From: Candidatus Helarchaeota archaeon | Lineage (GTDB): Archaea > Asgardarchaeota > Lokiarchaeia > Helarchaeales > RDOG01 | DNA length: 64,000 nt | Assembly: GCA_019058315.1 (NCBI GenBank) | Contig: JAHPZH010000001.1 | Location: 503,536 to 567,535, forward strand | Direction of reading: 5' to 3' | Shown here: piece by piece, positions 1 through 64,000 of the stretch | Position numbering within the stretch: position 1 is the first letter of the stretch | Layout: every line of letters begins with the position of its first letter | Notes under the pieces: model-generated | What the model saw: only the letters and a program-made list of their open reading frames with translations | Database searches by the model: none | Told to the model about the DNA's origin: nothing | Program-made: the position numbers and the translations under genes

Positions 1-2
1 AA

Positions 3-332
3 ATTATAACTGAAGATTGGCCAGAATATACCCAAATCCTTATTGAACGGAATCGGAAAGAGATAGGATGTCCATATCCTATTCAAACTGTTGATTGTAA
101 ATTGCCAAATTATAAGAACTCAAAAGTATTTGAAAGCAATGAAACTTTGGACTGGAAATATCCGAAAGGTGAGTGGATTAAATTAGAACACCTTGGAATG
201 AGTTATGAAGAGCAATTCAATTTTGTTTTTATGGATATAACACATGATATTGAGCCAGGACAAACCCCTGAATTTGTACAAGAACGTATAATTTCTACTG
301 GTATTGGAAAAGATGCAATATTAAGAAAATGA
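3..332 (+). CDS. 5'-truncated hypothetical protein; paralog of the 388-aa protein at 41879..43045
   Basis: The frame is open from base 3 (IITEDWPEYTQILIERNRKEIGCPYPIQTVDCKLP...). The C-terminus (GCPYPIQTVDC, LDWKYPKGE, FMDITHD, IISTGIG) aligns with GVPTPRQTLGC, FDWIYPEGA, FTDISHE, IVSKGIG of 41879..43045. Confidence 0.85.
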   Translation: MITEDWPEYTQILIERNRKEIGCPYPIQTVDCKLPNYKNSKVFESNETLDWKYPKGEWIKLEHLGMSYEEQFNFVFMDITHDIEPGQTPEFVQERIISTGIGKDAILRK

Positions 333-337
333 AATAC

Positions 338-721
338 TTAATCTTCATTTTTACTTTCATGAATTCTTTCTTCTAGGTTTGGACAAATTAAGGCAATAAA
401 ACCAGCTCCAGTTCCCCACAAAGTTGCTAAATAAAACCCACCACCAGTTATTGTACCAACTATTGCTGCAAATAATATAATACATCCTCCAATTCTATAT
501 TTAAACGAATAAACAAAAACTCCACCGATCACCATGAGAATAGCAAAAATTATACTTAACATTCCCGCTATTAAACCAACTTGAGAAAAAAGTGGAGCAA
601 GATCTTTTGCGAATTTTTCTCCAAAGCCTATAAATAAAATTCCTGCTAAAAATAAGAATATACTACTAATGATAGCGAGCATTCCGGAAGCACTTGCTGT
701 TGCTAATTTTTCTCTCTCCAT
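338..721 (-). CDS. small multi-pass membrane protein (tandem paralog 1)
   Basis: 3-4 hydrophobic Gly-rich helices; near-identical N-terminus MEREKLATAS and C-terminal GAGFIALICPNLE shared with 817..1200. Confidence 0.8.
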   Translation of the reverse strand: MEREKLATASASGMLAIISSIFLFLAGILFIGFGEKFAKDLAPLFSQVGLIAGMLSIIFAILMVIGGVFVYSFKYRIGGCIILFAAIVGTITGGGFYLATLWGTGAGFIALICPNLEERIHESKNED

Positions 722-816
722 AAACCTAACTTGCTTAAAACAAATTTAAATTATTATTTTATAGCTGATTCATAATTTACAATTATAAATTGTCTAAAAA
801 AAGAATATATTTGAAA

Positions 817-1200
817 TTATGATTTTCCTTGTTGGATTTTTGCTTCTAAATTAGGACAAATTAATGCAATAAATCCTGCACCACTTCCCCAAAGAGTTGC
901 AACATAGAAACCACCACCAGCAACAATGCCCACAATTGATGCAATTAAAATAAGTATTCCTCCAATTCTATACTGAAATGTATAAACTAGATAACCGCCA
1001 ATTATACACATAACTGCAAAAATAAAACTTAAAATGCCCGCAGTTATACTTTGGTTACCTTGCGCAAAAAGGGGAGCAAGGTCTTTTGTAAACGTTTCTC
1101 CAAAGCCTATAAATAAAATACCTGCTATAACATACCAAAGCGCGCTAATTATTCCTAACATACCAGCAGCACTTGCTGTTGCTAATTTTTCTCTTTCCAT
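817..1200 (-). CDS. small multi-pass membrane protein (tandem paralog 2)
   Basis: Aligns end to end with 338..721; both are 127 aa. Confidence 0.8.
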   Translation of the reverse strand: MEREKLATASAAGMLGIISALWYVIAGILFIGFGETFTKDLAPLFAQGNQSITAGILSFIFAVMCIIGGYLVYTFQYRIGGILILIASIVGIVAGGGFYVATLWGSGAGFIALICPNLEAKIQQGKS

Positions 1201-1322
1201 AAGAAATCCTTCTCAAATTTTATTAAAAATTTTTAGGATTAAAAAAAAAAATACAATTAATATTTTTAAATGAAAAAAACGTCTTTTTTTATGTTTCGAT
1301 TCTAAATAATTAGGAAGTTTGA

Positions 1323-2357
1323 TTGGGTATGAACGATTTTTGGTTCGCTATGTATCATACTTATTCAATTAAAAAAAGTTTTGATAAACGAGCTCTAAAA
1401 ATTTTTGAGAAAGATGTAAAATTTGCCCAAGAATTAGGAATTGAAGGATTAGTCCTTGAGGATTATTACAATGATTGGATTTGGGGCGAATACACAAATT
1501 TTTGGAATGAAAAAACCTTCCGAGAAATGGTTAAAATTGTTCATGATTATGGATTAAAGTTTATTCCTTATTTAGATGTAACTGAATTGGGAGTACATGG
1601 GAAAGTTTATAAACAAAATGGAAGAAAATGGGGAGCAAAAAACCGTTGGGGCAAAAATTATTCAGCATTCTCATCAATCTTTCTTGCTGATTACTATCCT
1701 GTGGATTGGCGAACTAAGTTAATGTGTCCCTCCCCCTCTTCTGGATGGTTTAATTATCTTACGAATCAAGCTCATGTATTATTAACTCAATACGAAGTCG
1801 ACGGGATATATCTAGACCGAATGGATTATCGTACAACTTGCTATGATCATTCTAAAGATCAGGCACACTTCATTCAAGGAATACCCGCTTTAGTAAAAAG
1901 TATAAGGGATGAAGTTAAGAATGCTAGTTTAAAAAATTTATTAATAATTAATGATTCATGTGTAGATCCAGATCCCCCGTTGATAAAATGTATGAAATTA
2001 GCAGATTTTGTTCTCACGGAATTATTACCCATAGACACTGATACAACCGATTTTAATTGGAGATTTTTAATGGAATATGGTGATATAATCTGGACGTTTC
2101 ATAGATTTATAAAACCTGTAATTAAACTATCAACGAATCTATCTTTTCTATCTGGTGCGATGTTAGATACTAATCGTCTACAAAGAATAATTAACAGATT
2201 AAAAATCCATGTTGGAAAAAAAATCATTGTATTTTCTCACAGAAAGGATTATGAAGGGTTTAAAGCTATTAAAAAAATTGTTGAAAAGAATAAATTAAAG
2301 CAAGGTTTTTTTCCGGGTAGAAAAAATTTACATACGATTAAAAAATTTTTCAAATAA
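1323..2357 (+). CDS. glycoside hydrolase-like TIM-barrel protein
   Basis: Motifs FREMVKIVHDYGLKFIPY, MCP..S.WFNYL and VDGIYLD are typical of GH-like (beta/alpha)8 proteins; the family cannot be assigned. Confidence 0.6.
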   Translation: MGMNDFWFAMYHTYSIKKSFDKRALKIFEKDVKFAQELGIEGLVLEDYYNDWIWGEYTNFWNEKTFREMVKIVHDYGLKFIPYLDVTELGVHGKVYKQNGRKWGAKNRWGKNYSAFSSIFLADYYPVDWRTKLMCPSPSSGWFNYLTNQAHVLLTQYEVDGIYLDRMDYRTTCYDHSKDQAHFIQGIPALVKSIRDEVKNASLKNLLIINDSCVDPDPPLIKCMKLADFVLTELLPIDTDTTDFNWRFLMEYGDIIWTFHRFIKPVIKLSTNLSFLSGAMLDTNRLQRIINRLKIHVGKKIIVFSHRKDYEGFKAIKKIVEKNKLKQGFFPGRKNLHTIKKFFK

Positions 2358-2420
2358 AAAAATATAAATTATTTTAATATTTTGTTCCTCTTAATAATAT
2401 AAAAAACGGCAGTTACAACC

Positions 2421-3272
2421 ATGGATATACTCGAATTACTTTTTTCAAACTTAGAAATCAACATTGCGCCTCCAGATATTGTTTTTGCAATGTTGTTAAC
2501 TATCATTGCTGGCCTATCAACTGGAATAGGGAGTGTTATTGCATATGCTATTAAAAAGCCTAAACTGAGTTATTTATCGGTCCTATTGGCATTATCCGCT
2601 GGAGTCATGCTCTATATATCATTTGTAGAGCTTTTAGTAACTGCAATTTATGATGTAGGGTTTGCTTGTGCTAATTGCTTTTTTTTCGTTGGGATAGGAA
2701 TTATCTTGTTAATTGATCTTATAGTTCCTCATGCATATGAACAAGAAACGGACTGTGATTTATCTCAACTAATTGATAGTGAAGGTAAAGAATGTACAAT
2801 CTGCCCAGAAGATAGAAATTGCTTAATGAGGACTGGATTATTTGTTGCTTTAGGCATTGCAATTCATAATTTTCCAGAAGGATTAGTAACATTTAGTAGT
2901 GCACTATCAGGTAATATTTCTTTATCAATAACGGTCGCATTTGCAATCGCTATTCATAATATTCCAGAAGGAATTTCAGTTTCAATCCCAATTTTTTATG
3001 CAACGGGAAGTAAGAAAAAAGGAATGTTATATTCTCTAATATCTGGATTATCCGAGCCAGTAGGTGCATTAATAGGCTTATTAATCATATTACCATTTTT
3101 AAATGTATTATTATTATCTAGTGTTCTAGCAGCTGTTGCTGGAATAATGGTTTATATTAGCCTGGACGAATTACTTCCAAATGCCCAAAAATTTGGCAAA
3201 GAACATTTGGTTCTTGGTGGTATTTTAGCAGGTATGGGCATTATGGTTATTAGTTTAATTTTCTTACCTTAA
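2421..3272 (+). CDS. zupT: ZIP-family zinc/divalent metal transporter ZupT
   Basis: AGLSTGIG, SAGVMLYISF, IAIHNFPEG, IAIHNIPEG, SGLSEPVGA, GIMVYISLDELLP. Confidence 0.93.
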   Translation: MDILELLFSNLEINIAPPDIVFAMLLTIIAGLSTGIGSVIAYAIKKPKLSYLSVLLALSAGVMLYISFVELLVTAIYDVGFACANCFFFVGIGIILLIDLIVPHAYEQETDCDLSQLIDSEGKECTICPEDRNCLMRTGLFVALGIAIHNFPEGLVTFSSALSGNISLSITVAFAIAIHNIPEGISVSIPIFYATGSKKKGMLYSLISGLSEPVGALIGLLIILPFLNVLLLSSVLAAVAGIMVYISLDELLPNAQKFGKEHLVLGGILAGMGIMVISLIFLP

Positions 3273-3333
3273 TCAGTTAATTTTTTTATTAGAATTGAAA
3301 AAAGAATTTCATTTTATTTTAAAATTTGGCTTT

Positions 3334-3390
3334 TTTAATAAACCTAAAAGTCTTAGACATACCTTAATATATCCCTTAGGTATACCTAAG
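3334..3390. promoter_or_regulatory. DtxR/MntR-type operator array upstream of feoA
   Basis: Perfect 16-bp palindrome CTTAGGTATACCTAAG (3375-3390), plus degenerate copies TTAGACATACCTTA (3353-3366) and TTTAATAAACCTAA (3334-3347). It resembles TTAGGTTAACCTAA-type DtxR-family boxes, and two DtxR genes lie in the locus. Confidence 0.75.
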
Positions 3391-3436
3391 TTTTAGTAAG
3401 TTTTCTAATCTTCAATTAAACATGAGAGTTTTTGTT

Positions 3437-3673
3437 ATGAAAGAGATTTCCTTGAGTCTAGTAAAACCAGGTGACAAAGGAAAAATTTCCAAAATTGGTG
3501 GAAACCGTCGATATCGTAAAAGATTATTGGATTTAGGATTAACAAGGGGTGTTTTGATTGAAGTGATCAGAAATGCGCCTCTAGGTGATCCTATAGAAAT
3601 AAATGTACGAGAATATAAATTAAGTTTGCGCAGAGCTGAAGCAAAGGATATTTTTATTATCCTTGATGAATGA
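3437..3673 (+). CDS. feoA: ferrous iron transport protein A
   Basis: RKRLLDLGLTRG...APLGDPIEI...LSLRRAEA. An alternative ATG lies at 3422. Confidence 0.95.
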   Translation: MKEISLSLVKPGDKGKISKIGGNRRYRKRLLDLGLTRGVLIEVIRNAPLGDPIEINVREYKLSLRRAEAKDIFIILDE

Positions 3674-3736
3674 AAAATCCCCCAAACTTAATTTAATTTT
3701 AAAATTGATTGTTAATTTATTTTGAGAGTAAAAAAT

Positions 3737-4441
3737 ATGACTATTACAGTTGCCTTAATTGGTAATCCTAATGTAGGAAAGACAGTAATATTTAATAATT
3801 TAACAGGAGCAAAACAACATGTTGGGAATTGGCCTGGAGTTACTGTCGAAAAAAAAGTAGGAAAATGTATTTATAATGGAATTGAAATGAATATAGTCGA
3901 CTTGCCCGGAACTTATTCTTTAACAGCAAGATCTATTGATGAAGTTGTTGCTAGAGACTTCATTATGAACGAGCAACCTGATGTTGTGGTAGATATAGTT
4001 GATGCTACAAACTTAGAGCGGAATTTATATTTAACGCTCCTTCTTCTTGAAGTTAATGCGAATTTAGTTATCGCTTTAAATATGTGGGATGTTATTGAAG
4101 CAAGTGGAGCTAAAATAGATGTTCAACAACTTTCTGAGCGTCTTGGAGTTCCAATAGTTCCTACCGCTGGAACTTTAAATAGAGGAATGAAAGAACTTAA
4201 AGAAGAAATTATAAAAACTTCTAAGAAAAAGGCGATTTCAACTCAAAAAATAATTAAGTATAGGCCTGAACTTGAAGATAAAATTTCAAAAATCATAAAA
4301 ATCTTAGAACCACACCAACTTCCAAATTGTAATTATCCTCTGCGCTGGGTAGCTATTAAAGTTCTAGAGGGGGATATGGTTGTTTTAAACAACCTTAAAC
4401 TTGCTAAAAAGTATAATGACGTTATGGAGATTATAAAATGA
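3737..4441 (+). CDS. feoB: FeoB N-terminal GTPase/GDI part (split feoB)
   Basis: GNPNVGKT, VGNWPGVTVEKK, DLPGTYSL, DATNLERNLYL, NMWD; ends at a TGA that overlaps the next ATG. Confidence 0.93.
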   Translation: MTITVALIGNPNVGKTVIFNNLTGAKQHVGNWPGVTVEKKVGKCIYNGIEMNIVDLPGTYSLTARSIDEVVARDFIMNEQPDVVVDIVDATNLERNLYLTLLLLEVNANLVIALNMWDVIEASGAKIDVQQLSERLGVPIVPTAGTLNRGMKELKEEIIKTSKKKAISTQKIIKYRPELEDKISKIIKILEPHQLPNCNYPLRWVAIKVLEGDMVVLNNLKLAKKYNDVMEIIK

Positions 4442-5907
4442 GCGAAGAAGTCGATTATGAATTAGAACTTACTGAAAATCGATATGAAATAATCGATAAA
4501 GTACTTAAAGGGGTATATACAAAACCAGGGGAAAAGGTAACTTGGACTGAGCTTCTAGATCATGTGCTTCTTAATAAATATTTAGCGATTCCGATCTTTA
4601 TCGCGATATTATGGGCTATGTTTCAGTTTACTTTCGAAGTAGCAGCTCCCCTAATGGAGCTTGTTAAGATAGGATTCACCACACTAGTAAATGTAATCAA
4701 ATCACCTTTCGAAATCAATGTTCCGCCAGATTGGCTTCCTGATCTCGTAAAACTTTTAGGAATCGGTTCCTTCCTTAACCGCCCCGATGGTGATGCTATA
4801 TTCTTTCTATGGAAAGAATTAGCAACTAGTCCTTCAGAAATCTGGGGTTCTTTTCTAGGTGATGGAATTATCGGTGGAGTTGGGTTAATCCTCACATTCG
4901 TTCCAAATATATTTTTGTTATTTCTGTTCCTTTCTTTTCTAGAAGATAGCGGTTATCTTAGTCGTGCTGCATTTATTTTAGATAGAGCAATGGTGAAACT
5001 TGGCTTGCACGGAAAATCCGTTATTCCCATGTTAGTTGGTTTCGGTTGCAATGTTCCCGCAATTATGGCAGCCAGAACTATTGATGATGAGGTCGATAGA
5101 AGAATTACAATTCTAACTAACCCATTTATTTCTTGTGGAGCAAGATTGCCCATTTACATTTTAATAGGTGGTTTCTTTTTTAGTGCTGCAGCAAGTTCGA
5201 TTGTATTTGTTCTTTATATTTTAGGTATGATGATTGCTATAATAATGGGTTTTATTTTGAGAAAAACAATAATGAAATCAAAACCATCAGCATTTATATT
5301 AGAATTTCCGCCATATAGGTCACCAACAATCAAGAGCGCAAGTTTACATATGTGGGAAAGAGGTAGGGAATATATAATAAAAGTATTTACCATAATCTTT
5401 ATAGGTTCTATTTTTATATGGATGATAACCTATTTACCTTGGAAAAACCAACCATATAACTCAATAGGGGCTTTATTTGGAAAATTATTAACCCCAATTT
5501 TTGAACCATTGGGGTTTATAACCAGCCCTATATCCTGGATATTAATAGTTGCATTGATTTTTGGTTTTGTCGCAAAAGAAATGGTAGTTGGTGTAATCGG
5601 TATTATTATGGCTGCAATTGTCACTTCATTTGGTCTAATTGCAGAAGTAGCAGGATTCCAAAGTTTAGTAGGTATTAATCTAGGAGATATTTTTAGTTAT
5701 AACCTATTGTTTACATCAAACATAACAGTATTTTCATACCTAGTATTTACCCTCTTATATATACCCTGCCTTGCCACTGTTGCGGTAATAAAAAAAGAGT
5801 TGAATAGTTGGAAATGGACTTTATTTTCAATATTCTATTCATTTGGTGTTGCCTATATAGCGAGTTTCTTAATTTCTGGTATAGCACATTTATTGGGAAT
5901 TATTTAA
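4438..5907 (+). CDS. feoB: FeoB membrane permease part (split feoB)
   Basis: LEDSGYLSRAAF, GKSVIPMLVGFGCNVPAIMAAR, SCGARLP, FVAKE, LYIPCLAT; own GGAG RBS and ATGA overlap. Confidence 0.93.
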   Translation: MSEEVDYELELTENRYEIIDKVLKGVYTKPGEKVTWTELLDHVLLNKYLAIPIFIAILWAMFQFTFEVAAPLMELVKIGFTTLVNVIKSPFEINVPPDWLPDLVKLLGIGSFLNRPDGDAIFFLWKELATSPSEIWGSFLGDGIIGGVGLILTFVPNIFLLFLFLSFLEDSGYLSRAAFILDRAMVKLGLHGKSVIPMLVGFGCNVPAIMAARTIDDEVDRRITILTNPFISCGARLPIYILIGGFFFSAAASSIVFVLYILGMMIAIIMGFILRKTIMKSKPSAFILEFPPYRSPTIKSASLHMWERGREYIIKVFTIIFIGSIFIWMITYLPWKNQPYNSIGALFGKLLTPIFEPLGFITSPISWILIVALIFGFVAKEMVVGVIGIIMAAIVTSFGLIAEVAGFQSLVGINLGDIFSYNLLFTSNITVFSYLVFTLLYIPCLATVAVIKKELNSWKWTLFSIFYSFGVAYIASFLISGIAHLLGII

Positions 5908-5919
5908 GGTGAATTAACT

Positions 5920-6552
5920 TTGAATAAATTTGAAAAAAAGACCATAACTTATAAAGATTCGACAAAAGAAAAGATGGCGATATATAGCCTTACAATTGGA
6001 TTAATTGGTATTATTTTGGGTTTAATTATTATTGTCTTAGGTGTAATGGATTTTCTAGGATATAATTTTATACCTATTTGGGTTAAATATCTACGAAATT
6101 CGAATTATGCCACTATATTGGCTGTGTTCTTAGTACCCGAATTGGAAAATTCCTTTTTTCTACCCTTACAAATTCTTGCTGAAATAAACCCCTATAATAC
6201 AGCTTTTAAATTCGTATGGGAAACTCCAATTTATATATTTGATATTCTTAAACCTGATATATTTTTAGGGATTATTTTTATAATTATTGGAGTGATATTC
6301 TTATCTGGGGTAAATGATTTATTTGGAAAAAAAGATATTGGTGTATCACATCTAGTTGTAGGTTCTATGCTTTCTCTTGGATTTGGAATTATCTATTTTC
6401 TAATATTCCTTGCTCATGGAGCGATGTTTTTACTTGGAAATGATGACTATCTCTCTTGGAAAGCACTATATGACTTTAGCCCCGCAATTTGGTTGGCATT
6501 TTTATCAATCCCTGGAGGTTTAATCGCCTGGAATATTAAAGATATTAAATAA
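5920..6552 (+). CDS. hypothetical membrane protein in the feo operon
   Basis: About 4-5 hydrophobic segments; TTG start with AGGTGA RBS, 12 bp after feoB. Confidence 0.75.
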   Translation: MNKFEKKTITYKDSTKEKMAIYSLTIGLIGIILGLIIIVLGVMDFLGYNFIPIWVKYLRNSNYATILAVFLVPELENSFFLPLQILAEINPYNTAFKFVWETPIYIFDILKPDIFLGIIFIIIGVIFLSGVNDLFGKKDIGVSHLVVGSMLSLGFGIIYFLIFLAHGAMFLLGNDDYLSWKALYDFSPAIWLAFLSIPGGLIAWNIKDIK

Positions 6553-6573
6553 TTATTTGGATAAGGTATAGAT

Positions 6574-6852
6574 TTGTTTCGAAAAATTTTGAATTATTTA
6601 AAAGATAAAAAGGTGATAAGTTTGAGGGAAATTGCTAAGGTCTTAAATAAAGATATCTCGATTATATCAGATGCTGTCAATTTATTAACTATTAAGGGAT
6701 ATTTGATTAATTTGAATTGTTGTGAAATCAATCCCAATCATAAGAATAAATGCTTATTATGTTCTCAAAAATCTGTATGTCATTCCAATTTTGAAAATCA
6801 ATATGAAATCACCCCTAAAGGACTCCAATACTCCAAAGGAGGAGTTGAATAA
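6574..6852 (+). CDS. FeoC-like winged-helix protein with Cys cluster
   Basis: wHTH (ILNYLK..ISLREIAKVLN...LLTIKGYL) followed by CC...CxxCxxxxxC; located in the feo operon. Confidence 0.7.
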   Translation: MFRKILNYLKDKKVISLREIAKVLNKDISIISDAVNLLTIKGYLINLNCCEINPNHKNKCLLCSQKSVCHSNFENQYEITPKGLQYSKGGVE

Positions 6853-6857
6853 GAAAA

Positions 6858-7328
6858 ATGAAATCAATTAGCCTAAGTAGAAAAAAAGAAGATTATATAA
6901 AAGCTATAAAAAAAATTATTGAGAAAGAAAATTTTGCTAGAACAAAAGATATTGCTAATGAACTTAATATAACACCACCTAGTGTTTCTGAAATGCTAAA
7001 AAAATTACGAAATGAAGGTGTTATAAATTATGAAAAAAATAAACCTATCACATTTACTGAAAAAGGGGAAAAAATTGCTAAAGAAATAACCGAGGAATAT
7101 CAAGTACTTTCTCAATTATTAATTAATCTTTTAGTACCAGAAGAAATTGCATTACTTGATGCCTGTAATATGGAACATAATTTACATGAAGAAACAGTAA
7201 TTCAATTGAAAAGATTTGTAAAATTTATTGAGTCGGTGCCTGATACACCAAAATGGTTAACTCATTTTGAGGAATTTTGTCAATCTGGAACATTTGAATG
7301 CAAAGAAATTGAAAAAAGTATAAAGTAA
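6858..7328 (+). CDS. DtxR/MntR-family metal-dependent transcriptional regulator
   Basis: EDYIKAI, ARTKDIANELNITPPSVSEMLKKL, ACNMEH. Confidence 0.93.
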   Translation: MKSISLSRKKEDYIKAIKKIIEKENFARTKDIANELNITPPSVSEMLKKLRNEGVINYEKNKPITFTEKGEKIAKEITEEYQVLSQLLINLLVPEEIALLDACNMEHNLHEETVIQLKRFVKFIESVPDTPKWLTHFEEFCQSGTFECKEIEKSIK

Positions 7329-7434
7329 ATCATAGAATTTTAAATAATTACTTAAAAAAAATTCACTAGATTCTTTGATCCTCTTTTTTTTATAGGAAAA
7401 GTTCTACTTAAAATCGTTAAGACTCATGATATCT

Positions 7435-8130
7435 TTATATCCAACGCTTCTTGCCCTTCTTCTTCCGATGTTTTAGTTCTCTATCTGCCCAATGCTTCCA
7501 CTCCTTTCTCCAGTGTTCCCGACCAGTTTTTTTCGCTTCTACCAAAATTCTACTAGCCTGCCCAAAGCCAAGCATTAGTTCAGATCCTCTTACTTTAATT
7601 TTAACTGGTCCTCTATGTGAGCTTGTTTCTAAAATTTTTATCTCACAGTTACCACATAGACCTAATTCACTTAACCTATGGGTAATCCCATACCCCCCCT
7701 CAATCCTAACTAATCTTGCTACATCTCCCTTCTCTAAAAAAGTAAGTGGAACGATTCTTCTCCAATATTTATAATGCCTTAAAATATGCTCTAAACTTCT
7801 ATCTGTTGCATGACTGGAGATATGTTCCAATATATCAGAATAAATATGAGCAACATGATGTCCTATTTTTAGAATTTTTTTAAAAAAATCCTCAAATAAT
7901 TCATGTCTTTTATAAACACTCTTTGCAACTTCAAAACCTTTATCTGTAAAGTTAAACTCATGATTTTCGTAAGTAATATAGCCTTTTTCTATAAGTTCCT
8001 CAATATTTTTTTGGACTTCGGATTGTTCGGTTTCCAATATTAAAGCTATATCTTCATTTTCAATTTTCTTTTTATCTAAAGATAAAATGTATATGATTTT
8101 TAAGTAATCTTCTAAAGTCTTATTCTTCAT
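7435..8130 (-). CDS. DtxR-family regulator with C-terminal FeoA domain and basic His/Trp tail
   Basis: LEDYLKIIY...KRHELFEDF...ILEH, then FeoA-like RLSELGL...GPVKIKVRGS..LG. The start was moved to ATG 8130 (MKNKTLEDY). Confidence 0.85.
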   Translation of the reverse strand: MKNKTLEDYLKIIYILSLDKKKIENEDIALILETEQSEVQKNIEELIEKGYITYENHEFNFTDKGFEVAKSVYKRHELFEDFFKKILKIGHHVAHIYSDILEHISSHATDRSLEHILRHYKYWRRIVPLTFLEKGDVARLVRIEGGYGITHRLSELGLCGNCEIKILETSSHRGPVKIKVRGSELMLGFGQASRILVEAKKTGREHWRKEWKHWADRELKHRKKKGKKRWI

Positions 8131-8426
8131 TTCAATTAAGTACTCAATAATTTTTCTAAAAAACAATAATAAGGTAAATAAAAAAATCTTAGGCAATTAA
8201 AACTTTATGTAGAGATTGAATTTAATAAACCCAAATTGCCTCCTTACTTTATTTTCATTCTATATCTGGAATTTAAGGTGAAAAAATAAGATTACAACAA
8301 AAAAAATTAGCAATTCTAATTTAAAGTTTTAGTTTTTAACGTATTTTTAACCCAATCCAGATTTATTTAAATATTAAAAAATATTTAAAAAAGGTAACTT
8401 ACTTTAACTATCACGTTAATTTAAAT

Positions 8427-9632
8427 TTGGTAAAAACCTTGGAAGAGGATAATTTAATTAAGTCGGAAAATTCTAAAAATATAGTATTATTAGGAATTTT
8501 AGCATTATTAACAATTATATCAGTATCTATACTACATGCTAATGAATACGAATTTATAGTTATTAGATTTTATGGGCTAACTCTTTTTGAAACATCACTT
8601 TTCGATTCAATGTTATACATGTCTTATTTAATTATGGGTATTTCTGCTGGTATTCTATCAGATCGGTTTGGAAAACGAAAAATTTTTATTATTATTGGTA
8701 GTGGGTGTAGTATAATCTTTTTTTGGTTAATGACTATTACTTTAGAATTTGGTTTTTTACTAATTTTCAGATTTTTCCAAGGAGCATTTACAGTTTTGAG
8801 TTGGCAAGTTCTAATGACAATAGTTCTAGATTTATCCACATCTGAAAATAGGGGAAAAAACATGGGTGTTTTTGGAATTTTTCTCGCTTCTGCAATGGGC
8901 GTTGGTCCAGTTTTAGGAGGTTTATTTGCAAATTTAGGAGTATTTATTCCTTATTATGCTGCAATGATCTTCAATGGAATAGTTTTTCTAGCCACTCTTT
9001 TTCTAATGGAACCGAAACAAATTAAAAAGAATCCATCTTTTAAAAAAATTTTAACTAGTATCCAGAGACACCCTAAATTAATTATTCCTGGACTTTTTAA
9101 TTTTGTAGATCGTCTTCATATGGGATTCATTATATTTATACTTCCAATGTATCTACAATTCATTTTGTATAAAGGGCCTGAACTTCGAGGAATGGTTTTA
9201 GGATTATATGCCCTGCCACTAATACTTCTTCAATATCCAATTGGTAGATTATCTGATAAATTTGGGCGTTATAAACCGTTAATCATTGGAAGTCTAGGAT
9301 ATGGTATTATTTTAATTTCAATAGCTTTTTTTGGATCATATGGAATTTTAATGCTTATAATTTTATTTATTATCTTAGGCGTCCTCGCTGGAATAACTAC
9401 TCCTCCAGCGATGGCTTTAATTGGGGATATAGTTAACAAAGAAGAAAATGCTATAGGGATGGGTTTTTTTAATTTTGTTGGTAATGTTGGAATAATTATT
9501 GGTCCATTAATCGCTGGATATATAATAACCATTAGTAATTTTGATCTTGCATTTCTAATTGCAGGTCTAATAGAATTAATCTCGCTTGGGGTAATATTAT
9601 TAATTCTTTTCAAATTTAAGGAACTTAGCTAG
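8427..9632 (+). CDS. MFS transporter
   Basis: About 12 TM segments; motif A GILSDRFGKRK and GRLSDKFGRYK; RFFQG. Confidence 0.92.
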   Translation: MVKTLEEDNLIKSENSKNIVLLGILALLTIISVSILHANEYEFIVIRFYGLTLFETSLFDSMLYMSYLIMGISAGILSDRFGKRKIFIIIGSGCSIIFFWLMTITLEFGFLLIFRFFQGAFTVLSWQVLMTIVLDLSTSENRGKNMGVFGIFLASAMGVGPVLGGLFANLGVFIPYYAAMIFNGIVFLATLFLMEPKQIKKNPSFKKILTSIQRHPKLIIPGLFNFVDRLHMGFIIFILPMYLQFILYKGPELRGMVLGLYALPLILLQYPIGRLSDKFGRYKPLIIGSLGYGIILISIAFFGSYGILMLIILFIILGVLAGITTPPAMALIGDIVNKEENAIGMGFFNFVGNVGIIIGPLIAGYIITISNFDLAFLIAGLIELISLGVILLILFKFKELS

Positions 9633-9667
9633 TACATATAAGAAACATAAAAAATTGGCGAGATAAA

Positions 9668-10762
9668 TTGGACATCCTATTTGCTCATAATAAAAAAGAA
9701 GGAATAGAATTTATTGAGAGACTTAAAGGAAAAAATCCGGGATTTATTTGTGTTATTGGTAACACTGAAACTGCAAAAATATCTGGAATATCAGTTGCTG
9801 GAGCAAATCCAGAAATAACCGATTTTACTCCTGCGGCAGACTGTGAATTATTATATTTTGGAGAATGTAAATGTATTCCCGGTGTACCTATTACTCCAGA
9901 TGGGATTCCAACACCAGGTTTAATCACTATGTCTGCATTAAATTTGGCAGACCTATCTAAACTTGTCGTTATTGGTGGTGTGCGAGTATATCCCCAAATC
10001 CCCTATGTAGAGGTAGGAGGTTCTCCTGGGAGTGATATTAGAACTGGAAATGCAGTAAAAAATGTAAAAGAAGTTATTGGTAGGTCTATAATATTAGGAG
10101 AAAATTTAGCTGATTATTGCGATAAACTTAATTATTTGGTGATTGGAGAAAGTATTGCTGGAGGGACCACAACTACACTAGGTGTATTGAGTGCTATGGG
10201 CATAGAGGGAAAAGGTAAGGTGAGTTCCAGTATGCCTATTAATCCTCATAAATTAAAACAAGAAATAATTGAAGAAGGTATGAAATCAGCAAATCTTGAA
10301 TTTGGAAGCTGTAAAGATGATCCTATTAAGGCAATTGAATGTTTAGGAGATCCAATGATACCTGCTTGTGCGGGATTGGTCCTAGGTGCAGGAAAAAAAA
10401 TTCCTATCTTATTGGCTGGAGGTACCCAAATGACTAGTATATTAGCTGTGGTAAAAAAAATTAATCCTAAAATCCTAAAAAATCTAGCTATTGGTACCAC
10501 AAGATGGATTATTGAAGATGAACAATCTGATATTAAAGGAATTGTAGATCAAATAGAAACTATCCCCATTTTAGCCGTTAATCTCGATTTTAATAAATTA
10601 AAAGCTGAAGGTCTAAAGGCTTATGAAAAAGATATCGCTAAGGAAGGTGTGGGTGCTGGAGGTTCTTCTATTGCTGCTATTCTCAAAAATGAAAATATAA
10701 ATACAGATACACTGCTTGTAGAAATAGAGAAAAACTATGAAATTTTAATGACCAAAAAATAG
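9668..10762 (+). CDS. cobT: archaeal nicotinate-mononucleotide:lower-ligand phosphoribosyltransferase CobT (UPF0284 type)
   Basis: GNTETAKISGISVAGA, TPAADCE, PTPGLIT, GESIAGGTTT, SSSMP, LAGGTQM, KEGVGAGG. Confidence 0.88.
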   Translation: MDILFAHNKKEGIEFIERLKGKNPGFICVIGNTETAKISGISVAGANPEITDFTPAADCELLYFGECKCIPGVPITPDGIPTPGLITMSALNLADLSKLVVIGGVRVYPQIPYVEVGGSPGSDIRTGNAVKNVKEVIGRSIILGENLADYCDKLNYLVIGESIAGGTTTTLGVLSAMGIEGKGKVSSSMPINPHKLKQEIIEEGMKSANLEFGSCKDDPIKAIECLGDPMIPACAGLVLGAGKKIPILLAGGTQMTSILAVVKKINPKILKNLAIGTTRWIIEDEQSDIKGIVDQIETIPILAVNLDFNKLKAEGLKAYEKDIAKEGVGAGGSSIAAILKNENINTDTLLVEIEKNYEILMTKK

Positions 10763-10816
10763 GTTTTTATTAAATAAAATTAGAGTATATTAAAGAGATA
10801 TTTAATTCTTAAATAA

Positions 10817-11050
10817 TTATTCTACACTAGCTACTTTTTGTTTTTCTCTTTCATCTCTGAGAAAATCCACGTAACATTCTTTACATAATTTTAAGCCGTC
10901 TTTATTTTCCAAAAAAAAAGTTTTACCAATTTCTTTATCTTCTACATAATAGGACATTTTCTTTTGTCCACAGTACGGACATGTAATTTTACCTGCTTTA
11001 TAAAGTTTTTTTCCTTTATAGAAATTATCAAATTCATCATAAACTTTCAA
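10817..11050 (-). CDS. small zinc-finger protein
   Basis: CPYC...CKEC; TTG start. Confidence 0.6.
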   Translation of the reverse strand: MKVYDEFDNFYKGKKLYKAGKITCPYCGQKKMSYYVEDKEIGKTFFLENKDGLKLCKECYVDFLRDEREKQKVASVE

Positions 11051-11095
11051 AAATATCCCATCTTTATTTTTTTATCTAATAATGATTGAAGGAGT

Positions 11096-13264
11096 TCATA
11101 TTAAAATCTTTTTTTCCGTTAATAGCTCTTTAGCTTTTAAGGAAACTTTCTTATTCTTGTCATTGAGGCAAATTATTAGTGGGGGGATAATTCTATTAGA
11201 ATTAATCTTACTTAATTCATCGATTACTTCTAACTTTGTTTTCAAATCATTTTTTTGTAATTTTTTAATCTGTATCTTAATTTTAATATCATCTTCTATT
11301 TCAGATAATGCCCACAATATGGTACCTCGTAACTCTGCTTCTTCAGCCAGCTCCAATATTGGTTTTACAGCTTTTTTATTTCCAATTTTTCCTAAAGCCA
11401 AAATAATTTCTTTTTTACTATTAATTGGTTCATTATTTAATAAATCCAATAATTTATCTAGAGCCTCGGGATCTCGCAGAATCCCCAATGCCCTTATAGC
11501 TTCCAGTCTGACTAATTGGACATCATCCAGCTTTTTTAATAAATAATGTGAAATATTTTTATCTCCTATTAATCCCAAAATTTCAACAGTCTTTGCTCTA
11601 ATATTTGGATCATCGTCTTCTAATGTAGTTAATAAATTAGTTACGATTGACGGATCACTAATTTTTTCAAATGCATCCAGGACTTTTAATCTAATTTTAG
11701 GATTTGGATTGTCTAAAAATGGAATTAACGGTTCAATAGCTTCTCTGTCTCTTAATTTACCCAAAGAAATTATTGTTTCCCAGATTACGTTTTTATTTTC
11801 ACTATTTAATTTTTTAATTAATGGTGTAACTGCTAATGTATTACCTAACTCACCCAAAGCTCCAATAACCTTAGCTTGGACATCATAGGAATTATCATTT
11901 AAATGCAAAATTAAAGGTTTAATCGCCTCTTGGTCTCCAATTTTTCCTAACGCTTCGGCAACTTTTGCCCTTGTACATGAGTCTGATTCTTCAAAAATTT
12001 TTAAAAGTGGTTTGATTTTTGTTATACCAATATTACCAATAATTTCAATAATTTTAATTCTTATTAAAGGGTCTTCTTCCACCTTTAAAAGCTCAAGTAA
12101 TGAATAAGCAATAGTTTCAAACTGGTAAATTTCCTCTGGTGTCAATTGATCAAAAATTCTATGTATTTTCAAGAATGATAAATTAATTTTATCTAAAATT
12201 CTTAATTTAAATTCTAATGCCATGTTGGAGAAATTTTTAAATAACAAAAGATAGCCATCTATGTTTCCAATCTCTAATAAAATAAAAATTATTTTATCCA
12301 TCAATTCTCTATCTTTGAAATCCAGAGTTCTTTCAAAAAAAAGTAAAGTTTTTCGATTTTGGATGCAATTAAAAAACCAAAAAATTTTTTGCTTCACAAT
12401 AGAATTTGAAATATCAAATGATTTTAGTAAAGAATAAAGAATTCTTTCATTCACCTTTTTTTCTATTAGATAATTAATTTTTAATTTAACTTCATCATCT
12501 TCAGTATGGTAAATTCTATAAAGATAATCAATAAGGTTGAATTTATCATACAATTTCTCAAACCAATCCCCTTCTATGTCTGCATAATCAATTAGAGCTT
12601 TAAGTTGAATATAAATCTGAAATTCATACAAATCTTCGTCTTCAATTAATTTGTAAATAATTTCCAAAATTTCATCTAATCTGATTTTTAAGAGTGTTGA
12701 CGAGGCAAAACCATTGTCAATTAAAATATTAAATGCTTGATGGATAATATTCAAATCAAAAGATTCATATACTGGAATAGTTTCCCAAAAAAAAGCATCT
12801 AGATTAGAAATTGTGACCGAAAGTTCATCCCAATTAGATAACTTGATTTTTCTTGATTCTATCTTCTCCCCTTCTATGGAATAATCAATAAGAATTTTAT
12901 AACATCCAATTTTGCTTATAATCTTCTTTTTTTCAGGAGTTTCGACAAATACTCTCAATTCTAATTCATTTTTTTCAAATCGAAGGGCAAATCGGGCTTG
13001 TATTTCTTGATCTTCAAAAAAAGCTGGAGATAAAATATAAGCCTTATTTTTTATTTTTTCAATTTTCCACCTAGTTTTAGTCCAATAACTAGTTCTAAAA
13101 ACTTTATCACTAATTCTGGAACCAAAAAGGGTCTCAGCTTCTCCTGAAAAAAAACCTAAACTGCCTAAATATAATTTAAATTCCCGATCTTTTACTAATT
13201 TATCAAATGATAATTTTTTAAATTTTGCTACTTGAAGATCGTATATTTTCGCTTTATAATCCAT
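11096..13264 (-). CDS. HEAT/PBS-lyase repeat protein
   Basis: The C-terminal half has about 9 repeats of the type R.K..EALGKIGD..AI.PLI..L.D. Confidence 0.88.
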   Translation of the reverse strand: MDYKAKIYDLQVAKFKKLSFDKLVKDREFKLYLGSLGFFSGEAETLFGSRISDKVFRTSYWTKTRWKIEKIKNKAYILSPAFFEDQEIQARFALRFEKNELELRVFVETPEKKKIISKIGCYKILIDYSIEGEKIESRKIKLSNWDELSVTISNLDAFFWETIPVYESFDLNIIHQAFNILIDNGFASSTLLKIRLDEILEIIYKLIEDEDLYEFQIYIQLKALIDYADIEGDWFEKLYDKFNLIDYLYRIYHTEDDEVKLKINYLIEKKVNERILYSLLKSFDISNSIVKQKIFWFFNCIQNRKTLLFFERTLDFKDRELMDKIIFILLEIGNIDGYLLLFKNFSNMALEFKLRILDKINLSFLKIHRIFDQLTPEEIYQFETIAYSLLELLKVEEDPLIRIKIIEIIGNIGITKIKPLLKIFEESDSCTRAKVAEALGKIGDQEAIKPLILHLNDNSYDVQAKVIGALGELGNTLAVTPLIKKLNSENKNVIWETIISLGKLRDREAIEPLIPFLDNPNPKIRLKVLDAFEKISDPSIVTNLLTTLEDDDPNIRAKTVEILGLIGDKNISHYLLKKLDDVQLVRLEAIRALGILRDPEALDKLLDLLNNEPINSKKEIILALGKIGNKKAVKPILELAEEAELRGTILWALSEIEDDIKIKIQIKKLQKNDLKTKLEVIDELSKINSNRIIPPLIICLNDKNKKVSLKAKELLTEKKILI

Positions 13265-13363
13265 CTAAATCGCAATTAATAATCTAATAGAAATAAATAA
13301 AATTATAAGATGCAACTAAGGAAAAATTATAAACCATATTTATGATTTGAAAAACCACAGAAT

Positions 13364-14191
13364 TTATTCTTTAAGCTCTTTATTATATTCTTTTAAAGTT
13401 TCTTGAACTTCCCAATTTTTATGTATAATTCTACATAATGCCCTTACCAGTACTGTTGGATTCTCTGATTGAAATACATTTCGACCATATGCAACACCTG
13501 CTCCCCCTGCTTCAATAGAATCTTTAGTCATTTTCAATAATTGTTCTATCGGACTACCACGAGCATTTTCTTTTATTTTAGGTCCCCCAGCAATGACAAC
13601 GGGGGCTCCACACCCTGCAGTAACTTCTTTAAAAGTTTCAATTGAGCCCGTATAATTTGTTTTTACGATATCCACTCCAAGTTCAGCAGCAATTCTAGCT
13701 ACATGTTTAACAACTTTTACATCGTGTTCATTTATCTCATGCCCTCGTGGATACATCATCGCTAAAAGTGGCATGCTCCATTCAAAAGCTTTGCTTGATA
13801 CTTTTCCTAATGTGGATAACATTTCATGTTCTCGTTCATCTCCGATATTGATATGGACAGAAACTGCGTCTGCTCCAAATTTGATAGCATCTTCAATTGA
13901 AGTAACTTGAATTTTAGAATTTGGATATGGACCTAGACTAGTGCTTGCACTTAAATGTATTATTAACCCTACATCTTTACCATGTTTCCTATGGCCATAA
14001 ATTGGTAGACCGATATGACCCAGTACAGCATTCGCTCCTCCTTCAGCAACTTTATCAACCATTTCACCTAGATCAATAAGTCCTTTTATTGGACCAGCAC
14101 CCATACCATGATCCATTGGTATTATAATGGTCCTTCTCGTATTCCTATTAATAATTCGTTCAAGCCTAATTGCTTTTCCAATTGAACTCAA
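13364..14191 (-). CDS. aroA': 2-amino-3,7-dideoxy-D-threo-hept-6-ulosonate synthase (DhnA-type class I aldolase)
   Basis: GKAIRLERI, PMDHG, HLSAST, GADAVSVH, MMYPRG, DIVKTNY, AGGPK, GRNVFQ; matches the MJ0400-type family. Confidence 0.85.
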   Translation of the reverse strand: MSSIGKAIRLERIINRNTRRTIIIPMDHGMGAGPIKGLIDLGEMVDKVAEGGANAVLGHIGLPIYGHRKHGKDVGLIIHLSASTSLGPYPNSKIQVTSIEDAIKFGADAVSVHINIGDEREHEMLSTLGKVSSKAFEWSMPLLAMMYPRGHEINEHDVKVVKHVARIAAELGVDIVKTNYTGSIETFKEVTAGCGAPVVIAGGPKIKENARGSPIEQLLKMTKDSIEAGGAGVAYGRNVFQSENPTVLVRALCRIIHKNWEVQETLKEYNKELKE

Positions 14192-14277
14192 TGAATTTCA
14201 CCAAATAGGATTTCAATTTTAAATTATAAAAATGTTGATAATATTTGGATTTAAAAAATTAAAAATATTTTAAGTTG

Positions 14278-15483
14278 TTAAATTACTTTTTTCTGTTTCA
14301 ATTCTTGGATTTCTGATTCTTTATAACCCAATTCTGTTAAAATTTCTTCGGTATGTTGTCCCATTGGAGGTGCAGCAAATAGAAAAGATGCTGGAGTATC
14401 TGACATTTTTATTGGGAAACCAATTTGTTTCATGGTCTTTCCTTCACCAAGAGGAACTTTAATAATCATCTCTCTATGTTTTACTTGGGGATCATCTTCA
14501 ACTTCCCAAATCTCATTCATAGGAGCGACGCATGTGTCAACTTTCCTCAATTCATCTAACCAAGTATCCCGATCTTTTGTTTTAAAGATCTCTCCGAATT
14601 TTTTAAAAATCGCCTCTTGATCACCCTCTCCAAAAAACTCAGTTGCACTTTTTGAAAGATCTTCAATTCCCAACACTTTTACTAAGTTGTTGTAAAATTT
14701 AGGTTCTAATGCTCCTATGGTAATAAATTTCCCATCTTTACACTCATATATGTGATATTCAGGAAGTGCTCCAGATAAATTTAATCTTCCTGGTTCTGGT
14801 TTTATATTATCTACCAAGTATGAAGCTAAAATCATTGGTAAGTAACTTAAAGTTCCATCCATCATAGCAATATCAATATATTGGCCACGACCAGTTCTTT
14901 CTCTAGCAACAAGTGCAGCTAATATACCAATAACCGAATGGAGTCCTCCACCAAACATATCTCCTATCTGAACTCCAGGAACTACCGGTTTTCTAGTAGT
15001 TCTGTCCCTAGTTACAGATGCTACACCAGATACACCAATATAATTTAAATCATGTCCCGCATAATCCCTATAAGGACCATCTTGACCATATCCTGTTATT
15101 GAACAATAAATTATTCTCGGATTTATCTTTGAAATTGTTTCATAATCAATTCCTAGTTTTTTTACTACTCCTGGACGATATTGCTCTACAATTACGTCTG
15201 CTGTTTTTGCTAATTTTAAAAAAATTTCTCTTCCTTCATTTGTTTTTAAATTTAATGAAAGATTTTTTTTATTACGATTTAAGTTATGATAGAAATAACT
15301 TTCTCCACGTTTAGTCCCAGGAACTTCCACTAATGGGGGAAAAAATCGTACAGCGTCTATCCTTACTTTAGATTCAATTTTTATAACTTCCGCACCAAAA
15401 TCCGAAAGATATCTTGTACCAAAAGGTCCGGGAAATAACATTGTTAAGTCTAAAACTCTAATTCCCTCTAATGCTAATGTCAT
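14278..15483 (-). CDS. CaiB/BaiF class III CoA-transferase (AMACR-like)
   Basis: LEGIRVLDL..PGP, DFGAEVIKIE, NRNKK, YRPGV, GYGQDGPY, GHDLNY, catalytic GD. Confidence 0.93.
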   Translation of the reverse strand: MTLALEGIRVLDLTMLFPGPFGTRYLSDFGAEVIKIESKVRIDAVRFFPPLVEVPGTKRGESYFYHNLNRNKKNLSLNLKTNEGREIFLKLAKTADVIVEQYRPGVVKKLGIDYETISKINPRIIYCSITGYGQDGPYRDYAGHDLNYIGVSGVASVTRDRTTRKPVVPGVQIGDMFGGGLHSVIGILAALVARERTGRGQYIDIAMMDGTLSYLPMILASYLVDNIKPEPGRLNLSGALPEYHIYECKDGKFITIGALEPKFYNNLVKVLGIEDLSKSATEFFGEGDQEAIFKKFGEIFKTKDRDTWLDELRKVDTCVAPMNEIWEVEDDPQVKHREMIIKVPLGEGKTMKQIGFPIKMSDTPASFLFAAPPMGQHTEEILTELGYKESEIQELKQKKVI

Positions 15484-15511
15484 ATTTATCTTCTCATTTA
15501 ATTTTTTAATA

Positions 15512-15529
15512 ATGTTTTTATAAAAACAT
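15512..15529. promoter_or_regulatory. 18-bp palindrome over the TATA box of the CoA-transferase gene
   Basis: ATGTTTTTATAAAAACAT is perfectly self-complementary and lies 29-46 nt upstream of the 15483 start. Confidence 0.4.
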
Positions 15530-15636
15530 ATTACAGAATTAATTTATTTTAAAATTATCTTGTAAATAATTTTTTTATTATTTCACATCTGTAATAAACA
15601 GTTATAACAATTTTTCCTTTAATATTAACTTCTTTT

Positions 15637-15858
15637 CTATTGTTTATAAGCTAACTTTATATCAGAGTCGATAATGGTTTTTCTACGAGCATGCTCTGCC
15701 AAATCTCTCGCCATAATAGCAATCTCAATTCCAATTTCTTCTAAAATTGTTCCCAACATTCTAACCGCCTTTTCAGAAACTCTATCTGCTTTTGCTTCTC
15801 TTATGAGACGATCAATTGGTGCTAATGGAAGTATCTTTTCTCTACTTCTTTGAGTCAA
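15637..15858 (-). CDS. archaeal histone (HMf-like)
   Basis: LPLAPIDRLIR..ADRVS..A......LEE....IA..A..LAEHARRKTI...DI.LA; TTG start with AGGTGA RBS. Confidence 0.95.
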   Translation of the reverse strand: MTQRSREKILPLAPIDRLIREAKADRVSEKAVRMLGTILEEIGIEIAIMARDLAEHARRKTIIDSDIKLAYKQ

Positions 15859-15919
15859 AAAATCACCTTTTATAATTGCAAATAAAATGAGAATTAAAAT
15901 AAGAATGTTAAATTATTTT

Positions 15920-16324
15920 TTATTCTTGCTTTTTACGTTCTTTAATATCTTCTAATTCAATAATATCTTGCATTCTTTTCAATTCTTTTGATTCTGCGAG
16001 ATCTTTCAGTTCTTTTAATCTGAGCTCAAGGTTTTTTTCTAAATAATTTGTTGTATTAATGATCTTTTGAATATCAGGGTCTTTTTTTCTTAAATCAGAT
16101 GCTATATCCCAAATATCATCACCAATTGTTTTACCTTCTTTAAGCAATGTTATTAGCCCTTTTTCATATAATGTTACCAAAAATTGTAGTAATTCTAACA
16201 GAGTTATTTTAAATTCATTTGCGATTTTTTTAGCAGGAACTCCAACATATCTATGTTTTGAAAGATAATAGAATATTTTTCCCTCAAATGTGAAAAAATC
16301 TGGAAGTCTTTTCTTTTTAAGCAT
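15920..16324 (-). CDS. hypothetical protein, probable winged-helix plus coiled coil
   Basis: IFYYL...KIANEFKI...LVTLYEKGLI pattern; directly follows the giant gene. Confidence 0.6.
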   Translation of the reverse strand: MLKKKRLPDFFTFEGKIFYYLSKHRYVGVPAKKIANEFKITLLELLQFLVTLYEKGLITLLKEGKTIGDDIWDIASDLRKKDPDIQKIINTTNYLEKNLELRLKELKDLAESKELKRMQDIIELEDIKERKKQE

Positions 16325-16344
16325 TGAATATACTCCATTAATAT

Positions 16345-19300
16345 TTATGAATCTCCAAATAATACTACTTTTAATTTGTCTTTTTTCTTTTTAACTCTAG
16401 GTTTCTTTTTTATTCTTTTTTTCAGCCAACTACCTGATCTTCTAGCTGCATTGATGCTTGGTGAAAATACTGCTGAAAACATATTATTAAGGACTGCTGC
16501 CAATTTGCTTGGTTTTCCTAATTTTCTCCAAAACGGTAATAGTAATAGAGTTGAAAATGTCATATCGAAGAATGAATTTTTCTTTAGCTTATCAAAACAT
16601 TCATCAGTATACCATCTAGGTCTAACTTCCTCTCTGAGTCTTCCTCTAAAATTTTTTAATCGATTATATTGGGTCTTATTTATCGTACCTCTCTCCAACG
16701 ACCTCTTCCATAACTTTTGCCTCCCCTTTAACCATGTAATTAGATTTTTATAAGCTAATCTTTGAATTTCATAAGATGTACGTCTTTTAAAATACAACCA
16801 TTCGACAATTAAGGCAAAGAAGACAATAAATATTATATAAATAAGGGGATCAGATAAAAATTGCTGAGTAGGTGTTGGTTCTAGTGGTGTTAAAGGTAAA
16901 AATGGAACCCTTATTGTGTAAACTTGAAAAACTGGATAAGTTATAGAATATGAGAATGAGGTAGATACGGGTTCGTAAGTAACTTTTGGATGAATAACAG
17001 ATACATCTGCCCAATAAGTAATATTGAGTGTTCCATTTAGATCTCTAACTTCAAAGAAAATAGTTCTGCCTCTCCAGTCAATGCTAGAGTTTTTTTGCTC
17101 GAAAGGATTAATTTCTATGAAGGGTTTAAATCTTAATTCTCCTGAATCATTATCATACGTTAAATCTAACATATCTAGAGTCAAATTATAATAATCATTG
17201 TCCAAAATATTAATGTAGTCTTGACCATTCCACATGTAAAACCTACATTGATTCATTGTAATAGTATTGTTATCATCTTTTAAAATAACAACAAAATAAT
17301 TCAATCTTAATAGATCTTTGCTATCATTGTTGTAGATTTCGAACCAAGTTAAATTTCTGGATCCAAAGTCAATGGGTTCTGTTGTATTTTTTTGAATAAT
17401 TTCATAATTTGGATTATAACCAGGTTCTCTAACTTCCGGCTTACCTGTATATTCTCTCTGAGCTAAAGTAACTTGCCCAACTTCATCTAATGCCATAATA
17501 GTTTGTATTTGATAAATCATTAAATTAAATAATCCTATTCCACTAGGAATCTGAACATCAGCTAAATCTTCAAGATTGATATCCATTCCGTCCATTCCAA
17601 AATCCAACATAGAATCTAGTCCAAGGTTCATATCTGTATCCATGCCCATAAAATCTTCCATAACTTCATCCAAATCATCATATATCATCTCAAATATTCT
17701 ATCACTTAAATCATAATGGAATGTAATTGAATCTTTAGTAGTACAAAATTGAAATGTAGGAATTTGTCCAGTTATTTGATGTGTCCAAAGAATCGAAATA
17801 TTTGAAGTATCTGTTATATTTAAGCAATAAACCAAATTCTCATCTGAGCCAATTACTATTTCTGGTATGCTATCATTAGTTACATCCCCTACTGTAATAC
17901 TCTTAATCTCACCAGTGATATTATATATCCATAAAAGCTGACCGTCTGTCCCATTTAATGAATAAAGGTTATTGTCACTAGACGCAGCTAAAATTTCTTT
18001 TTTTCCATCTAAATCAATATCTTCTATTACTAAATCGTCAATAGGACCATTAGTTTCATAAGCCCACAGAAATTCTCCTGTATCTCCTTCATATATATAA
18101 ATTTTCTTATTTCCTGATCCAACTATAATCTCTTTAATTCCATCATTATCAAGATCTTCAACCATTAATTTAGTAACAACTCCCATTGTCAATTGACTAT
18201 CCCATAGATTTGAACCATTTAATAGATCATGAGAATATAAAATTCCATTCATATTAATAAAAATTAATTCCTTATTACCATCATTTTCTATATCTGCGAC
18301 TTCAAATGATTGTCCAATCCAACCCGAAGAAATTTCCCACTCTTTGTTTTGATTATTTGTATTGTTAAACACCAATCTTAATTCTGGGGTTGTTTCTAGT
18401 GTACCATTTATTGCGTAAACCTTATCCTCAGTAAATATTAGTAGCATATAGAAATTGGGATTTAGTGCATCTGAGCAATTTATTATGTATGGTGTTTGGA
18501 TTATACCCAGATTTGGACCTATGTAGGTATGATTTATGTATGTTGTCCCATTAAAGAATTGAGTTTCATTTAGTAGGTCTTCTCGTGAATCTATTAGATT
18601 TCCTGTATAATTTATAAGATATGTGAAGGAACTTGCATTTGAAAAATAATAATATTTTATATAGACTGTATCATTAGGCGTATCCAAATCCCTTCCTAAG
18701 GTTATATTATATCCATAAATCGAGCCACCAGGAAAATAATTAATACCTGTCTGATCAGATTCATTCCATACTCCGATTATAGTTTTTGGATAAAAATCCA
18801 TTGTAACAGTAGTAGCACTCTTTTTTGTATAATTTATTACCAAATCTGTTTGATTTGAGTTAAGATCTGGGCCGAGATGTATTGTTCTACCAACAAAATA
18901 CGCTCCAGCACTTTCATTATAATAGTTAGTTGCACCTGGAAATGGTTCTTTACTTGTAAAATCAAACTCACTCCGATTCCAAACTCCGATAATCGCTTGG
19001 GTTTCATAAGTGCTTATATTATAATTAACTTCTACAGTGCGATTATCTATCGAAGTTTGATTTTCTAATATATTTTCAGTAAAAATAGTTGAATTTTGTG
19101 TTTCATTTGCCATAAGCCATTGATTATCGATATTTAATACATTTGCTCTTATAATATTATTATCATCAAATGACATATCAATTATAGGACCCTCAGTCCT
19201 AAAATCCCATAAAAGATCCCTATTACTACTATTCAAAGCTCTAATTTCATATGTGGGGTAAAAACCATTTACTGCGACAATCGTATCATTTTCATTATCA

Positions 19301-22300
19301 TTATTAATATCCTTAATTAATATAGGATTCAAATTTAATCCCTTTGGAAAGTCTGAATATTGTGTGTAATTTTGGAAAATTGCATAATCTTCTAATCCCA
19401 AAAATGATTGAAGGGATAAAGTCTCTAATATTTGGTTTAGAGCGGAAGTACCTTGATTAATTGTTATATTTGTAACAAATCTCGAATGTACCCTAGGATC
19501 TGTATAAATTTTACATTGAGTTAAAAATTCGTAATTTCCAAATTGAGTCAAGAGATCCATATCAGTTGTAAGACCAGTAGGTAATGGTATATCCATCGAT
19601 GGTGTGGGTTCAAAGGGAGACGTTGTTAAATTTAACATTTCATCAAAAGAAGAAAATAAATTTATGATATCAAATTGTGAAACAAATATTATAGGTTTAT
19701 ATGGTCCAATATCTGGTGAGATAGTGGAATTTAAAATTAAAATTTGCTTAGATAAAGACATTGTAAGATTTCCTATTATTCTAATCAATGGACTAGTTCT
19801 TATGTCAAATAAATGTGCAATGAATGGATATATTGCAGGTAAGGTTTGATTTTGTCCTGGAAATGCATATTGATACGGTGGAACATTTGTTATATTAAAT
19901 CCAAATAAAGGATCAGCAAACATATAAAATGAATAATTTACTACAAGGTCAAGTGGGTGACCAATGGGAACTTTGAATGTTATATTATTTCCTTCATAAG
20001 TTCCTTTTAATGCAGGGTTACCAGGAACTGGATCATATAAATTAGTTGCACCTGCTAATGGTAAACCAGTTGTATAATTGAATTGAGACCTATCCCAAAC
20101 TCCAATAACTCCACTTAATGGATCAGCTGTTTCAGCACTTATCCTTTGTGACACATTTGTTAGATAATCGTTAATAGATGTGGTATTCTCAATAGTGTTT
20201 AATGTAAGTTGGAATAATGATGGACCAGTTCCATTATATACATATGTTAAATTTTCTACTCTTGGTGGATAGGAAATAAAGACATTCTGTAGCTGGATCT
20301 CTACATATAAATTAGTAGTTGACTCACTCGTTACTGTTAAATTGGCAAATACTTTTACATTCAAATCATAAATATCAAAAGGTTTAAGAATTACGTGGAA
20401 TTTATCATCTTTACCCATAATAACTAGATCTGAATATCCATCACCATCTAAATCTCCCGATGCTAATCCTTTAATTCCATAGTCGGTTGTGTTTAAATTA
20501 TACTCCAAAATTTTACTAAATTTATTGTTTCCAACACTTTCATAAAATAAAATACTTCCATTCTCAGTAGCGGTTATAATTTCATTTTTATCATCCAAAT
20601 CAAAATCTTCTAATATTAAATTAGTGATAGATGTGGCATTGGAAATTTCTGAACTAATATTAATGGATGAGGTATGTATATATCCCTCTAAAGTCTTGAT
20701 TATGATAGTTTGCGTAGGATCTGTATCATTATTAATTACTTGTGTAGAAATATTAGGTTTAAATATATTAATCCATGTTTCATTATGGGTAATTATTTCT
20801 ATATTATTATCCGAATCAGAATCACCTGTTATTATACCTAAATTATAATTTGATAAATTTTTTAATGGCATAAAACCCAAACTGGTATTTTCAAATATTG
20901 AAATCTGCGTATTATTTGAACATAGAATTTCTTCACGTGTATCTTGGTCTGTATCTCCATGAGCAAGAGAATAACATGAACCATCTATATTTTTTGACCA
21001 TTTTTTAGACCAATTAATCATTCCACTTTCCCAAGTACCATTTATAACATATACTGAACCATTATCTAAACCAATAACAAACTCATCATTAGCATCTTTA
21101 TCCAAATTAAGACCATCTTCTACTAACAAAGATAGAATTCCACCATTTTGAAATGCAATATTATAAGATTCAAAGTTACTCAAATCTAACGTCGTATTAA
21201 ATTCAAAAAAAGTTAAATTTCCCTTTCCATCATTATCAGTAAGTCCAACAAATAATTCTTTATTATTGTCTTGATCCATATCTCCAGTCCCAATACATTT
21301 ATGATTAACTGTTCCATTTAATGGAGGTGAATCCCAAATTGATAGATATTGGTCTCCTTGCCTTTGGAATATTGAGATATTAGTATAATCATTACCAGCT
21401 TGTGTCCAATTATATGCAACGATAATTTCAGAAACTCCACTTTTATCCAAATCATTACTTACTGCTATAGCAGTGAGATTTCCTGTAAATAGAGGACTAT
21501 CCCATGTATTATTTTCAGCTAGCGAAAAATTGTATAATTCTATATCAACAGGGTTTCCCAACAAAGCAAGTAACTGTGAACCAATTGCTTGAACCGTAGA
21601 ATTTTCAATTAAATCTAATTCATCCGATATGATATCCTCTCCAAAAGGATATCCAATTAAAATCGATGAATTCAATATACCTCGAATATTTTCAAAAGCT
21701 ATTAGATTTCTAATTAAACCTGGTCCATTAATCATATTATCCAATAATTCGGTAATTGAAAATCCTTCAATATGAACTAGTGTATTCAGAATAGTATTAA
21801 ATACTGTATAATCAGTCATCAAAATTCCTGTTAATAATTCGAGTAACGGGGATAACATAGTAACTTGATCCAGCATTGATTCAATAGTTAAATATGCCCA
21901 GTACCCTTCTAAACCTGTAACTAACCCTAACATTGCATTTAAAGCACTAATTGCTGCATAAAATGTTTCTGGACTTCTAATTATGTCTATCCGTAGAGGT
22001 TCAAACTCAAGAAGTCCCCAACCCCCTCCCTCTATTATTTGAACAGTTGTATTAAAAATAATTGGATCGTCACCCAAAAGTCCGAGAAAGGTAATTTGAT
22101 TTACACCACTAATCTCATTACTCATAATTGGAGGAGTTGAGAATCTAGGTTCTCCCAAAATATCCAACGGAAGCGCCAGCGTAACCATGGCAATATTAAT
22201 AGGCTGAACTGTATCAGTGGTTACAAATAATCCTCCACCATTGTTAGTTAGGGTTATAGAAATTGTTAAATTTGAATCTATTGGTGTTTGTAATTTAAAG

Positions 22301-22845
22301 GTACTATCTTCTCTTTCAGGTTCTGTTGTAACTCCATCTACTGCATAACTAATGCTAAGATTTACAGGAAGTTGTTTATCTTGTTCGACTAAGTAACTTA
22401 ATGTTTTTGAGTCCTCCTTCTCAATTAGAAGTTTTGACCAATTTAAAATTAGGAGCCCATGTTCATTGGTAACATTTGGCATATCAGTACCTTCAGCTGG
22501 ATTTACCTCATATCCCCCTTCAACGCGATCAAAAAAGTCAATGGATACATCCTCAGAATGATTATTAGAAATTTCAATATTAATTTGAGTTGTACTTTTT
22601 TGTAATTCTCCAATTGCGTTATATTCAGCAGTTATTACTTCTGACTTTGACACTCTAACATCTTCAATATTACCTGTTTGAGCAGAATCCAAGTTAACAA
22701 CATTATCATGTTCAATATTGTTTAAAGTATATGGCTCAAATTGAACTGGAGTTATTACTGATCTGTTTAAAATAGAAAATATTATAAGAAAACTAAGTAA
22801 AACCAAACTCGTATAATGAAACGTTTTTCTAATTCTTTTATTCAT
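16345..22845 (-). CDS. giant (~2170 aa) membrane-anchored FG-GAP/PQQ beta-propeller surface protein
   Basis: N- and C-terminal TM helices; about 11 DxDxDG-type Ca-binding motifs (GDMDQDN, GDLDGDG, DLDNDG, DIDLDG...); PQQ-like G..LW.Y repeats; many N-x-S/T sequons. Start at MNKR (22845) with a GAGG RBS. Confidence 0.85.
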   Translation of the reverse strand: MNKRIRKTFHYTSLVLLSFLIIFSILNRSVITPVQFEPYTLNNIEHDNVVNLDSAQTGNIEDVRVSKSEVITAEYNAIGELQKSTTQINIEISNNHSEDVSIDFFDRVEGGYEVNPAEGTDMPNVTNEHGLLILNWSKLLIEKEDSKTLSYLVEQDKQLPVNLSISYAVDGVTTEPEREDSTFKLQTPIDSNLTISITLTNNGGGLFVTTDTVQPINIAMVTLALPLDILGEPRFSTPPIMSNEISGVNQITFLGLLGDDPIIFNTTVQIIEGGGWGLLEFEPLRIDIIRSPETFYAAISALNAMLGLVTGLEGYWAYLTIESMLDQVTMLSPLLELLTGILMTDYTVFNTILNTLVHIEGFSITELLDNMINGPGLIRNLIAFENIRGILNSSILIGYPFGEDIISDELDLIENSTVQAIGSQLLALLGNPVDIELYNFSLAENNTWDSPLFTGNLTAIAVSNDLDKSGVSEIIVAYNWTQAGNDYTNISIFQRQGDQYLSIWDSPPLNGTVNHKCIGTGDMDQDNNKELFVGLTDNDGKGNLTFFEFNTTLDLSNFESYNIAFQNGGILSLLVEDGLNLDKDANDEFVIGLDNGSVYVINGTWESGMINWSKKWSKNIDGSCYSLAHGDTDQDTREEILCSNNTQISIFENTSLGFMPLKNLSNYNLGIITGDSDSDNNIEIITHNETWINIFKPNISTQVINNDTDPTQTIIIKTLEGYIHTSSINISSEISNATSITNLILEDFDLDDKNEIITATENGSILFYESVGNNKFSKILEYNLNTTDYGIKGLASGDLDGDGYSDLVIMGKDDKFHVILKPFDIYDLNVKVFANLTVTSESTTNLYVEIQLQNVFISYPPRVENLTYVYNGTGPSLFQLTLNTIENTTSINDYLTNVSQRISAETADPLSGVIGVWDRSQFNYTTGLPLAGATNLYDPVPGNPALKGTYEGNNITFKVPIGHPLDLVVNYSFYMFADPLFGFNITNVPPYQYAFPGQNQTLPAIYPFIAHLFDIRTSPLIRIIGNLTMSLSKQILILNSTISPDIGPYKPIIFVSQFDIINLFSSFDEMLNLTTSPFEPTPSMDIPLPTGLTTDMDLLTQFGNYEFLTQCKIYTDPRVHSRFVTNITINQGTSALNQILETLSLQSFLGLEDYAIFQNYTQYSDFPKGLNLNPILIKDINNDNENDTIVAVNGFYPTYEIRALNSSNRDLLWDFRTEGPIIDMSFDDNNIIRANVLNIDNQWLMANETQNSTIFTENILENQTSIDNRTVEVNYNISTYETQAIIGVWNRSEFDFTSKEPFPGATNYYNESAGAYFVGRTIHLGPDLNSNQTDLVINYTKKSATTVTMDFYPKTIIGVWNESDQTGINYFPGGSIYGYNITLGRDLDTPNDTVYIKYYYFSNASSFTYLINYTGNLIDSREDLLNETQFFNGTTYINHTYIGPNLGIIQTPYIINCSDALNPNFYMLLIFTEDKVYAINGTLETTPELRLVFNNTNNQNKEWEISSGWIGQSFEVADIENDGNKELIFINMNGILYSHDLLNGSNLWDSQLTMGVVTKLMVEDLDNDGIKEIIVGSGNKKIYIYEGDTGEFLWAYETNGPIDDLVIEDIDLDGKKEILAASSDNNLYSLNGTDGQLLWIYNITGEIKSITVGDVTNDSIPEIVIGSDENLVYCLNITDTSNISILWTHQITGQIPTFQFCTTKDSITFHYDLSDRIFEMIYDDLDEVMEDFMGMDTDMNLGLDSMLDFGMDGMDINLEDLADVQIPSGIGLFNLMIYQIQTIMALDEVGQVTLAQREYTGKPEVREPGYNPNYEIIQKNTTEPIDFGSRNLTWFEIYNNDSKDLLRLNYFVVILKDDNNTITMNQCRFYMWNGQDYINILDNDYYNLTLDMLDLTYDNDSGELRFKPFIEINPFEQKNSSIDWRGRTIFFEVRDLNGTLNITYWADVSVIHPKVTYEPVSTSFSYSITYPVFQVYTIRVPFLPLTPLEPTPTQQFLSDPLIYIIFIVFFALIVEWLYFKRRTSYEIQRLAYKNLITWLKGRQKLWKRSLERGTINKTQYNRLKNFRGRLREEVRPRWYTDECFDKLKKNSFFDMTFSTLLLLPFWRKLGKPSKLAAVLNNMFSAVFSPSINAARRSGSWLKKRIKKKPRVKKKKDKLKVVLFGDS

Positions 22846-23830
22846 TTGATTCCTTCCTCTTTTTTTTAAATTGGTCAAAAATGAATACTTCTTTAGTTGA
22901 AGTAATTTCTGCCATTATTCTTTGTTGAAGGTGCGTAATTCTATTAACATAATCTTCTCTGGCTTTTCTAAATAATATTGGGTCAAGTTCATCTTTTCGT
23001 TTTAAAAATAGCTCAAACTCAGTCTTATATAATTGCAATTCTCTCTTCGATGTCTCAAGCTTTGCTATTTTGGCTTGTGTTGATTCATACATTCTTTTAG
23101 CAATATGATCAGTAGGAGGTGACACACCTGGGGGAACATCTAAAGAAATTTTACCATCAATTACATAAATTGAACGTGAAGCTACTCCTGCAACTCCAGG
23201 ATCATGAGTTACAATTACAAATGTTTGACCAAGTTCTCGGTTTAGTCTTTTCATCAACCTTAAAACTTCTACACCTGTAGCTGTATCTATACTTCCTGTT
23301 GGTTCATCACATAAAATTAAGGCTGGATCATTTGAGAATGCACGAGCTATAGATACACGTTGTTGTTGACCTCCGCTTAATTCCGTTGGTCTATGGTTAA
23401 TCCTATCTCCAAGCCCAACAAGGTTTAGAAGCTCTTTAGCTTTCTCTCGAGCTTCATTTGCGGATAAATCACCTGCAAATAACATCGGTAACTCGACATT
23501 TTCACGTGCAGTTAAAAGGGGTAATAAATTAAAAAATTGAAATACAAATCCTATCTTACGTCCTCGATAATGAGCAAGTCTTCCTTCATCATAATCTGTA
23601 ATATCTGCCCCATCAACTATTACTCGCCCTGATGTTGGTCGATCTAATGCACCAACCATATTTAATAAAGTAGTTTTCCCCGAACCGCTTGGTCCCATAA
23701 TAACACTGAACTCTCGTTCTTCAATATCAAGTAGTACTCCTTTAAGTGCTTGAACCTTTATTTTACCTAAATCATAGATTTTTGTGACCATCTTCAGTTC
23801 AATCATTTTTTTGACCATTTTATTCACCAT
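22838..23830 (-). CDS. LolD/MacB-type ABC ATPase with C-terminal helical extension
   Basis: GPSGSGKT, IGFVFQFFNL, LSGGQQQRV, ILCDEPTG, VTHD. Confidence 0.95.
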   Translation of the reverse strand: MVNKMVKKMIELKMVTKIYDLGKIKVQALKGVLLDIEEREFSVIMGPSGSGKTTLLNMVGALDRPTSGRVIVDGADITDYDEGRLAHYRGRKIGFVFQFFNLLPLLTARENVELPMLFAGDLSANEAREKAKELLNLVGLGDRINHRPTELSGGQQQRVSIARAFSNDPALILCDEPTGSIDTATGVEVLRLMKRLNRELGQTFVIVTHDPGVAGVASRSIYVIDGKISLDVPPGVSPPTDHIAKRMYESTQAKIAKLETSKRELQLYKTEFELFLKRKDELDPILFRKAREDYVNRITHLQQRIMAEITSTKEVFIFDQFKKKRKESNE

Positions 23831-23881
23831 AACATAATTATAATAGAAAGAAAAAATGAAGAAAAAGAGAATTTTAAATTC

Positions 23882-25048
23882 TCATTCATATCTGAGTGCT
23901 TCAACTGGTTTCACGCTAGCTGCACGCCATGAAGGATATAAGGCCGAGATAAAACCAATCCCGATGCTCATAGAGATGCCTATTACGAATAACCACCATG
24001 GAAATTCATAAGGAAGCCCAAATGTCGATATTTTACCTATAAATTCGGAAAGTATTGTAACCCCAAGAACTGATAGAAGACAACCTAATATACCACCAAT
24101 AGCAGACATGATTAATGCTTCGGTTATAAAAATTTGAAGGACTTGACTTCTTTGGCCACCAATAGATTTAATCATTCCAATAGCTCTTGTCTCTTCCAAT
24201 ACTCTTGTCATCGTTGAATTCATAATTTGCATCGCTCCTACCATTAGAGTAATCCCTGCCATCACACCTAATACTATATTAATAAGTTGGATTACAGAAT
24301 TAGCCATTGCCAAAATTTGTTCAGATTCTATAACCTCTGCCTTAGGAAAAGCATCTCGAATAACTTCAGCTACACTATGTGCAAATGCATTATCATCAAC
24401 TTCAACGAAGATCATTTGAACATTATTTGTTGCCATAATGTTTTGTAAACCATCTAAAGTCATAATTATCGATGAATCAGTAGTTGTTTCACCAGTTGAT
24501 GATAAAAAACCAACAATTTCTAAGACAACTGTGCCTGAAGAAATAAGACCTGATAAAACTATTTTATCTCCAATCCTTTTACCTAAAGACAACTTGAGAC
24601 CATATCCACATACACATTTATCATAATCTTCAGGCCTATTCTTTAATTCTCTCCCTTCTATCACCTGTACAGGAACCATTAATGTTAATTTGCTAGGATC
24701 AATCCCTACAACCGGAGCAAATTCCCCTTCAACGGTCATGAAATTCGTAATTATTCCTGCTGTATCAGTAACATGAGGTATTGAAGCAATAATATTGACT
24801 GTTTCTTCAGGTATTTCGGGTCGTGTACCTCGCATTTCCGAAGTTACGATTATAGGGGCACCAACAAAAGCTCTAAGAATATCCTCTATTTGTGTTCTCA
24901 TCCCTAAGGTGATTGAAATTAAAGATACAAAGGTTGTGATGCCCACCAAAATACCAATTATTGTTAAAGCTGACCGTAACTTTCGTTTGCTCATACTGCG
25001 GAATGCCATTAGTAAGGAGAATTTAAATAGTCTCGTTCGACGACCCAT
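23882..25048 (-). CDS. MacB/FtsX-type ABC permease
   Basis: KLRSALTIIGILVG, extracytoplasmic domain, IMNS...V.E.TR.IG..KSIG, YPSWRAASVKPVEALRYE. Confidence 0.93.
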   Translation of the reverse strand: MGRRTRLFKFSLLMAFRSMSKRKLRSALTIIGILVGITTFVSLISITLGMRTQIEDILRAFVGAPIIVTSEMRGTRPEIPEETVNIIASIPHVTDTAGIITNFMTVEGEFAPVVGIDPSKLTLMVPVQVIEGRELKNRPEDYDKCVCGYGLKLSLGKRIGDKIVLSGLISSGTVVLEIVGFLSSTGETTTDSSIIMTLDGLQNIMATNNVQMIFVEVDDNAFAHSVAEVIRDAFPKAEVIESEQILAMANSVIQLINIVLGVMAGITLMVGAMQIMNSTMTRVLEETRAIGMIKSIGGQRSQVLQIFITEALIMSAIGGILGCLLSVLGVTILSEFIGKISTFGLPYEFPWWLFVIGISMSIGIGFISALYPSWRAASVKPVEALRYE

Positions 25049-25574
25049 TTCAAAACCTTATTTGATTCAAATAATTAATTTCTGTAATAATCATGAATTA
25101 TGATAATATATAGTATACTATTCTTCTTACTACTAAAAAATAAAAAAATAAAAATAATGTTTCGGTTCGTTCTTTTTATTCTTGCTAACTATACATTATG
25201 ATAGAAATTTTATCCATCTTATAATAATTATACAGTTTCACTTACGCTCAAATAACTAAGAAGAAAGAAGTTATTTATTCAATTATTACTTTATCCAATA
25301 ATCACTACTATACAATCACACCATCGAAAAATTCTATCATGAAATATGTTAAAAATCACCTTAGAATCAAGAATTGGAATACTAAACTGACAGTTAATAA
25401 ATTAAATTATAATAAATAATATACTTAATAGAAAAAAAACATAAAATAAAATTTAAGATACAATTAACTAATTTATTTTTTTAAAAATTAAAAAAAAAGT
25501 TAAATTTTGTAATAGAGTATTTGAGCTATCATAATATTTATCGAAATCATTGAACCCTTTAAACCCCATTTATT

Positions 25575-26039
25575 TTAAAATTTCTCCTGTGATACAAGGC
25601 CAAATGATATTGATCCAAAGATAAGACAAACGCCCATGACAATTATATTGACAATGTCCCATGTTAAAGCCCTTGTCAATAAACTTATGTAACTAATCTG
25701 CGTTATTACAAAAAGGAAATACGGATCTATAAGAATTATCAATATTAAAAAGAAAGTTTCGCTTGCAATACTTTGTTGAATACCAATTATACTAAGAACC
25801 ATAATAAAAATAAAACCTATCCAAGTGCCCATACCAACTCCGAATCCTGTACCTGATAAACCTTTACTGTTCCAAATGCCACCCATCATAATTAGAATGC
25901 ACATATTAATATTAATTATAACGCAGAGTACTCCAAGCATTCCAAGTATAGGTGAAGTCGTCATATAGGGTATAAAGAGAAGTACTATTGATGTAATCAT
26001 AGCTAAAAGTCCTAAAACGAATCCTGATGTGTTTTCCAT
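25575..26039 (-). CDS. hypothetical membrane protein
   Basis: Almost entirely hydrophobic helices. Confidence 0.65.
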   Translation of the reverse strand: MENTSGFVLGLLAMITSIVLLFIPYMTTSPILGMLGVLCVIININMCILIMMGGIWNSKGLSGTGFGVGMGTWIGFIFIMVLSIIGIQQSIASETFFLILIILIDPYFLFVITQISYISLLTRALTWDIVNIIVMGVCLIFGSISFGLVSQEKF

Positions 26040-26241
26040 GACTATCCCAACTGTTATTAGTTAGTATATTCTAATATTAATTGGGACGAATTTAAATATT
26101 TCTCTTTTTTTGAATATAGATTAACATTCTACTTATACGCAACTATAGATTTTTAAATAACTAGGATAATAAGAATTTAAAAGCAAATATCTGAAAAGTC
26201 TACTCGTAATTATTTATTAATTTTCTATTTCAATAAGCTGA

Positions 26242-27144
26242 ATGATCATGGCAGAAAATGAGAAAAAAGAAGAAAATTCAGAAAAAGACATAACAAAACA
26301 AGCTCGTGAAAATATACCTATAGAAGTTTGGAATACATTACCCGACCATATTAAAAAGGAAATTGACCCTAATTACGAACCACCGCCACCTGAACCCATA
26401 TTCAAAGGTGTTTCCCCAGATCTAGCCGATTCCCTTAACCGTTTACGCGATGGATTTGAAAAAATTGGTCTCACTCTTATTGGTCGAATGGGTGAATTTG
26501 CAACCACTCTTGAACGTGTCATGATGGCAGTGGCTCGAATAGATAAAGTCGAAAATCTGGTTTCAGAAATAAAATACTTTCTTAAGGGACTTCAAAAAAC
26601 CCTTGATAATGTGGATTCGACTTTAAATAAATTGGATACGACTGTTATTGCATTTGAATTGGAGAATATTAAAAAAATGTTACAAAGTGGAATTCCAACT
26701 GCATCAACTCCTGTGAATCCTCAACCTGTAAAAGTCAACCCCAAACCAGCTCCAGTAAGTATTAACGTAGAAAATTCTAAGACGGCAGAACCAGCTCCAA
26801 AACCAGCAGCTCCAATACAAGCAGAAGCAGAAGTTATTAGTTCTGGAGATCTACCTCTTGAAAAACTTATAAAAGAAAAAACTACACCAAAAGAGAAGGT
26901 CCAAAAAGTATTCGCTTTTATGAATAATTTACTTAATTCAGAGATATCTTATCCGATACTAGTAAAAAACCTTGAATTAACCCGGGATGCAATTTCACAA
27001 TGTTACAAATGGGTTCCTACATTGTATGATATCGGTAAATCCGTTAGAAAATATAAACCAAAAAAGGATCCTAAGTTATCTCCTGAAACTATAAATGAAA
27101 TTAGACAGAATCTTGAGCAATGGGAGAAAACGATTCTCGGTTAA
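26242..27144 (+). CDS. hypothetical protein (coiled coil, Pro-rich linker, helical C-terminal domain)
   Basis: 300-aa ORF; EPPPPEP motif, heptads, P/A-rich linker. Confidence 0.75.
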   Translation: MIMAENEKKEENSEKDITKQARENIPIEVWNTLPDHIKKEIDPNYEPPPPEPIFKGVSPDLADSLNRLRDGFEKIGLTLIGRMGEFATTLERVMMAVARIDKVENLVSEIKYFLKGLQKTLDNVDSTLNKLDTTVIAFELENIKKMLQSGIPTASTPVNPQPVKVNPKPAPVSINVENSKTAEPAPKPAAPIQAEAEVISSGDLPLEKLIKEKTTPKEKVQKVFAFMNNLLNSEISYPILVKNLELTRDAISQCYKWVPTLYDIGKSVRKYKPKKDPKLSPETINEIRQNLEQWEKTILG

Positions 27145-27288
27145 TTAAATATTTTTATACCTTACTTTTATTAATTAGTCCCATATGACAACTAACATAA
27201 TTAAATATTAGGAAAATTTCATATGTTTTTTTTCCAAAGAGAATAAAAAATTTAAATTGGTAGGCATAACCCTGAAAAAAATTAAGGA

Positions 27289-27957
27289 TTGGTTACTTCA
27301 TTGAGTGATAAAAAGGACCAGGAAAAAATTAGCCATTATGGAAAAGGACTTGCAATGTTCACTTTAGGAAAATATCAGGAAGCAATTGAATGCTTTGAGG
27401 AATTATTAAAAATTGATCCTAAAAGAAAGTTCGCTTGGTTTAATTTGGGACTTAGTTATTTAAAATTAAACAAATTTGAGAAAGCTATAGAATCTTTTAA
27501 AAGACTTCTTAAAATTGACAATAGAGACATTGATGGTTGGGTTAATATGGGTTTGGCATATGGAAATCTAGATAATTATCAAAAAGAAATCGAATGCTAT
27601 CAAGAAGCAATTAAAATAGACCCAGAACATAAAACTGCTTTGTATAATATGGGACATGCCTATGAAAATTCTGATTTTCCTAAGGCAATTGAGTATTATA
27701 AAAAAGTAGTTGCTATTGATCCCAAATATGTTGATGCATGGTTTAATATGAGTATACTAAATTATCATTTGAAAAATTATAATGAATCTATTAATTGTCT
27801 TGAAAACGTTATTAAATTAAATCCAAAAGAAGATGGAGCTTTTATTACCTTGGCAGCTAATCATATTAAATTAAAAAATTATCAGAAAGCATTAGAAAAT
27901 TTTGAAAAGGCTATAGAGATTAATCCTAATTTAAAATGGGCTGAGCGGATTAAATAG
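27289..27957 (+). CDS. tetratricopeptide repeat protein
   Basis: About 6 repeats of the type AW.NLG..Y..L..YE.AIE.F...LKIDP. Confidence 0.92.
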   Translation: MVTSLSDKKDQEKISHYGKGLAMFTLGKYQEAIECFEELLKIDPKRKFAWFNLGLSYLKLNKFEKAIESFKRLLKIDNRDIDGWVNMGLAYGNLDNYQKEIECYQEAIKIDPEHKTALYNMGHAYENSDFPKAIEYYKKVVAIDPKYVDAWFNMSILNYHLKNYNESINCLENVIKLNPKEDGAFITLAANHIKLKNYQKALENFEKAIEINPNLKWAERIK

Positions 27958-28137
27958 TTTTTTGGAGCAGATTTTCTTTAAATTATAGGTCTTTTAACTT
28001 TTATAAGATTAAAAAAAAAATTTCGAAATATAACCAATCTTTTCCTTACAAATTCATTAAAAATTTAGTTATATCTTTAAAAAAAACTTTTTTGGAAAGG
28101 ATTTTAGGTAAAACGAAAAATTATCGCATTAAATTCA

Positions 28138-28659
28138 ATGTTAGTGATAATTATGGGAAGTTATTATATTTTAGAAATTGAAGTTAGCCCAGGTGGGGCT
28201 AGAAAAGATGATTATTATGTTCTCAATAATCTTGAAGATATAAAAAAGGCATTAGAAAAAGATTTTTCCGAGCAAGGAGAGATTTATTTATTGACTTGGT
28301 ATGGAGAAGATGTAAATTTAATGATTTGTAAAGATAATGCTGTTATGAAAACCATAAATTTACTTCCTTTTATTAAAGTGAGACTTGATGGATATCCAGA
28401 AATCAGTTTTAATAATGACGGAAAATTAATCGGATTTAATTTTGAGAAAGATGATAAAGAAAATGAGGAAGAGGATAGATTATCTTATAAACTCTTTTTA
28501 AATAAAATTAAGAAGGTTGAAGTAATTATCGATTGGAATAGTATGAAAATCCCGAAATTAGAGGGTGAAATCATTGAAAAAGGAGAACCAGTTAAAATTT
28601 ATCTTCCCCGTTGGTCTGAAATGTTTGAATTAGATTATGGCTACAATAATCTTGCTTAA
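28138..28659 (+). CDS. hypothetical protein
   Basis: 173-aa acidic ORF; no recognised motif. Confidence 0.65.
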   Translation: MLVIIMGSYYILEIEVSPGGARKDDYYVLNNLEDIKKALEKDFSEQGEIYLLTWYGEDVNLMICKDNAVMKTINLLPFIKVRLDGYPEISFNNDGKLIGFNFEKDDKENEEEDRLSYKLFLNKIKKVEVIIDWNSMKIPKLEGEIIEKGEPVKIYLPRWSEMFELDYGYNNLA

Positions 28660-28929
28660 AAAAGTATCGGAAAGGTAGAGGTTGACTTTTCCATCCTTTA
28701 CTTCTTGACAATATTTAATTACTTGTGCATTTTATATCCAATTCCTTTATCTTTATGATTTAATTATCCTGAAATATTAATTGCTATAGTATCGAGTAAT
28801 TTGGTTTCAGATATTGTTGAATTAATTAAAAATAAGAAATGTAGAATAATTCGAATTTAACGAAATATAACTAATATTATATTCTATTTAATAATACCAA
28901 GAAAACTCTTATTTTAAATAAAAAACTTA

Positions 28930-29871
28930 TTATCGTAATTGTACTATATAAACGGGGATATCCTTACCTACCGAATCATTTTCTTTAATTTTTTGTTGCA
29001 ATTCTTCATTTTCTTCTTTTAAAGTAGATATATCTTTTTGCAACTTTGAAAGTTCTGATTTATCTGCTTTCTTTAATTCTTCATTTTTCTTTAGAAGTTC
29101 TTCTATTTTTTGTTCTTTTTCCTCCAGCCTTTTTTGTATAGGTTTTATTTCATCATAATCACTGATTTTTTCTTTTAATTTTAGTCTTAATTCTGCAATT
29201 TTTGCTTCTTTTAATGCAATTTCTTTCGATAACGCTTCAAGAGCTTCTTTATTTATTATATTTTCTTGCTTTTGGGAAGCAATTTCCTCTAATTCTTCAA
29301 GTTTTTGTTTGAGTAAATCATTATCTTGCTTAAGCTTATTATGTTCATGTTCAAGATCTGAAAAATCTTGTTCTTTTTTATCAATTTGTTGTTTTAAATC
29401 ATTTTTTTTGCTTTCAAATTCTTTTTCTTTAATTTTTAATTGATTTCTATTTTCTGTAAGGTCATTCTTTAAAAAATGAATTTCCGCATCTTTTTCAGAA
29501 TTTTCTTGTTCCATTTTTTCTAATGCTACCTTTTTTTCTTCAAGGATTTTTGATAATTCTTTAATCTGCTCTAGGTTTATTTGATCAATTTTGCCCAGCT
29601 CTATATTTTTTGTCCTTTGTTTATATGTATTCTTTTTTTGTTCTGCCTTTAATTTTTTCATTAATCTATTTTGTTCTTTTATTGACTGGACTGCCTGATA
29701 TTCCGCCATTTTTTTCTCTTTTTTGAGGGTTAAAATTTCTTTTTCAAGCTTAATATTTCTATCAAACCTTTCAGCTTTCTCTTGTTCTAAATTAGAAATC
29801 TGCAATACCAATTCTTTAATCCGAGCTTCAAGCTCTTTTTTACTTAATTTTTTTAGTTCTTTTTGTTCCAT
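28930..29871 (-). CDS. long coiled-coil protein
   Basis: Near-continuous E/K/L/Q heptads over about 300 aa. Confidence 0.8.
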   Translation of the reverse strand: MEQKELKKLSKKELEARIKELVLQISNLEQEKAERFDRNIKLEKEILTLKKEKKMAEYQAVQSIKEQNRLMKKLKAEQKKNTYKQRTKNIELGKIDQINLEQIKELSKILEEKKVALEKMEQENSEKDAEIHFLKNDLTENRNQLKIKEKEFESKKNDLKQQIDKKEQDFSDLEHEHNKLKQDNDLLKQKLEELEEIASQKQENIINKEALEALSKEIALKEAKIAELRLKLKEKISDYDEIKPIQKRLEEKEQKIEELLKKNEELKKADKSELSKLQKDISTLKEENEELQQKIKENDSVGKDIPVYIVQLR

Positions 29872-30056
29872 AAAAAACCCTCAAAATATTGAAATTAATA
29901 ATATATAATCTAAAACCTATGTGAATATATACAAAATTCGATATTTTAAACTTTAATAATATTTAGGTATTCATAAATAAATATTCAATTTCATAAAGTC
30001 GAAGATTTATCGCAACTGTTAAAAATTAAGGAATATTGGATTGGTTGTAAATTATA

Positions 30057-31265
30057 TCAATCTTTTTTAAGAATACTTTTAATTAAATTTAATATTCTTG
30101 TTATTAATTCTGGTGGGATATCGTCTACACCCTCTTCTGTCAAAGCTAACTTTATTAACTTTTGTACATCTGGGTTTGAATTAGCCAAATTAATCAGAGC
30201 ATTAACTGTATTATTAAGATCATCCATTAACAAATCTCTAAATACCTTATGTGCTGAAAAAATTGTGAATAAATTTTCCTTTCGTAATTTTTTCTTATAA
30301 TTTTTTAAAATGCTTATTGAATAATCTCCCTTTTCAATAGCTTGAATTGCAGTTTCTGCAGCTAGCTTTCCTGAAGTCATTCCATAGCTGATTCCTTCTC
30401 CTATAATTGGAGAAACAAATCCCACAGCATCTCCAACTCCCATAAAACCGTTCGTGAATAATTTTTTAGAAATCCCTTGAATAGGAATTGGAAAATTGCT
30501 TTTCCATATTATATCTTGTTCTTTAAATTGTTTTTTTATTCGAGGCCATTTTAAAAATTTATGAAGATACTCCATAGGATTTCCTTTGGTTTTAAAAAGC
30601 CCCAGACCTACATTGGCAAGATCTTCAGAAAATGGAAAGACCCATGCATAAGCATTAGGAGCAATCTCATTGGATAAATAAAATAAATTAATAGAATTTT
30701 CACCATCAAGCCCTATATAACCTTTTACGAATACAACAGCACAAAATCCAAGTTGTTCTCTTTCCCATTTATTTCGAATTCCAGATTTTGGAACAATTTT
30801 TGATCCTACTCCATCGGCTGCAATCGTTATATTAGATCTGAACTCCCTAATCCCATCAGGCGTTTTAACAACTACACCTTTCACAAAGTCGTTTTCGATA
30901 ATTAAATCTTTCACAAAAGATTCTTCTATTATTTCTGCTCCACTATCTATCGCTCTATCTGCTAGAAATTTGTCAAAGATAGAACGCTTAACATTCCATC
31001 CAAAATTCGGTTCTGATTTTATAACAAAACTTTTATTGTTAGGTGCAATCATCATATTCCCAAGTATTTTCCTTTCCGCTACATTATTAGGTGGAATATT
31101 AAATTCATCCCACACATGCTTAGGAACACTTCCCCCACATGGTTTTTCCCAACGAGGAACTAATTTATGCCTTTCAAAAATAAGTACTTTCAAACCAGCA
31201 CGTGCCGCGGTTTCGCCTGCTATTGATCCCGAAGGACCAGATCCACTAATAATAACATCAAACAT
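30057..31265 (-). CDS. geranylgeranyl reductase-family FAD oxidoreductase
   Basis: DVIISGSGPSGS, KPCGG, R..FD..LA, AADG, YAWVFP, VGDAVG..SP..GEGI. Confidence 0.9.
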   Translation of the reverse strand: MFDVIISGSGPSGSIAGETAARAGLKVLIFERHKLVPRWEKPCGGSVPKHVWDEFNIPPNNVAERKILGNMMIAPNNKSFVIKSEPNFGWNVKRSIFDKFLADRAIDSGAEIIEESFVKDLIIENDFVKGVVVKTPDGIREFRSNITIAADGVGSKIVPKSGIRNKWEREQLGFCAVVFVKGYIGLDGENSINLFYLSNEIAPNAYAWVFPFSEDLANVGLGLFKTKGNPMEYLHKFLKWPRIKKQFKEQDIIWKSNFPIPIQGISKKLFTNGFMGVGDAVGFVSPIIGEGISYGMTSGKLAAETAIQAIEKGDYSISILKNYKKKLRKENLFTIFSAHKVFRDLLMDDLNNTVNALINLANSNPDVQKLIKLALTEEGVDDIPPELITRILNLIKSILKKD

Positions 31266-31694
31266 TTAAACTATCTCTTTAATTTCTATTTCAAATAATT
31301 CTAAATCCTTTAAATTTTTTATATCTTCTGAAAATTTAATCATTTCTGGACTATCTCTTTTTAATTTCAATGAAATGATTTTGTTAATAATCTCCTCTTT
31401 TACTCTAATTTTTATCTTATCTGTTTCGGTTTCAAATATCGCTTCTAATATATCACTTTCTAACACACTAATATTATTCTTTCCTAAAGTACATAAAGAG
31501 GAAACTTGAATTCCATCTATTATACAAGAATATGGAGTTCTTAATTTAGTTTTTACAATCGCTTTTATAGAATGTATTTCTTTAGGTTTTAATTTTTCCC
31601 GTGCCAATAACCCAATTCTCAAACCAATTATCAAAAAGGGACCTAAATGTCCGTGAAATGCAGTTGCTCTTTTAATTAAATCATCAGTAATCAT
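31266..31694 (-). CDS. FmdE-family protein
   Basis: FHGHLGPFLIIGLRIG, CIIDGIQ...CTLGK. Confidence 0.88.
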   Translation of the reverse strand: MITDDLIKRATAFHGHLGPFLIIGLRIGLLAREKLKPKEIHSIKAIVKTKLRTPYSCIIDGIQVSSLCTLGKNNISVLESDILEAIFETETDKIKIRVKEEIINKIISLKLKRDSPEMIKFSEDIKNLKDLELFEIEIKEIV

Positions 31695-31695
31695 A

Positions 31696-32838
<1,143 letters not shown>

Positions 32839-33219
32839 TTAGATTCCCTCAATAGCCCTTTCTATATCATCGCCTTCATTTTTATCCCAAAATCTTCTAA
32901 CAGAAGTAGAAATTCCACCTCGAACAGCAACCTCCAATTCAATAAATATCCAATTTGGTTCTATTACAGCTTTGAGGTCTTCAATTATTTTATTTATTAA
33001 TTCTTCATGATAAATTCCTTCATTTCTATAGCTCGTCAGATATAATTTTAAAGACTTTAACTCAACGATTTTCTCATCAGGTTCATAAAGTAATCTAAGT
33101 GTATAGAAATCAGGTAATTCAGTTGTTGGACAAACTGCAGTCAATTCTGGATATACATGTTCACAAACAAATTTTTTTCCTTTATTCTTATTTTCAAAAG
33201 TTTCAAGTAAATCTCTCAT
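32839..33219 (-). CDS. queF: NADPH-dependent preQ0 reductase QueF (unimodular)
   Basis: PELTAVCPTTELPDF (catalytic Cys/Asp), QueF motif ELKSLKLY, HEE, RGGI. Confidence 0.9.
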   Translation of the reverse strand: MRDLLETFENKNKGKKFVCEHVYPELTAVCPTTELPDFYTLRLLYEPDEKIVELKSLKLYLTSYRNEGIYHEELINKIIEDLKAVIEPNWIFIELEVAVRGGISTSVRRFWDKNEGDDIERAIEGI

Positions 33220-33349
33220 CTTTTTAACTTCTATAAATTTGTCATTTTAGTAATATTAAGAATCAGTTTAATTAAATATGAAATAATTAATTAAAATATT
33301 AATATTTTCAGCACTTTGAAATTGAATTATTTGAAAAATATAAAAAAGG

Positions 33350-33997
33350 GTGCTTAAAATAAATTCTGACGAAAATCTCGGAAAAGTTACAATTGAAAAA
33401 TCAGCACTTCAAAATGCATTAAGTCATGTAGCAGAATATGGAAATTTTAGGCTTCCTCGCCGTAAATGGAAGGAAGTGTACGGGTTACTAATTGGAAAGT
33501 TAAAAAATAATAATTTAATTGTAAATAATGCATTTCCAATGACTCATGGTAGTTCGATATTTGTTGAATTTGAAAAAGAACATTACATTCTTGCAGCAGA
33601 AATTAATGAGATTATTGCTGAAAATGGTGATTTTTTTGTTGGCTGGTATCATTCACATCCTGGTTTAGGATTTTTCTTATCAGGAACCGATGTTTTAACT
33701 CAATTAGGATTTCAAGACGTAAATCCTCATGCAATAGCAATTGTTTTTGATCATAAAGAATTAGAAAGGGAAAATGAAACATTTACAATCTTCCGTTTAC
33801 ATAATACGTCGGAAGGAATTTTATCTAATTACTATGTTGTAGATTATGAACTCAATGGTTTAGAGAATGAATCAGAGTTAGAATTTATAGAAAAAATATA
33901 TTATAAAATAACTCATTCTTTAGAAACTAAAAAAATCAGAAAAGTAGAAAGCACAGCAAGGAATAATATTGAAAAATGGCTTAAGTTAGAAGATTAA
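33350..33997 (+). CDS. JAMM/MPN+ metallopeptidase (Rpn11/CSN5-like)
   Basis: EVYGLLIG...VGWYHSHPGLGFFLSGTD: intact E-x(n)-HxH-x7-S-x2-D motif. Confidence 0.9.
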   Translation: MLKINSDENLGKVTIEKSALQNALSHVAEYGNFRLPRRKWKEVYGLLIGKLKNNNLIVNNAFPMTHGSSIFVEFEKEHYILAAEINEIIAENGDFFVGWYHSHPGLGFFLSGTDVLTQLGFQDVNPHAIAIVFDHKELERENETFTIFRLHNTSEGILSNYYVVDYELNGLENESELEFIEKIYYKITHSLETKKIRKVESTARNNIEKWLKLED

Positions 33998-34055
33998 AAT
34001 AAAAAGTATTATAAATTTATAGATTTATTCTTAAGCTGGGATTTTATTTAAAAAT

Positions 34056-34703
34056 CTATTCTATTGGAGTCCCGCATTTTGGGCAGATCTCAGCATCATA
34101 ATCAACTTCTGCCCCACAATTAGGACAATTAACTCCAAGGACTGAAAATACTTCATCTAATTCTGATGATGTTTCGACAGATTGTGTTGGTGTAGGATGG
34201 GATGGTAGATTTTGTCCAAAAGATATAACGGGTTCTGTTGTTGTGGTCTCAGTTGTAATTTCTTGTTGTATATTACTCTGATCTTTTATTTCAGCAGGTT
34301 TAGTAACTGCAGTTGAATATGCTGACCAAAATGAATCAGGTTGACTAGTTGGCTTTTTCATTTTTATTGTTGGTTTAGGTCCTGCTTGTGGTGTTATTGG
34401 GGTAGGTAGGGCACCAGTTTTTTGAAAATCATCAACTTGTTTCAATAAAGTTGCCATTTTTGCACCCAGATCCATTTCATCTATAGGATGGTCTTTTAAT
34501 GAATATTTATGTCCAACAATATCCCGAATATAGTCTGTGATGACGGCTGAAGTTACTTTCTTGAGTTTCACAACCTTAAGGACCTTATTATTGGTATTAT
34601 CTATTACTCTCATAGCCCACTTTTTTCTAACTGATGCTATTTGAAAACTACATGGGCATCCTTTGATTGGGATCTTTTCTGTAATAAATTCTGTCTGTGC
34701 CGT
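34056..34703 (-). CDS. zinc-ribbon protein with P/T/S-rich linker
   Basis: C-terminal CPNC...CPKC. The frame is open 30 codons upstream of ATG 34613, to an ACG (34703) that lies 7 nt from GGAGG. Confidence 0.75.
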   Translation of the reverse strand, partial: TAQTEFITEKIPIKGCPCSFQIASVRKKWAMRVIDNTNNKVLKVVKLKKVTSAVITDYIRDIVGHKYSLKDHPIDEMDLGAKMATLLKQVDDFQKTGALPTPITPQAGPKPTIKMKKPTSQPDSFWSAYSTAVTKPAEIKDQSNIQQEITTETTTTEPVISFGQNLPSHPTPTQSVETSSELDEVFSVLGVNCPNCGAEVDYDAEICPKCGTPIE

Positions 34704-34805
34704 ATGGAATCCTCCAACTAGTTATACAATAAATTTGAAAATATTAATTAATAAGAATTTTTGTGTTTATTTAACAACTTTTTAATTTATAAGGGTATTT
34801 TCACG

Positions 34806-36923
34806 ATGAAGATAGATCTAAGAAAAATGAAAAAAAGAACCCTTATTTTTCTTATGCTATCATTAGTGGGAGTATCTATCCTTTTTCTTGTTCCCGGAAT
34901 TTTTGATAAAGCTGAAAAAAACCCTTATGATGAGCCCGGAGTATTAATTAATGAGGTTTATATTTATGGTTTTTTAACGCACTTTCTCGAACCTACTGTG
35001 ACTCTTTCGGCAGCTATTGTACAACCATTAATTCATAATGGAGGGCTACGTCCGGGAATAGTTTTATGTCACGGATGGGGAGCAACTAAAGAGGAATTAA
35101 TGTATATTGCTGCTGATTTTGCTAGAGCCGGGATGGTTGTAATATTATTTGACATGGAGGGGACGGGAAGGAGTACGGGGGCTCATAATTTGGTTGGAGG
35201 AAGAACTAGACTTAATGCGTGGGCTGCAGTCGAATATTTGGTTAAATTAAGTGATGTGTTACATATAAATACAAGCTGTATAGGCATGGCTGGACATAGT
35301 CAAGGTGGTATTACAACAGCAATTGCTTCCGCATTAGATGAAGTCGATGGCCCTGCTTCTAAAGGCATAGCAAACATATCCGCATCAGTTTCAATATTTT
35401 CAGAAGGTTTTATTGAAGATGTTTTTGGTGTTATGTTTGGGTATGATTCAACTGTAATGCCAATTTTATGGCCTTACCTTGGAATGGACTTATTCGATTA
35501 CAATAACCCACTGGATAGATGGCAACAATCTATTATTCCCAATATTAATGCCTCTAGACCAAAAAATTGGATGCTAATTACAGGTCAATCAGATGAATTG
35601 ACAAATAATTGGATTCAATATCATGTTATGAAGCATGCTGTGCCTGATGAAATAACATATGAAGATCTCATTTCAAATATTACTACTAAGAATGTTTGGA
35701 CTCTCCCAACACAATTAGGAAATTTCTCACAGGGAACAGCGAGAAAATTCAGTCTTCTTTATGGGAGAGATCACTCTGGAGAAATGGATTCTGTATTAAC
35801 AGGCACAATGATGATTGATTGGTTTTGTGATGCCTTTTTATTCAATCAAGATAGAACAGAATTAGAAATTCTTACTGGTATAATTATATTCCGTGATGAA
35901 TTTTCTGACTTTAATACAGATTCATTATTTGATATAATTTCTAAAACTATTTCATCAAATGGTCTGCTGATAGGATTAACAATTGCGATGATTCCATTAG
36001 GTTATTTTCTTTCATTAAAGTTTAAAAATAAGAAGAATTTAGATCCAGTAAATGCTCGAAACATTGAAAAAAGATCTTTTATAAAATGTCTTTTATTATA
36101 TGCTGGGGTTTATCTATTAGCTTCATTGTGTTCATTTTTCTTTGCTTGGTTATTTTCAATTCGCACAATTGTTCCATTTTTTGTCTCTAATATTTTTGCT
36201 GTGTTCTTCTTAATGAAACAAATAATATTAGTTCCCTCACTGATTGGTATTATCTATTATGAAAGGAAAAAACTTAATCAAACAGCTGAAGATTTTGGAA
36301 TTTCTCGAGAAAGTCTTTTAAAATCAGCATTAATCGGAATAATTATGATATTAACCTTTATATCTATTACTAATATTGTAGATCTGACATTTAATAATTT
36401 CACACAAGCCCTTTTTATTCCTCCAGCCCATTTACAAGGATTCTTCACATTTGTACTAATCTTAGGTCTAAATTTTTTAATTGATGATCTAATATTCAGA
36501 GGATTGGTTCAATCGAAAATGGAACGTTATGGGGGCCGTTGGAATGCTGCTTTTTTAACAAACTTCTATACTGCTGTAATCGGAGGTCTGGCAATGATGT
36601 TTACTGTGCTGCCTCTATTTTGGAACGATCCGGGCTCTTCGCTTACATTTTGGGACATTGATATATTAAGAATGCTATTTAGAGATACTCCTTTAGTGCT
36701 TCCATTTATACTAGCCGTATTTTTAGGTGGAACTGGGTTATACGCTATTATTGGAATAATTTCTGGAATATTTAAAGCGAAAACAAGAAATATAATAGCT
36801 GGAACTGTTGTTATTACATTAATTGTTGCATTTCTCCTCGTTAATTGGGGACCATTTGGAATCCTTACTGCTTGGGACGGAGTACATTTTCCACAATATA
36901 TACACGCGGTGATTTCAGATTGA
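34806..36923 (+). CDS. alpha/beta hydrolase fused to a multi-pass CPBP/Abi-like membrane domain
   Basis: N-terminal TM; HGWG, GHSQGG nucleophile elbow, SDEL, DHSGE; about 9 C-terminal TM segments with IDDLIFRG. Confidence 0.82.
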   Translation: MKIDLRKMKKRTLIFLMLSLVGVSILFLVPGIFDKAEKNPYDEPGVLINEVYIYGFLTHFLEPTVTLSAAIVQPLIHNGGLRPGIVLCHGWGATKEELMYIAADFARAGMVVILFDMEGTGRSTGAHNLVGGRTRLNAWAAVEYLVKLSDVLHINTSCIGMAGHSQGGITTAIASALDEVDGPASKGIANISASVSIFSEGFIEDVFGVMFGYDSTVMPILWPYLGMDLFDYNNPLDRWQQSIIPNINASRPKNWMLITGQSDELTNNWIQYHVMKHAVPDEITYEDLISNITTKNVWTLPTQLGNFSQGTARKFSLLYGRDHSGEMDSVLTGTMMIDWFCDAFLFNQDRTELEILTGIIIFRDEFSDFNTDSLFDIISKTISSNGLLIGLTIAMIPLGYFLSLKFKNKKNLDPVNARNIEKRSFIKCLLLYAGVYLLASLCSFFFAWLFSIRTIVPFFVSNIFAVFFLMKQIILVPSLIGIIYYERKKLNQTAEDFGISRESLLKSALIGIIMILTFISITNIVDLTFNNFTQALFIPPAHLQGFFTFVLILGLNFLIDDLIFRGLVQSKMERYGGRWNAAFLTNFYTAVIGGLAMMFTVLPLFWNDPGSSLTFWDIDILRMLFRDTPLVLPFILAVFLGGTGLYAIIGIISGIFKAKTRNIIAGTVVITLIVAFLLVNWGPFGILTAWDGVHFPQYIHAVISD

Positions 36924-37156
36924 TCTAAAAAAATTAGATATTGTTTTATTTTAAAAAATCTTGAAATTTTCATTACTTAATTTTTGAATAAATGAAGTAA
37001 GTTATATTGTAACTTGCTTATATTGCAATTTGGTTATATCATAATATATCTTGTACTTTATATTCGCAATTGTATGTTGTTTTATTCACTTGTATTAGGG
37101 TAATTTAAGATTAAATATTAAAAAATTAATAAACAACATATAAGGAGCTTTTTAAA

Positions 37157-38953
37157 ATTAAAAAATGGGTAATATCTTGTATTTTAATTTCTATGATGCT
37201 ATATTTTTCTATATTCGGTGTTTCATTGTCCAATTCTCCTATCTTTATATCATTCCCAGAATCAATTAACCAAAATTCCAATTTGTATACTTCTAGTTGG
37301 TCTAATGCGACTGTGATTTCAGACGATAGTAGTGGATGGAATAATATGGGCAGCTACTACCCTAGCATCATTACAGGTAAAAATGGAACTTTACACGTGG
37401 TTTGGACTGATAATACATTTGGTCCATGGGGAACTGATTATGAAATATTTTATGCAAATTACACTGACGCTGGCTGGTCCAATGCAACTTGTATTTCAGA
37501 TATTTACGGGTGGAATGATGCTTATAGTGCTTATCAAAGTATTGCTATTGATGATAATGGAAATTTACATGTAGTCTGGACGGATGACACGGATGGTGAA
37601 TGGGGAACGGATCTAGAAATAATGTATACTAATCGTACTGCAGCTGGTTGGTCTAATGCAACGGTGATCTCGGATGATGCAACTGGGTGGAATGATGCTG
37701 ATAGTAATTATCCTAGCATCGCTACTGACATTAATGGAAACGTACACGTTGTTTGGCAGGATGATACGAATGGTACATGGGGAATTGATACAGAAATAAT
37801 GTATACAAATTATACTGCCACGGGCTGGTCCAATGCAACGGCGATTTCTGACATTTATGGATGGAATAATGATGTTAGTAGAGAACCATGCATCACCACA
37901 GATAAGAATGGAATAGTGCATGTGGTTTGGCATGACGATACAGATGGTACATGGGGAACAGATATGGAAATAATGTATTCAAATTATACTGCATCAGGTT
38001 GGTCTAATGCTACCGCGATTTCAGATATTTACGGATGGAATGATGGTTATAGTTCATATCCTAGCATTGCCACAGATAATAATGGAAGTATACATGTTGT
38101 CTGGCAGGATATCGTGGCGGGTGAATGGGGATCAGATGTCGAAATATTTTATACTAATCATACTACTGCGGGCTGGTCAAATGCAACTGTGATTTCAGAT
38201 GATAGTTCTGACTGGAATGATGGATCAAGTTGGAGACCTAGCATTGCCACGGATAATAATAATGGAATTCACGTGGTCTGGGAAGACTACACTGACGGTG
38301 AGTGGGGAACTGATTCTGAAATAATGTATGTAAGATACACTAGTGTGGGTTGGTCTAACGCAACATGTATTTCAGATCTTTATGGATGGAATGATCTTTC
38401 GAGTGTTTACGCTAGTATCGCAACCGATAATTATAGAAGGGTCCATATTGTATGGCAGGATGATACAGATGGTGAATGGGGAACAGATCAAGAAGTGATG
38501 TATTCATACATAGGATATCCAACCTCAAACCACCCTTTAAATATTACGACTTCAACCAAGGGTTCGGAAACAATCAATTGGACACTTTGGGATGCAGTAG
38601 GATCTGGAAAATTTAGGGTTTGGACGAATGATACAAACGATATCTATTATATTTGGCAGGATTGGATTGATTGGACGAATAATACAAATTTATTAGTGCC
38701 GATTAATAGAACTACGATTGGGTTTTTCAATTATACAATCGAATACAACAATAGTATGGGTGAAATGGGTATAATTGACACAGTAATGGTAAATGTTACT
38801 AAATATGTACCTTCAAATCAAGAGCAAAATTTGGGGTTAGTTCTTATATTAGCAACACAACCGACAGATTCAGGTCTAATCTTTGTATTGATTGGAATTG
38901 GTGCTGCAGCGGTAATAATCGTAATTGTAATAGTAATTAAAAGGAAAAAATAA
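37157..38953 (+). CDS. secreted, membrane-anchored 7-repeat (probable beta-propeller) glycoprotein
   Basis: Seven 58/59-aa repeats, a C-terminal beta-rich domain, and a TM helix followed by KRKK. The first ATG is at 37193, but an ATT at 37157 with an AGGAG RBS gives a complete signal peptide. Confidence 0.85.
   Translation: MKKWVISCILISMMLYFSIFGVSLSNSPIFISFPESINQNSNLYTSSWSNATVISDDSSGWNNMGSYYPSIITGKNGTLHVVWTDNTFGPWGTDYEIFYANYTDAGWSNATCISDIYGWNDAYSAYQSIAIDDNGNLHVVWTDDTDGEWGTDLEIMYTNRTAAGWSNATVISDDATGWNDADSNYPSIATDINGNVHVVWQDDTNGTWGIDTEIMYTNYTATGWSNATAISDIYGWNNDVSREPCITTDKNGIVHVVWHDDTDGTWGTDMEIMYSNYTASGWSNATAISDIYGWNDGYSSYPSIATDNNGSIHVVWQDIVAGEWGSDVEIFYTNHTTAGWSNATVISDDSSDWNDGSSWRPSIATDNNNGIHVVWEDYTDGEWGTDSEIMYVRYTSVGWSNATCISDLYGWNDLSSVYASIATDNYRRVHIVWQDDTDGEWGTDQEVMYSYIGYPTSNHPLNITTSTKGSETINWTLWDAVGSGKFRVWTNDTNDIYYIWQDWIDWTNNTNLLVPINRTTIGFFNYTIEYNNSMGEMGIIDTVMVNVTKYVPSNQEQNLGLVLILATQPTDSGLIFVLIGIGAAAVIIVIVIVIKRKK
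37298..38510 (+). repeat. intragenic tandem repeat, 7 units of 174/177 bp
   Basis: The WSNAT codons (TGGTCnAAyGC) recur at 37298, 37475, 37649, 37826, 38000, 38174 and 38351. Confidence 0.9.
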
Positions 38954-39034
38954 CCTTAAACATTCAAAATCTTCTTTTTTTTCAATATGTTTGGATTTAT
39001 CTCCATAATTTCAGATTAATAAAATAAATAATTT

Positions 39035-40090
39035 CTATTCTTCAGACTTTTTATTTTCTTCAAAATTATAAAGAATTTTACCTATATTATAAAATACTTC
39101 ATCAACATTTTCCCCATTTAACGCCGAAGTTTCGATGTATTCATACTTCAATTGCTTTCCTAGTTTTATTCCATCTTCTTTAGTTACTTTCCTCTCATCA
39201 CTCATATCTGATTTATTACCAACGATATATCCCAAGATTTTTTCATCTTTTAAAAATCTATTTATATCGGAATTCCATTTTGCTACATTTCCAAAGGTTT
39301 TTGGAGAAGTTAAATCAAAAATCAACAGTTGAGCATCTGCACCTCTATAAAAATGTTTTCTCATTTTTTGAAATTTTGTTTGTCCTGCAAGATCCCAGAT
39401 TATCAATTCAATGTTTGTATTTTTATAATTAATTATTTTTTCGGTAATATTAACTCCAATTGTACTGATATATGTTCTTTTAAAAGCATGATCAGTAAAT
39501 CTTAAAATTATCGAAGTTTTTCCAACACTAGGATCTCCACAAACAATAATTTTAAATCTATATTTTGATTTTATAACCTCCTCCTCATCCAAAATAGGAA
39601 AAGACTCCTCTTCATCAATAAAAATTTCTTGACTTTTTAAATCTTCTAATAAATTTATTATTTTGGCATGAAATTTTTTCAATTCTTCTTGAATTTGATT
39701 TTTATCCGCAGTTTCTTCTTCGATATCAATGATTTTATCAATTGTCTCATTAAAAATAACTTCAAAATGATTCAAGTATTTATAAAAAATCGAATCATTT
39801 ACTTCGTTATAGAGCAAAGTCAAGCTACTTTCCGCAATCCCACCTCTTCTAGATTTATTCTTAATCTCCAATAATCGAACTAAACCTTTCAAATTGATAG
39901 ATGGAAAAGGTAAGATTGCTATAGATTCTGAACTACGGTGATCCTCACCAATCATAATGTTGATTGTTTTTAAACTCACTAGATTTTTTATTTTTATGGA
40001 TATATCTTGTGGATAGTATGCAAGAGCCGTAGGCCCCAGTTTATCCTCAAACTGAGAATAAATGACCCCAATTATTAATTCTTCTGTCAA
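39035..40090 (-). CDS. Rab-like small GTPase with N-terminal longin/uDENN-like domain (paralog 1)
   Basis: GDPSVGKTS, YISTIGV, WDLAGQ, NKSD, ETSAL; the ~175-aa N-terminal domain starts YSQFEDKLGP. Confidence 0.9.
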   Translation of the reverse strand: MTEELIIGVIYSQFEDKLGPTALAYYPQDISIKIKNLVSLKTINIMIGEDHRSSESIAILPFPSINLKGLVRLLEIKNKSRRGGIAESSLTLLYNEVNDSIFYKYLNHFEVIFNETIDKIIDIEEETADKNQIQEELKKFHAKIINLLEDLKSQEIFIDEEESFPILDEEEVIKSKYRFKIIVCGDPSVGKTSIILRFTDHAFKRTYISTIGVNITEKIINYKNTNIELIIWDLAGQTKFQKMRKHFYRGADAQLLIFDLTSPKTFGNVAKWNSDINRFLKDEKILGYIVGNKSDMSDERKVTKEDGIKLGKQLKYEYIETSALNGENVDEVFYNIGKILYNFEENKKSEE

Positions 40091-40114
40091 TTCTAATCTT
40101 TTATTTAACTCAAG

Positions 40115-41161
40115 TTATTTTCTCTTTAATAATTCTCCTAAATTAAAGAAAGCATCATCAATATTCTCACCTGTTAAAGCAGAAGTCTCAATGTAACCAA
40201 GATTTAACTTTTTCGCAATTTTTAAAGCCACATCTTCATCTATTTTTCGATTTTCAACTAAATCATTCTTATTTCCAACAATAAAACCCTTAATTTTTGT
40301 TTTTAAATAGGATTCAACATCTTTATACCAATCTGGAATGCTATTTAATGTTTTTGGGCGTGTTAAATCAAATACTAATAGTACACCATCCGCTCCTTGA
40401 TAGAAATGTTTTCGCATTCTTGAAAATTTGCTTTGTCCAGCTATATCCCAAAGAATGTATACAATTGAGATATTTTTTTCTTTAGATAAATCTATTTTTT
40501 TTTCTGAGATATTAACTCCAATAGTCGGTATATAAGTTCGTTTAAATGCCCTATCAGTAAATCTTAATATAGTAGAAGTTTTCCCAACACCAGGATCTCC
40601 ACAAACAATAATTTTGAACCTAAAAGACTTCCCTACTACCACTTTCTCAGGAACAGCTTCGGGGAAGGCTTCTCCCTCCAGAGCCTCCATCTCAGTTTCT
40701 CGTAATTCATCTAAAATCGTATTTAATTTTATATAAAACTCTTCCATCTCTTTCAAAATGCGATTTTTATCTGCATTTGATTCCTCTAATTCAATAACTT
40801 TTTCAACAGTTTCATTAAATACAGACTCAAAATTTGGCATATATTTATAAAAAATTAGATCATTAGCCTCATTGAATAAAACTGTTATAGATGCATCAAC
40901 AACTCCCCCTCTTCGTGTTTCATCTTTGATTTCAATCGCTTTAACTAAACCTTTAAGATTATTTGATGGAAACGGAATTACGGCTAAGGACTTAGGAGTT
41001 TCTCCTTTTTCTCCTGATAAAATATTAATAGTTTTTAGACTAACAGTGTTTCTAACATCCTCTGCAATATCAGAGGGATGCCACACTATTGCTCTAGGAC
41101 CGAGTTTCCCATGAAATTTTGAATAAATTCCACCTTTAATAAGATTTTTTTCCATTTTCAA
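40115..41161 (-). CDS. Rab-like small GTPase with N-terminal longin/uDENN-like domain (paralog 2)
   Basis: GDPGVGKTS, YIPTIGV, WDIAGQ, NKND, ETSAL; the N-terminal domain starts YSKFHGKLGP. Confidence 0.9.
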   Translation of the reverse strand: MKMEKNLIKGGIYSKFHGKLGPRAIVWHPSDIAEDVRNTVSLKTINILSGEKGETPKSLAVIPFPSNNLKGLVKAIEIKDETRRGGVVDASITVLFNEANDLIFYKYMPNFESVFNETVEKVIELEESNADKNRILKEMEEFYIKLNTILDELRETEMEALEGEAFPEAVPEKVVVGKSFRFKIIVCGDPGVGKTSTILRFTDRAFKRTYIPTIGVNISEKKIDLSKEKNISIVYILWDIAGQSKFSRMRKHFYQGADGVLLVFDLTRPKTLNSIPDWYKDVESYLKTKIKGFIVGNKNDLVENRKIDEDVALKIAKKLNLGYIETSALTGENIDDAFFNLGELLKRK

Positions 41162-41217
41162 TCAAATTATTTTATTAGAATCTATAAAATACTTATTCAT
41201 TTTTCAACGTTATTAAA

Positions 41218-41460
41218 TTATATTTCAAAATGTTCCTTTTTTATGGACTCTCCACACTTTTTACATTCAACCACCATCCCCATATCAAGCAAATTAAGCT
41301 CATTTTCAGTTAACTTTGTGGAAGGGTGATTGCAGAATGGACAATAATAAGCCTTGAGTTTACGTTTCTTTTTAACTTGAGAGGCTTCCGCTAATTCTGT
41401 CACAATTGAACTGTTGCTTTCATTTTCTGTATCTTCATCTTTTATATCTTTTTCTTCCAT
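41218..41460 (-). CDS. small zinc-ribbon protein
   Basis: CPFC...CKKC. Confidence 0.7.
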   Translation of the reverse strand: MEEKDIKDEDTENESNSSIVTELAEASQVKKKRKLKAYYCPFCNHPSTKLTENELNLLDMGMVVECKKCGESIKKEHFEI

Positions 41461-41878
41461 TATAGTTCACTCTAAATCGATTTTTGTTATTTTGATAGAA
41501 TTAATAATATTTATAGAAATAAAAATTTTTAATTATTTGATATTTTTTGAATTTTATCTAAATTAATTTTGGATTTCCTTTTAATTAGAAATAATAAACA
41601 CTCTTCTCCAAATCATCTAAATTATTCTCTGATAAAATCTATGTGTTTATATAATTAAATAAATATTGGATTCTTTTGTTTTAAATTTATTAATTCTTTA
41701 TTATTGAGTGTTTTAACGATTTAGGGTATATTTTCACAAAAAACTCATATGACCTAACTTATTTATAAGCATTATAACATAACAATAGTAAATTATTCAT
41801 AGTAAGTCTCTCACTTGAGAGGTTAATTATTTAGATTTTAGAAGTTATTATAACCAATTTAAAGTTAAAATATGAGGT

Positions 41879-43045
41879 TTGACAATTATGTCCCCTTATA
41901 GTTACGGTGACATACCAGATGATTTTCCATCAAAGGTTTTTACTCCATTAGGTGAACATCTCTTCAAGTTATTCAAAGAATTTGGACACGAATATTTTAT
42001 TGGCAAAACTACAACTTCTGAAGTAGGTTTTTTTAGTAAAGCTTCGGAGTTTTTAAGCGAGAAATTTAAAACTGCTGTCAATACGGCTAAAAAAGTCATT
42101 AGTGGTGAGATCCAACATCCTGAAAATGTATTAACAACTTGGTTTTTCCCGCCAGTTATGTATGTTAGATCCGATTTACAAATGGGAAGTACAAAACTCA
42201 TTTATGGGAATTCAACTGATATTACTTTCATATGTATTAATGATGCTAACTATGAACCAGAATTGCTAATTAACGGACATATGGAAGATGGAGTTCCTGT
42301 AGATTATTGGTACATTTTGGGTGAGGATGAAGTCTTTGAAAGAAGACATATTAAATATGGTACGAGATTGCGTGAAATTCCTAGTAAAACAAAAGATTTT
42401 GTAAAAGGTGGATTTCAAATTTTAGACATTCTAAAAGATGTTAGAAACGAGAGAAGCCCACAGTGGTCTGATTCTGCTTATTCGATGTGCATGTTGTGGA
42501 TAACTGGAGCAATTAATATGTTTGTAGAACCCTCTAGTTGGAATGCCTTGGCAGAAATCTGGGATGGAGTAAATGCCAAAAAGATTTATGGTAGACCTGA
42601 TTACTTTTATTGCTATGTTCCTTGGCCACCCGTCATGAATTTATTATTTGCAATGGGTCGACCCGAATTCACAATGCGTCTAACCGGATTATTAACAAAT
42701 CATCAGCTATTTGTTAATGGATTTGAACCAGAGATGATAAATTTTTATAAAGACGTAGTTCCTGAAGTATGGGATTGGTTAATAAATAATATGAAGGAAA
42801 GTGGAGTCCCGACTCCAAGGCAGACTTTAGGTTGCACACCACCTGATCTAAAAGATAAAAAGAAGTTCAAGAACTTAGAATTCGATTGGATCTACCCAGA
42901 AGGAGCTAGAGTTAAGCCTTTTGAATGGGATCTCGCAGATGAAGAAGTATTTAGCGGTATATTTACCGACATATCACACGAAACTCCAGCAGAACAATTT
43001 TATGGTAAAGAACATATAGTTTCTAAGGGAATTGGTGAGGAATAA
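41879..43045 (+). CDS. conserved hypothetical protein (paralog at the window start); candidate subunit of the split dikinase system
   Basis: 388-aa soluble ORF rich in W/P/Y; its C-terminus is homologous to 3..332. Confidence 0.85.
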   Translation: MTIMSPYSYGDIPDDFPSKVFTPLGEHLFKLFKEFGHEYFIGKTTTSEVGFFSKASEFLSEKFKTAVNTAKKVISGEIQHPENVLTTWFFPPVMYVRSDLQMGSTKLIYGNSTDITFICINDANYEPELLINGHMEDGVPVDYWYILGEDEVFERRHIKYGTRLREIPSKTKDFVKGGFQILDILKDVRNERSPQWSDSAYSMCMLWITGAINMFVEPSSWNALAEIWDGVNAKKIYGRPDYFYCYVPWPPVMNLLFAMGRPEFTMRLTGLLTNHQLFVNGFEPEMINFYKDVVPEVWDWLINNMKESGVPTPRQTLGCTPPDLKDKKKFKNLEFDWIYPEGARVKPFEWDLADEEVFSGIFTDISHETPAEQFYGKEHIVSKGIGEE

Positions 43046-43104
43046 TAATAATTTAAAAATATAAAAAATATAATTATGAAAGATAAATATTTGGAGAAAT
43101 TAAA

Positions 43105-43722
43105 TTGAAAACCGCAGGAGAAGTATTGGGAGAATTATTGATAGGCTGTGTTAGAGCACTTACACCTGAAGAACGAGAAAAACTTTATGTTAAACAAAAA
43201 TTAAACGGTAAAATAGTCGAATTTATTTTACCAGACGAACATGAAGCATGTGTTGTCTATTTTGTGGAAGATCCAGTAACTAGATCTTGGCTATCTTATA
43301 AAAGTTATCCAACACCTAGAGTTAAATGTAAGAATTGCAAATGGAAAGGTTTATGGTCCGATCTAAAAGTAGAAGAAGAGGAAATGGATCTAACGGGTAA
43401 AGTGAGCGATTTAGAGCTATTTCACCCTGTTAAAAAAACAGTAATTGAAAAATGCACTATATGTGGTGGTACAAAATTAAAGTATGAAGATTGGAAATTT
43501 GAAAAAGCTGATCTAGTAATTAAAGGTACATTTGCAGACATTGGAGCAGTAGCAGAGGTTACTTTAGGAGGATTTTTTCATAGAATGAGACAATTATTCA
43601 AAGTAATGGGAATGATGATGAAAAAAGAAGTAAGTATTAAACCACTACGTAAGCTTGGAATGGGTATATTAGTTTCGAAGTTAATTACTGGAAAAGTATC
43701 CGAAGATTATAAAGAAGATTAA
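43105..43722 (+). CDS. SCP2-like lipid-binding protein with inserted zinc ribbon
   Basis: KADLVIKGTFADI...MMMKKEVSIK resembles the SCP2 C-terminal half; internal CKNC...CTIC insertion. Confidence 0.55.
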   Translation: MKTAGEVLGELLIGCVRALTPEEREKLYVKQKLNGKIVEFILPDEHEACVVYFVEDPVTRSWLSYKSYPTPRVKCKNCKWKGLWSDLKVEEEEMDLTGKVSDLELFHPVKKTVIEKCTICGGTKLKYEDWKFEKADLVIKGTFADIGAVAEVTLGGFFHRMRQLFKVMGMMMKKEVSIKPLRKLGMGILVSKLITGKVSEDYKED

Positions 43723-43872
43723 ATTGGTAAAATTTTAAATATTTTTTTTATTTTATTTTTATAATAGGTATTTGATTAAAAGTGGGAGATTTTAAATAAT
43801 ATTTTCATAATAGTAATAAATAATACTAGAAATAGTAAATGTAATATAGTGGTGGGTAACTTAATAATTTAG

Positions 43873-44766
43873 GTGAGTTTAGATTTGGCAACAGATTGGT
43901 ACGGTATTAAAAAACAAATTTCTAGTACGATGATGGATTTTGGATTTCGTGTTTATGTATCAATAGCTGATGTCTTTGGAAATCCAAAAATTATGGACGA
44001 AGAAATCGAACCTTTCAAAGATATAGTATGTAAATCAATTAAAATTAATAGTAATTATTTAAATATAGGCGATTATGCAATTCCAATTTCGTCTAAAAAC
44101 CTAATGATCTTTAAAATTTCGGAAAAAGCAGTTGTTGTGTTATTTGCAAATAAAGGAAATATTGCACAATTATTATCTTTTAAGAAAAATATAGATTATT
44201 TTGGTGAGCAAATAGAAAAATTACTAGAGGATATGGAAGCCCCAGAAGTAGAGGTTGAAGTGCCAACAGTAGTTGAGAAAGTTGAAAAAAAATTACCTAG
44301 ACAGATTCTTGGTAAAGAGCTTCCAATTTATACCCCAACTCTCAATAGAGAATTAGATAAAAAGGCAAAATTCACAATGGAAGAAATGCGCATTTTACAT
44401 ATGTGTGATGGTAATAGGGGTTTCTACGAGATTGCCCACGAGGCAAATCAACCTGAGAGTTTTTTATTTGATTTCATAGTTAAAAATATAAAGAAAAAAT
44501 GGCTTGGTCCAAAAGCTTATCCCATTATTGTTCAATGTCCTGATTGTGATTTAACACATTATTTATTTATTCATGAAGATTTATTTGAGCTAGATCCGGA
44601 CCTACTTTCAATTTTAATTCGGTCTGAACGATGCAATCATGAATATGTAGTCTTTCTTAATAAAAAATTAAAATATGAATTACAATCTTTCGGTTATTTT
44701 ACACCATTTCAACAAGATAAATTTATGAAAAAGCTAGGGGAGCACTATTATACTATAATTTCTTAA
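43873..44766 (+). CDS. hypothetical multidomain protein (roadblock/longin-like, wHTH, Zn-binding)
   Basis: N-terminal alpha/beta domain; ILHMCDGNRGFYEIA HTH-like motif; CPDC...CNH. Confidence 0.65.
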   Translation: MSLDLATDWYGIKKQISSTMMDFGFRVYVSIADVFGNPKIMDEEIEPFKDIVCKSIKINSNYLNIGDYAIPISSKNLMIFKISEKAVVVLFANKGNIAQLLSFKKNIDYFGEQIEKLLEDMEAPEVEVEVPTVVEKVEKKLPRQILGKELPIYTPTLNRELDKKAKFTMEEMRILHMCDGNRGFYEIAHEANQPESFLFDFIVKNIKKKWLGPKAYPIIVQCPDCDLTHYLFIHEDLFELDPDLLSILIRSERCNHEYVVFLNKKLKYELQSFGYFTPFQQDKFMKKLGEHYYTIIS

Positions 44767-44810
44767 ACTTCACTTATTAACTTTTTTTTTAAATAAATAA
44801 TATCAATTTT

Positions 44811-46052
44811 TCATTCAACAATATAATAATAAGTAGGATCTACTTTTCTTTGCTTTTTTCGTCTTGAAAACCGCCCAAACCATGGATGTACTCCCATTGG
44901 AAAATTTTTAAACCTTGGTATATAATTTTTAGTCTTTTCAGGTATTTCCCAATTATAATCTAACTCTCTTCCTGCAAAAGCTGTGAAAATAGCTAAAAAA
45001 TTCGAATATAGTGATGCTCCGCTGAGTAAAAGGGTTTCATAATCCCAATTTGCGAATTTTAGATACAATTCAGTCATAGCATCTTGAGTGTATTTTCCAA
45101 CTTGTTCGAAAGTGCTAAATTCGACATTATAAACCTCACCCATCTTTTCAGGATATTTTTGCTCTATAGGTCGTAATAATTCACGATGCCATAAGCCGAT
45201 TGACGTTATTTTACTAGATAATTCTGGAGGGTCTGCAAACATAGTTCCCCAATCATTGAATTCAATTGTTTTCATATTTTTTAATGTATATCCAATTGCT
45301 AGGTTAGGTATTGGAGATTTTGTTTCAGTTTCAGAATGCTCGAATGGGGCTTTTCGCCCTGCATAAATTTCATCTCCTGTATAAAAAAACATAAATTCTT
45401 TAAATAATAAATATTCTCCCGTATCTAATTTATATGGTCCATGTTCAAAAATTCCTGCTCTACATTCGCATTTATCTAAAAAGTTCCAGTTCGTCATTGT
45501 TGCAACTGTTCTCTTAAATTTTTTAATCTGTTCTTTGGTTGGCTTGAACATATCTCCTCGCAATTTCTCAATTAAAGAATTATCTAAGATACGCATATTA
45601 TTATCTTCACTTTGATCTACAAGGAGCTTTTTATCATTTCTATAATAAGGATTTAAATTACGAAAAAAGTCTAATAAAAACTTAGTTTGTTCTTTCTTTT
45701 CTTCAGGTTCTTTTTCTGGTCCACCCATATCGTAAATACATTGTCCCCTCCCATGAAGATATAACATAGCAAAAGATTGAAATGCCAGACCATTTAAAGC
45801 TCCAATAATTGTCTTGCATTTAGGTCCAATTTCTCGTGGGTCACATCCATGATCAACCATATCTTTTACAATATTATATTGGAAATTTTGGTCGTAAAGT
45901 TGGTGGCATGCAACACAAATATAAGTTGAAACTGGAAAAATTTCAGATCCTACTTCGAGTCGCCCTGCCATCAAAGCTCTGTGCACATTGTTTGACATTA
46001 ATTGAATTATTTTATTTGCTTCATCTGTTGTAATATTACTTTTCCAAACCAT
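44811..46052 (-). CDS. conserved hypothetical protein, paralog A; candidate subunit of the split dikinase system
   Basis: 413 aa; aligns end to end with 46624..47856 (YICxACHQLYDQ, DPREIGPKCKT, DKCxCRAGIFEHGPYK, DPTYYYIV). Confidence 0.88.
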   Translation of the reverse strand: MVWKSNITTDEANKIIQLMSNNVHRALMAGRLEVGSEIFPVSTYICVACHQLYDQNFQYNIVKDMVDHGCDPREIGPKCKTIIGALNGLAFQSFAMLYLHGRGQCIYDMGGPEKEPEEKKEQTKFLLDFFRNLNPYYRNDKKLLVDQSEDNNMRILDNSLIEKLRGDMFKPTKEQIKKFKRTVATMTNWNFLDKCECRAGIFEHGPYKLDTGEYLLFKEFMFFYTGDEIYAGRKAPFEHSETETKSPIPNLAIGYTLKNMKTIEFNDWGTMFADPPELSSKITSIGLWHRELLRPIEQKYPEKMGEVYNVEFSTFEQVGKYTQDAMTELYLKFANWDYETLLLSGASLYSNFLAIFTAFAGRELDYNWEIPEKTKNYIPRFKNFPMGVHPWFGRFSRRKKQRKVDPTYYYIVE

Positions 46053-46072
46053 ATAATCACATCTTATTATTA

Positions 46073-46585
46073 TTAAGGAAATTTATTATATTTTGACCAA
46101 ATATTGGGATTTGCACTAAAAAATAACGGAAATACGACAAGAATTATAATTAAAACAATTATTAAACCTGGTAAGATTCCTTTTAATATTAAAGATTTAG
46201 TATCAATTTCTGTTTGATCTTTATAAACAAAGTAAAAGATATAAATCCCTGTAATTATCATAAAAACATGTGCAATTTGTGCTTGAATCATCTCAATTGA
46301 GAAGGGAATTGGAACAAAGAATCCACCGATAGCAAATGTAAAAAGTAAAATAGAAACTGCAATTAAATAATATGCAACTGTTTTGTTCGGTCTATAAATA
46401 TATATAATTAAACCTATAGACGTAGCAACCATAGTTGGAGAACAAATATTCATAATTAACCATTCAAGGACTGTAAAATGTAGAATTAATAAATGACCAA
46501 TAGCTGGAAATATTGTATTGACTACTAATGCAATTACCAAGATTATACCAATCTTCTTATTGAAAATTTCTTTAGTTTGACTCAA
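46073..46585 (-). CDS. hypothetical membrane protein
   Basis: About 5 TM helices; NICSP and AHV motifs; TTG start with GGTGA RBS. Confidence 0.75.
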   Translation of the reverse strand: MSQTKEIFNKKIGIILVIALVVNTIFPAIGHLLILHFTVLEWLIMNICSPTMVATSIGLIIYIYRPNKTVAYYLIAVSILLFTFAIGGFFVPIPFSIEMIQAQIAHVFMIITGIYIFYFVYKDQTEIDTKSLILKGILPGLIIVLIIILVVFPLFFSANPNIWSKYNKFP

Positions 46586-46623
46586 AAATTTTCACCAAAT
46601 AAGAAATAAATAAATTTGATTTA

Positions 46624-47856
46624 TTAATCAACAATATAATAATAAGTTGGGTCTATTTTTCTTTTCTTTTTACCTCTCGTAAATCTTGCTATAAATGGAT
46701 GTGCTCCAAGTGGATATTTTTGAAATTTGGGAATGTAATCATATGTTTTTTTAGGTATTTCCCAATTATATGGAATTTCTGTAAAAATATTAAATAAAGC
46801 TAAAAAATTTGTATAGAGATTCACCCCTGCCATTAATCGTTTAGTATAATCCCATTCCGCGATTTTTATATACAATTCATTTAATGCTGATTGTGCATAT
46901 TTTCCTACTTGCTCAAAAATATCAAAAGAGACTGGTTCAATTTTTCCCATTTTATCTGGATATCTTTGTTTTGTTGGCAATAATAATTCTCGATTCCAAA
47001 ATCCTATCGAGGTTATTTTATCAGAAAAATCGGTTGGATCAATGAATACAGTTCCCCAATCTGTGAATTTAACAGATTTAATATCTTTAACGGTATAAGC
47101 AATAGAAATATTTGAAATCGGAGATTTAGATTTGGTCTCAGATAGACCCAATACTCTCCTCCTCCCTGGATAAAGCTCTTCTCCAGTATATAAAAATAGG
47201 AATTCTTTAAATATCAATAATTCTCCAGAATCCATTTTATAGGGGCCATGTTCGAATATCCCAGCACGACAATCACATTTATCCAAATAGTTATGAGTAG
47301 TTAATATAGCAAGTGTTCTTTTAAATTTCTTAATCTGTTCTTTATTAACTCCAAACATGTCTTCTCTTAATTTTTCAATTAGATCTTTATCTAAAATACG
47401 CATATTTTCGTCTTCACTTTGATCTGCCAAGAGTAGACCATCATTTCGATAATTGGGATTTAAATATTGAAAAAAATCTAAAATAAATTTGGTTTCTTCT
47501 TTTTTTTGTTTAGGCTCATGTTCTGCTCCTCCCCAGTCAAAAATCTTTTGTGCACGACCATGTAAATAAAGCATTGCCAATGATTGAAAACTTAAACCAT
47601 TCAAAAATGCACATAATGTTTTACATTTAGGTCCTATCTCTCTAGGATCACAACCATAGTCTACCATTTTCTTGATAATTTCATATTGAAATGATTGGTC
47701 ATAGAGTTGATGACAAGCAATACATATATATGTAGTAACTGGAAATAATTGCGATTCTATAGCTTCTCTCCCGAAAAGTCCTTTACGGACATTTTCTGAC
47801 ATTATATATATTAATTCATTAGCTCTTTCTGTTGTTATAGTGCTCTTCCAAATCAT
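46624..47856 (-). CDS. conserved hypothetical protein, paralog B; candidate subunit of the split dikinase system
   Basis: 410 aa; paralog of 44811..46052. Confidence 0.88.
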   Translation of the reverse strand: MIWKSTITTERANELIYIMSENVRKGLFGREAIESQLFPVTTYICIACHQLYDQSFQYEIIKKMVDYGCDPREIGPKCKTLCAFLNGLSFQSLAMLYLHGRAQKIFDWGGAEHEPKQKKEETKFILDFFQYLNPNYRNDGLLLADQSEDENMRILDKDLIEKLREDMFGVNKEQIKKFKRTLAILTTHNYLDKCDCRAGIFEHGPYKMDSGELLIFKEFLFLYTGEELYPGRRRVLGLSETKSKSPISNISIAYTVKDIKSVKFTDWGTVFIDPTDFSDKITSIGFWNRELLLPTKQRYPDKMGKIEPVSFDIFEQVGKYAQSALNELYIKIAEWDYTKRLMAGVNLYTNFLALFNIFTEIPYNWEIPKKTYDYIPKFQKYPLGAHPFIARFTRGKKKRKIDPTYYYIVD

Positions 47857-47896
47857 AAATCTCTCTCAAAAAATGAAAAAGATATAGATGTTAAAA

Positions 47897-48895
47897 TTAT
47901 TCCCGCGTTGATATTAAATATTCAGATATTCCATCGCCTTCTTTCCCCTCGCAACTAAAGGATACAATTTGTTCAAAGACTTCAGTTTTCCCTTTTGGAG
48001 AAGGTAATGGGAGGTGTATAGATTCTATAGTATTGGAAACTAAGGTAGTTTTATTTCCTTTCTCATCTGTTAACAAAAATGTTGATGAAACTGGTGTTTT
48101 TCCATCTTCTTTCGTTTTTGTGGAAACATCTACACTTTTTATATGGATATTTCCAACTTTTGTAGATATAAAACCTGTTTGTAGAATTTTTCCTAAAACC
48201 TCTATTCTGGCAATATTTATGGTTTTATCTTCAAATTGTGCCGAGAGCCAATTCCAACGATCTATATTCACCCAATCCCGGGTACCCCAGCTATGATCCC
48301 GGTGTCCAAGGCAATCAATATTTCTAGTTTCCCCAGTTTTCTTTATTACTAAAGTACCCTTTGCTTTCATCCCTTGTTCATAATGTTGCTGAGCTGCGAC
48401 ATCTAACATTTCAACACCATATTTTTCAAGACTCTCTAAAGGGTCTTCATGTGATAGATAGTTGAAAACTGGAAATCTTGCATCAAATGTTATATCTAAC
48501 TTAAATTTTCTGTCCTCAAATTTAACTTTCCATTGTTTCATAGGTTTTGTGCAAATATAATTCAATTTTTTATCATATTCCCAATTATCGGGCATAGTAT
48601 CAATAGCGGGTTGATTTAAATATGCATTAGGGTTTCCATCAACTATTAACACTGCCATTATAGTAGACTTTTTATCAAACATTTCCATAGACCATCGCGT
48701 AAATAAAAAAACGTTATTTTTACGATCAATGAAATTAAAATACCAACTTTCATTATGATTTTCTGGAAATTCCCCAAAATCATGTTTATATTCATCTTCT
48801 TCGGAGATATCTACTCCTTTTTTAATATATTCTAAAAGTTTGCTATCAACTTCAATCCCTTTTTCTTTGAGATATTTTAAGACTTTATCTATCAT
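47897..48895 (-). CDS. CrtC/AttH-like double beta-barrel (lipocalin-like) protein
   Basis: NESWYFNF, HYEQ..K.KGTL, GHRDHSWGTRDW and WNWLS are typical of hydroxyneurosporene-synthase/tocopherol-cyclase-like barrels. Confidence 0.65.
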   Translation of the reverse strand: MIDKVLKYLKEKGIEVDSKLLEYIKKGVDISEEDEYKHDFGEFPENHNESWYFNFIDRKNNVFLFTRWSMEMFDKKSTIMAVLIVDGNPNAYLNQPAIDTMPDNWEYDKKLNYICTKPMKQWKVKFEDRKFKLDITFDARFPVFNYLSHEDPLESLEKYGVEMLDVAAQQHYEQGMKAKGTLVIKKTGETRNIDCLGHRDHSWGTRDWVNIDRWNWLSAQFEDKTINIARIEVLGKILQTGFISTKVGNIHIKSVDVSTKTKEDGKTPVSSTFLLTDEKGNKTTLVSNTIESIHLPLPSPKGKTEVFEQIVSFSCEGKEGDGISEYLISTRE

Positions 48896-49072
48896 TTTAG
48901 ATTGCTCCTATCTTTATCTAATCAAAAAAAAATATTCATTCTTGCTCTAGATTGTAATTTTAACATTTAAGAATTTAGATATTATTATTATTTTACTAAT
49001 TATAAAATTAATAGAAATTATTATATAGAGTTCAAACCAAAATGTTTACTATATCTAAAAGGAGACTAAAAA

Positions 49073-49237
49073 ATGGATGATTATCGTGCACTTTTTATCG
49101 TATTCATGTCTTCAATAGCAGTCTTAGGGATTGTGGCAATAGTATATATCGTATTTTTCAAAAATAATCCCCTTAATCTATTAAGTGATGAAGCTATAAA
49201 CATAATTTTAATAGCTTTATTGTCGCAAGGTAAATAA
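49073..49237 (+). CDS. 54-aa membrane microprotein (not in the ORF track)
   Basis: AAAGGAG RBS, then ATG; MDDYRALFIVFMSSIAVLGIVAIVYIVFFKNNPLNLLSDEAINIILIALLSQGK*. Confidence 0.65.
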   Translation: MDDYRALFIVFMSSIAVLGIVAIVYIVFFKNNPLNLLSDEAINIILIALLSQGK

Positions 49238-49411
49238 TTTATTAATTCACTATTTTTTAATTAATCTTAATGTATAATAATAAGAAATAACTTTATCATT
49301 TGAGTTCAGATGATTTTCTAACTTAATTTGATAAATAAAAAAGTAATTAAATATCAATTTGGTTTATTCTTCAAATAATTAAATGAAAAAAAAATAAAAG
49401 GTGTAATATTT

Positions 49412-49792
49412 TTGGGATATAAGCTAATTGGAAATGGATTAAGTGTCTCTAGTAAAAAAGAAGTTGAGGGGATATTTAGAGCAATCCATACGGTTCAAGA
49501 TGTTATTAAACTAATTAAAGGAACTGGGGATGATGCAGCTGAAGGAAAAATATGCTGGGTGGAACAAGCGGGTGCAACAACTTTAGGTCCAATTTTAAGC
49601 CGTATTTCTGGAGTAGTTTGTCAAACAGGTTCTTCAGGCTCTCATATTGCTATAGTTTCAAGAGAGTATGAATTGCCAGCCCTTATGTCTTGTGTAATAA
49701 AAGGAAATCTTGATGATATTAATGGTAAAAAAGTCAAAATAAGAACTATAGAAGACAGTAACCATGGAGAATTGTTATTGTGGGAAGAGTAA
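49412..49792 (+). CDS. free-standing PEP-utilising enzyme mobile (phosphohistidine swivel) domain
   Basis: GVVCQTGSSGSHIAIVSREYELPA matches the G..SHxAIxxRExxxP signature; the His codon is at 49643. Confidence 0.88.
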   Translation: MGYKLIGNGLSVSSKKEVEGIFRAIHTVQDVIKLIKGTGDDAAEGKICWVEQAGATTLGPILSRISGVVCQTGSSGSHIAIVSREYELPALMSCVIKGNLDDINGKKVKIRTIEDSNHGELLLWEE

Positions 49793-50742
49793 GAATTCAA
49801 AAATTATATGAATTTATTGAAAAAAAAGATTTTAACATTTTAGGGGGAAAAGGAGCGCATTTAGCTAAACTTTTAGATTTAAAAATGCCAGTTCCCTCAG
49901 GGTTTATATTACCAACTACTTGTTTTAAACTTTTTTTAGAAAAATCGGATTATTTTCAAAGAATCATGTCCATTCTTCAAAATCCGATTAATTTTGAAAA
50001 TATCCTTGAAGTCTCTAAACAGCTTCAAGACTCTATTATGTATTCAAAATTTCAAGAAAAATTTTTAATTGCGGTTAAGAATGCATGGGAAGAATTATCC
50101 AAGTATACAAATATTGACTATGTTGCAGTTAGATCCTCTGCAACTGTAGAAGATTTAGAAACTGCTTCATTTGCGGGACAAGCCGAAACATTTTTATGTA
50201 TAGATAATTTAGATGACCTTTTAAAATCCATTAAACAATGTTGGGCTTCTTTATATTCACCAAGTGCTTTAATGTATTGCTTAACAAATAATATTCCAGT
50301 AGAAAAAGTACAAATGGGTGTTATAGTTCAAAAAATGGTTAATTCAGATATTGCTGGGGTTATGTTCACTGCAGATGTGGTAAATAAAGATCCAAGTAAA
50401 ATTCTGATTAATATAACATGGGGATTCGGTGAAACTATAGCGGATGGAAAAGTAGATGCAGATGAAATATTAGTAGATAAAGAAACCTTAGAAATTCTAA
50501 ATATTAGAATTGGTAAAAAAGAATTAATGAGTATTAGAAATGTAAATGCTTGTGGAACTAGAATTATTGAAACTCCACACAATAAAAGAGATTGCTGTTG
50601 CATAACTGAGCAAAAAATTATTGAAATAGCTAAAATTGGATTGGAAATCGAAAAGAAATTTGACCATTATCAAGACATTGAATTTGCTATTGAAAATAAT
50701 GAAATCAAAATTTTACAATCTCGGCCAGTAACTACGATGTAA
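49780..50742 (+). CDS. free-standing PEP synthase/PPDK N-terminal ATP-grasp domain
   Basis: LGGKGAHL, VPSGF, VAVRSSATVED..ASFAGQ.ET, CWAS, VQKMV..AGVMFT, WG.GE, QDIEFA, ILQSRPVT*. Confidence 0.92.
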   Translation: MGRVRIQKLYEFIEKKDFNILGGKGAHLAKLLDLKMPVPSGFILPTTCFKLFLEKSDYFQRIMSILQNPINFENILEVSKQLQDSIMYSKFQEKFLIAVKNAWEELSKYTNIDYVAVRSSATVEDLETASFAGQAETFLCIDNLDDLLKSIKQCWASLYSPSALMYCLTNNIPVEKVQMGVIVQKMVNSDIAGVMFTADVVNKDPSKILINITWGFGETIADGKVDADEILVDKETLEILNIRIGKKELMSIRNVNACGTRIIETPHNKRDCCCITEQKIIEIAKIGLEIEKKFDHYQDIEFAIENNEIKILQSRPVTTM

Positions 50743-50801
50743 GAATTAAAAGGTATATGATATTGGATTTAAAAAAAATAGGATATTGATAGATTCTTTT
50801 T

Positions 50802-51674
50802 TTAATCTTTTAGTTCTGAAAGGTCAAAGACGTAAATTTTATCTTCCCAACAACTTACGGCGAGTAATTGATTATCAGGAGATATTGAAACTCCAGTAAC
50901 TGCTTTTCCTATCTTAATCTTTTCCAGCTGTGTTCCATCTGGTTTAAAAATCAAAACAGTTTTATCAGAAGACCCACTTGCAATCCACTTACCATTTTTT
51001 GACCAGTCTAGTGCCATGACTTTATCTTGGCCACCTTCCAATGTTTGAGTGCTTTCACCGTCTCGATTATAGATTCTAATCAACTTATTTTTATAAGTCC
51101 AAGAGCCAACTGCGAAATTTTGCCCGTTTGGAGCCCATGCTAAGCAAGTATAAGACTCATAATGTTCTGATAGAACCTTAATTTCGTTCCACCCATTAGG
51201 ATCCCATAACCGAATTTTAGCGTCTTCAGAGGCAGTAACGAAAATATTACCATCTAAGCTCCATCCAAAACCATTTACAAAAGAGGTATGTCCCACAAGC
51301 TCCTTAATGTGGGATCCATCAACGTTCCAGATATTTATTTTATGATCTATGGTGTTAGATGCAATCATTTTGCCATCAGGCGACCAAGCTAGTTTATCAT
51401 TGACATTGGCATCAAAATCCTTGATAGTATTTCCATTTGAATCCCAAAGCCTGATCATTTTTTGTCCAGCTGTAGCTAGCATTCCCTCAGAAGACCAAGT
51501 TAAATATTTTACCTCGAATTCAGGCACTTCCAGAACCTTGATTGATTTTCCTTCTCGATTCCATAAACGTGCCGTCGAATCTGATGCACCAGATGCAAGT
51601 ATTTGACTGTCTGGAGACCATGCTACGGTCTCTACAGGACTTGCTTTGTGACCTTTAAATTTCATTTTTTTCAT
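50802..51674 (-). CDS. WD40-repeat protein (7 blades)
   Basis: GH...V..VAWSPD...LASGASD.TARLW repeats; probable start at MKKMKF. Confidence 0.92.
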   Translation of the reverse strand: MKKMKFKGHKASPVETVAWSPDSQILASGASDSTARLWNREGKSIKVLEVPEFEVKYLTWSSEGMLATAGQKMIRLWDSNGNTIKDFDANVNDKLAWSPDGKMIASNTIDHKINIWNVDGSHIKELVGHTSFVNGFGWSLDGNIFVTASEDAKIRLWDPNGWNEIKVLSEHYESYTCLAWAPNGQNFAVGSWTYKNKLIRIYNRDGESTQTLEGGQDKVMALDWSKNGKWIASGSSDKTVLIFKPDGTQLEKIKIGKAVTGVSISPDNQLLAVSCWEDKIYVFDLSELKD

Positions 51675-51752
51675 TTTTATCACAACAATTTTAATTATTA
51701 ACAATCAAATAGGGTTTAATTTCTACTATTTCTTTTTAAATTCTAAATATAA

Positions 51753-52250
51753 TTAATCATTCCATAATTCATTTTGCATTAGCTTCTTTATGAGTTCACG
51801 ATCGTAAATGAATAAATAAAGTCCAAGCCCAAGTGCAGACATTCCTCCAAAATAAATTAATGAAAGATATCCATTCCAGCCTGGAGGATAAAATAGATTA
51901 AAACCCAGAAAGCTCGTTAAATTTATTGCTAATAGTTCTAAGAATGCACCCATAAGAGTTGTCAGCATTAAATAAAATAATAATCCATTATAATCCAATT
52001 TTTCAATTTTAAAAAGTAAAAGCCAAGTGCAATAAATAAAAATATCGAACAGATGGACGAAAATATCATAGGGTTGTTGCCAAAGTATAATCATTAAAAA
52101 CATATCGAGCGTCCCTTGAATAGATCCGACACATAATCCAACCCAAATATGTCTATATTCTTTGTGACGAGCCCAAATTAAACATAAAAAAAGAACTGCT
52201 ATTCCAAGTGCAAGCCTACCAAAACCAAGCATTGCCCCGAAACTTGTCAT
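51753..52250 (-). CDS. hypothetical membrane protein
   Basis: About 5 TM helices; 10 bp downstream of the FGGY kinase. Confidence 0.7.
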   Translation of the reverse strand: MTSFGAMLGFGRLALGIAVLFLCLIWARHKEYRHIWVGLCVGSIQGTLDMFLMIILWQQPYDIFVHLFDIFIYCTWLLLFKIEKLDYNGLLFYLMLTTLMGAFLELLAINLTSFLGFNLFYPPGWNGYLSLIYFGGMSALGLGLYLFIYDRELIKKLMQNELWND

Positions 52251-52260
52251 AACAGCATCA

Positions 52261-53820
52261 CTAATCTGTATTTAATTCTTGGTAAATTTTATTCATATTT
52301 TTATAAATTTTAAGGTAAGCTTTGAATAATTTATCATATACTTTTTTATTTTGGCGTTGGGGCTGATAACTGGTCTTAATTTTTATTTTATCTTTTAAAG
52401 CATTAAAATTTTTGTATTTACCTAAACCTACTCCAGCAATCAAAGCAGCACCTATAGAGCCTGCATGAAATGGATTTTCCATTGAATTAATAACTTTCTC
52501 TGTGATATCAGCAAAAATCTGACACCAGATTTTACTGGATGCACCACCGCCAATTATGTTGATTTCTCTGACTTTACCTTTATTTCTTGAAAGTAATTCT
52601 TCCACACCTTGAAGCATCCATTTCACATGATATGCTACTCCTTCCAAAATAGCTCTTACAAAATCAGCTCTTGTATGATCTAGGCTTAAATTGAAAATTC
52701 CTCCTCTTAATGTAGTATCTAGGATTGGACATCGTTCTCCAAACATCCAAGGAGTAAAAATTAAATTATGGCTTCCTGGTGAAGAAGTTTCTGCAAATCG
52801 ATCCAAATCTTCATACGTCTCATCTTTCCCAATTTGATCTCTAACCCATTTTAGACATGCCCCAGCACTTTCTTGATGAGCAACCAACATGTATTTTTTA
52901 TCAGGATCAGGTCCTAAGACCGTGCCAGTCATAACTGCAATTTTCCGAAGACGCTTTGAAACTGGGGCTATTAACCAAGCACTAGAACCTACATATAGAT
53001 GAACTTCATTCTCTCGAACAGCCCCCGAACCAACTAATGCCGCAGACATATCACCACAACCATTAATTATGGGAATACCAGGTTTTAAATTCATTTCTTT
53101 AGCTGCTTCATCAGTTAATCCCCCGACAATATCGGTAGAATCCCCGACTTCTGGCAATTTTTCGATATCAATCTTAGCAAGATCACAAATTTTTTGAGAC
53201 CAGTTCATTTTTCCTTCATTTATATCTAGAATCCAGGAAACTGACGCACAATCTCTTGACGTAACATATTTACCTGTAGATTTATAAAGTATCCAATCCT
53301 TACAATCAAGAAATTTATAAGTATCGGCATACATTTTAGGTCTTTCATCTTTGATCCATAAAATTTTTGAAAGAATATCTTTTGGACCTGGACCTGCACC
53401 TGTGATCTTTAAAAATGTATAAATTTTTCTTATATTTTTTAGCATAGCACCCGTGGTAGTTAAATCCATAAGTCTTTTCGCTTGTTCTACTGCTCTAGAA
53501 TCCATCCAGATCATACAGTTCATTAATGGTTTGCCAGTTTTGTCAGTTGGGATTGTTCCATCCATCTGGGTAGCTGGTATTATGGCATCTACATCATCAG
53601 GATTTAAATTGGTTCTTTTTACTAAGTCAATAGTATTCTGTGTAATGGTGTTCCACCAAACGTAAGGATCTTGCTCAGCCCAATTAAGTTGCGGATAAAT
53701 TACGTCATATTCTCGAATTACTGAATCAATAATTTCAGTTTTGTCATCTTTTCCTTCTAAATTTATCAAACTAGATGCAGTTCCAGACGTTCCCATGTCA
53801 TGTGCAATAATATAACCCAT
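52261..53820 (-). CDS. FGGY-family carbohydrate kinase (xylulokinase-like)
   Basis: DMGTSG, WAEQDP..WW, IWMDSRA, GCGD, GERCP, RAILEGVA, GGGASSKIWCQI. Confidence 0.92.
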   Translation of the reverse strand: MGYIIAHDMGTSGTASSLINLEGKDDKTEIIDSVIREYDVIYPQLNWAEQDPYVWWNTITQNTIDLVKRTNLNPDDVDAIIPATQMDGTIPTDKTGKPLMNCMIWMDSRAVEQAKRLMDLTTTGAMLKNIRKIYTFLKITGAGPGPKDILSKILWIKDERPKMYADTYKFLDCKDWILYKSTGKYVTSRDCASVSWILDINEGKMNWSQKICDLAKIDIEKLPEVGDSTDIVGGLTDEAAKEMNLKPGIPIINGCGDMSAALVGSGAVRENEVHLYVGSSAWLIAPVSKRLRKIAVMTGTVLGPDPDKKYMLVAHQESAGACLKWVRDQIGKDETYEDLDRFAETSSPGSHNLIFTPWMFGERCPILDTTLRGGIFNLSLDHTRADFVRAILEGVAYHVKWMLQGVEELLSRNKGKVREINIIGGGASSKIWCQIFADITEKVINSMENPFHAGSIGAALIAGVGLGKYKNFNALKDKIKIKTSYQPQRQNKKVYDKLFKAYLKIYKNMNKIYQELNTD

Positions 53821-53953
53821 TAAATTACCTCATTATACCAAAAAATTTACAAATTTTAATTCAAAACACTTAAAATAATTAAAATAGACTTATTGATAAT
53901 AAGTTTTTATAACTTTAATTTATTACTTTCTAATTTGTATAATTTCATTTGAA

Positions 53954-55333
53954 GTGAATAATATGTCGAAATTAAATTGGGCAACACGTTTGGATAATTA
54001 TATATGGATGGACGAGATAAACAGCAAAAATGCTGCAGATGCAGTAAAAGCAGCTAATGCTTTAATGATTCTCAAGGATAAAGAGGCTATCTATTCTTTA
54101 CTCGATACAATAGAAACAAGAATAAAAGATACTAGAGAAAGTTATGTTGATCTATTAGTTGAAATAAGAATAACTAAGAAGCTCTCTAATCTAAGAGACA
54201 AACTTAGGGACGAATCTAGGAAAGTAGAATTTTCAAGAAATGTATTAGATCCTCTTAGAAAATATTTAAGAGCACAAAAAACCAAGGAAGAAAAGGACTT
54301 AGAAACAGATCAGATAAAAAATATAGAAACAAAATTAAATGCAGTCTCTAATTATATCAGAGAATTAAAAAACAGTTTTAATAGTGCAATTCGAGAAGTA
54401 AACCCAAAAAAAGAATTAGAAAAGATGAATATTTCTTCAGGACGTGAAAAAGGTGCACTTGAGTCCTTTTTAAAAGATATTGAAAGCTTAGATAATTTTT
54501 CTGAAAGAGATAAAACAATTGAAGATATAAAGAATTTTTATGAAAACGAAAGTAATTTTTATGATCTTTCAAAAGCAATTTTTGATATATTAGTTAAAAT
54601 GGCAGAAGGAGTTCCAATACAACCATTTATTAATAAATTAAAATCAATTGGTAATGATCTAGGGAATCAATTCGCGGACGCTTTGGCTGAATTAGGCGAG
54701 GCGAAATTTTTAGAAAAAGTAGAAAATGCAAAAAAATCTAATGAACAATTTGAAGATTTAATGCTCCCATTATTAGACCAATTTGACGAACTTTCAGGGA
54801 AAAATGTTTCCGTTCAATTTCAAACTATTATTACTAAGCATATTGACAATGCAAAAGTTCTTATTGCAATAATTCAAGCCCTTGGGGCGATATGTACCGA
54901 AAATGAAGCTACTCAAGCTTTATTAGACTTACTAAATTCTCTAGATCTTAAAACACAGAAGAAATTTCTTGATTTAATTATAGAGCAAAAACCAGCTTTA
55001 GAAATCTCATATGGCAATTTAAAATGTAAATACGAACTAATTATAACAGAAATATTTAAAGCGTTAGGAAAATTCAAAGACAAATCAATTGTTGATCGAA
55101 TTCTTCAATTATTAAATTCCGATAATATCATTATAAAAAGGAAAGCCATCATTCTATTAGCTCAATTGGGAGATTCCAAGACCATAAAAGAATTAACCTC
55201 GTTTTTAAATGATGAGGATTTGCAAGTCCAAGAATACGCAATGATAGCACTAAAACAAATGGTTCCCTTTTTAAAAGGAATGGATAAATCAGAGATTTTA
55301 AATAATATTAATTTAGATTATGCAAAAAAGTAA
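53954..55333 (+). CDS. helical protein with C-terminal HEAT repeats
   Basis: KALGKFKD..IVDRILQLL and LAQLGD..TIKEL..FLND repeats. Confidence 0.75.
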   Translation: MNNMSKLNWATRLDNYIWMDEINSKNAADAVKAANALMILKDKEAIYSLLDTIETRIKDTRESYVDLLVEIRITKKLSNLRDKLRDESRKVEFSRNVLDPLRKYLRAQKTKEEKDLETDQIKNIETKLNAVSNYIRELKNSFNSAIREVNPKKELEKMNISSGREKGALESFLKDIESLDNFSERDKTIEDIKNFYENESNFYDLSKAIFDILVKMAEGVPIQPFINKLKSIGNDLGNQFADALAELGEAKFLEKVENAKKSNEQFEDLMLPLLDQFDELSGKNVSVQFQTIITKHIDNAKVLIAIIQALGAICTENEATQALLDLLNSLDLKTQKKFLDLIIEQKPALEISYGNLKCKYELIITEIFKALGKFKDKSIVDRILQLLNSDNIIIKRKAIILLAQLGDSKTIKELTSFLNDEDLQVQEYAMIALKQMVPFLKGMDKSEILNNINLDYAKK

Positions 55334-55501
55334 AATTTCTCTTTTTTTCAAATCAATTTATTTTGTGAAACGTTCCCTTATTGGATAACTATATATTTGA
55401 TGGATCATTAATATTGATAAATTGAATTAACTCGAATTATTTATCATTTTGAGTTTCTTACTTCACGATTCAAATAGAATATGTCAAAGAGGCGTTTTTA
55501 A

Positions 55502-56014
55502 TTGAGTTTAGAAGATAAAATTGGCAAACTTGAAAAAGCTTTGAACGAGATTAAACAAAGATTAGTAAAAGTTGAACAAAAAGTAGGGATTTCCCAATCA
55601 AGTACTGGGATAAAACCATCAGAAAAACTTGTCGCTCCCATTCCGAAACCCTCATTACCCAGTGCCCCTATACCAAAACCTAAATCAAGCACTCCTTCGG
55701 CTCCAATTCCTAAACCTGCATCAAATACTCCTTCAGCTCCAATTCCCCAACCTGCATCTACAGCATCTAATATTGATTTAAAACCTACTGTTAGGAAAAA
55801 ACAAATAATAAAACAAGCATTACCTAGAGGAGGAGCAACAAGCCAAATTAAAGCTAAAAAGGGAGTTTTTCATTGTCCACAATGCGATAGTGATTATTAT
55901 GAGGAGCTTGAGGATAAAACAAAGCCATTATATACAATGGGCCCTGGCATTGCAATTTACAAAAAGAAACTCCGTTGCTGGAATTGTGGGCATGAGTGGC
56001 CGAAACCATCTTAA
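55502..56014 (+). CDS. coiled coil / PSAP-repeat / zinc-ribbon protein
   Basis: N-terminal heptads; three PSAPIP(K/Q)P repeats spaced 12 aa apart; CPQC...CWNCGHEW. Confidence 0.8.
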   Translation: MSLEDKIGKLEKALNEIKQRLVKVEQKVGISQSSTGIKPSEKLVAPIPKPSLPSAPIPKPKSSTPSAPIPKPASNTPSAPIPQPASTASNIDLKPTVRKKQIIKQALPRGGATSQIKAKKGVFHCPQCDSDYYEELEDKTKPLYTMGPGIAIYKKKLRCWNCGHEWPKPS

Positions 56015-56255
56015 CCTTAATTTAATATACAACTAATATATTAAGTCAATTTCTCTTTTTTTAATATGATTCATTTGTTAATTTAAAAAATGAATTATTT
56101 TATTCACTTGATAGTCGAAAAATATGTCACCCAAAAAATTGATGACACATAATATTTTTTTTTAAAAGAGTAATATACCTCTAGTAATCTATAATATCTT
56201 TTTTTCTTTTCTCTATATAGTAAAAAGGAAGAAACGTTATTAATCTTAACATTTA

Positions 56256-56765
56256 TTATAATTTTAAACTCAGCTGGTCTGCGTTTTCACCCCACGAATA
56301 GAAATGATTTATTGTCTTTACAAATTTAAAATTCAATTTTTTATAGAATTTATACGCATCTTTATTGGATTCTTGAACATGAAGATAAATTTCCTTTACT
56401 TTAGGATGTTTTTTGAGATTATCAATTAATTTATTTATGAGTAATTTGCCAATTCCTTGTCTACGATAATCTTCTAAAACTCCAATTGCATAAACCAAAG
56501 CAGAATTTTTCTTTACCTCTCCTCCATTTATATCTACTAAAATAAAAGCAACTATTTTATTTTCAAGACTGTCCTCGGCAACTAGAAATAAATCTGGATG
56601 TTTCTTATGGTAAATATTAAATAAATATGAAAAGGAAACCCTTAAGGTAGCAGAATTAACCACATCAACTTGATCAAAATCCTTACGGGTATATTCCCTA
56701 CAAATTATATTATTCACAGAATCCATATTTGTCGATTTTCCATTTTTTTTTGATATTAAAACCAT
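56256..56765 (-). CDS. GNAT N-acetyltransferase (RimI/Ard1-like)
   Basis: IGV..DYRRQGIGK, LHVQESN..A..FYKKLNF, FY..GE.A. The start may be 56726. Confidence 0.88.
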   Translation of the reverse strand: MVLISKKNGKSTNMDSVNNIICREYTRKDFDQVDVVNSATLRVSFSYLFNIYHKKHPDLFLVAEDSLENKIVAFILVDINGGEVKKNSALVYAIGVLEDYRRQGIGKLLINKLIDNLKKHPKVKEIYLHVQESNKDAYKFYKKLNFKFVKTINHFYSWGENADQLSLKL

Positions 56766-56856
56766 TTTGTTTAAAACTGATTTTTTATATCAAATATTTA
56801 AAATTTATTAGATTTAAAGTAGTTTTAAATGTAAAAGAAAATGAGGTAGAATTTAA

Positions 56857-57546
56857 TTGGCAAGTCCTTTTCGTGTTTATGAAAATATCTATTGTATTGG
56901 AGGTGGCAGCATTTCAAGTGCCGGCGATTGCATGGTTTATCTTATTGATATGAAAAAAAATAACCTTGTTTTAATTGATTCTGGAGTAACAAATTTTAAT
57001 AGAATTGTAGATAATATTAAAACTCTAAATTTTGATCCAAATAATCTTACTGCCCATATTATAACACATTGCCATATAGATCACATTGGAAATTCTGCTC
57101 ATTTCAAGAAATCATTTAATTTAAAAGTCTATGCACATGAACTTGACGTAGAACCAATTGAAAAAGGCGGTTCAAAGACAGGAGCAAGTTTTTATGGAGT
57201 TAATTATGAACCTGTAGAAATCGATCAAAAGTTTACAACAAGAGAGGGAGAGGAGATTTTACATATTGGAGAATATGACCTTCATATTCTTCATATTCCT
57301 GGGCATACACCAGGGGGTATAGCACCCTATATTGATATCGGTGGAAAACGAGTCATTTTTGCTCAAGATGTTCATGGTCCGCTTTTTCCTGCATTCGGTT
57401 CAGATAGAAAACAATTTGTCAAGTCTTTAAAAAGAATGCAAGATTTAAATGCTGATATTCTTTGTGAAGGACATTTCGGAATATATGATAGTAAGGACAA
57501 AGTTAAAGAATATATTGGCAGCTACATTTCTCAATTCTCAAGATAA
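56857..57546 (+). CDS. metallo-beta-lactamase-fold hydrolase
   Basis: IDSG, THCHIDHIG, PGHTPG, QD, CEGH. Confidence 0.92.
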   Translation: MASPFRVYENIYCIGGGSISSAGDCMVYLIDMKKNNLVLIDSGVTNFNRIVDNIKTLNFDPNNLTAHIITHCHIDHIGNSAHFKKSFNLKVYAHELDVEPIEKGGSKTGASFYGVNYEPVEIDQKFTTREGEEILHIGEYDLHILHIPGHTPGGIAPYIDIGGKRVIFAQDVHGPLFPAFGSDRKQFVKSLKRMQDLNADILCEGHFGIYDSKDKVKEYIGSYISQFSR

Positions 57547-57667
57547 ATTATTTAATTTTTATTTCTTAAATAATATCATTTATATTATGGTCTGATTCAT
57601 TTAATAAAATAAATTGATAAGCTTCTTTTTGGAGTTCTATAATGAAATTAAATTGGATGTAAGATCT

Positions 57668-58402
57668 ATGGAAAAAAAATTTCAAATCATAATCGATAAG
57701 AGAGAACCAAAAAAAATTATTGATTTACTCAAACAAGAAGAAATTGAAGTTAAGACGCAAAATTTAGATGTAGGGGACTATATTATTTCTGATTCTTTGG
57801 CCGTCGAAAGAAAATCAGGTCGTGACCTAGTTTCTTCAATAACTCAAGATAGAAGAAATTTGTTTGAGCAATTGATGCGGCTCTCAGAAACATATGAACT
57901 ACCAATTCTACTAATTGAAAATTTAAAAGCTGCTTTTAAATCTCAAATGGATCCTGCATCCATCTATGGAGTTATCACCAGTATTGCACAAAGAAATCGA
58001 ATTCCTATCATTCCTACCCTTAATTATAAAGATACGGTATTAGCTCTAAAAAGAATGGTTATTAGGGAACAAAAAGAAGAGGAAGAGCCTTTTGTAATAG
58101 CAAGAAGAGCCCCAAAGACAATGTCACATGAAGAACGCCAAACTTTTTATTTGGAGGGACTTTATAATATAGGACCAAAACGTGCACAACAATTATTGGA
58201 CACCTTTACAACCCCAAATGGAGTTCATAAAGCGATAAAAAATACCAAAATATTATATACGAAAACTGGAAAAGTAAAAGGAATTGAGGGTGAACTATGT
58301 AAGGTCAAAGGCATCGGTCCCAATTTTGTTATAAAAAATAAAAAATTATTATTTAATATAGAAGTAAACAACTCAAAACTTCAAAAAAAATTAAAAAATT
58401 AG
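57668..58402 (+). CDS. xpf: short XPF/ERCC4 structure-specific endonuclease (nuclease + HhH)
   Basis: IIDKRE, LDVGDY, VERKS..D, GLYNIGPKRA, VKGIGP; no helicase domain. Confidence 0.88.
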   Translation: MEKKFQIIIDKREPKKIIDLLKQEEIEVKTQNLDVGDYIISDSLAVERKSGRDLVSSITQDRRNLFEQLMRLSETYELPILLIENLKAAFKSQMDPASIYGVITSIAQRNRIPIIPTLNYKDTVLALKRMVIREQKEEEEPFVIARRAPKTMSHEERQTFYLEGLYNIGPKRAQQLLDTFTTPNGVHKAIKNTKILYTKTGKVKGIEGELCKVKGIGPNFVIKNKKLLFNIEVNNSKLQKKLKN

Positions 58403-58429
58403 CTAAAATCTAACAAATAGTATTAATAA

Positions 58430-59017
58430 TTAGTCTGATTTGGGTTTTGCTCGACGTTTTAAAATTTTAGGTTCCTTAACATATGGTGGACGGGGTTTGA
58501 AGTTTGGAGGCTTTGGTAGTCTGGCGACTATTCTCGCGGGATTTCCTGCGACCATAGTAAAGTCAGGGACATTTTTAGAAACTACACTACCACTTGCTAC
58601 AACAGCCCCTTCTCCTATAATGACTCCTCCTAAAATTGTTGATCTGATTCCAATCCATGCTTTTCTTTTTATTATTGTTGGTCTTGGGAACATCGGAGCC
58701 TGTGTTGGATATTGACCTTCTTTCATTCTCATTATTTCTTTTCCATGTGCCACAATAATAGTGTAAGCTGCTATTTGGGCCCCATCTTGAATAATTACTT
58801 GAGAAGGAAATTGATCTTCAATATAGACATTTCTACCAAGCCATACATTTTTACCGATTCTCACTCCTCGAGCTTTATTCAATCTTGCTCGTAAACCTCC
58901 TCCAGGAATGAAACTAGAAATAATATTTACAAAACGAGAAAGTAAATGCCCTAATTTGCTTCTTTTCCTTCTCAATTTTTTTGAAAGTTTTGAATGATAT
59001 AGATCCCTTTTAGACAA
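58430..59017 (-). CDS. left-handed beta-helix (hexapeptide) acyltransferase
   Basis: GVRIGKNVWLG, AWIG..STIL.GVIIGEGAVVASGSVVSKNVP...VAGNPAR. Confidence 0.9.
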   Translation of the reverse strand: MSKRDLYHSKLSKKLRRKRSKLGHLLSRFVNIISSFIPGGGLRARLNKARGVRIGKNVWLGRNVYIEDQFPSQVIIQDGAQIAAYTIIVAHGKEIMRMKEGQYPTQAPMFPRPTIIKRKAWIGIRSTILGGVIIGEGAVVASGSVVSKNVPDFTMVAGNPARIVARLPKPPNFKPRPPYVKEPKILKRRAKPKSD

Positions 59018-59034
59018 ATTGAATCACAATAATT

Positions 59035-59829
59035 CTAATTCTTATTTATTCTTTTAGCAATTGCTATAATATAATTGTCTTCCTTTATTATTTTTATAAA
59101 ATAAATTTCCATTTTGTTCTGATTATTAATATTTACGAAGATTTTATTATTTCTTATAAAAATATGCGTTTTACGAAAATCTAATTTTAATCCAAGACCA
59201 GAAGCTTTAGAAACTGCTTCTTTTATACACCAAAAAGTAGTGCAAATTTCACTTTCAGAAGATTTTAAAGCTCTATAATTAGTAAAACATTTGAAAATTT
59301 TTAAAAAATCCTTAATCGTCAAGATTTTCTTTATTAAACTAGGTGAAAAATTCCTAATTTTCTCGATATCAACACCTATTTGATCAAAACTGGCAATAGC
59401 TACAATTTTATCTTGAGAATGTGAGATTGAAAAATTTATTTCTTTAATGTTTAATATTCCAGAAATGTTTAATACTGGTTTATTTGGAGAATTATTCAAA
59501 ATTTCAATTTCATTATAGGGATAATAACTCAAATTTGAATATTTTAACAATTTTATTATTGAGATCTTTGCCAATATCCTACCATATAACCAAGAAAATT
59601 TCTTTTTCTTATTTAAATATTCATTAACTTCCCGATTTGTAAAAAAATTTTTGAAAAATTCCTGATTTTCTAAATGTGAGAGATAAACATCTTCTTTCTT
59701 ACTAAGAGAAATTAATAAAATAACTAATTCTCCATCTATTACGAAAATAACTTCTTTAAAGTCAAATAGATGAATTAATCTAGAATTTAATTGATTGAAA
59801 TTTGAAATTTGGCCTCCAAGGTCTAACAA
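59035..59829 (-). CDS. Sfp-type 4'-phosphopantetheinyl transferase
   Basis: KP, FSISHS, IGVDIE, FWCIKEAVSKASGLGL. Confidence 0.9.
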   Translation of the reverse strand: MLDLGGQISNFNQLNSRLIHLFDFKEVIFVIDGELVILLISLSKKEDVYLSHLENQEFFKNFFTNREVNEYLNKKKKFSWLYGRILAKISIIKLLKYSNLSYYPYNEIEILNNSPNKPVLNISGILNIKEINFSISHSQDKIVAIASFDQIGVDIEKIRNFSPSLIKKILTIKDFLKIFKCFTNYRALKSSESEICTTFWCIKEAVSKASGLGLKLDFRKTHIFIRNNKIFVNINNQNKMEIYFIKIIKEDNYIIAIAKRINKN

Positions 59830-59906
59830 AAAATATCTCCAACATTAAAATTTATATTTATTCAAAAAATAGAGATCTATTTATATTAATTTATAAGGTT
59901 GAAATT

Positions 59907-60311
59907 ATGAATATAGAAATTGGAAAAACAGCGGAATTTTCAAAAACAATCACTGAAGATGACGTAAAGAAAATGGTAGTAATTTCTGGGGATGATAATC
60001 CAATTCATCTCGACGAGGAATTTGCAAAAAGAACTATATATAGAGGAAGAATAGCACATGGTCTACTCTCGTTGGGTTTGGTCTCCGCAGCATTGACTAA
60101 ACTTTTTGGACCAGGAAATATTTGGTTGAATCAAACTTTTTCTTTTACAAAACCGATTCACATTGGAGATACACTAAAAGCAAAATTAAAAATCATCTCT
60201 ATAGATAAAAGAAAAGTTTGTACTGTGGAAACTTTGGTTTATAATCAAAATGATGAATTAGTTTTAGATGGTAAAGCTGAATCAAAAGTTGCTTATATTA
60301 AAAAAAAGTGA
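59907..60311 (+). CDS. MaoC-family (R)-specific enoyl-thioester hydratase/dehydratase
   Basis: SGDDNPIHLD..FA...IAHG, F.KPI.IGD. The start was moved to ATG 59907. Confidence 0.9.
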   Translation: MNIEIGKTAEFSKTITEDDVKKMVVISGDDNPIHLDEEFAKRTIYRGRIAHGLLSLGLVSAALTKLFGPGNIWLNQTFSFTKPIHIGDTLKAKLKIISIDKRKVCTVETLVYNQNDELVLDGKAESKVAYIKKK

Positions 60312-60408
60312 AAAAGTCTTGAACCATTAAAAAAAAATAGTTTGAATAACCTTTAATTACAAAATATTTAGAAAATATCATATAACTGCTTGATAGTTGA
60401 TTAAAGTC

Positions 60409-60648
60409 ATGGTTAACTTGGAAAAATTCTTGGAGTATGTCTCCGAAGTATTCGAAATAGATCAGTCAGAAATATCTGATGAGCTAACTCCTGATGATAT
60501 TGAAGTTTGGGATTCCATTTCTCATATGGACTTAATGGCAAAATTCGAAGAAGAGTGGGGAGTTACATTTGATGTAGAGGAACTAACGGAAATGGAAACA
60601 ATCGGCCTTATTAAGAAAGCTTTGATCCGTCACGGAGTTGAATTATGA
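60409..60648 (+). CDS. acyl carrier protein
   Basis: Acidic ~79-aa protein with the WDSISHM phosphopantetheine-attachment motif (Ser codon at 60514) and EEEWGV.F. Confidence 0.9.
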   Translation: MVNLEKFLEYVSEVFEIDQSEISDELTPDDIEVWDSISHMDLMAKFEEEWGVTFDVEELTEMETIGLIKKALIRHGVEL

Positions 60649-62156
60649 ATTTAACAGAAGAACTTTTTAAAAATTCATATAAATTAGATAAGATAGCGTT
60701 TTTTCATAGAGATGAGACTATCTCCTATCCCGATTTATATGGTAAAATATGTGCTGTCATAGAAGAACTTAGAAATCAAGGGTGTAAGAAAGGAGATAAA
60801 ATAGCAATATTTGCAAATAATTCAATATTCACAGTTATTGCATATTTTGGGATTATTGGAAATGGTAATGTTGCAATTCCTCTTTATCCGAGAATCTCAG
60901 AAGAGCATTTGAATTATATTATTAAGGGTTGCAAAGTAAAAACGCTCTTCATTCAAACTAAACTTCTAAAACGCTTTAAAGAGCGATGTAAAACTAAGAT
61001 GGAAAATTACTTTTTTGATGTTGAAAGTGAATCTGGAATAAATATCAGTACTTTACCAAAAAAGAAAACAAAATTTCCAGAAATTGAAGAAAAAAAGGAA
61101 ACCGCAGTAATAGTATTTACATCAGGGTCAACTGGAGTTCCCAAAGGTGTAATGGTATCTCATCATAACATTAATTATAATGCAGATTCAATAATAGAGT
61201 ATTTAAAACTCACAGATAAGGATAGATTTATGGAAGTATTACCTTTTTCTTATTGTTATGGAACATCATGGCTCCATACACATATGAAAGTGGGTGGACA
61301 ATTAGTTATTAATAATCGTTTTATGTTTCCAGGTAAGGTGTTAGACGAAATTAATGAAAAAGAATGTACGGGTTTTGGGGGAGTACCTGCACATTTTCAA
61401 ATTTTATTGAGAAGATCAAATATACATAAAAGAAAATTTCCTTCTTTGAGGTTTATTGCTCAAGCAGGGGGTAAATTGGCAGTTCCTTTTATTAAAGAAT
61501 TAATGGAACTATTTCCAGATAAACAAATTTTTATTATGTATGGTCAAACAGAAGCAACTGCTCGGTTATCTTATTTACCACCTCAATTATTAGAAAAAAA
61601 ATTAGGATCAATAGGTAAGGGTATTCCTGGAGTCAATCTTGAAGTTTTAAAAAAAGATGGAACTCCAATAAAACCTGGTGAAGTTGGTGAAATTTTGGCA
61701 GAAGGTGGTAATATCATGCAAGGGTATTGGAATGATCCCGAAGGAACAAAAAAAACTCTTAAAAATGGGAAGTTATGTACAGGAGATCTTGCAACGATTG
61801 ATGAGGAAGGCTTTCTATTTCTAGTTGATCGAGAAAAAAATATAATTAAGAGTGGTGGCTATCGAGTTTCACCTCAAGAAATTGAAAATGTAATCTTTCA
61901 AATTCCAAATGTTATTGAAGCGGCAGTCATTGGAGTGCCAGACGAAATTTTAGGCGAAGCAATTAAAGCGTTTGTTGTAACTGTTAAAGACGCTAAAGGT
62001 TTAATAGATAAAGATTATATTATAAAATATTGCAGAAAGCAATTACCATCTCATAAAATCCCAAGATATGTGGAATTTATAAAAAATCTACCAAAGAGTA
62101 GTTCAAATAAAGTTATGTATGAAGTTTTAAAGAAACAAGAAAGGGAGAAAAAATGA
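60645..62156 (+). CDS. AMP-dependent acyl-CoA/acyl-ACP ligase (ANL family)
   Basis: FTSGSTGVPKG, YGQTEA, TGDLA, IKSGGYRVSPQEIE, PKSSSNK. Confidence 0.93.
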   Translation: MNLTEELFKNSYKLDKIAFFHRDETISYPDLYGKICAVIEELRNQGCKKGDKIAIFANNSIFTVIAYFGIIGNGNVAIPLYPRISEEHLNYIIKGCKVKTLFIQTKLLKRFKERCKTKMENYFFDVESESGINISTLPKKKTKFPEIEEKKETAVIVFTSGSTGVPKGVMVSHHNINYNADSIIEYLKLTDKDRFMEVLPFSYCYGTSWLHTHMKVGGQLVINNRFMFPGKVLDEINEKECTGFGGVPAHFQILLRRSNIHKRKFPSLRFIAQAGGKLAVPFIKELMELFPDKQIFIMYGQTEATARLSYLPPQLLEKKLGSIGKGIPGVNLEVLKKDGTPIKPGEVGEILAEGGNIMQGYWNDPEGTKKTLKNGKLCTGDLATIDEEGFLFLVDREKNIIKSGGYRVSPQEIENVIFQIPNVIEAAVIGVPDEILGEAIKAFVVTVKDAKGLIDKDYIIKYCRKQLPSHKIPRYVEFIKNLPKSSSNKVMYEVLKKQEREKK

Positions 62157-63232
62157 TAAAAAAGAATATAATGATCCCACATATTTACTATGTAAATGAA
62201 CTTTTTATGGGAAAAGGAGCTCTTTCAACTTTAAAAAATATAGAAGAAGATAAATTTTTAATTTTCGTTTCAAAAACGGTAAAGGGTTTGGAAAATTATC
62301 AAAAAATAGAGAAATATTTGGATGGAAAAACTTATACTGAAGAAATTATTGAAGATTGTTATGAAAAAAGGATATTGGAACTTAGAGATAAGTATAAAGA
62401 TTATAATCTTGACATACTTGTAGCTATAGGAGGAGGTAAAGTTATAGATTCTGCAAAAATTGTGAAATTTCTAATAGAAAATCCTGCTCATGATTTGGAA
62501 ACCCTTAAAAAAGAATATTTTAATTATAATAAAAAAATTAAACTTGTTGCTGTCCCAACAACACCTTCTACTGGTTCAGAATCTAATTCTACTGCTTTGA
62601 CAAAAACAGAACAAAATGAAAAAATTGCATATATAAATCGTTCTTTCATCCCGGATATGGCAATTTTAGACTATGCATTTTTGGAATCGATTCCATTGGA
62701 TAAACTTATTCCGATGACTGGGGATATTTTTGGGCATTCTTTTGAAGCTTTTTTCTCCAAGTTAAGTAAACAACTAATTATCATATATGCAAAATCGAGT
62801 ATGAACTTTTTAAAAAAAGGTATTCTGGGACTTAAAAAGAATAAAGAAGATAAAAAAAGTCTTGAAAGTATTATGGTGGCAGGACATGTCGGAGGAATAG
62901 CTGCAGGTAATGCATTTGTAGGTGCTTGTCATGCCCTTGCTCACGCTGCAGAAATAAAGATTAACAAAGGACATAGCAGTCTTATTATGAACCTAATAAA
63001 ACCAACCCTTACTTGGCATCAGAAAAAAACAGAAAATCCAGATTATGAACAATTTATAACCGCTTATAATGAGATTGGTTATGATGAATATTTAGAACCA
63101 AGAATTTTTGATACTCTTGATAATGACTGGTGGGCAGAAACAGCTCTTAAAGATCCAGCTGTTAAAACCAATCCTATCAGAATGAAATTGGAATCCATGC
63201 TGGAGTTGGTTAAATGGATCAAGACCAAATAA
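62153..63232 (+). CDS. iron-containing alcohol dehydrogenase
   Basis: GGGKVIDSAK, PTTPSTGSE, DIFGH, HALAH. Confidence 0.9.
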   Translation: MIKKNIMIPHIYYVNELFMGKGALSTLKNIEEDKFLIFVSKTVKGLENYQKIEKYLDGKTYTEEIIEDCYEKRILELRDKYKDYNLDILVAIGGGKVIDSAKIVKFLIENPAHDLETLKKEYFNYNKKIKLVAVPTTPSTGSESNSTALTKTEQNEKIAYINRSFIPDMAILDYAFLESIPLDKLIPMTGDIFGHSFEAFFSKLSKQLIIIYAKSSMNFLKKGILGLKKNKEDKKSLESIMVAGHVGGIAAGNAFVGACHALAHAAEIKINKGHSSLIMNLIKPTLTWHQKKTENPDYEQFITAYNEIGYDEYLEPRIFDTLDNDWWAETALKDPAVKTNPIRMKLESMLELVKWIKTK

Positions 63233-64000
63233 TAAAAGATATTATAACAGCTGACCAATATAATCTTGCTCAAAAAGAGAAAGAAGCTAAATTACTGCCA
63301 ATTTTTAAAGAACAAATATTAAAACAAATTGAGAGTCTAGATAATTTAAAATCTTTTTATAAAAAATTTAATGTAAGTATTGATAATGTAAATTCATTAA
63401 ATGAGTTACCACCTATTCCAGTAAATATGTTTAAAAAATTTGATTTGAGAACATGTAAAAAGGAAGATACCTTAAGGATTTTACATTCCAGTTCCACAAC
63501 AACCGGAATTCCAAGTAAAATTTATATTGATAAAAAAACTGCTTTTCGTCAGACTCGTTCATTCCTCTCTACAATTAAGAATTTTATTGGAAAAGAAAGA
63601 AGACCATTATTAATTATTGATACGGAAGAAGTCGATAAGGCTGGATCTGACACATTAACCGCAAGAGGTGCTGCAATTCGTGCAATTGCTAACTTTGCAA
63701 CTAAAAAAGTCTATGTAATGGATTTGGAAAATGGAGATCTTGAAATAAATTTTGATAGACTCAAAAATTTTTGTGATAATTTCGAAGGACAAGACATAAT
63801 AGTCTATGGTTTTACTTATATCATCTGGAGTCGATTTTATAAAATTTTAAAAGAAAAAAATCTTCAGTTAAATTTCCCAAATATTAAAATTCTTCATAGT
63901 GGTGGTTGGAAAAAATTAATTGAACAACAAGTTGATAAAGAAACATTCAATTCTGAAATCGCTAGCATTTTTAATACAAGTCCAAAAAATGTCATTGATT
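63214..64000 (+). CDS. LuxE-family acyl-protein synthetase, 3'-truncated (not in the ORF track)
   Basis: ATG at 63214: MDQDQIIKD...LPPIPVNMFK...HSSSTTTGIPSKI...TARGAAI...YGFTYIIW...HSGGWKKL; open to the window end. Confidence 0.88.
   Translation, partial: MDQDQIIKDIITADQYNLAQKEKEAKLLPIFKEQILKQIESLDNLKSFYKKFNVSIDNVNSLNELPPIPVNMFKKFDLRTCKKEDTLRILHSSSTTTGIPSKIYIDKKTAFRQTRSFLSTIKNFIGKERRPLLIIDTEEVDKAGSDTLTARGAAIRAIANFATKKVYVMDLENGDLEINFDRLKNFCDNFEGQDIIVYGFTYIIWSRFYKILKEKNLQLNFPNIKILHSGGWKKLIEQQVDKETFNSEIASIFNTSPKNVID

What the first reader, a model, noticed from the sequence alone, without database searches (positions are those of the whole stretch)
41879..50742. Candidate new system: modular, split PEP-synthase-like phosphotransferase with paralogous unknown subunits and lipid-binding partners
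Seen: a 126-aa free-standing phospho-His swivel protein overlaps a 320-aa free-standing ATP-grasp protein. Their order (His, then ATP-grasp) is the reverse of PEP synthase, and no pyruvate-binding TIM barrel is in the window. Divergent from them is an operon: CrtC/lipocalin-like barrel, 410-aa unknown B, 5-TM protein, 413-aa unknown A. Nearby are a 388-aa unknown (with a paralog elsewhere) and an SCP2-like protein. Known: rifampin phosphotransferase, PigC/RedH and phenylphosphate synthase reuse ATP-grasp and His-swivel domains with a different acceptor-binding domain, to transfer the beta-phosphate of ATP to a hydroxyl or carbonyl; phenylphosphate synthase is multi-subunit. Inference: the ~400-aa proteins are the missing, interchangeable acceptor-binding subunits. 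This would give a shared kinase core plus mobile His carrier activating several hydrophobic substrates (isoprenoid/ether-lipid alcohols, sterol-like or aromatic compounds), with the SCP2-like and barrel proteins handling substrate. The substrate is not determinable from sequence.
Basis: partly seen in the sequence, partly recalled or inferred. Interest (0 to 1): 0.88.

Follow-up and report, generated by a model that had tools for sequence, protein, structure and literature searches.

The report
Split dikinase with phosphate-lyase partner
An Asgard archaeon carries a conserved, uncharacterised four-gene enzyme set: a PEP-synthase-like kinase split into three proteins, one with no recognisable fold relative, plus a relative of a phosphate-eliminating lyase, which together probably remove water from a greasy alcohol at the cost of ATP.

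Summary
A 126-aa phospho-His swivel gene overlaps a 320-aa PPDK_N ATP-grasp gene. Divergent from them lie a DUF7064/7065 barrel, two 63%-identical 410/413-aa unknowns and a small membrane protein.

The central inference is supported: the 410-aa family is the swivel's partner.
- In 201 Asgard genomes, all 49 with this swivel also have the 410 family, always within 6 kb.
- 43 of the 49 also have the stand-alone ATP-grasp beside it.
- Bacteria (Gordonia, Burkholderia) encode swivel::410-like fusions next to PPDK_N genes and the same barrel.
- A co-fold passes (ipSAE 0.68; best control 0.00) and places the catalytic His in the interface.
- The genome has no free pyruvate-binding barrel.

The barrel is not just a lipid binder. 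Its closest solved relative by sequence, and top Foldseek hit, is 25-phosphosteroid lyase, with the probable catalytic Asp conserved. A second barrel subfamily sits beside RPH-like single-chain dikinases in 26 genomes.

Best reading: an AMP-forming kinase plus phosphate lyase, giving ATP-driven dehydration (or cyclisation) of a hydrophobic, probably isoprenoid, alcohol. The substrate is unknown.

The 388-aa family (33 paralogues, unrelated to the 410 family), the "SCP2-like" protein and the membrane protein are not shown to belong.

The parts
49780..50742 (+). Stand-alone ATP-grasp (nucleotide-binding) subunit of the dikinase, 320 aa
   Evidence: PF01326 PPDK_N E 4.5e-85. Best PDB sequence matches are PEP synthases and rifampin phosphotransferase, E 1e-57 to 1e-46. 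A stand-alone orthologue lies beside the swivel in 43 of 49 swivel-positive Asgard genomes.
49412..49792 (+). Stand-alone phospho-histidine swivel carrier, 126 aa; catalytic His78
   Evidence: PF00391 E 1.9e-8. H78 is invariant in alignment A2. It is the only stand-alone swivel in the genome. It overlaps the ATP-grasp gene by 13 nt.
48896..49411 (.). 516-bp divergent intergenic region between the barrel operon and the swivel/ATP-grasp pair (presumed promoters; not tested)
   Evidence: ORF coordinates only.
47897..48895 (-). AttH-fold barrel, homologue of 25-phosphosteroid lyase; proposed phosphoester lyase, 332 aa
   Evidence: DUF7064 and DUF7065 above cut-off. Model pLDDT 88.5. Foldseek top hit is 25-PSL 9g4c, E 2.7e-13, TM 0.68/0.63. 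VIA Z 24.9, rmsd 4.2 over 284 residues. The A3 profile's only significant PDB sequence hit is 25-PSL, E 5.7e-6, with D34..H38, YFN and RD200xSWGxR conserved.
46624..47856 (-). 410-aa protein B: proposed acceptor-binding/phosphotransfer subunit; no recognisable fold relative found
   Evidence: No Pfam or NCBIfam hit. Model pLDDT 86, with no PDB or Atlas match. Gene neighbourhood, phylogenetic profile, fusions and co-fold.
46073..46585 (-). 170-aa multi-pass membrane protein inside the operon; membership uncertain
   Evidence: TMEM164 at 21.4 bits, below the 25-bit cut-off. Single copy in the genome. No homologue in any related locus.
44811..46052 (-). 413-aa protein A: paralogue of B (63% identity), second proposed acceptor subunit
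41879..43722 (+). 388-aa unknown plus 205-aa Zn-ribbon-containing unknown: neighbours that form their own recurring pair; not shown to belong to the module
   Evidence: 33 and 4 family members in the genome; adjacent pairs at three loci. hhalign against the 410 family gives probability 0.2%. Homologues sit next to the swivel only in L005 and L031.

Best explanation
This is a conserved four-protein enzyme module.

Steps 1-3 are a PEP-synthase-type dikinase split into three polypeptides.
1. The 320-aa ATP-grasp subunit binds ATP.
2. The free 126-aa swivel takes the beta-phosphate on His78, releasing AMP and Pi, as in PEP synthase, rifampin phosphotransferase and PpsAB/HpeHI.
3. The phospho-swivel docks on a 410-aa protein with no recognisable fold relative. 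That protein binds the acceptor and catalyses phosphoryl transfer to a hydroxyl of a hydrophobic, probably isoprenoid-type, substrate.

Step 4 is the barrel encoded next to it, a homologue of 25-phosphosteroid lyase. It eliminates the phosphate to give an alkene, or a carbocation that is trapped. The net reaction is an ATP-driven, irreversible dehydration.

This genome has one ATP-grasp/swivel pair but five 410-family genes and four barrels. This suggests a shared kinase core serving several acceptor/lyase pairs.

Shown here: gene linkage, co-occurrence, domain fusions, the predicted swivel-410 interface, and barrel homology to the lyase.
Inferred: ATP to AMP chemistry, the hydroxyl acceptor, the elimination step, and the substrate class.
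For: 1. Domain identities: PPDK_N E 4.5e-85; PEP-utilizers E 1.9e-8 with invariant His.
2. Neighbourhood: the barrel lies next to the 410 gene in nearly all of 26 Asgard loci that have flanking sequence. Swivel plus ATP-grasp are adjacent in 11 or more of them. L022 carries a tandem swivel-410-swivel-410. Starting instead from distant ATP-grasp homologues (36-47% identity), L036 and L037 show the same four genes and L035 the ATP-grasp, swivel and barrel.
3. Phylogenetic profile over 201 Asgard genomes: 410 family in 52, swivel in 49. All 49 swivel-positive genomes are 410-positive. The three 410-only genomes are 72-88% complete. The swivel is on the same contig within 6 kb in 49 of 49 and within about 500 bp in 39. 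A stand-alone ATP-grasp is adjacent in 43 of 49. Strong barrel hits sit beside the 410 genes.
4. Rosetta-stone fusions: three bacterial proteins of 516-777 aa have an N-terminal swivel followed by a 410-like domain. One is next to a PPDK_N gene. In Burkholderia ambifaria the order is barrel | swivel, 726-aa 410-like, PPDK_N+swivel. Gordonia has three 410-like genes, swivels and a barrel-like gene.
5. Co-fold of swivel with B410: ipSAE 0.68 (runs 0.61/0.72/0.68), best of 3 controls 0.00. That mark was reached by 58 of 80 solved complexes and 2 of 110 mismatched pairs. The runs share at least 88% of contacts, and partner pLDDT is at least 88. The interface holds swivel residues 73-78, including His78, and B410 segments 29-40 and 179-195, which carry or abut invariant R30, F38-V40, K179 and C196/R197.
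6. Barrel: closest solved relative by sequence, and the top Foldseek hit, is 25-phosphosteroid lyase. The product-complex entry 9g4c differs from 9fzn by D to N at the Asp that aligns with the barrel's invariant D200.
7. Independent recurrence of the dikinase+barrel pairing: a second barrel subfamily lies 0-3 kb from ~900-aa RPH-like single-chain dikinases in 26 of the same genomes.
8. Thermodynamic rationale: tertiary steroid phosphoesters are as energy-rich as ATP's beta,gamma bond, so the ADP-forming kinase 25-HSK is fully reversible (PMC8449060). An AMP-forming dikinase would make the step irreversible.
9. Context: other 410/barrel loci in this genome are flanked by GGR-like and CrtI-like flavoenzymes, an acyl-CoA dehydrogenase, an AMP-ligase and MFS transporters. 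Bacterial loci carry ECH, SDR, P450, SCP2 and PKS genes.
Against: - No biochemical data exist for any member, and the substrate is unknown.
- The barrel's fold is shared at almost equal Z (23-26) with AttH, kievitone hydratase and fungal Diels-Alderases. The lyase assignment therefore rests on a modest sequence match (E 5.7e-6, about 15% identity) plus gene context.
- My reading that the D to N change marks a catalytic residue is an inference from two PDB sequences. The paper on the structure was not available.
- The 410 model has no fold relative that would show a binding pocket, so 'acceptor-binding' is inferred by analogy.
- Three of the four other 410/barrel loci in this genome have no kinase genes nearby, so those copies might work without phosphorylation.
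- Six swivel-positive genomes, all of one family (f20), showed no stand-alone ATP-grasp at E<=1e-40.
- Genomes in the profile are related, so the counts overstate independence.
- The co-fold used my own alignments, so its calibration holds only roughly.
Confidence: 0.55

Rival explanations
1. Hydratase first, then kinase. The barrel acts like CrtC or kievitone hydratase and adds water to an isoprenoid double bond. The split dikinase then phosphorylates the new alcohol. This pulls the hydration forward and yields a phosphate ester as the end product, for example a lipid head-group precursor.
For: The barrel's fold matches kievitone hydratase (Z 23.4) and AttH (Z 26.3) about as well as the lyase. 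Atlas neighbours include tocopherol-cyclase-family clusters, which protonate isoprenoid double bonds. The gene linkage evidence fits either order of steps.
Against: By sequence, the only significant solved relative is the lyase, with its RD-x-SWG-x-R motif conserved. The kinase-plus-lyase pair is an established reaction logic (PMC8449060, PMC11061730). I know of no hydratase-plus-kinase pair of this type.
Confidence: 0.15
2. A phenol-type aromatic kinase like PpsAB/HpeHI/CreHI. The module phosphorylates a phenolic compound to start anaerobic aromatic catabolism, and the barrel has an unrelated side role.
For: Two-component dikinases with a free ATP-grasp subunit are known for phenol, cresol and hydroxyacetophenones (PMC12167813). 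The swivel's best NCBIfam hits are PRK08296-type proteins. HgdAB-like genes lie next to the module in L007. Biotin carboxylase genes are in the bacterial loci L041 and L042.
Against: In those systems the acceptor domain is homologous to the rifampin-binding domain of RPH and carries the swivel at its C-terminus (PMC12167813). The 410 family shows no sequence match to RPH or any other PDB chain and no fold match, and the swivel is N-terminal in the fusions. No UbiD-type or biotin carboxylase was seen beside the module in the Asgard loci read. This model does not explain the near-obligate barrel.
Confidence: 0.1
3. A phosphorelay to a protein. The 410-aa protein is itself the phospho-acceptor (on invariant C196 or H386), as in a PTS-like relay, and regulates or energises the barrel rather than phosphorylating a small molecule.
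For: Swivel domains pass phosphate to proteins in PTS enzyme I. The 410 family has one invariant Cys and one invariant His. The predicted interface is extensive, about 100 contacts.
Against: C196 abuts the interface and H386 is not listed in it. The closest relatives of this ATP-grasp are small-molecule dikinases. The lyase homology of the barrel implies a small phosphorylated intermediate.
Confidence: 0.08
4. No functional link. The swivel and ATP-grasp are remnants or a split form of ordinary PEP synthase, and the neighbouring genes are there by coincidence.
For: The ATP-grasp matches PEP synthase models strongly.
Against: No free PEP/pyruvate TIM barrel exists in the genome, and a full-length 878-aa enzyme is present. 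Co-occurrence is 49 of 49, and fusions exist.
Confidence: 0.02

Closest known systems
Two-component small-molecule dikinases PpsAB (phenylphosphate synthase), CreHI and HpeHI
   Same: They have a free-standing PPDK_N ATP-grasp subunit and a separate acceptor-side component. A phospho-His swivel shuttles the beta-phosphate of ATP to a hydroxyl, with ATP going to AMP + Pi (PMC12167813).
   Different: Here there are three polypeptides, not two: the swivel is a protein of its own (or N-terminal in the bacterial fusions). The acceptor protein is a different family with no detectable similarity to the RPH-like substrate domain of HpeH/PpsA. A lyase-like barrel is an obligate neighbour in place of a carboxylase.
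Rifampin phosphotransferase (RPH) and PRK06241-type single-chain dikinases
   Same: The same ATP-grasp and swivel chemistry with a swapped third domain. The window's ATP-grasp matches RPH at E 2e-46. RPH-like ~900-aa proteins in other Asgard genomes also sit next to a DUF7064/7065 barrel.
   Different: RPH is one chain in the order ATP-grasp, rifampin-binding domain, swivel. The A1 profile does not hit the RPH-like Asgard protein.
25-hydroxysteroid kinase plus 25-phosphosteroid lyase of Sterolibacterium denitrificans (ATP-dependent dehydration of a tertiary alcohol)
   Same: The logic is kinase then phosphate-eliminating lyase. Among solved structures, the window's barrel is closest by sequence, and in Foldseek's ranking, to the lyase, with motif conservation.
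   Different: That kinase is an ADP-forming APH-type phosphotransferase, is fully reversible, and is not encoded next to the lyase (PMC8449060). Here the kinase is an AMP-forming split dikinase encoded beside the barrel. Barrel identity to 25-PSL is only about 15%. The substrate is unlikely to be a steroid in an Asgard archaeon.
PEP synthase / pyruvate phosphate dikinase
   Same: ATP-grasp and swivel domains, and the presumed His-phosphate mechanism.
   Different: There is no PEP/pyruvate TIM barrel. The gene order is reversed and the enzyme is split. The genome has a separate full-length enzyme.
AttH-fold enzymes: AttH (2ich), kievitone hydratase, CrtC/tocopherol cyclase relatives, fungal decalin-forming Diels-Alderases (Fsa2, Phm7, CghA)
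   Same: The same double-barrel fold, Z 23-26 over 270-293 residues. All handle hydrophobic substrates through carbocation-like or pericyclic chemistry.
   Different: None of them is detected by the barrel's sequence profile. None is known to be coupled to a kinase.

Membership tests
PEP synthase (pyruvate, water dikinase) | N-terminal PPDK_N ATP-grasp domain | tested here: met
   PF01326 E 4.5e-85; TIGR01418 residues 5-331 matched.
PEP synthase (pyruvate, water dikinase) | Phospho-His swivel domain with catalytic His | tested here: met
   PF00391 E 1.9e-8; H78 invariant. It is a separate protein.
PEP synthase (pyruvate, water dikinase) | C-terminal PEP/pyruvate-binding TIM barrel (PF02896) | tested here: not met
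   None in the window. The only genomic match lies inside the full-length 878-aa gene on C6. The genome is 94% complete.
Two-component phenolic dikinases (PpsAB/HpeHI/CreHI) | Stand-alone ATP-grasp subunit of about 40 kDa | tested here: met
   320-aa stand-alone PPDK_N protein.
Two-component phenolic dikinases (PpsAB/HpeHI/CreHI) | Acceptor subunit of ~70 kDa with the swivel at the C-terminus of the same chain | tested here: not met
   The swivel is a free 126-aa protein here and is N-terminal in the bacterial fusions.
Two-component phenolic dikinases (PpsAB/HpeHI/CreHI) | Acceptor domain homologous to the rifampin-binding domain of RPH | tested here: inconclusive
   The 410 profile does not hit RPH or any PDB chain. 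Fold searches give no clear match, and a missing fold match does not exclude a relationship.
25-phosphosteroid lyase-like enzymes (AttH fold) | AttH-type double-barrel fold | tested here: met
   Foldseek E 2.7e-13, TM 0.68/0.63 to 9g4c. VIA Z 24.9, rmsd 4.2, 284 aligned residues.
25-phosphosteroid lyase-like enzymes (AttH fold) | Sequence motifs shared with 25-PSL, including the Asp replaced in the product-complex entry | tested here: met
   Profile A3 against PDB: 9fzn E 5.7e-6. D34..H38, YFN and RD200xSWGxR are aligned, and 9g4c reads RN at that Asp. The catalytic role of the Asp is my inference.
25-phosphosteroid lyase-like enzymes (AttH fold) | Eliminates phosphate from a phosphoester | not testable with these tools
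   Needs an enzyme assay.
Pfam DUF7064 / DUF7065 | Score above the gathering cut-off | tested here: met
   52.0 bits against 24.7, and 32.0 against 27.
NCBIfam Rv3169 family (NF053593) | Score above the curated cut-off (150 bits) | tested here: not met
   46.9 bits. It is a distant relative only.
SCP2 sterol-carrier family (for ORF 43105-43722) | Match to PF02036 | tested here: not met
   No Pfam hit at E<=10 and no usable Atlas hit. The fold was not modelled.
TMEM164 (for ORF 46073-46585) | Score above the gathering cut-off (25 bits) | tested here: not met
   21.4 bits, E 2e-4.

The most novel reading that the evidence does not exclude
This is an unrecognised class of AMP-forming, ATP-dependent dehydratase/cyclase systems. 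A three-piece phospho-His dikinase uses an acceptor domain with no recognisable fold relative to activate tertiary or allylic isoprenoid alcohols as monophosphates. A dedicated AttH-fold lyase then ionises them, giving terpene-synthase-like carbocation chemistry without diphosphates. In Asgard archaea one kinase core would serve several acceptor/lyase pairs that remodel or degrade isoprenoid lipids. Bacteria would use the same module in polyketide/lipid pathways (Burkholderia) and in catabolism (Gordonia).
Probability: 0.35. Interest if true: 0.85.

Novelty: new variant of a known kind. Interest (0 to 1): 0.72.

Why it matters
- It defines a conserved, completely uncharacterised enzyme system. 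It occurs in about a quarter of the sampled Asgard genomes (49-52 of 201) and also in culturable bacteria (Burkholderia ambifaria, Gordonia otitidis), where it can be tested genetically.
- It adds a third kind of acceptor module, with no recognisable fold relative, to the PEP-synthase/RPH dikinase superfamily. It is also the first fully three-component form that I could find.
- It links dikinases to relatives of the recently solved 25-phosphosteroid lyase. This suggests that 'phosphorylate, then eliminate' is a widespread way to dehydrate unreactive alcohols without oxygen or radicals.
- In Asgard archaea it may bear on how their isoprenoid lipids are modified or how hydrophobic substrates are degraded.

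Tried and rejected
- 410-aa model against PDB (Foldseek best E 0.37), against 48,161 representative chains (best Z 5.2 over 67 residues) and against the ESM Atlas (TM below 0.3): no fold relative found. This does not prove a new fold, and single domains were not modelled separately.
- 410 profile against PDB sequences: nothing better than E 0.16.
- Idea that the 410-aa protein plus swivel is a split PRK08296/PpsA-type protein: no sequence support.
- Idea that the kinase partner resembles 25-HSK: that enzyme is an APH-type, ADP-forming kinase (PMC8449060), so only the reaction logic is shared.
- The 388-aa protein as a remote homologue of the 410 family: rejected (BLASTP; hhalign probability 0.2%). 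The Atlas features search gave nothing usable.
- ORF 23882-25048 as the 388-aa paralogue: rejected.
- SCP2 call for the 205-aa ORF: no hit.
- Literature: no paper holds 'DUF7064'. No paper links Asgard archaea to this module. The paper behind PDB entries 9fzn/9g2i/9g4c is not in the library.
- Expression: no RNA holder is listed for the stretch; the runs are sediment metagenomes only.
- tRNA scan of the window: none found.
- The two 876-879-aa PPDK_N proteins of this genome are a different architecture with no barrel beside them.

Full report
**What is there.** The window comes from a 5.8-Mb, 30% G+C Asgard archaeal genome. Its closest protein relatives are in MAGs labelled Hodarchaeota, Promethearchaeota and Helarchaeota.
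- On the plus strand, a 126-aa gene (49412-49792) overlaps a 320-aa gene (49780-50742) by 13 nt.
- On the minus strand, divergent across a 516-bp spacer, lie a 332-aa gene (47897-48895), a 410-aa gene (46624-47856), a 170-aa membrane protein (46073-46585) and a 413-aa gene (44811-46052). The gaps between them are 20-40 bp.
- Pfam names the 126-aa protein a PEP-utilizers swivel (E 1.9e-8) and the 320-aa protein a complete PPDK_N ATP-grasp (E 4.5e-85).
- The 332-aa protein is DUF7064+DUF7065, both above cut-off.
- The 410/413-aa proteins and the 388-, 205- and 297-aa neighbours have no significant family match.
- The two ~410-aa proteins are 63% identical.
- The swivel has the expected GSxGSH motif, and His78 is invariant in 14 homologues.

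**Is it an ordinary split PEP synthase?** No.
- The genome has one full-length 878-aa enzyme with ATP-grasp, swivel and PEP-utilizers_C domains on contig C6.
- That gene holds the only PEP/pyruvate TIM barrel in the 94%-complete genome.

**Is the 410-aa family linked to the kinase parts?** Four independent lines say yes.

1. Neighbourhoods.
   - In 26 loci from named Asgard MAGs, plus others fetched by exact protein look-up, the barrel is next to the 410-family gene wherever there is flanking sequence. The swivel and ATP-grasp are adjacent in at least 11 loci. One locus carries swivel-410-swivel-410 in tandem.
   - I then started from distant ATP-grasp homologues (36-47% identity). Two loci (L036, L037) again had swivel, ATP-grasp, a 385-392-aa member of the 410 family (profile E 1e-64 to 1e-78) and a barrel. 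The third (L035) had ATP-grasp, swivel and barrel, but its 466-aa neighbour did not match the 410 profile.
2. Phylogenetic profile. Among 201 genomes sampled across the phylum:
   - The 410 family is in 52 and this swivel subfamily (open frames 116-153 aa) is in 49.
   - All 49 swivel-positive genomes have the 410 family.
   - The three genomes with a 410 gene but no swivel are 72-88% complete.
   - In all 49 the two genes are on one contig within 6 kb, and in 39 within about 500 bp.
   - A stand-alone ATP-grasp is adjacent in 43 of the 49. The six without one at E<=1e-40 all belong to one family.
   - Strong barrel matches lie beside the 410 genes.
   - These genomes are related, so the counts are not independent events. 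They do span five families and 17 genera.
3. Fusions. A profile search of 1.8 billion representatives found 199 clusters, including 20-25%-identical relatives in bacteria.
   - Three of them (516, 575 and 777 aa) carry an N-terminal swivel fused to the 410-like domain. One of these is from Gordonia otitidis.
   - The 777-aa fusion is followed by a PPDK_N gene.
   - In Burkholderia ambifaria the order is barrel | swivel, 726-aa 410-like protein, PPDK_N+swivel, SDR, inside a polyketide-type cluster.
   - The Gordonia locus has three 410-like genes, each after or fused to a swivel, a PPDK_N+swivel gene and a weak barrel-like gene.
4. Co-fold. Swivel plus B410 scored ipSAE 0.68 (runs 0.61, 0.72, 0.68) against 0.00 for the best of three controls.
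   - That mark was reached by 58 of 80 solved complexes and 2 of 110 mismatched pairs.
   - The runs share at least 88% of contacts, and partner pLDDT is at least 88.
   - I supplied my own alignments, so the calibration holds only roughly.
   - The interface contains swivel residues 73-78, including His78. On B410 it contains residues 29-40, 179-195, 269-278 and 322-333, which carry or abut invariant R30, F38-V40, K179, C196/R197 and T269.
   - This supports binding but does not show it.

**What is the 410-aa protein?**
- It models confidently (pLDDT 86, pTM 0.86): an N-terminal helical part, a central sheet and C-terminal helices.
- It has no convincing match in the PDB by Foldseek (best E 0.37), by an exhaustive structural scan (best Z 5.2 over 67 residues) or in the ESM Atlas (TM below 0.3). 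Its profile hits no PDB sequence.
- It is therefore not detectably related to the rifampin-binding-type acceptor domain that PpsA, CreH and HpeH share with RPH (PMC12167813), nor to the PEP/pyruvate barrel.
- The CxxCH motif noted in other first-stage notes is not conserved. Invariant residues include R30, K179, C196, R197, H386 and D402.

**What is the barrel?**
- Its model (pLDDT 88.5) has the AttH fold.
- Foldseek's top five PDB hits are all 25-phosphosteroid lyase (9g4c, 9g2i, 9fzn; E 2.7e-13, TM 0.68/0.63).
- The structural aligner gives near-tied scores for AttH (Z 26.3), 25-PSL (Z 24.9, rmsd 4.2, 284 residues), fungal Diels-Alderases (Z about 24) and kievitone hydratase (Z 23.4). Fold alone therefore does not pick the chemistry.
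- Sequence does. The barrel profile's only significant PDB hit is 25-PSL (E 5.7e-6). The motifs D..H, YFN and R-D-x-S-W-G-x-R are aligned.
- The entry with bound product differs from the native entry by D to N at the Asp that aligns with the barrel's invariant D200. I read that as a catalytic residue, but I could not read the paper.

**Independent support for a dikinase-barrel partnership.** The barrel search turned up a second, weaker-scoring subfamily.
- In 26 of the 201 genomes it lies 0-3 kb from a ~900-aa single-chain protein.
- In one complete genome that protein is PPDK_N + middle domain + C-terminal swivel. It aligns full-length to the RPH-like PRK06241.1-3 model (below that model's curated cut-off). 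A 329-aa DUF7064/7065 barrel that keeps the RD motif follows it after 25 bp.
- Its middle domain is unrelated to the 410 family.
- So two different dikinase architectures have each been paired with this barrel family.

**Most likely mechanism.** ATP-grasp plus swivel generate His78-phosphate (ATP to AMP + Pi). This is inferred from the family (PMC12167813). The swivel docks on the 410-aa protein, which phosphorylates a hydroxyl of a bound hydrophobic substrate. The barrel then eliminates the phosphate.
- An AMP-forming kinase makes chemical sense. [quoted passage not shown]
- The genome has one swivel/ATP-grasp pair but five 410-family genes and four barrels. Three of those barrels lie directly beside a 410 gene and one lies 10 kb from one. 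This fits a shared core with several acceptor/lyase pairs.
- Context hints at isoprenoid or lipid substrates. GGR-like and CrtI-like flavoenzymes and an acyl-CoA dehydrogenase surround one paralogous locus, which is syntenic in a Helarchaeota MAG. AMP-ligase and MFS transporters flank the others. ECH, SDR, P450, SCP2 and PKS genes occur in bacterial loci.
- None of this identifies the substrate.

**What does not belong, or is unproven.**
- The 388-aa protein belongs to an Asgard-only family with 33 members in this genome, often in tandem. It is unrelated to the 410 family.
- It forms its own recurring pair with the 205-aa protein, at three loci in this genome.
- Homologues of the 388-aa protein lie beside the module in this window, at one paralogous locus, and in two or three Helarchaeota MAGs. 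With so many copies and related genomes, that is not enough to call it part of the module.
- The membrane protein is single-copy and has no homologue in the related loci searched. Its TMEM164 match is below cut-off.

**Novelty.**
- Dikinases with swapped acceptor domains are known, and so is kinase-plus-lyase dehydration.
- New here are the acceptor family with no recognisable fold relative, the fully three-component organisation, and the systematic coupling of dikinases to relatives of the phosphosteroid lyase.
- I found no paper describing any of this.
- I class it as a new variant of a known kind, with a real chance that the chemistry is broader than dehydration.

Noticed in passing
window 41879-43045; also 3-332 (C-terminal part of a copy); genome copies listed: The 388-aa unknown belongs to a family with 33 members in this genome, often in tandem pairs. 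It is found only in Asgard MAGs and has no Pfam match. A dense set of conserved charged residues (D114, D122, H134, E136, R155-R156-H157, D187-x-R-N-E-R192) suggests an enzyme.
   Followed up: partly
window 43105-43722; genome C9:135501-136109 and C2:195775-196332: The 205-aa protein with two CxxC pairs recurs next to 388-family genes at three loci, so the two form a module of their own. Its proposed SCP2 likeness was not confirmed.
   Followed up: partly
L055 2947-6756 (G012:C1:2159946-2163755) and 25 other Asgard genomes: An RPH-like single-chain dikinase of ~900-930 aa (PPDK_N, middle domain, C-terminal swivel) is immediately followed by a second subfamily of DUF7064/7065 barrel. This pair is not present in the window's own genome.
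   Followed up: partly
G000:C3:63532-66171 (L053 5533-8172, minus strand) and G000:C6:219976-222606 (L054 4977-7607): Two 876-879-aa proteins have PPDK_N at residues 307-684, a ~300-aa N-terminal extension and no detectable swivel. One lies next to two MinD/ParA-type NTPases with 4Fe-4S motifs.
   Followed up: no
L043 (Burkholderia ambifaria, CP113276.2 238096-260276): The bacterial version of the module (barrel, swivel, 726-aa 410-like protein, PPDK_N+swivel, SDR) sits between two KS-AT-ACP-TE polyketide synthases, KASIII genes and ACPs. This looks like an uncharacterised biosynthetic cluster in a culturable organism.
   Followed up: no
L041 and L042 (metagenome contig; Gordonia otitidis-like contig): Bacterial 410-like/swivel genes lie beside biotin carboxylase and BCCP, with HMGL-like carboxyltransferases and an APH-type kinase in L041 and AMP-ligases in both. 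The Gordonia locus also has an HpeH-like Rph_4th+swivel protein. This may be a phosphorylation-plus-carboxylation catabolic pathway.
   Followed up: no
L036 3093-3932 and 2853-3092; L037 9291-10154 and 8987-9277: In two distant Asgard loci the module is flanked by a pair of 4Fe-4S ferredoxin-domain proteins (279-287 aa and 79-96 aa).
   Followed up: no
window 39035-41161: Two tandem ~350-aa proteins have a C-terminal Ras/Rab-like GTPase domain and a ~175-aa N-terminal extension. Small GTPase genes also lie near the module in L003 and L005, probably just because they are common in Asgard genomes.
   Followed up: no
window 43873-44766: The 297-aa unknown has nine family members across the genome and no family match.
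   Followed up: no
L035 (GCA_035531115.1, labelled Candidatus Deferrimicrobium): A contig carrying the Asgard-type barrel, swivel and ATP-grasp genes (47-54% identical to the window's proteins) is filed under a bacterial MAG. This could be mis-binning or gene transfer.
   Followed up: no
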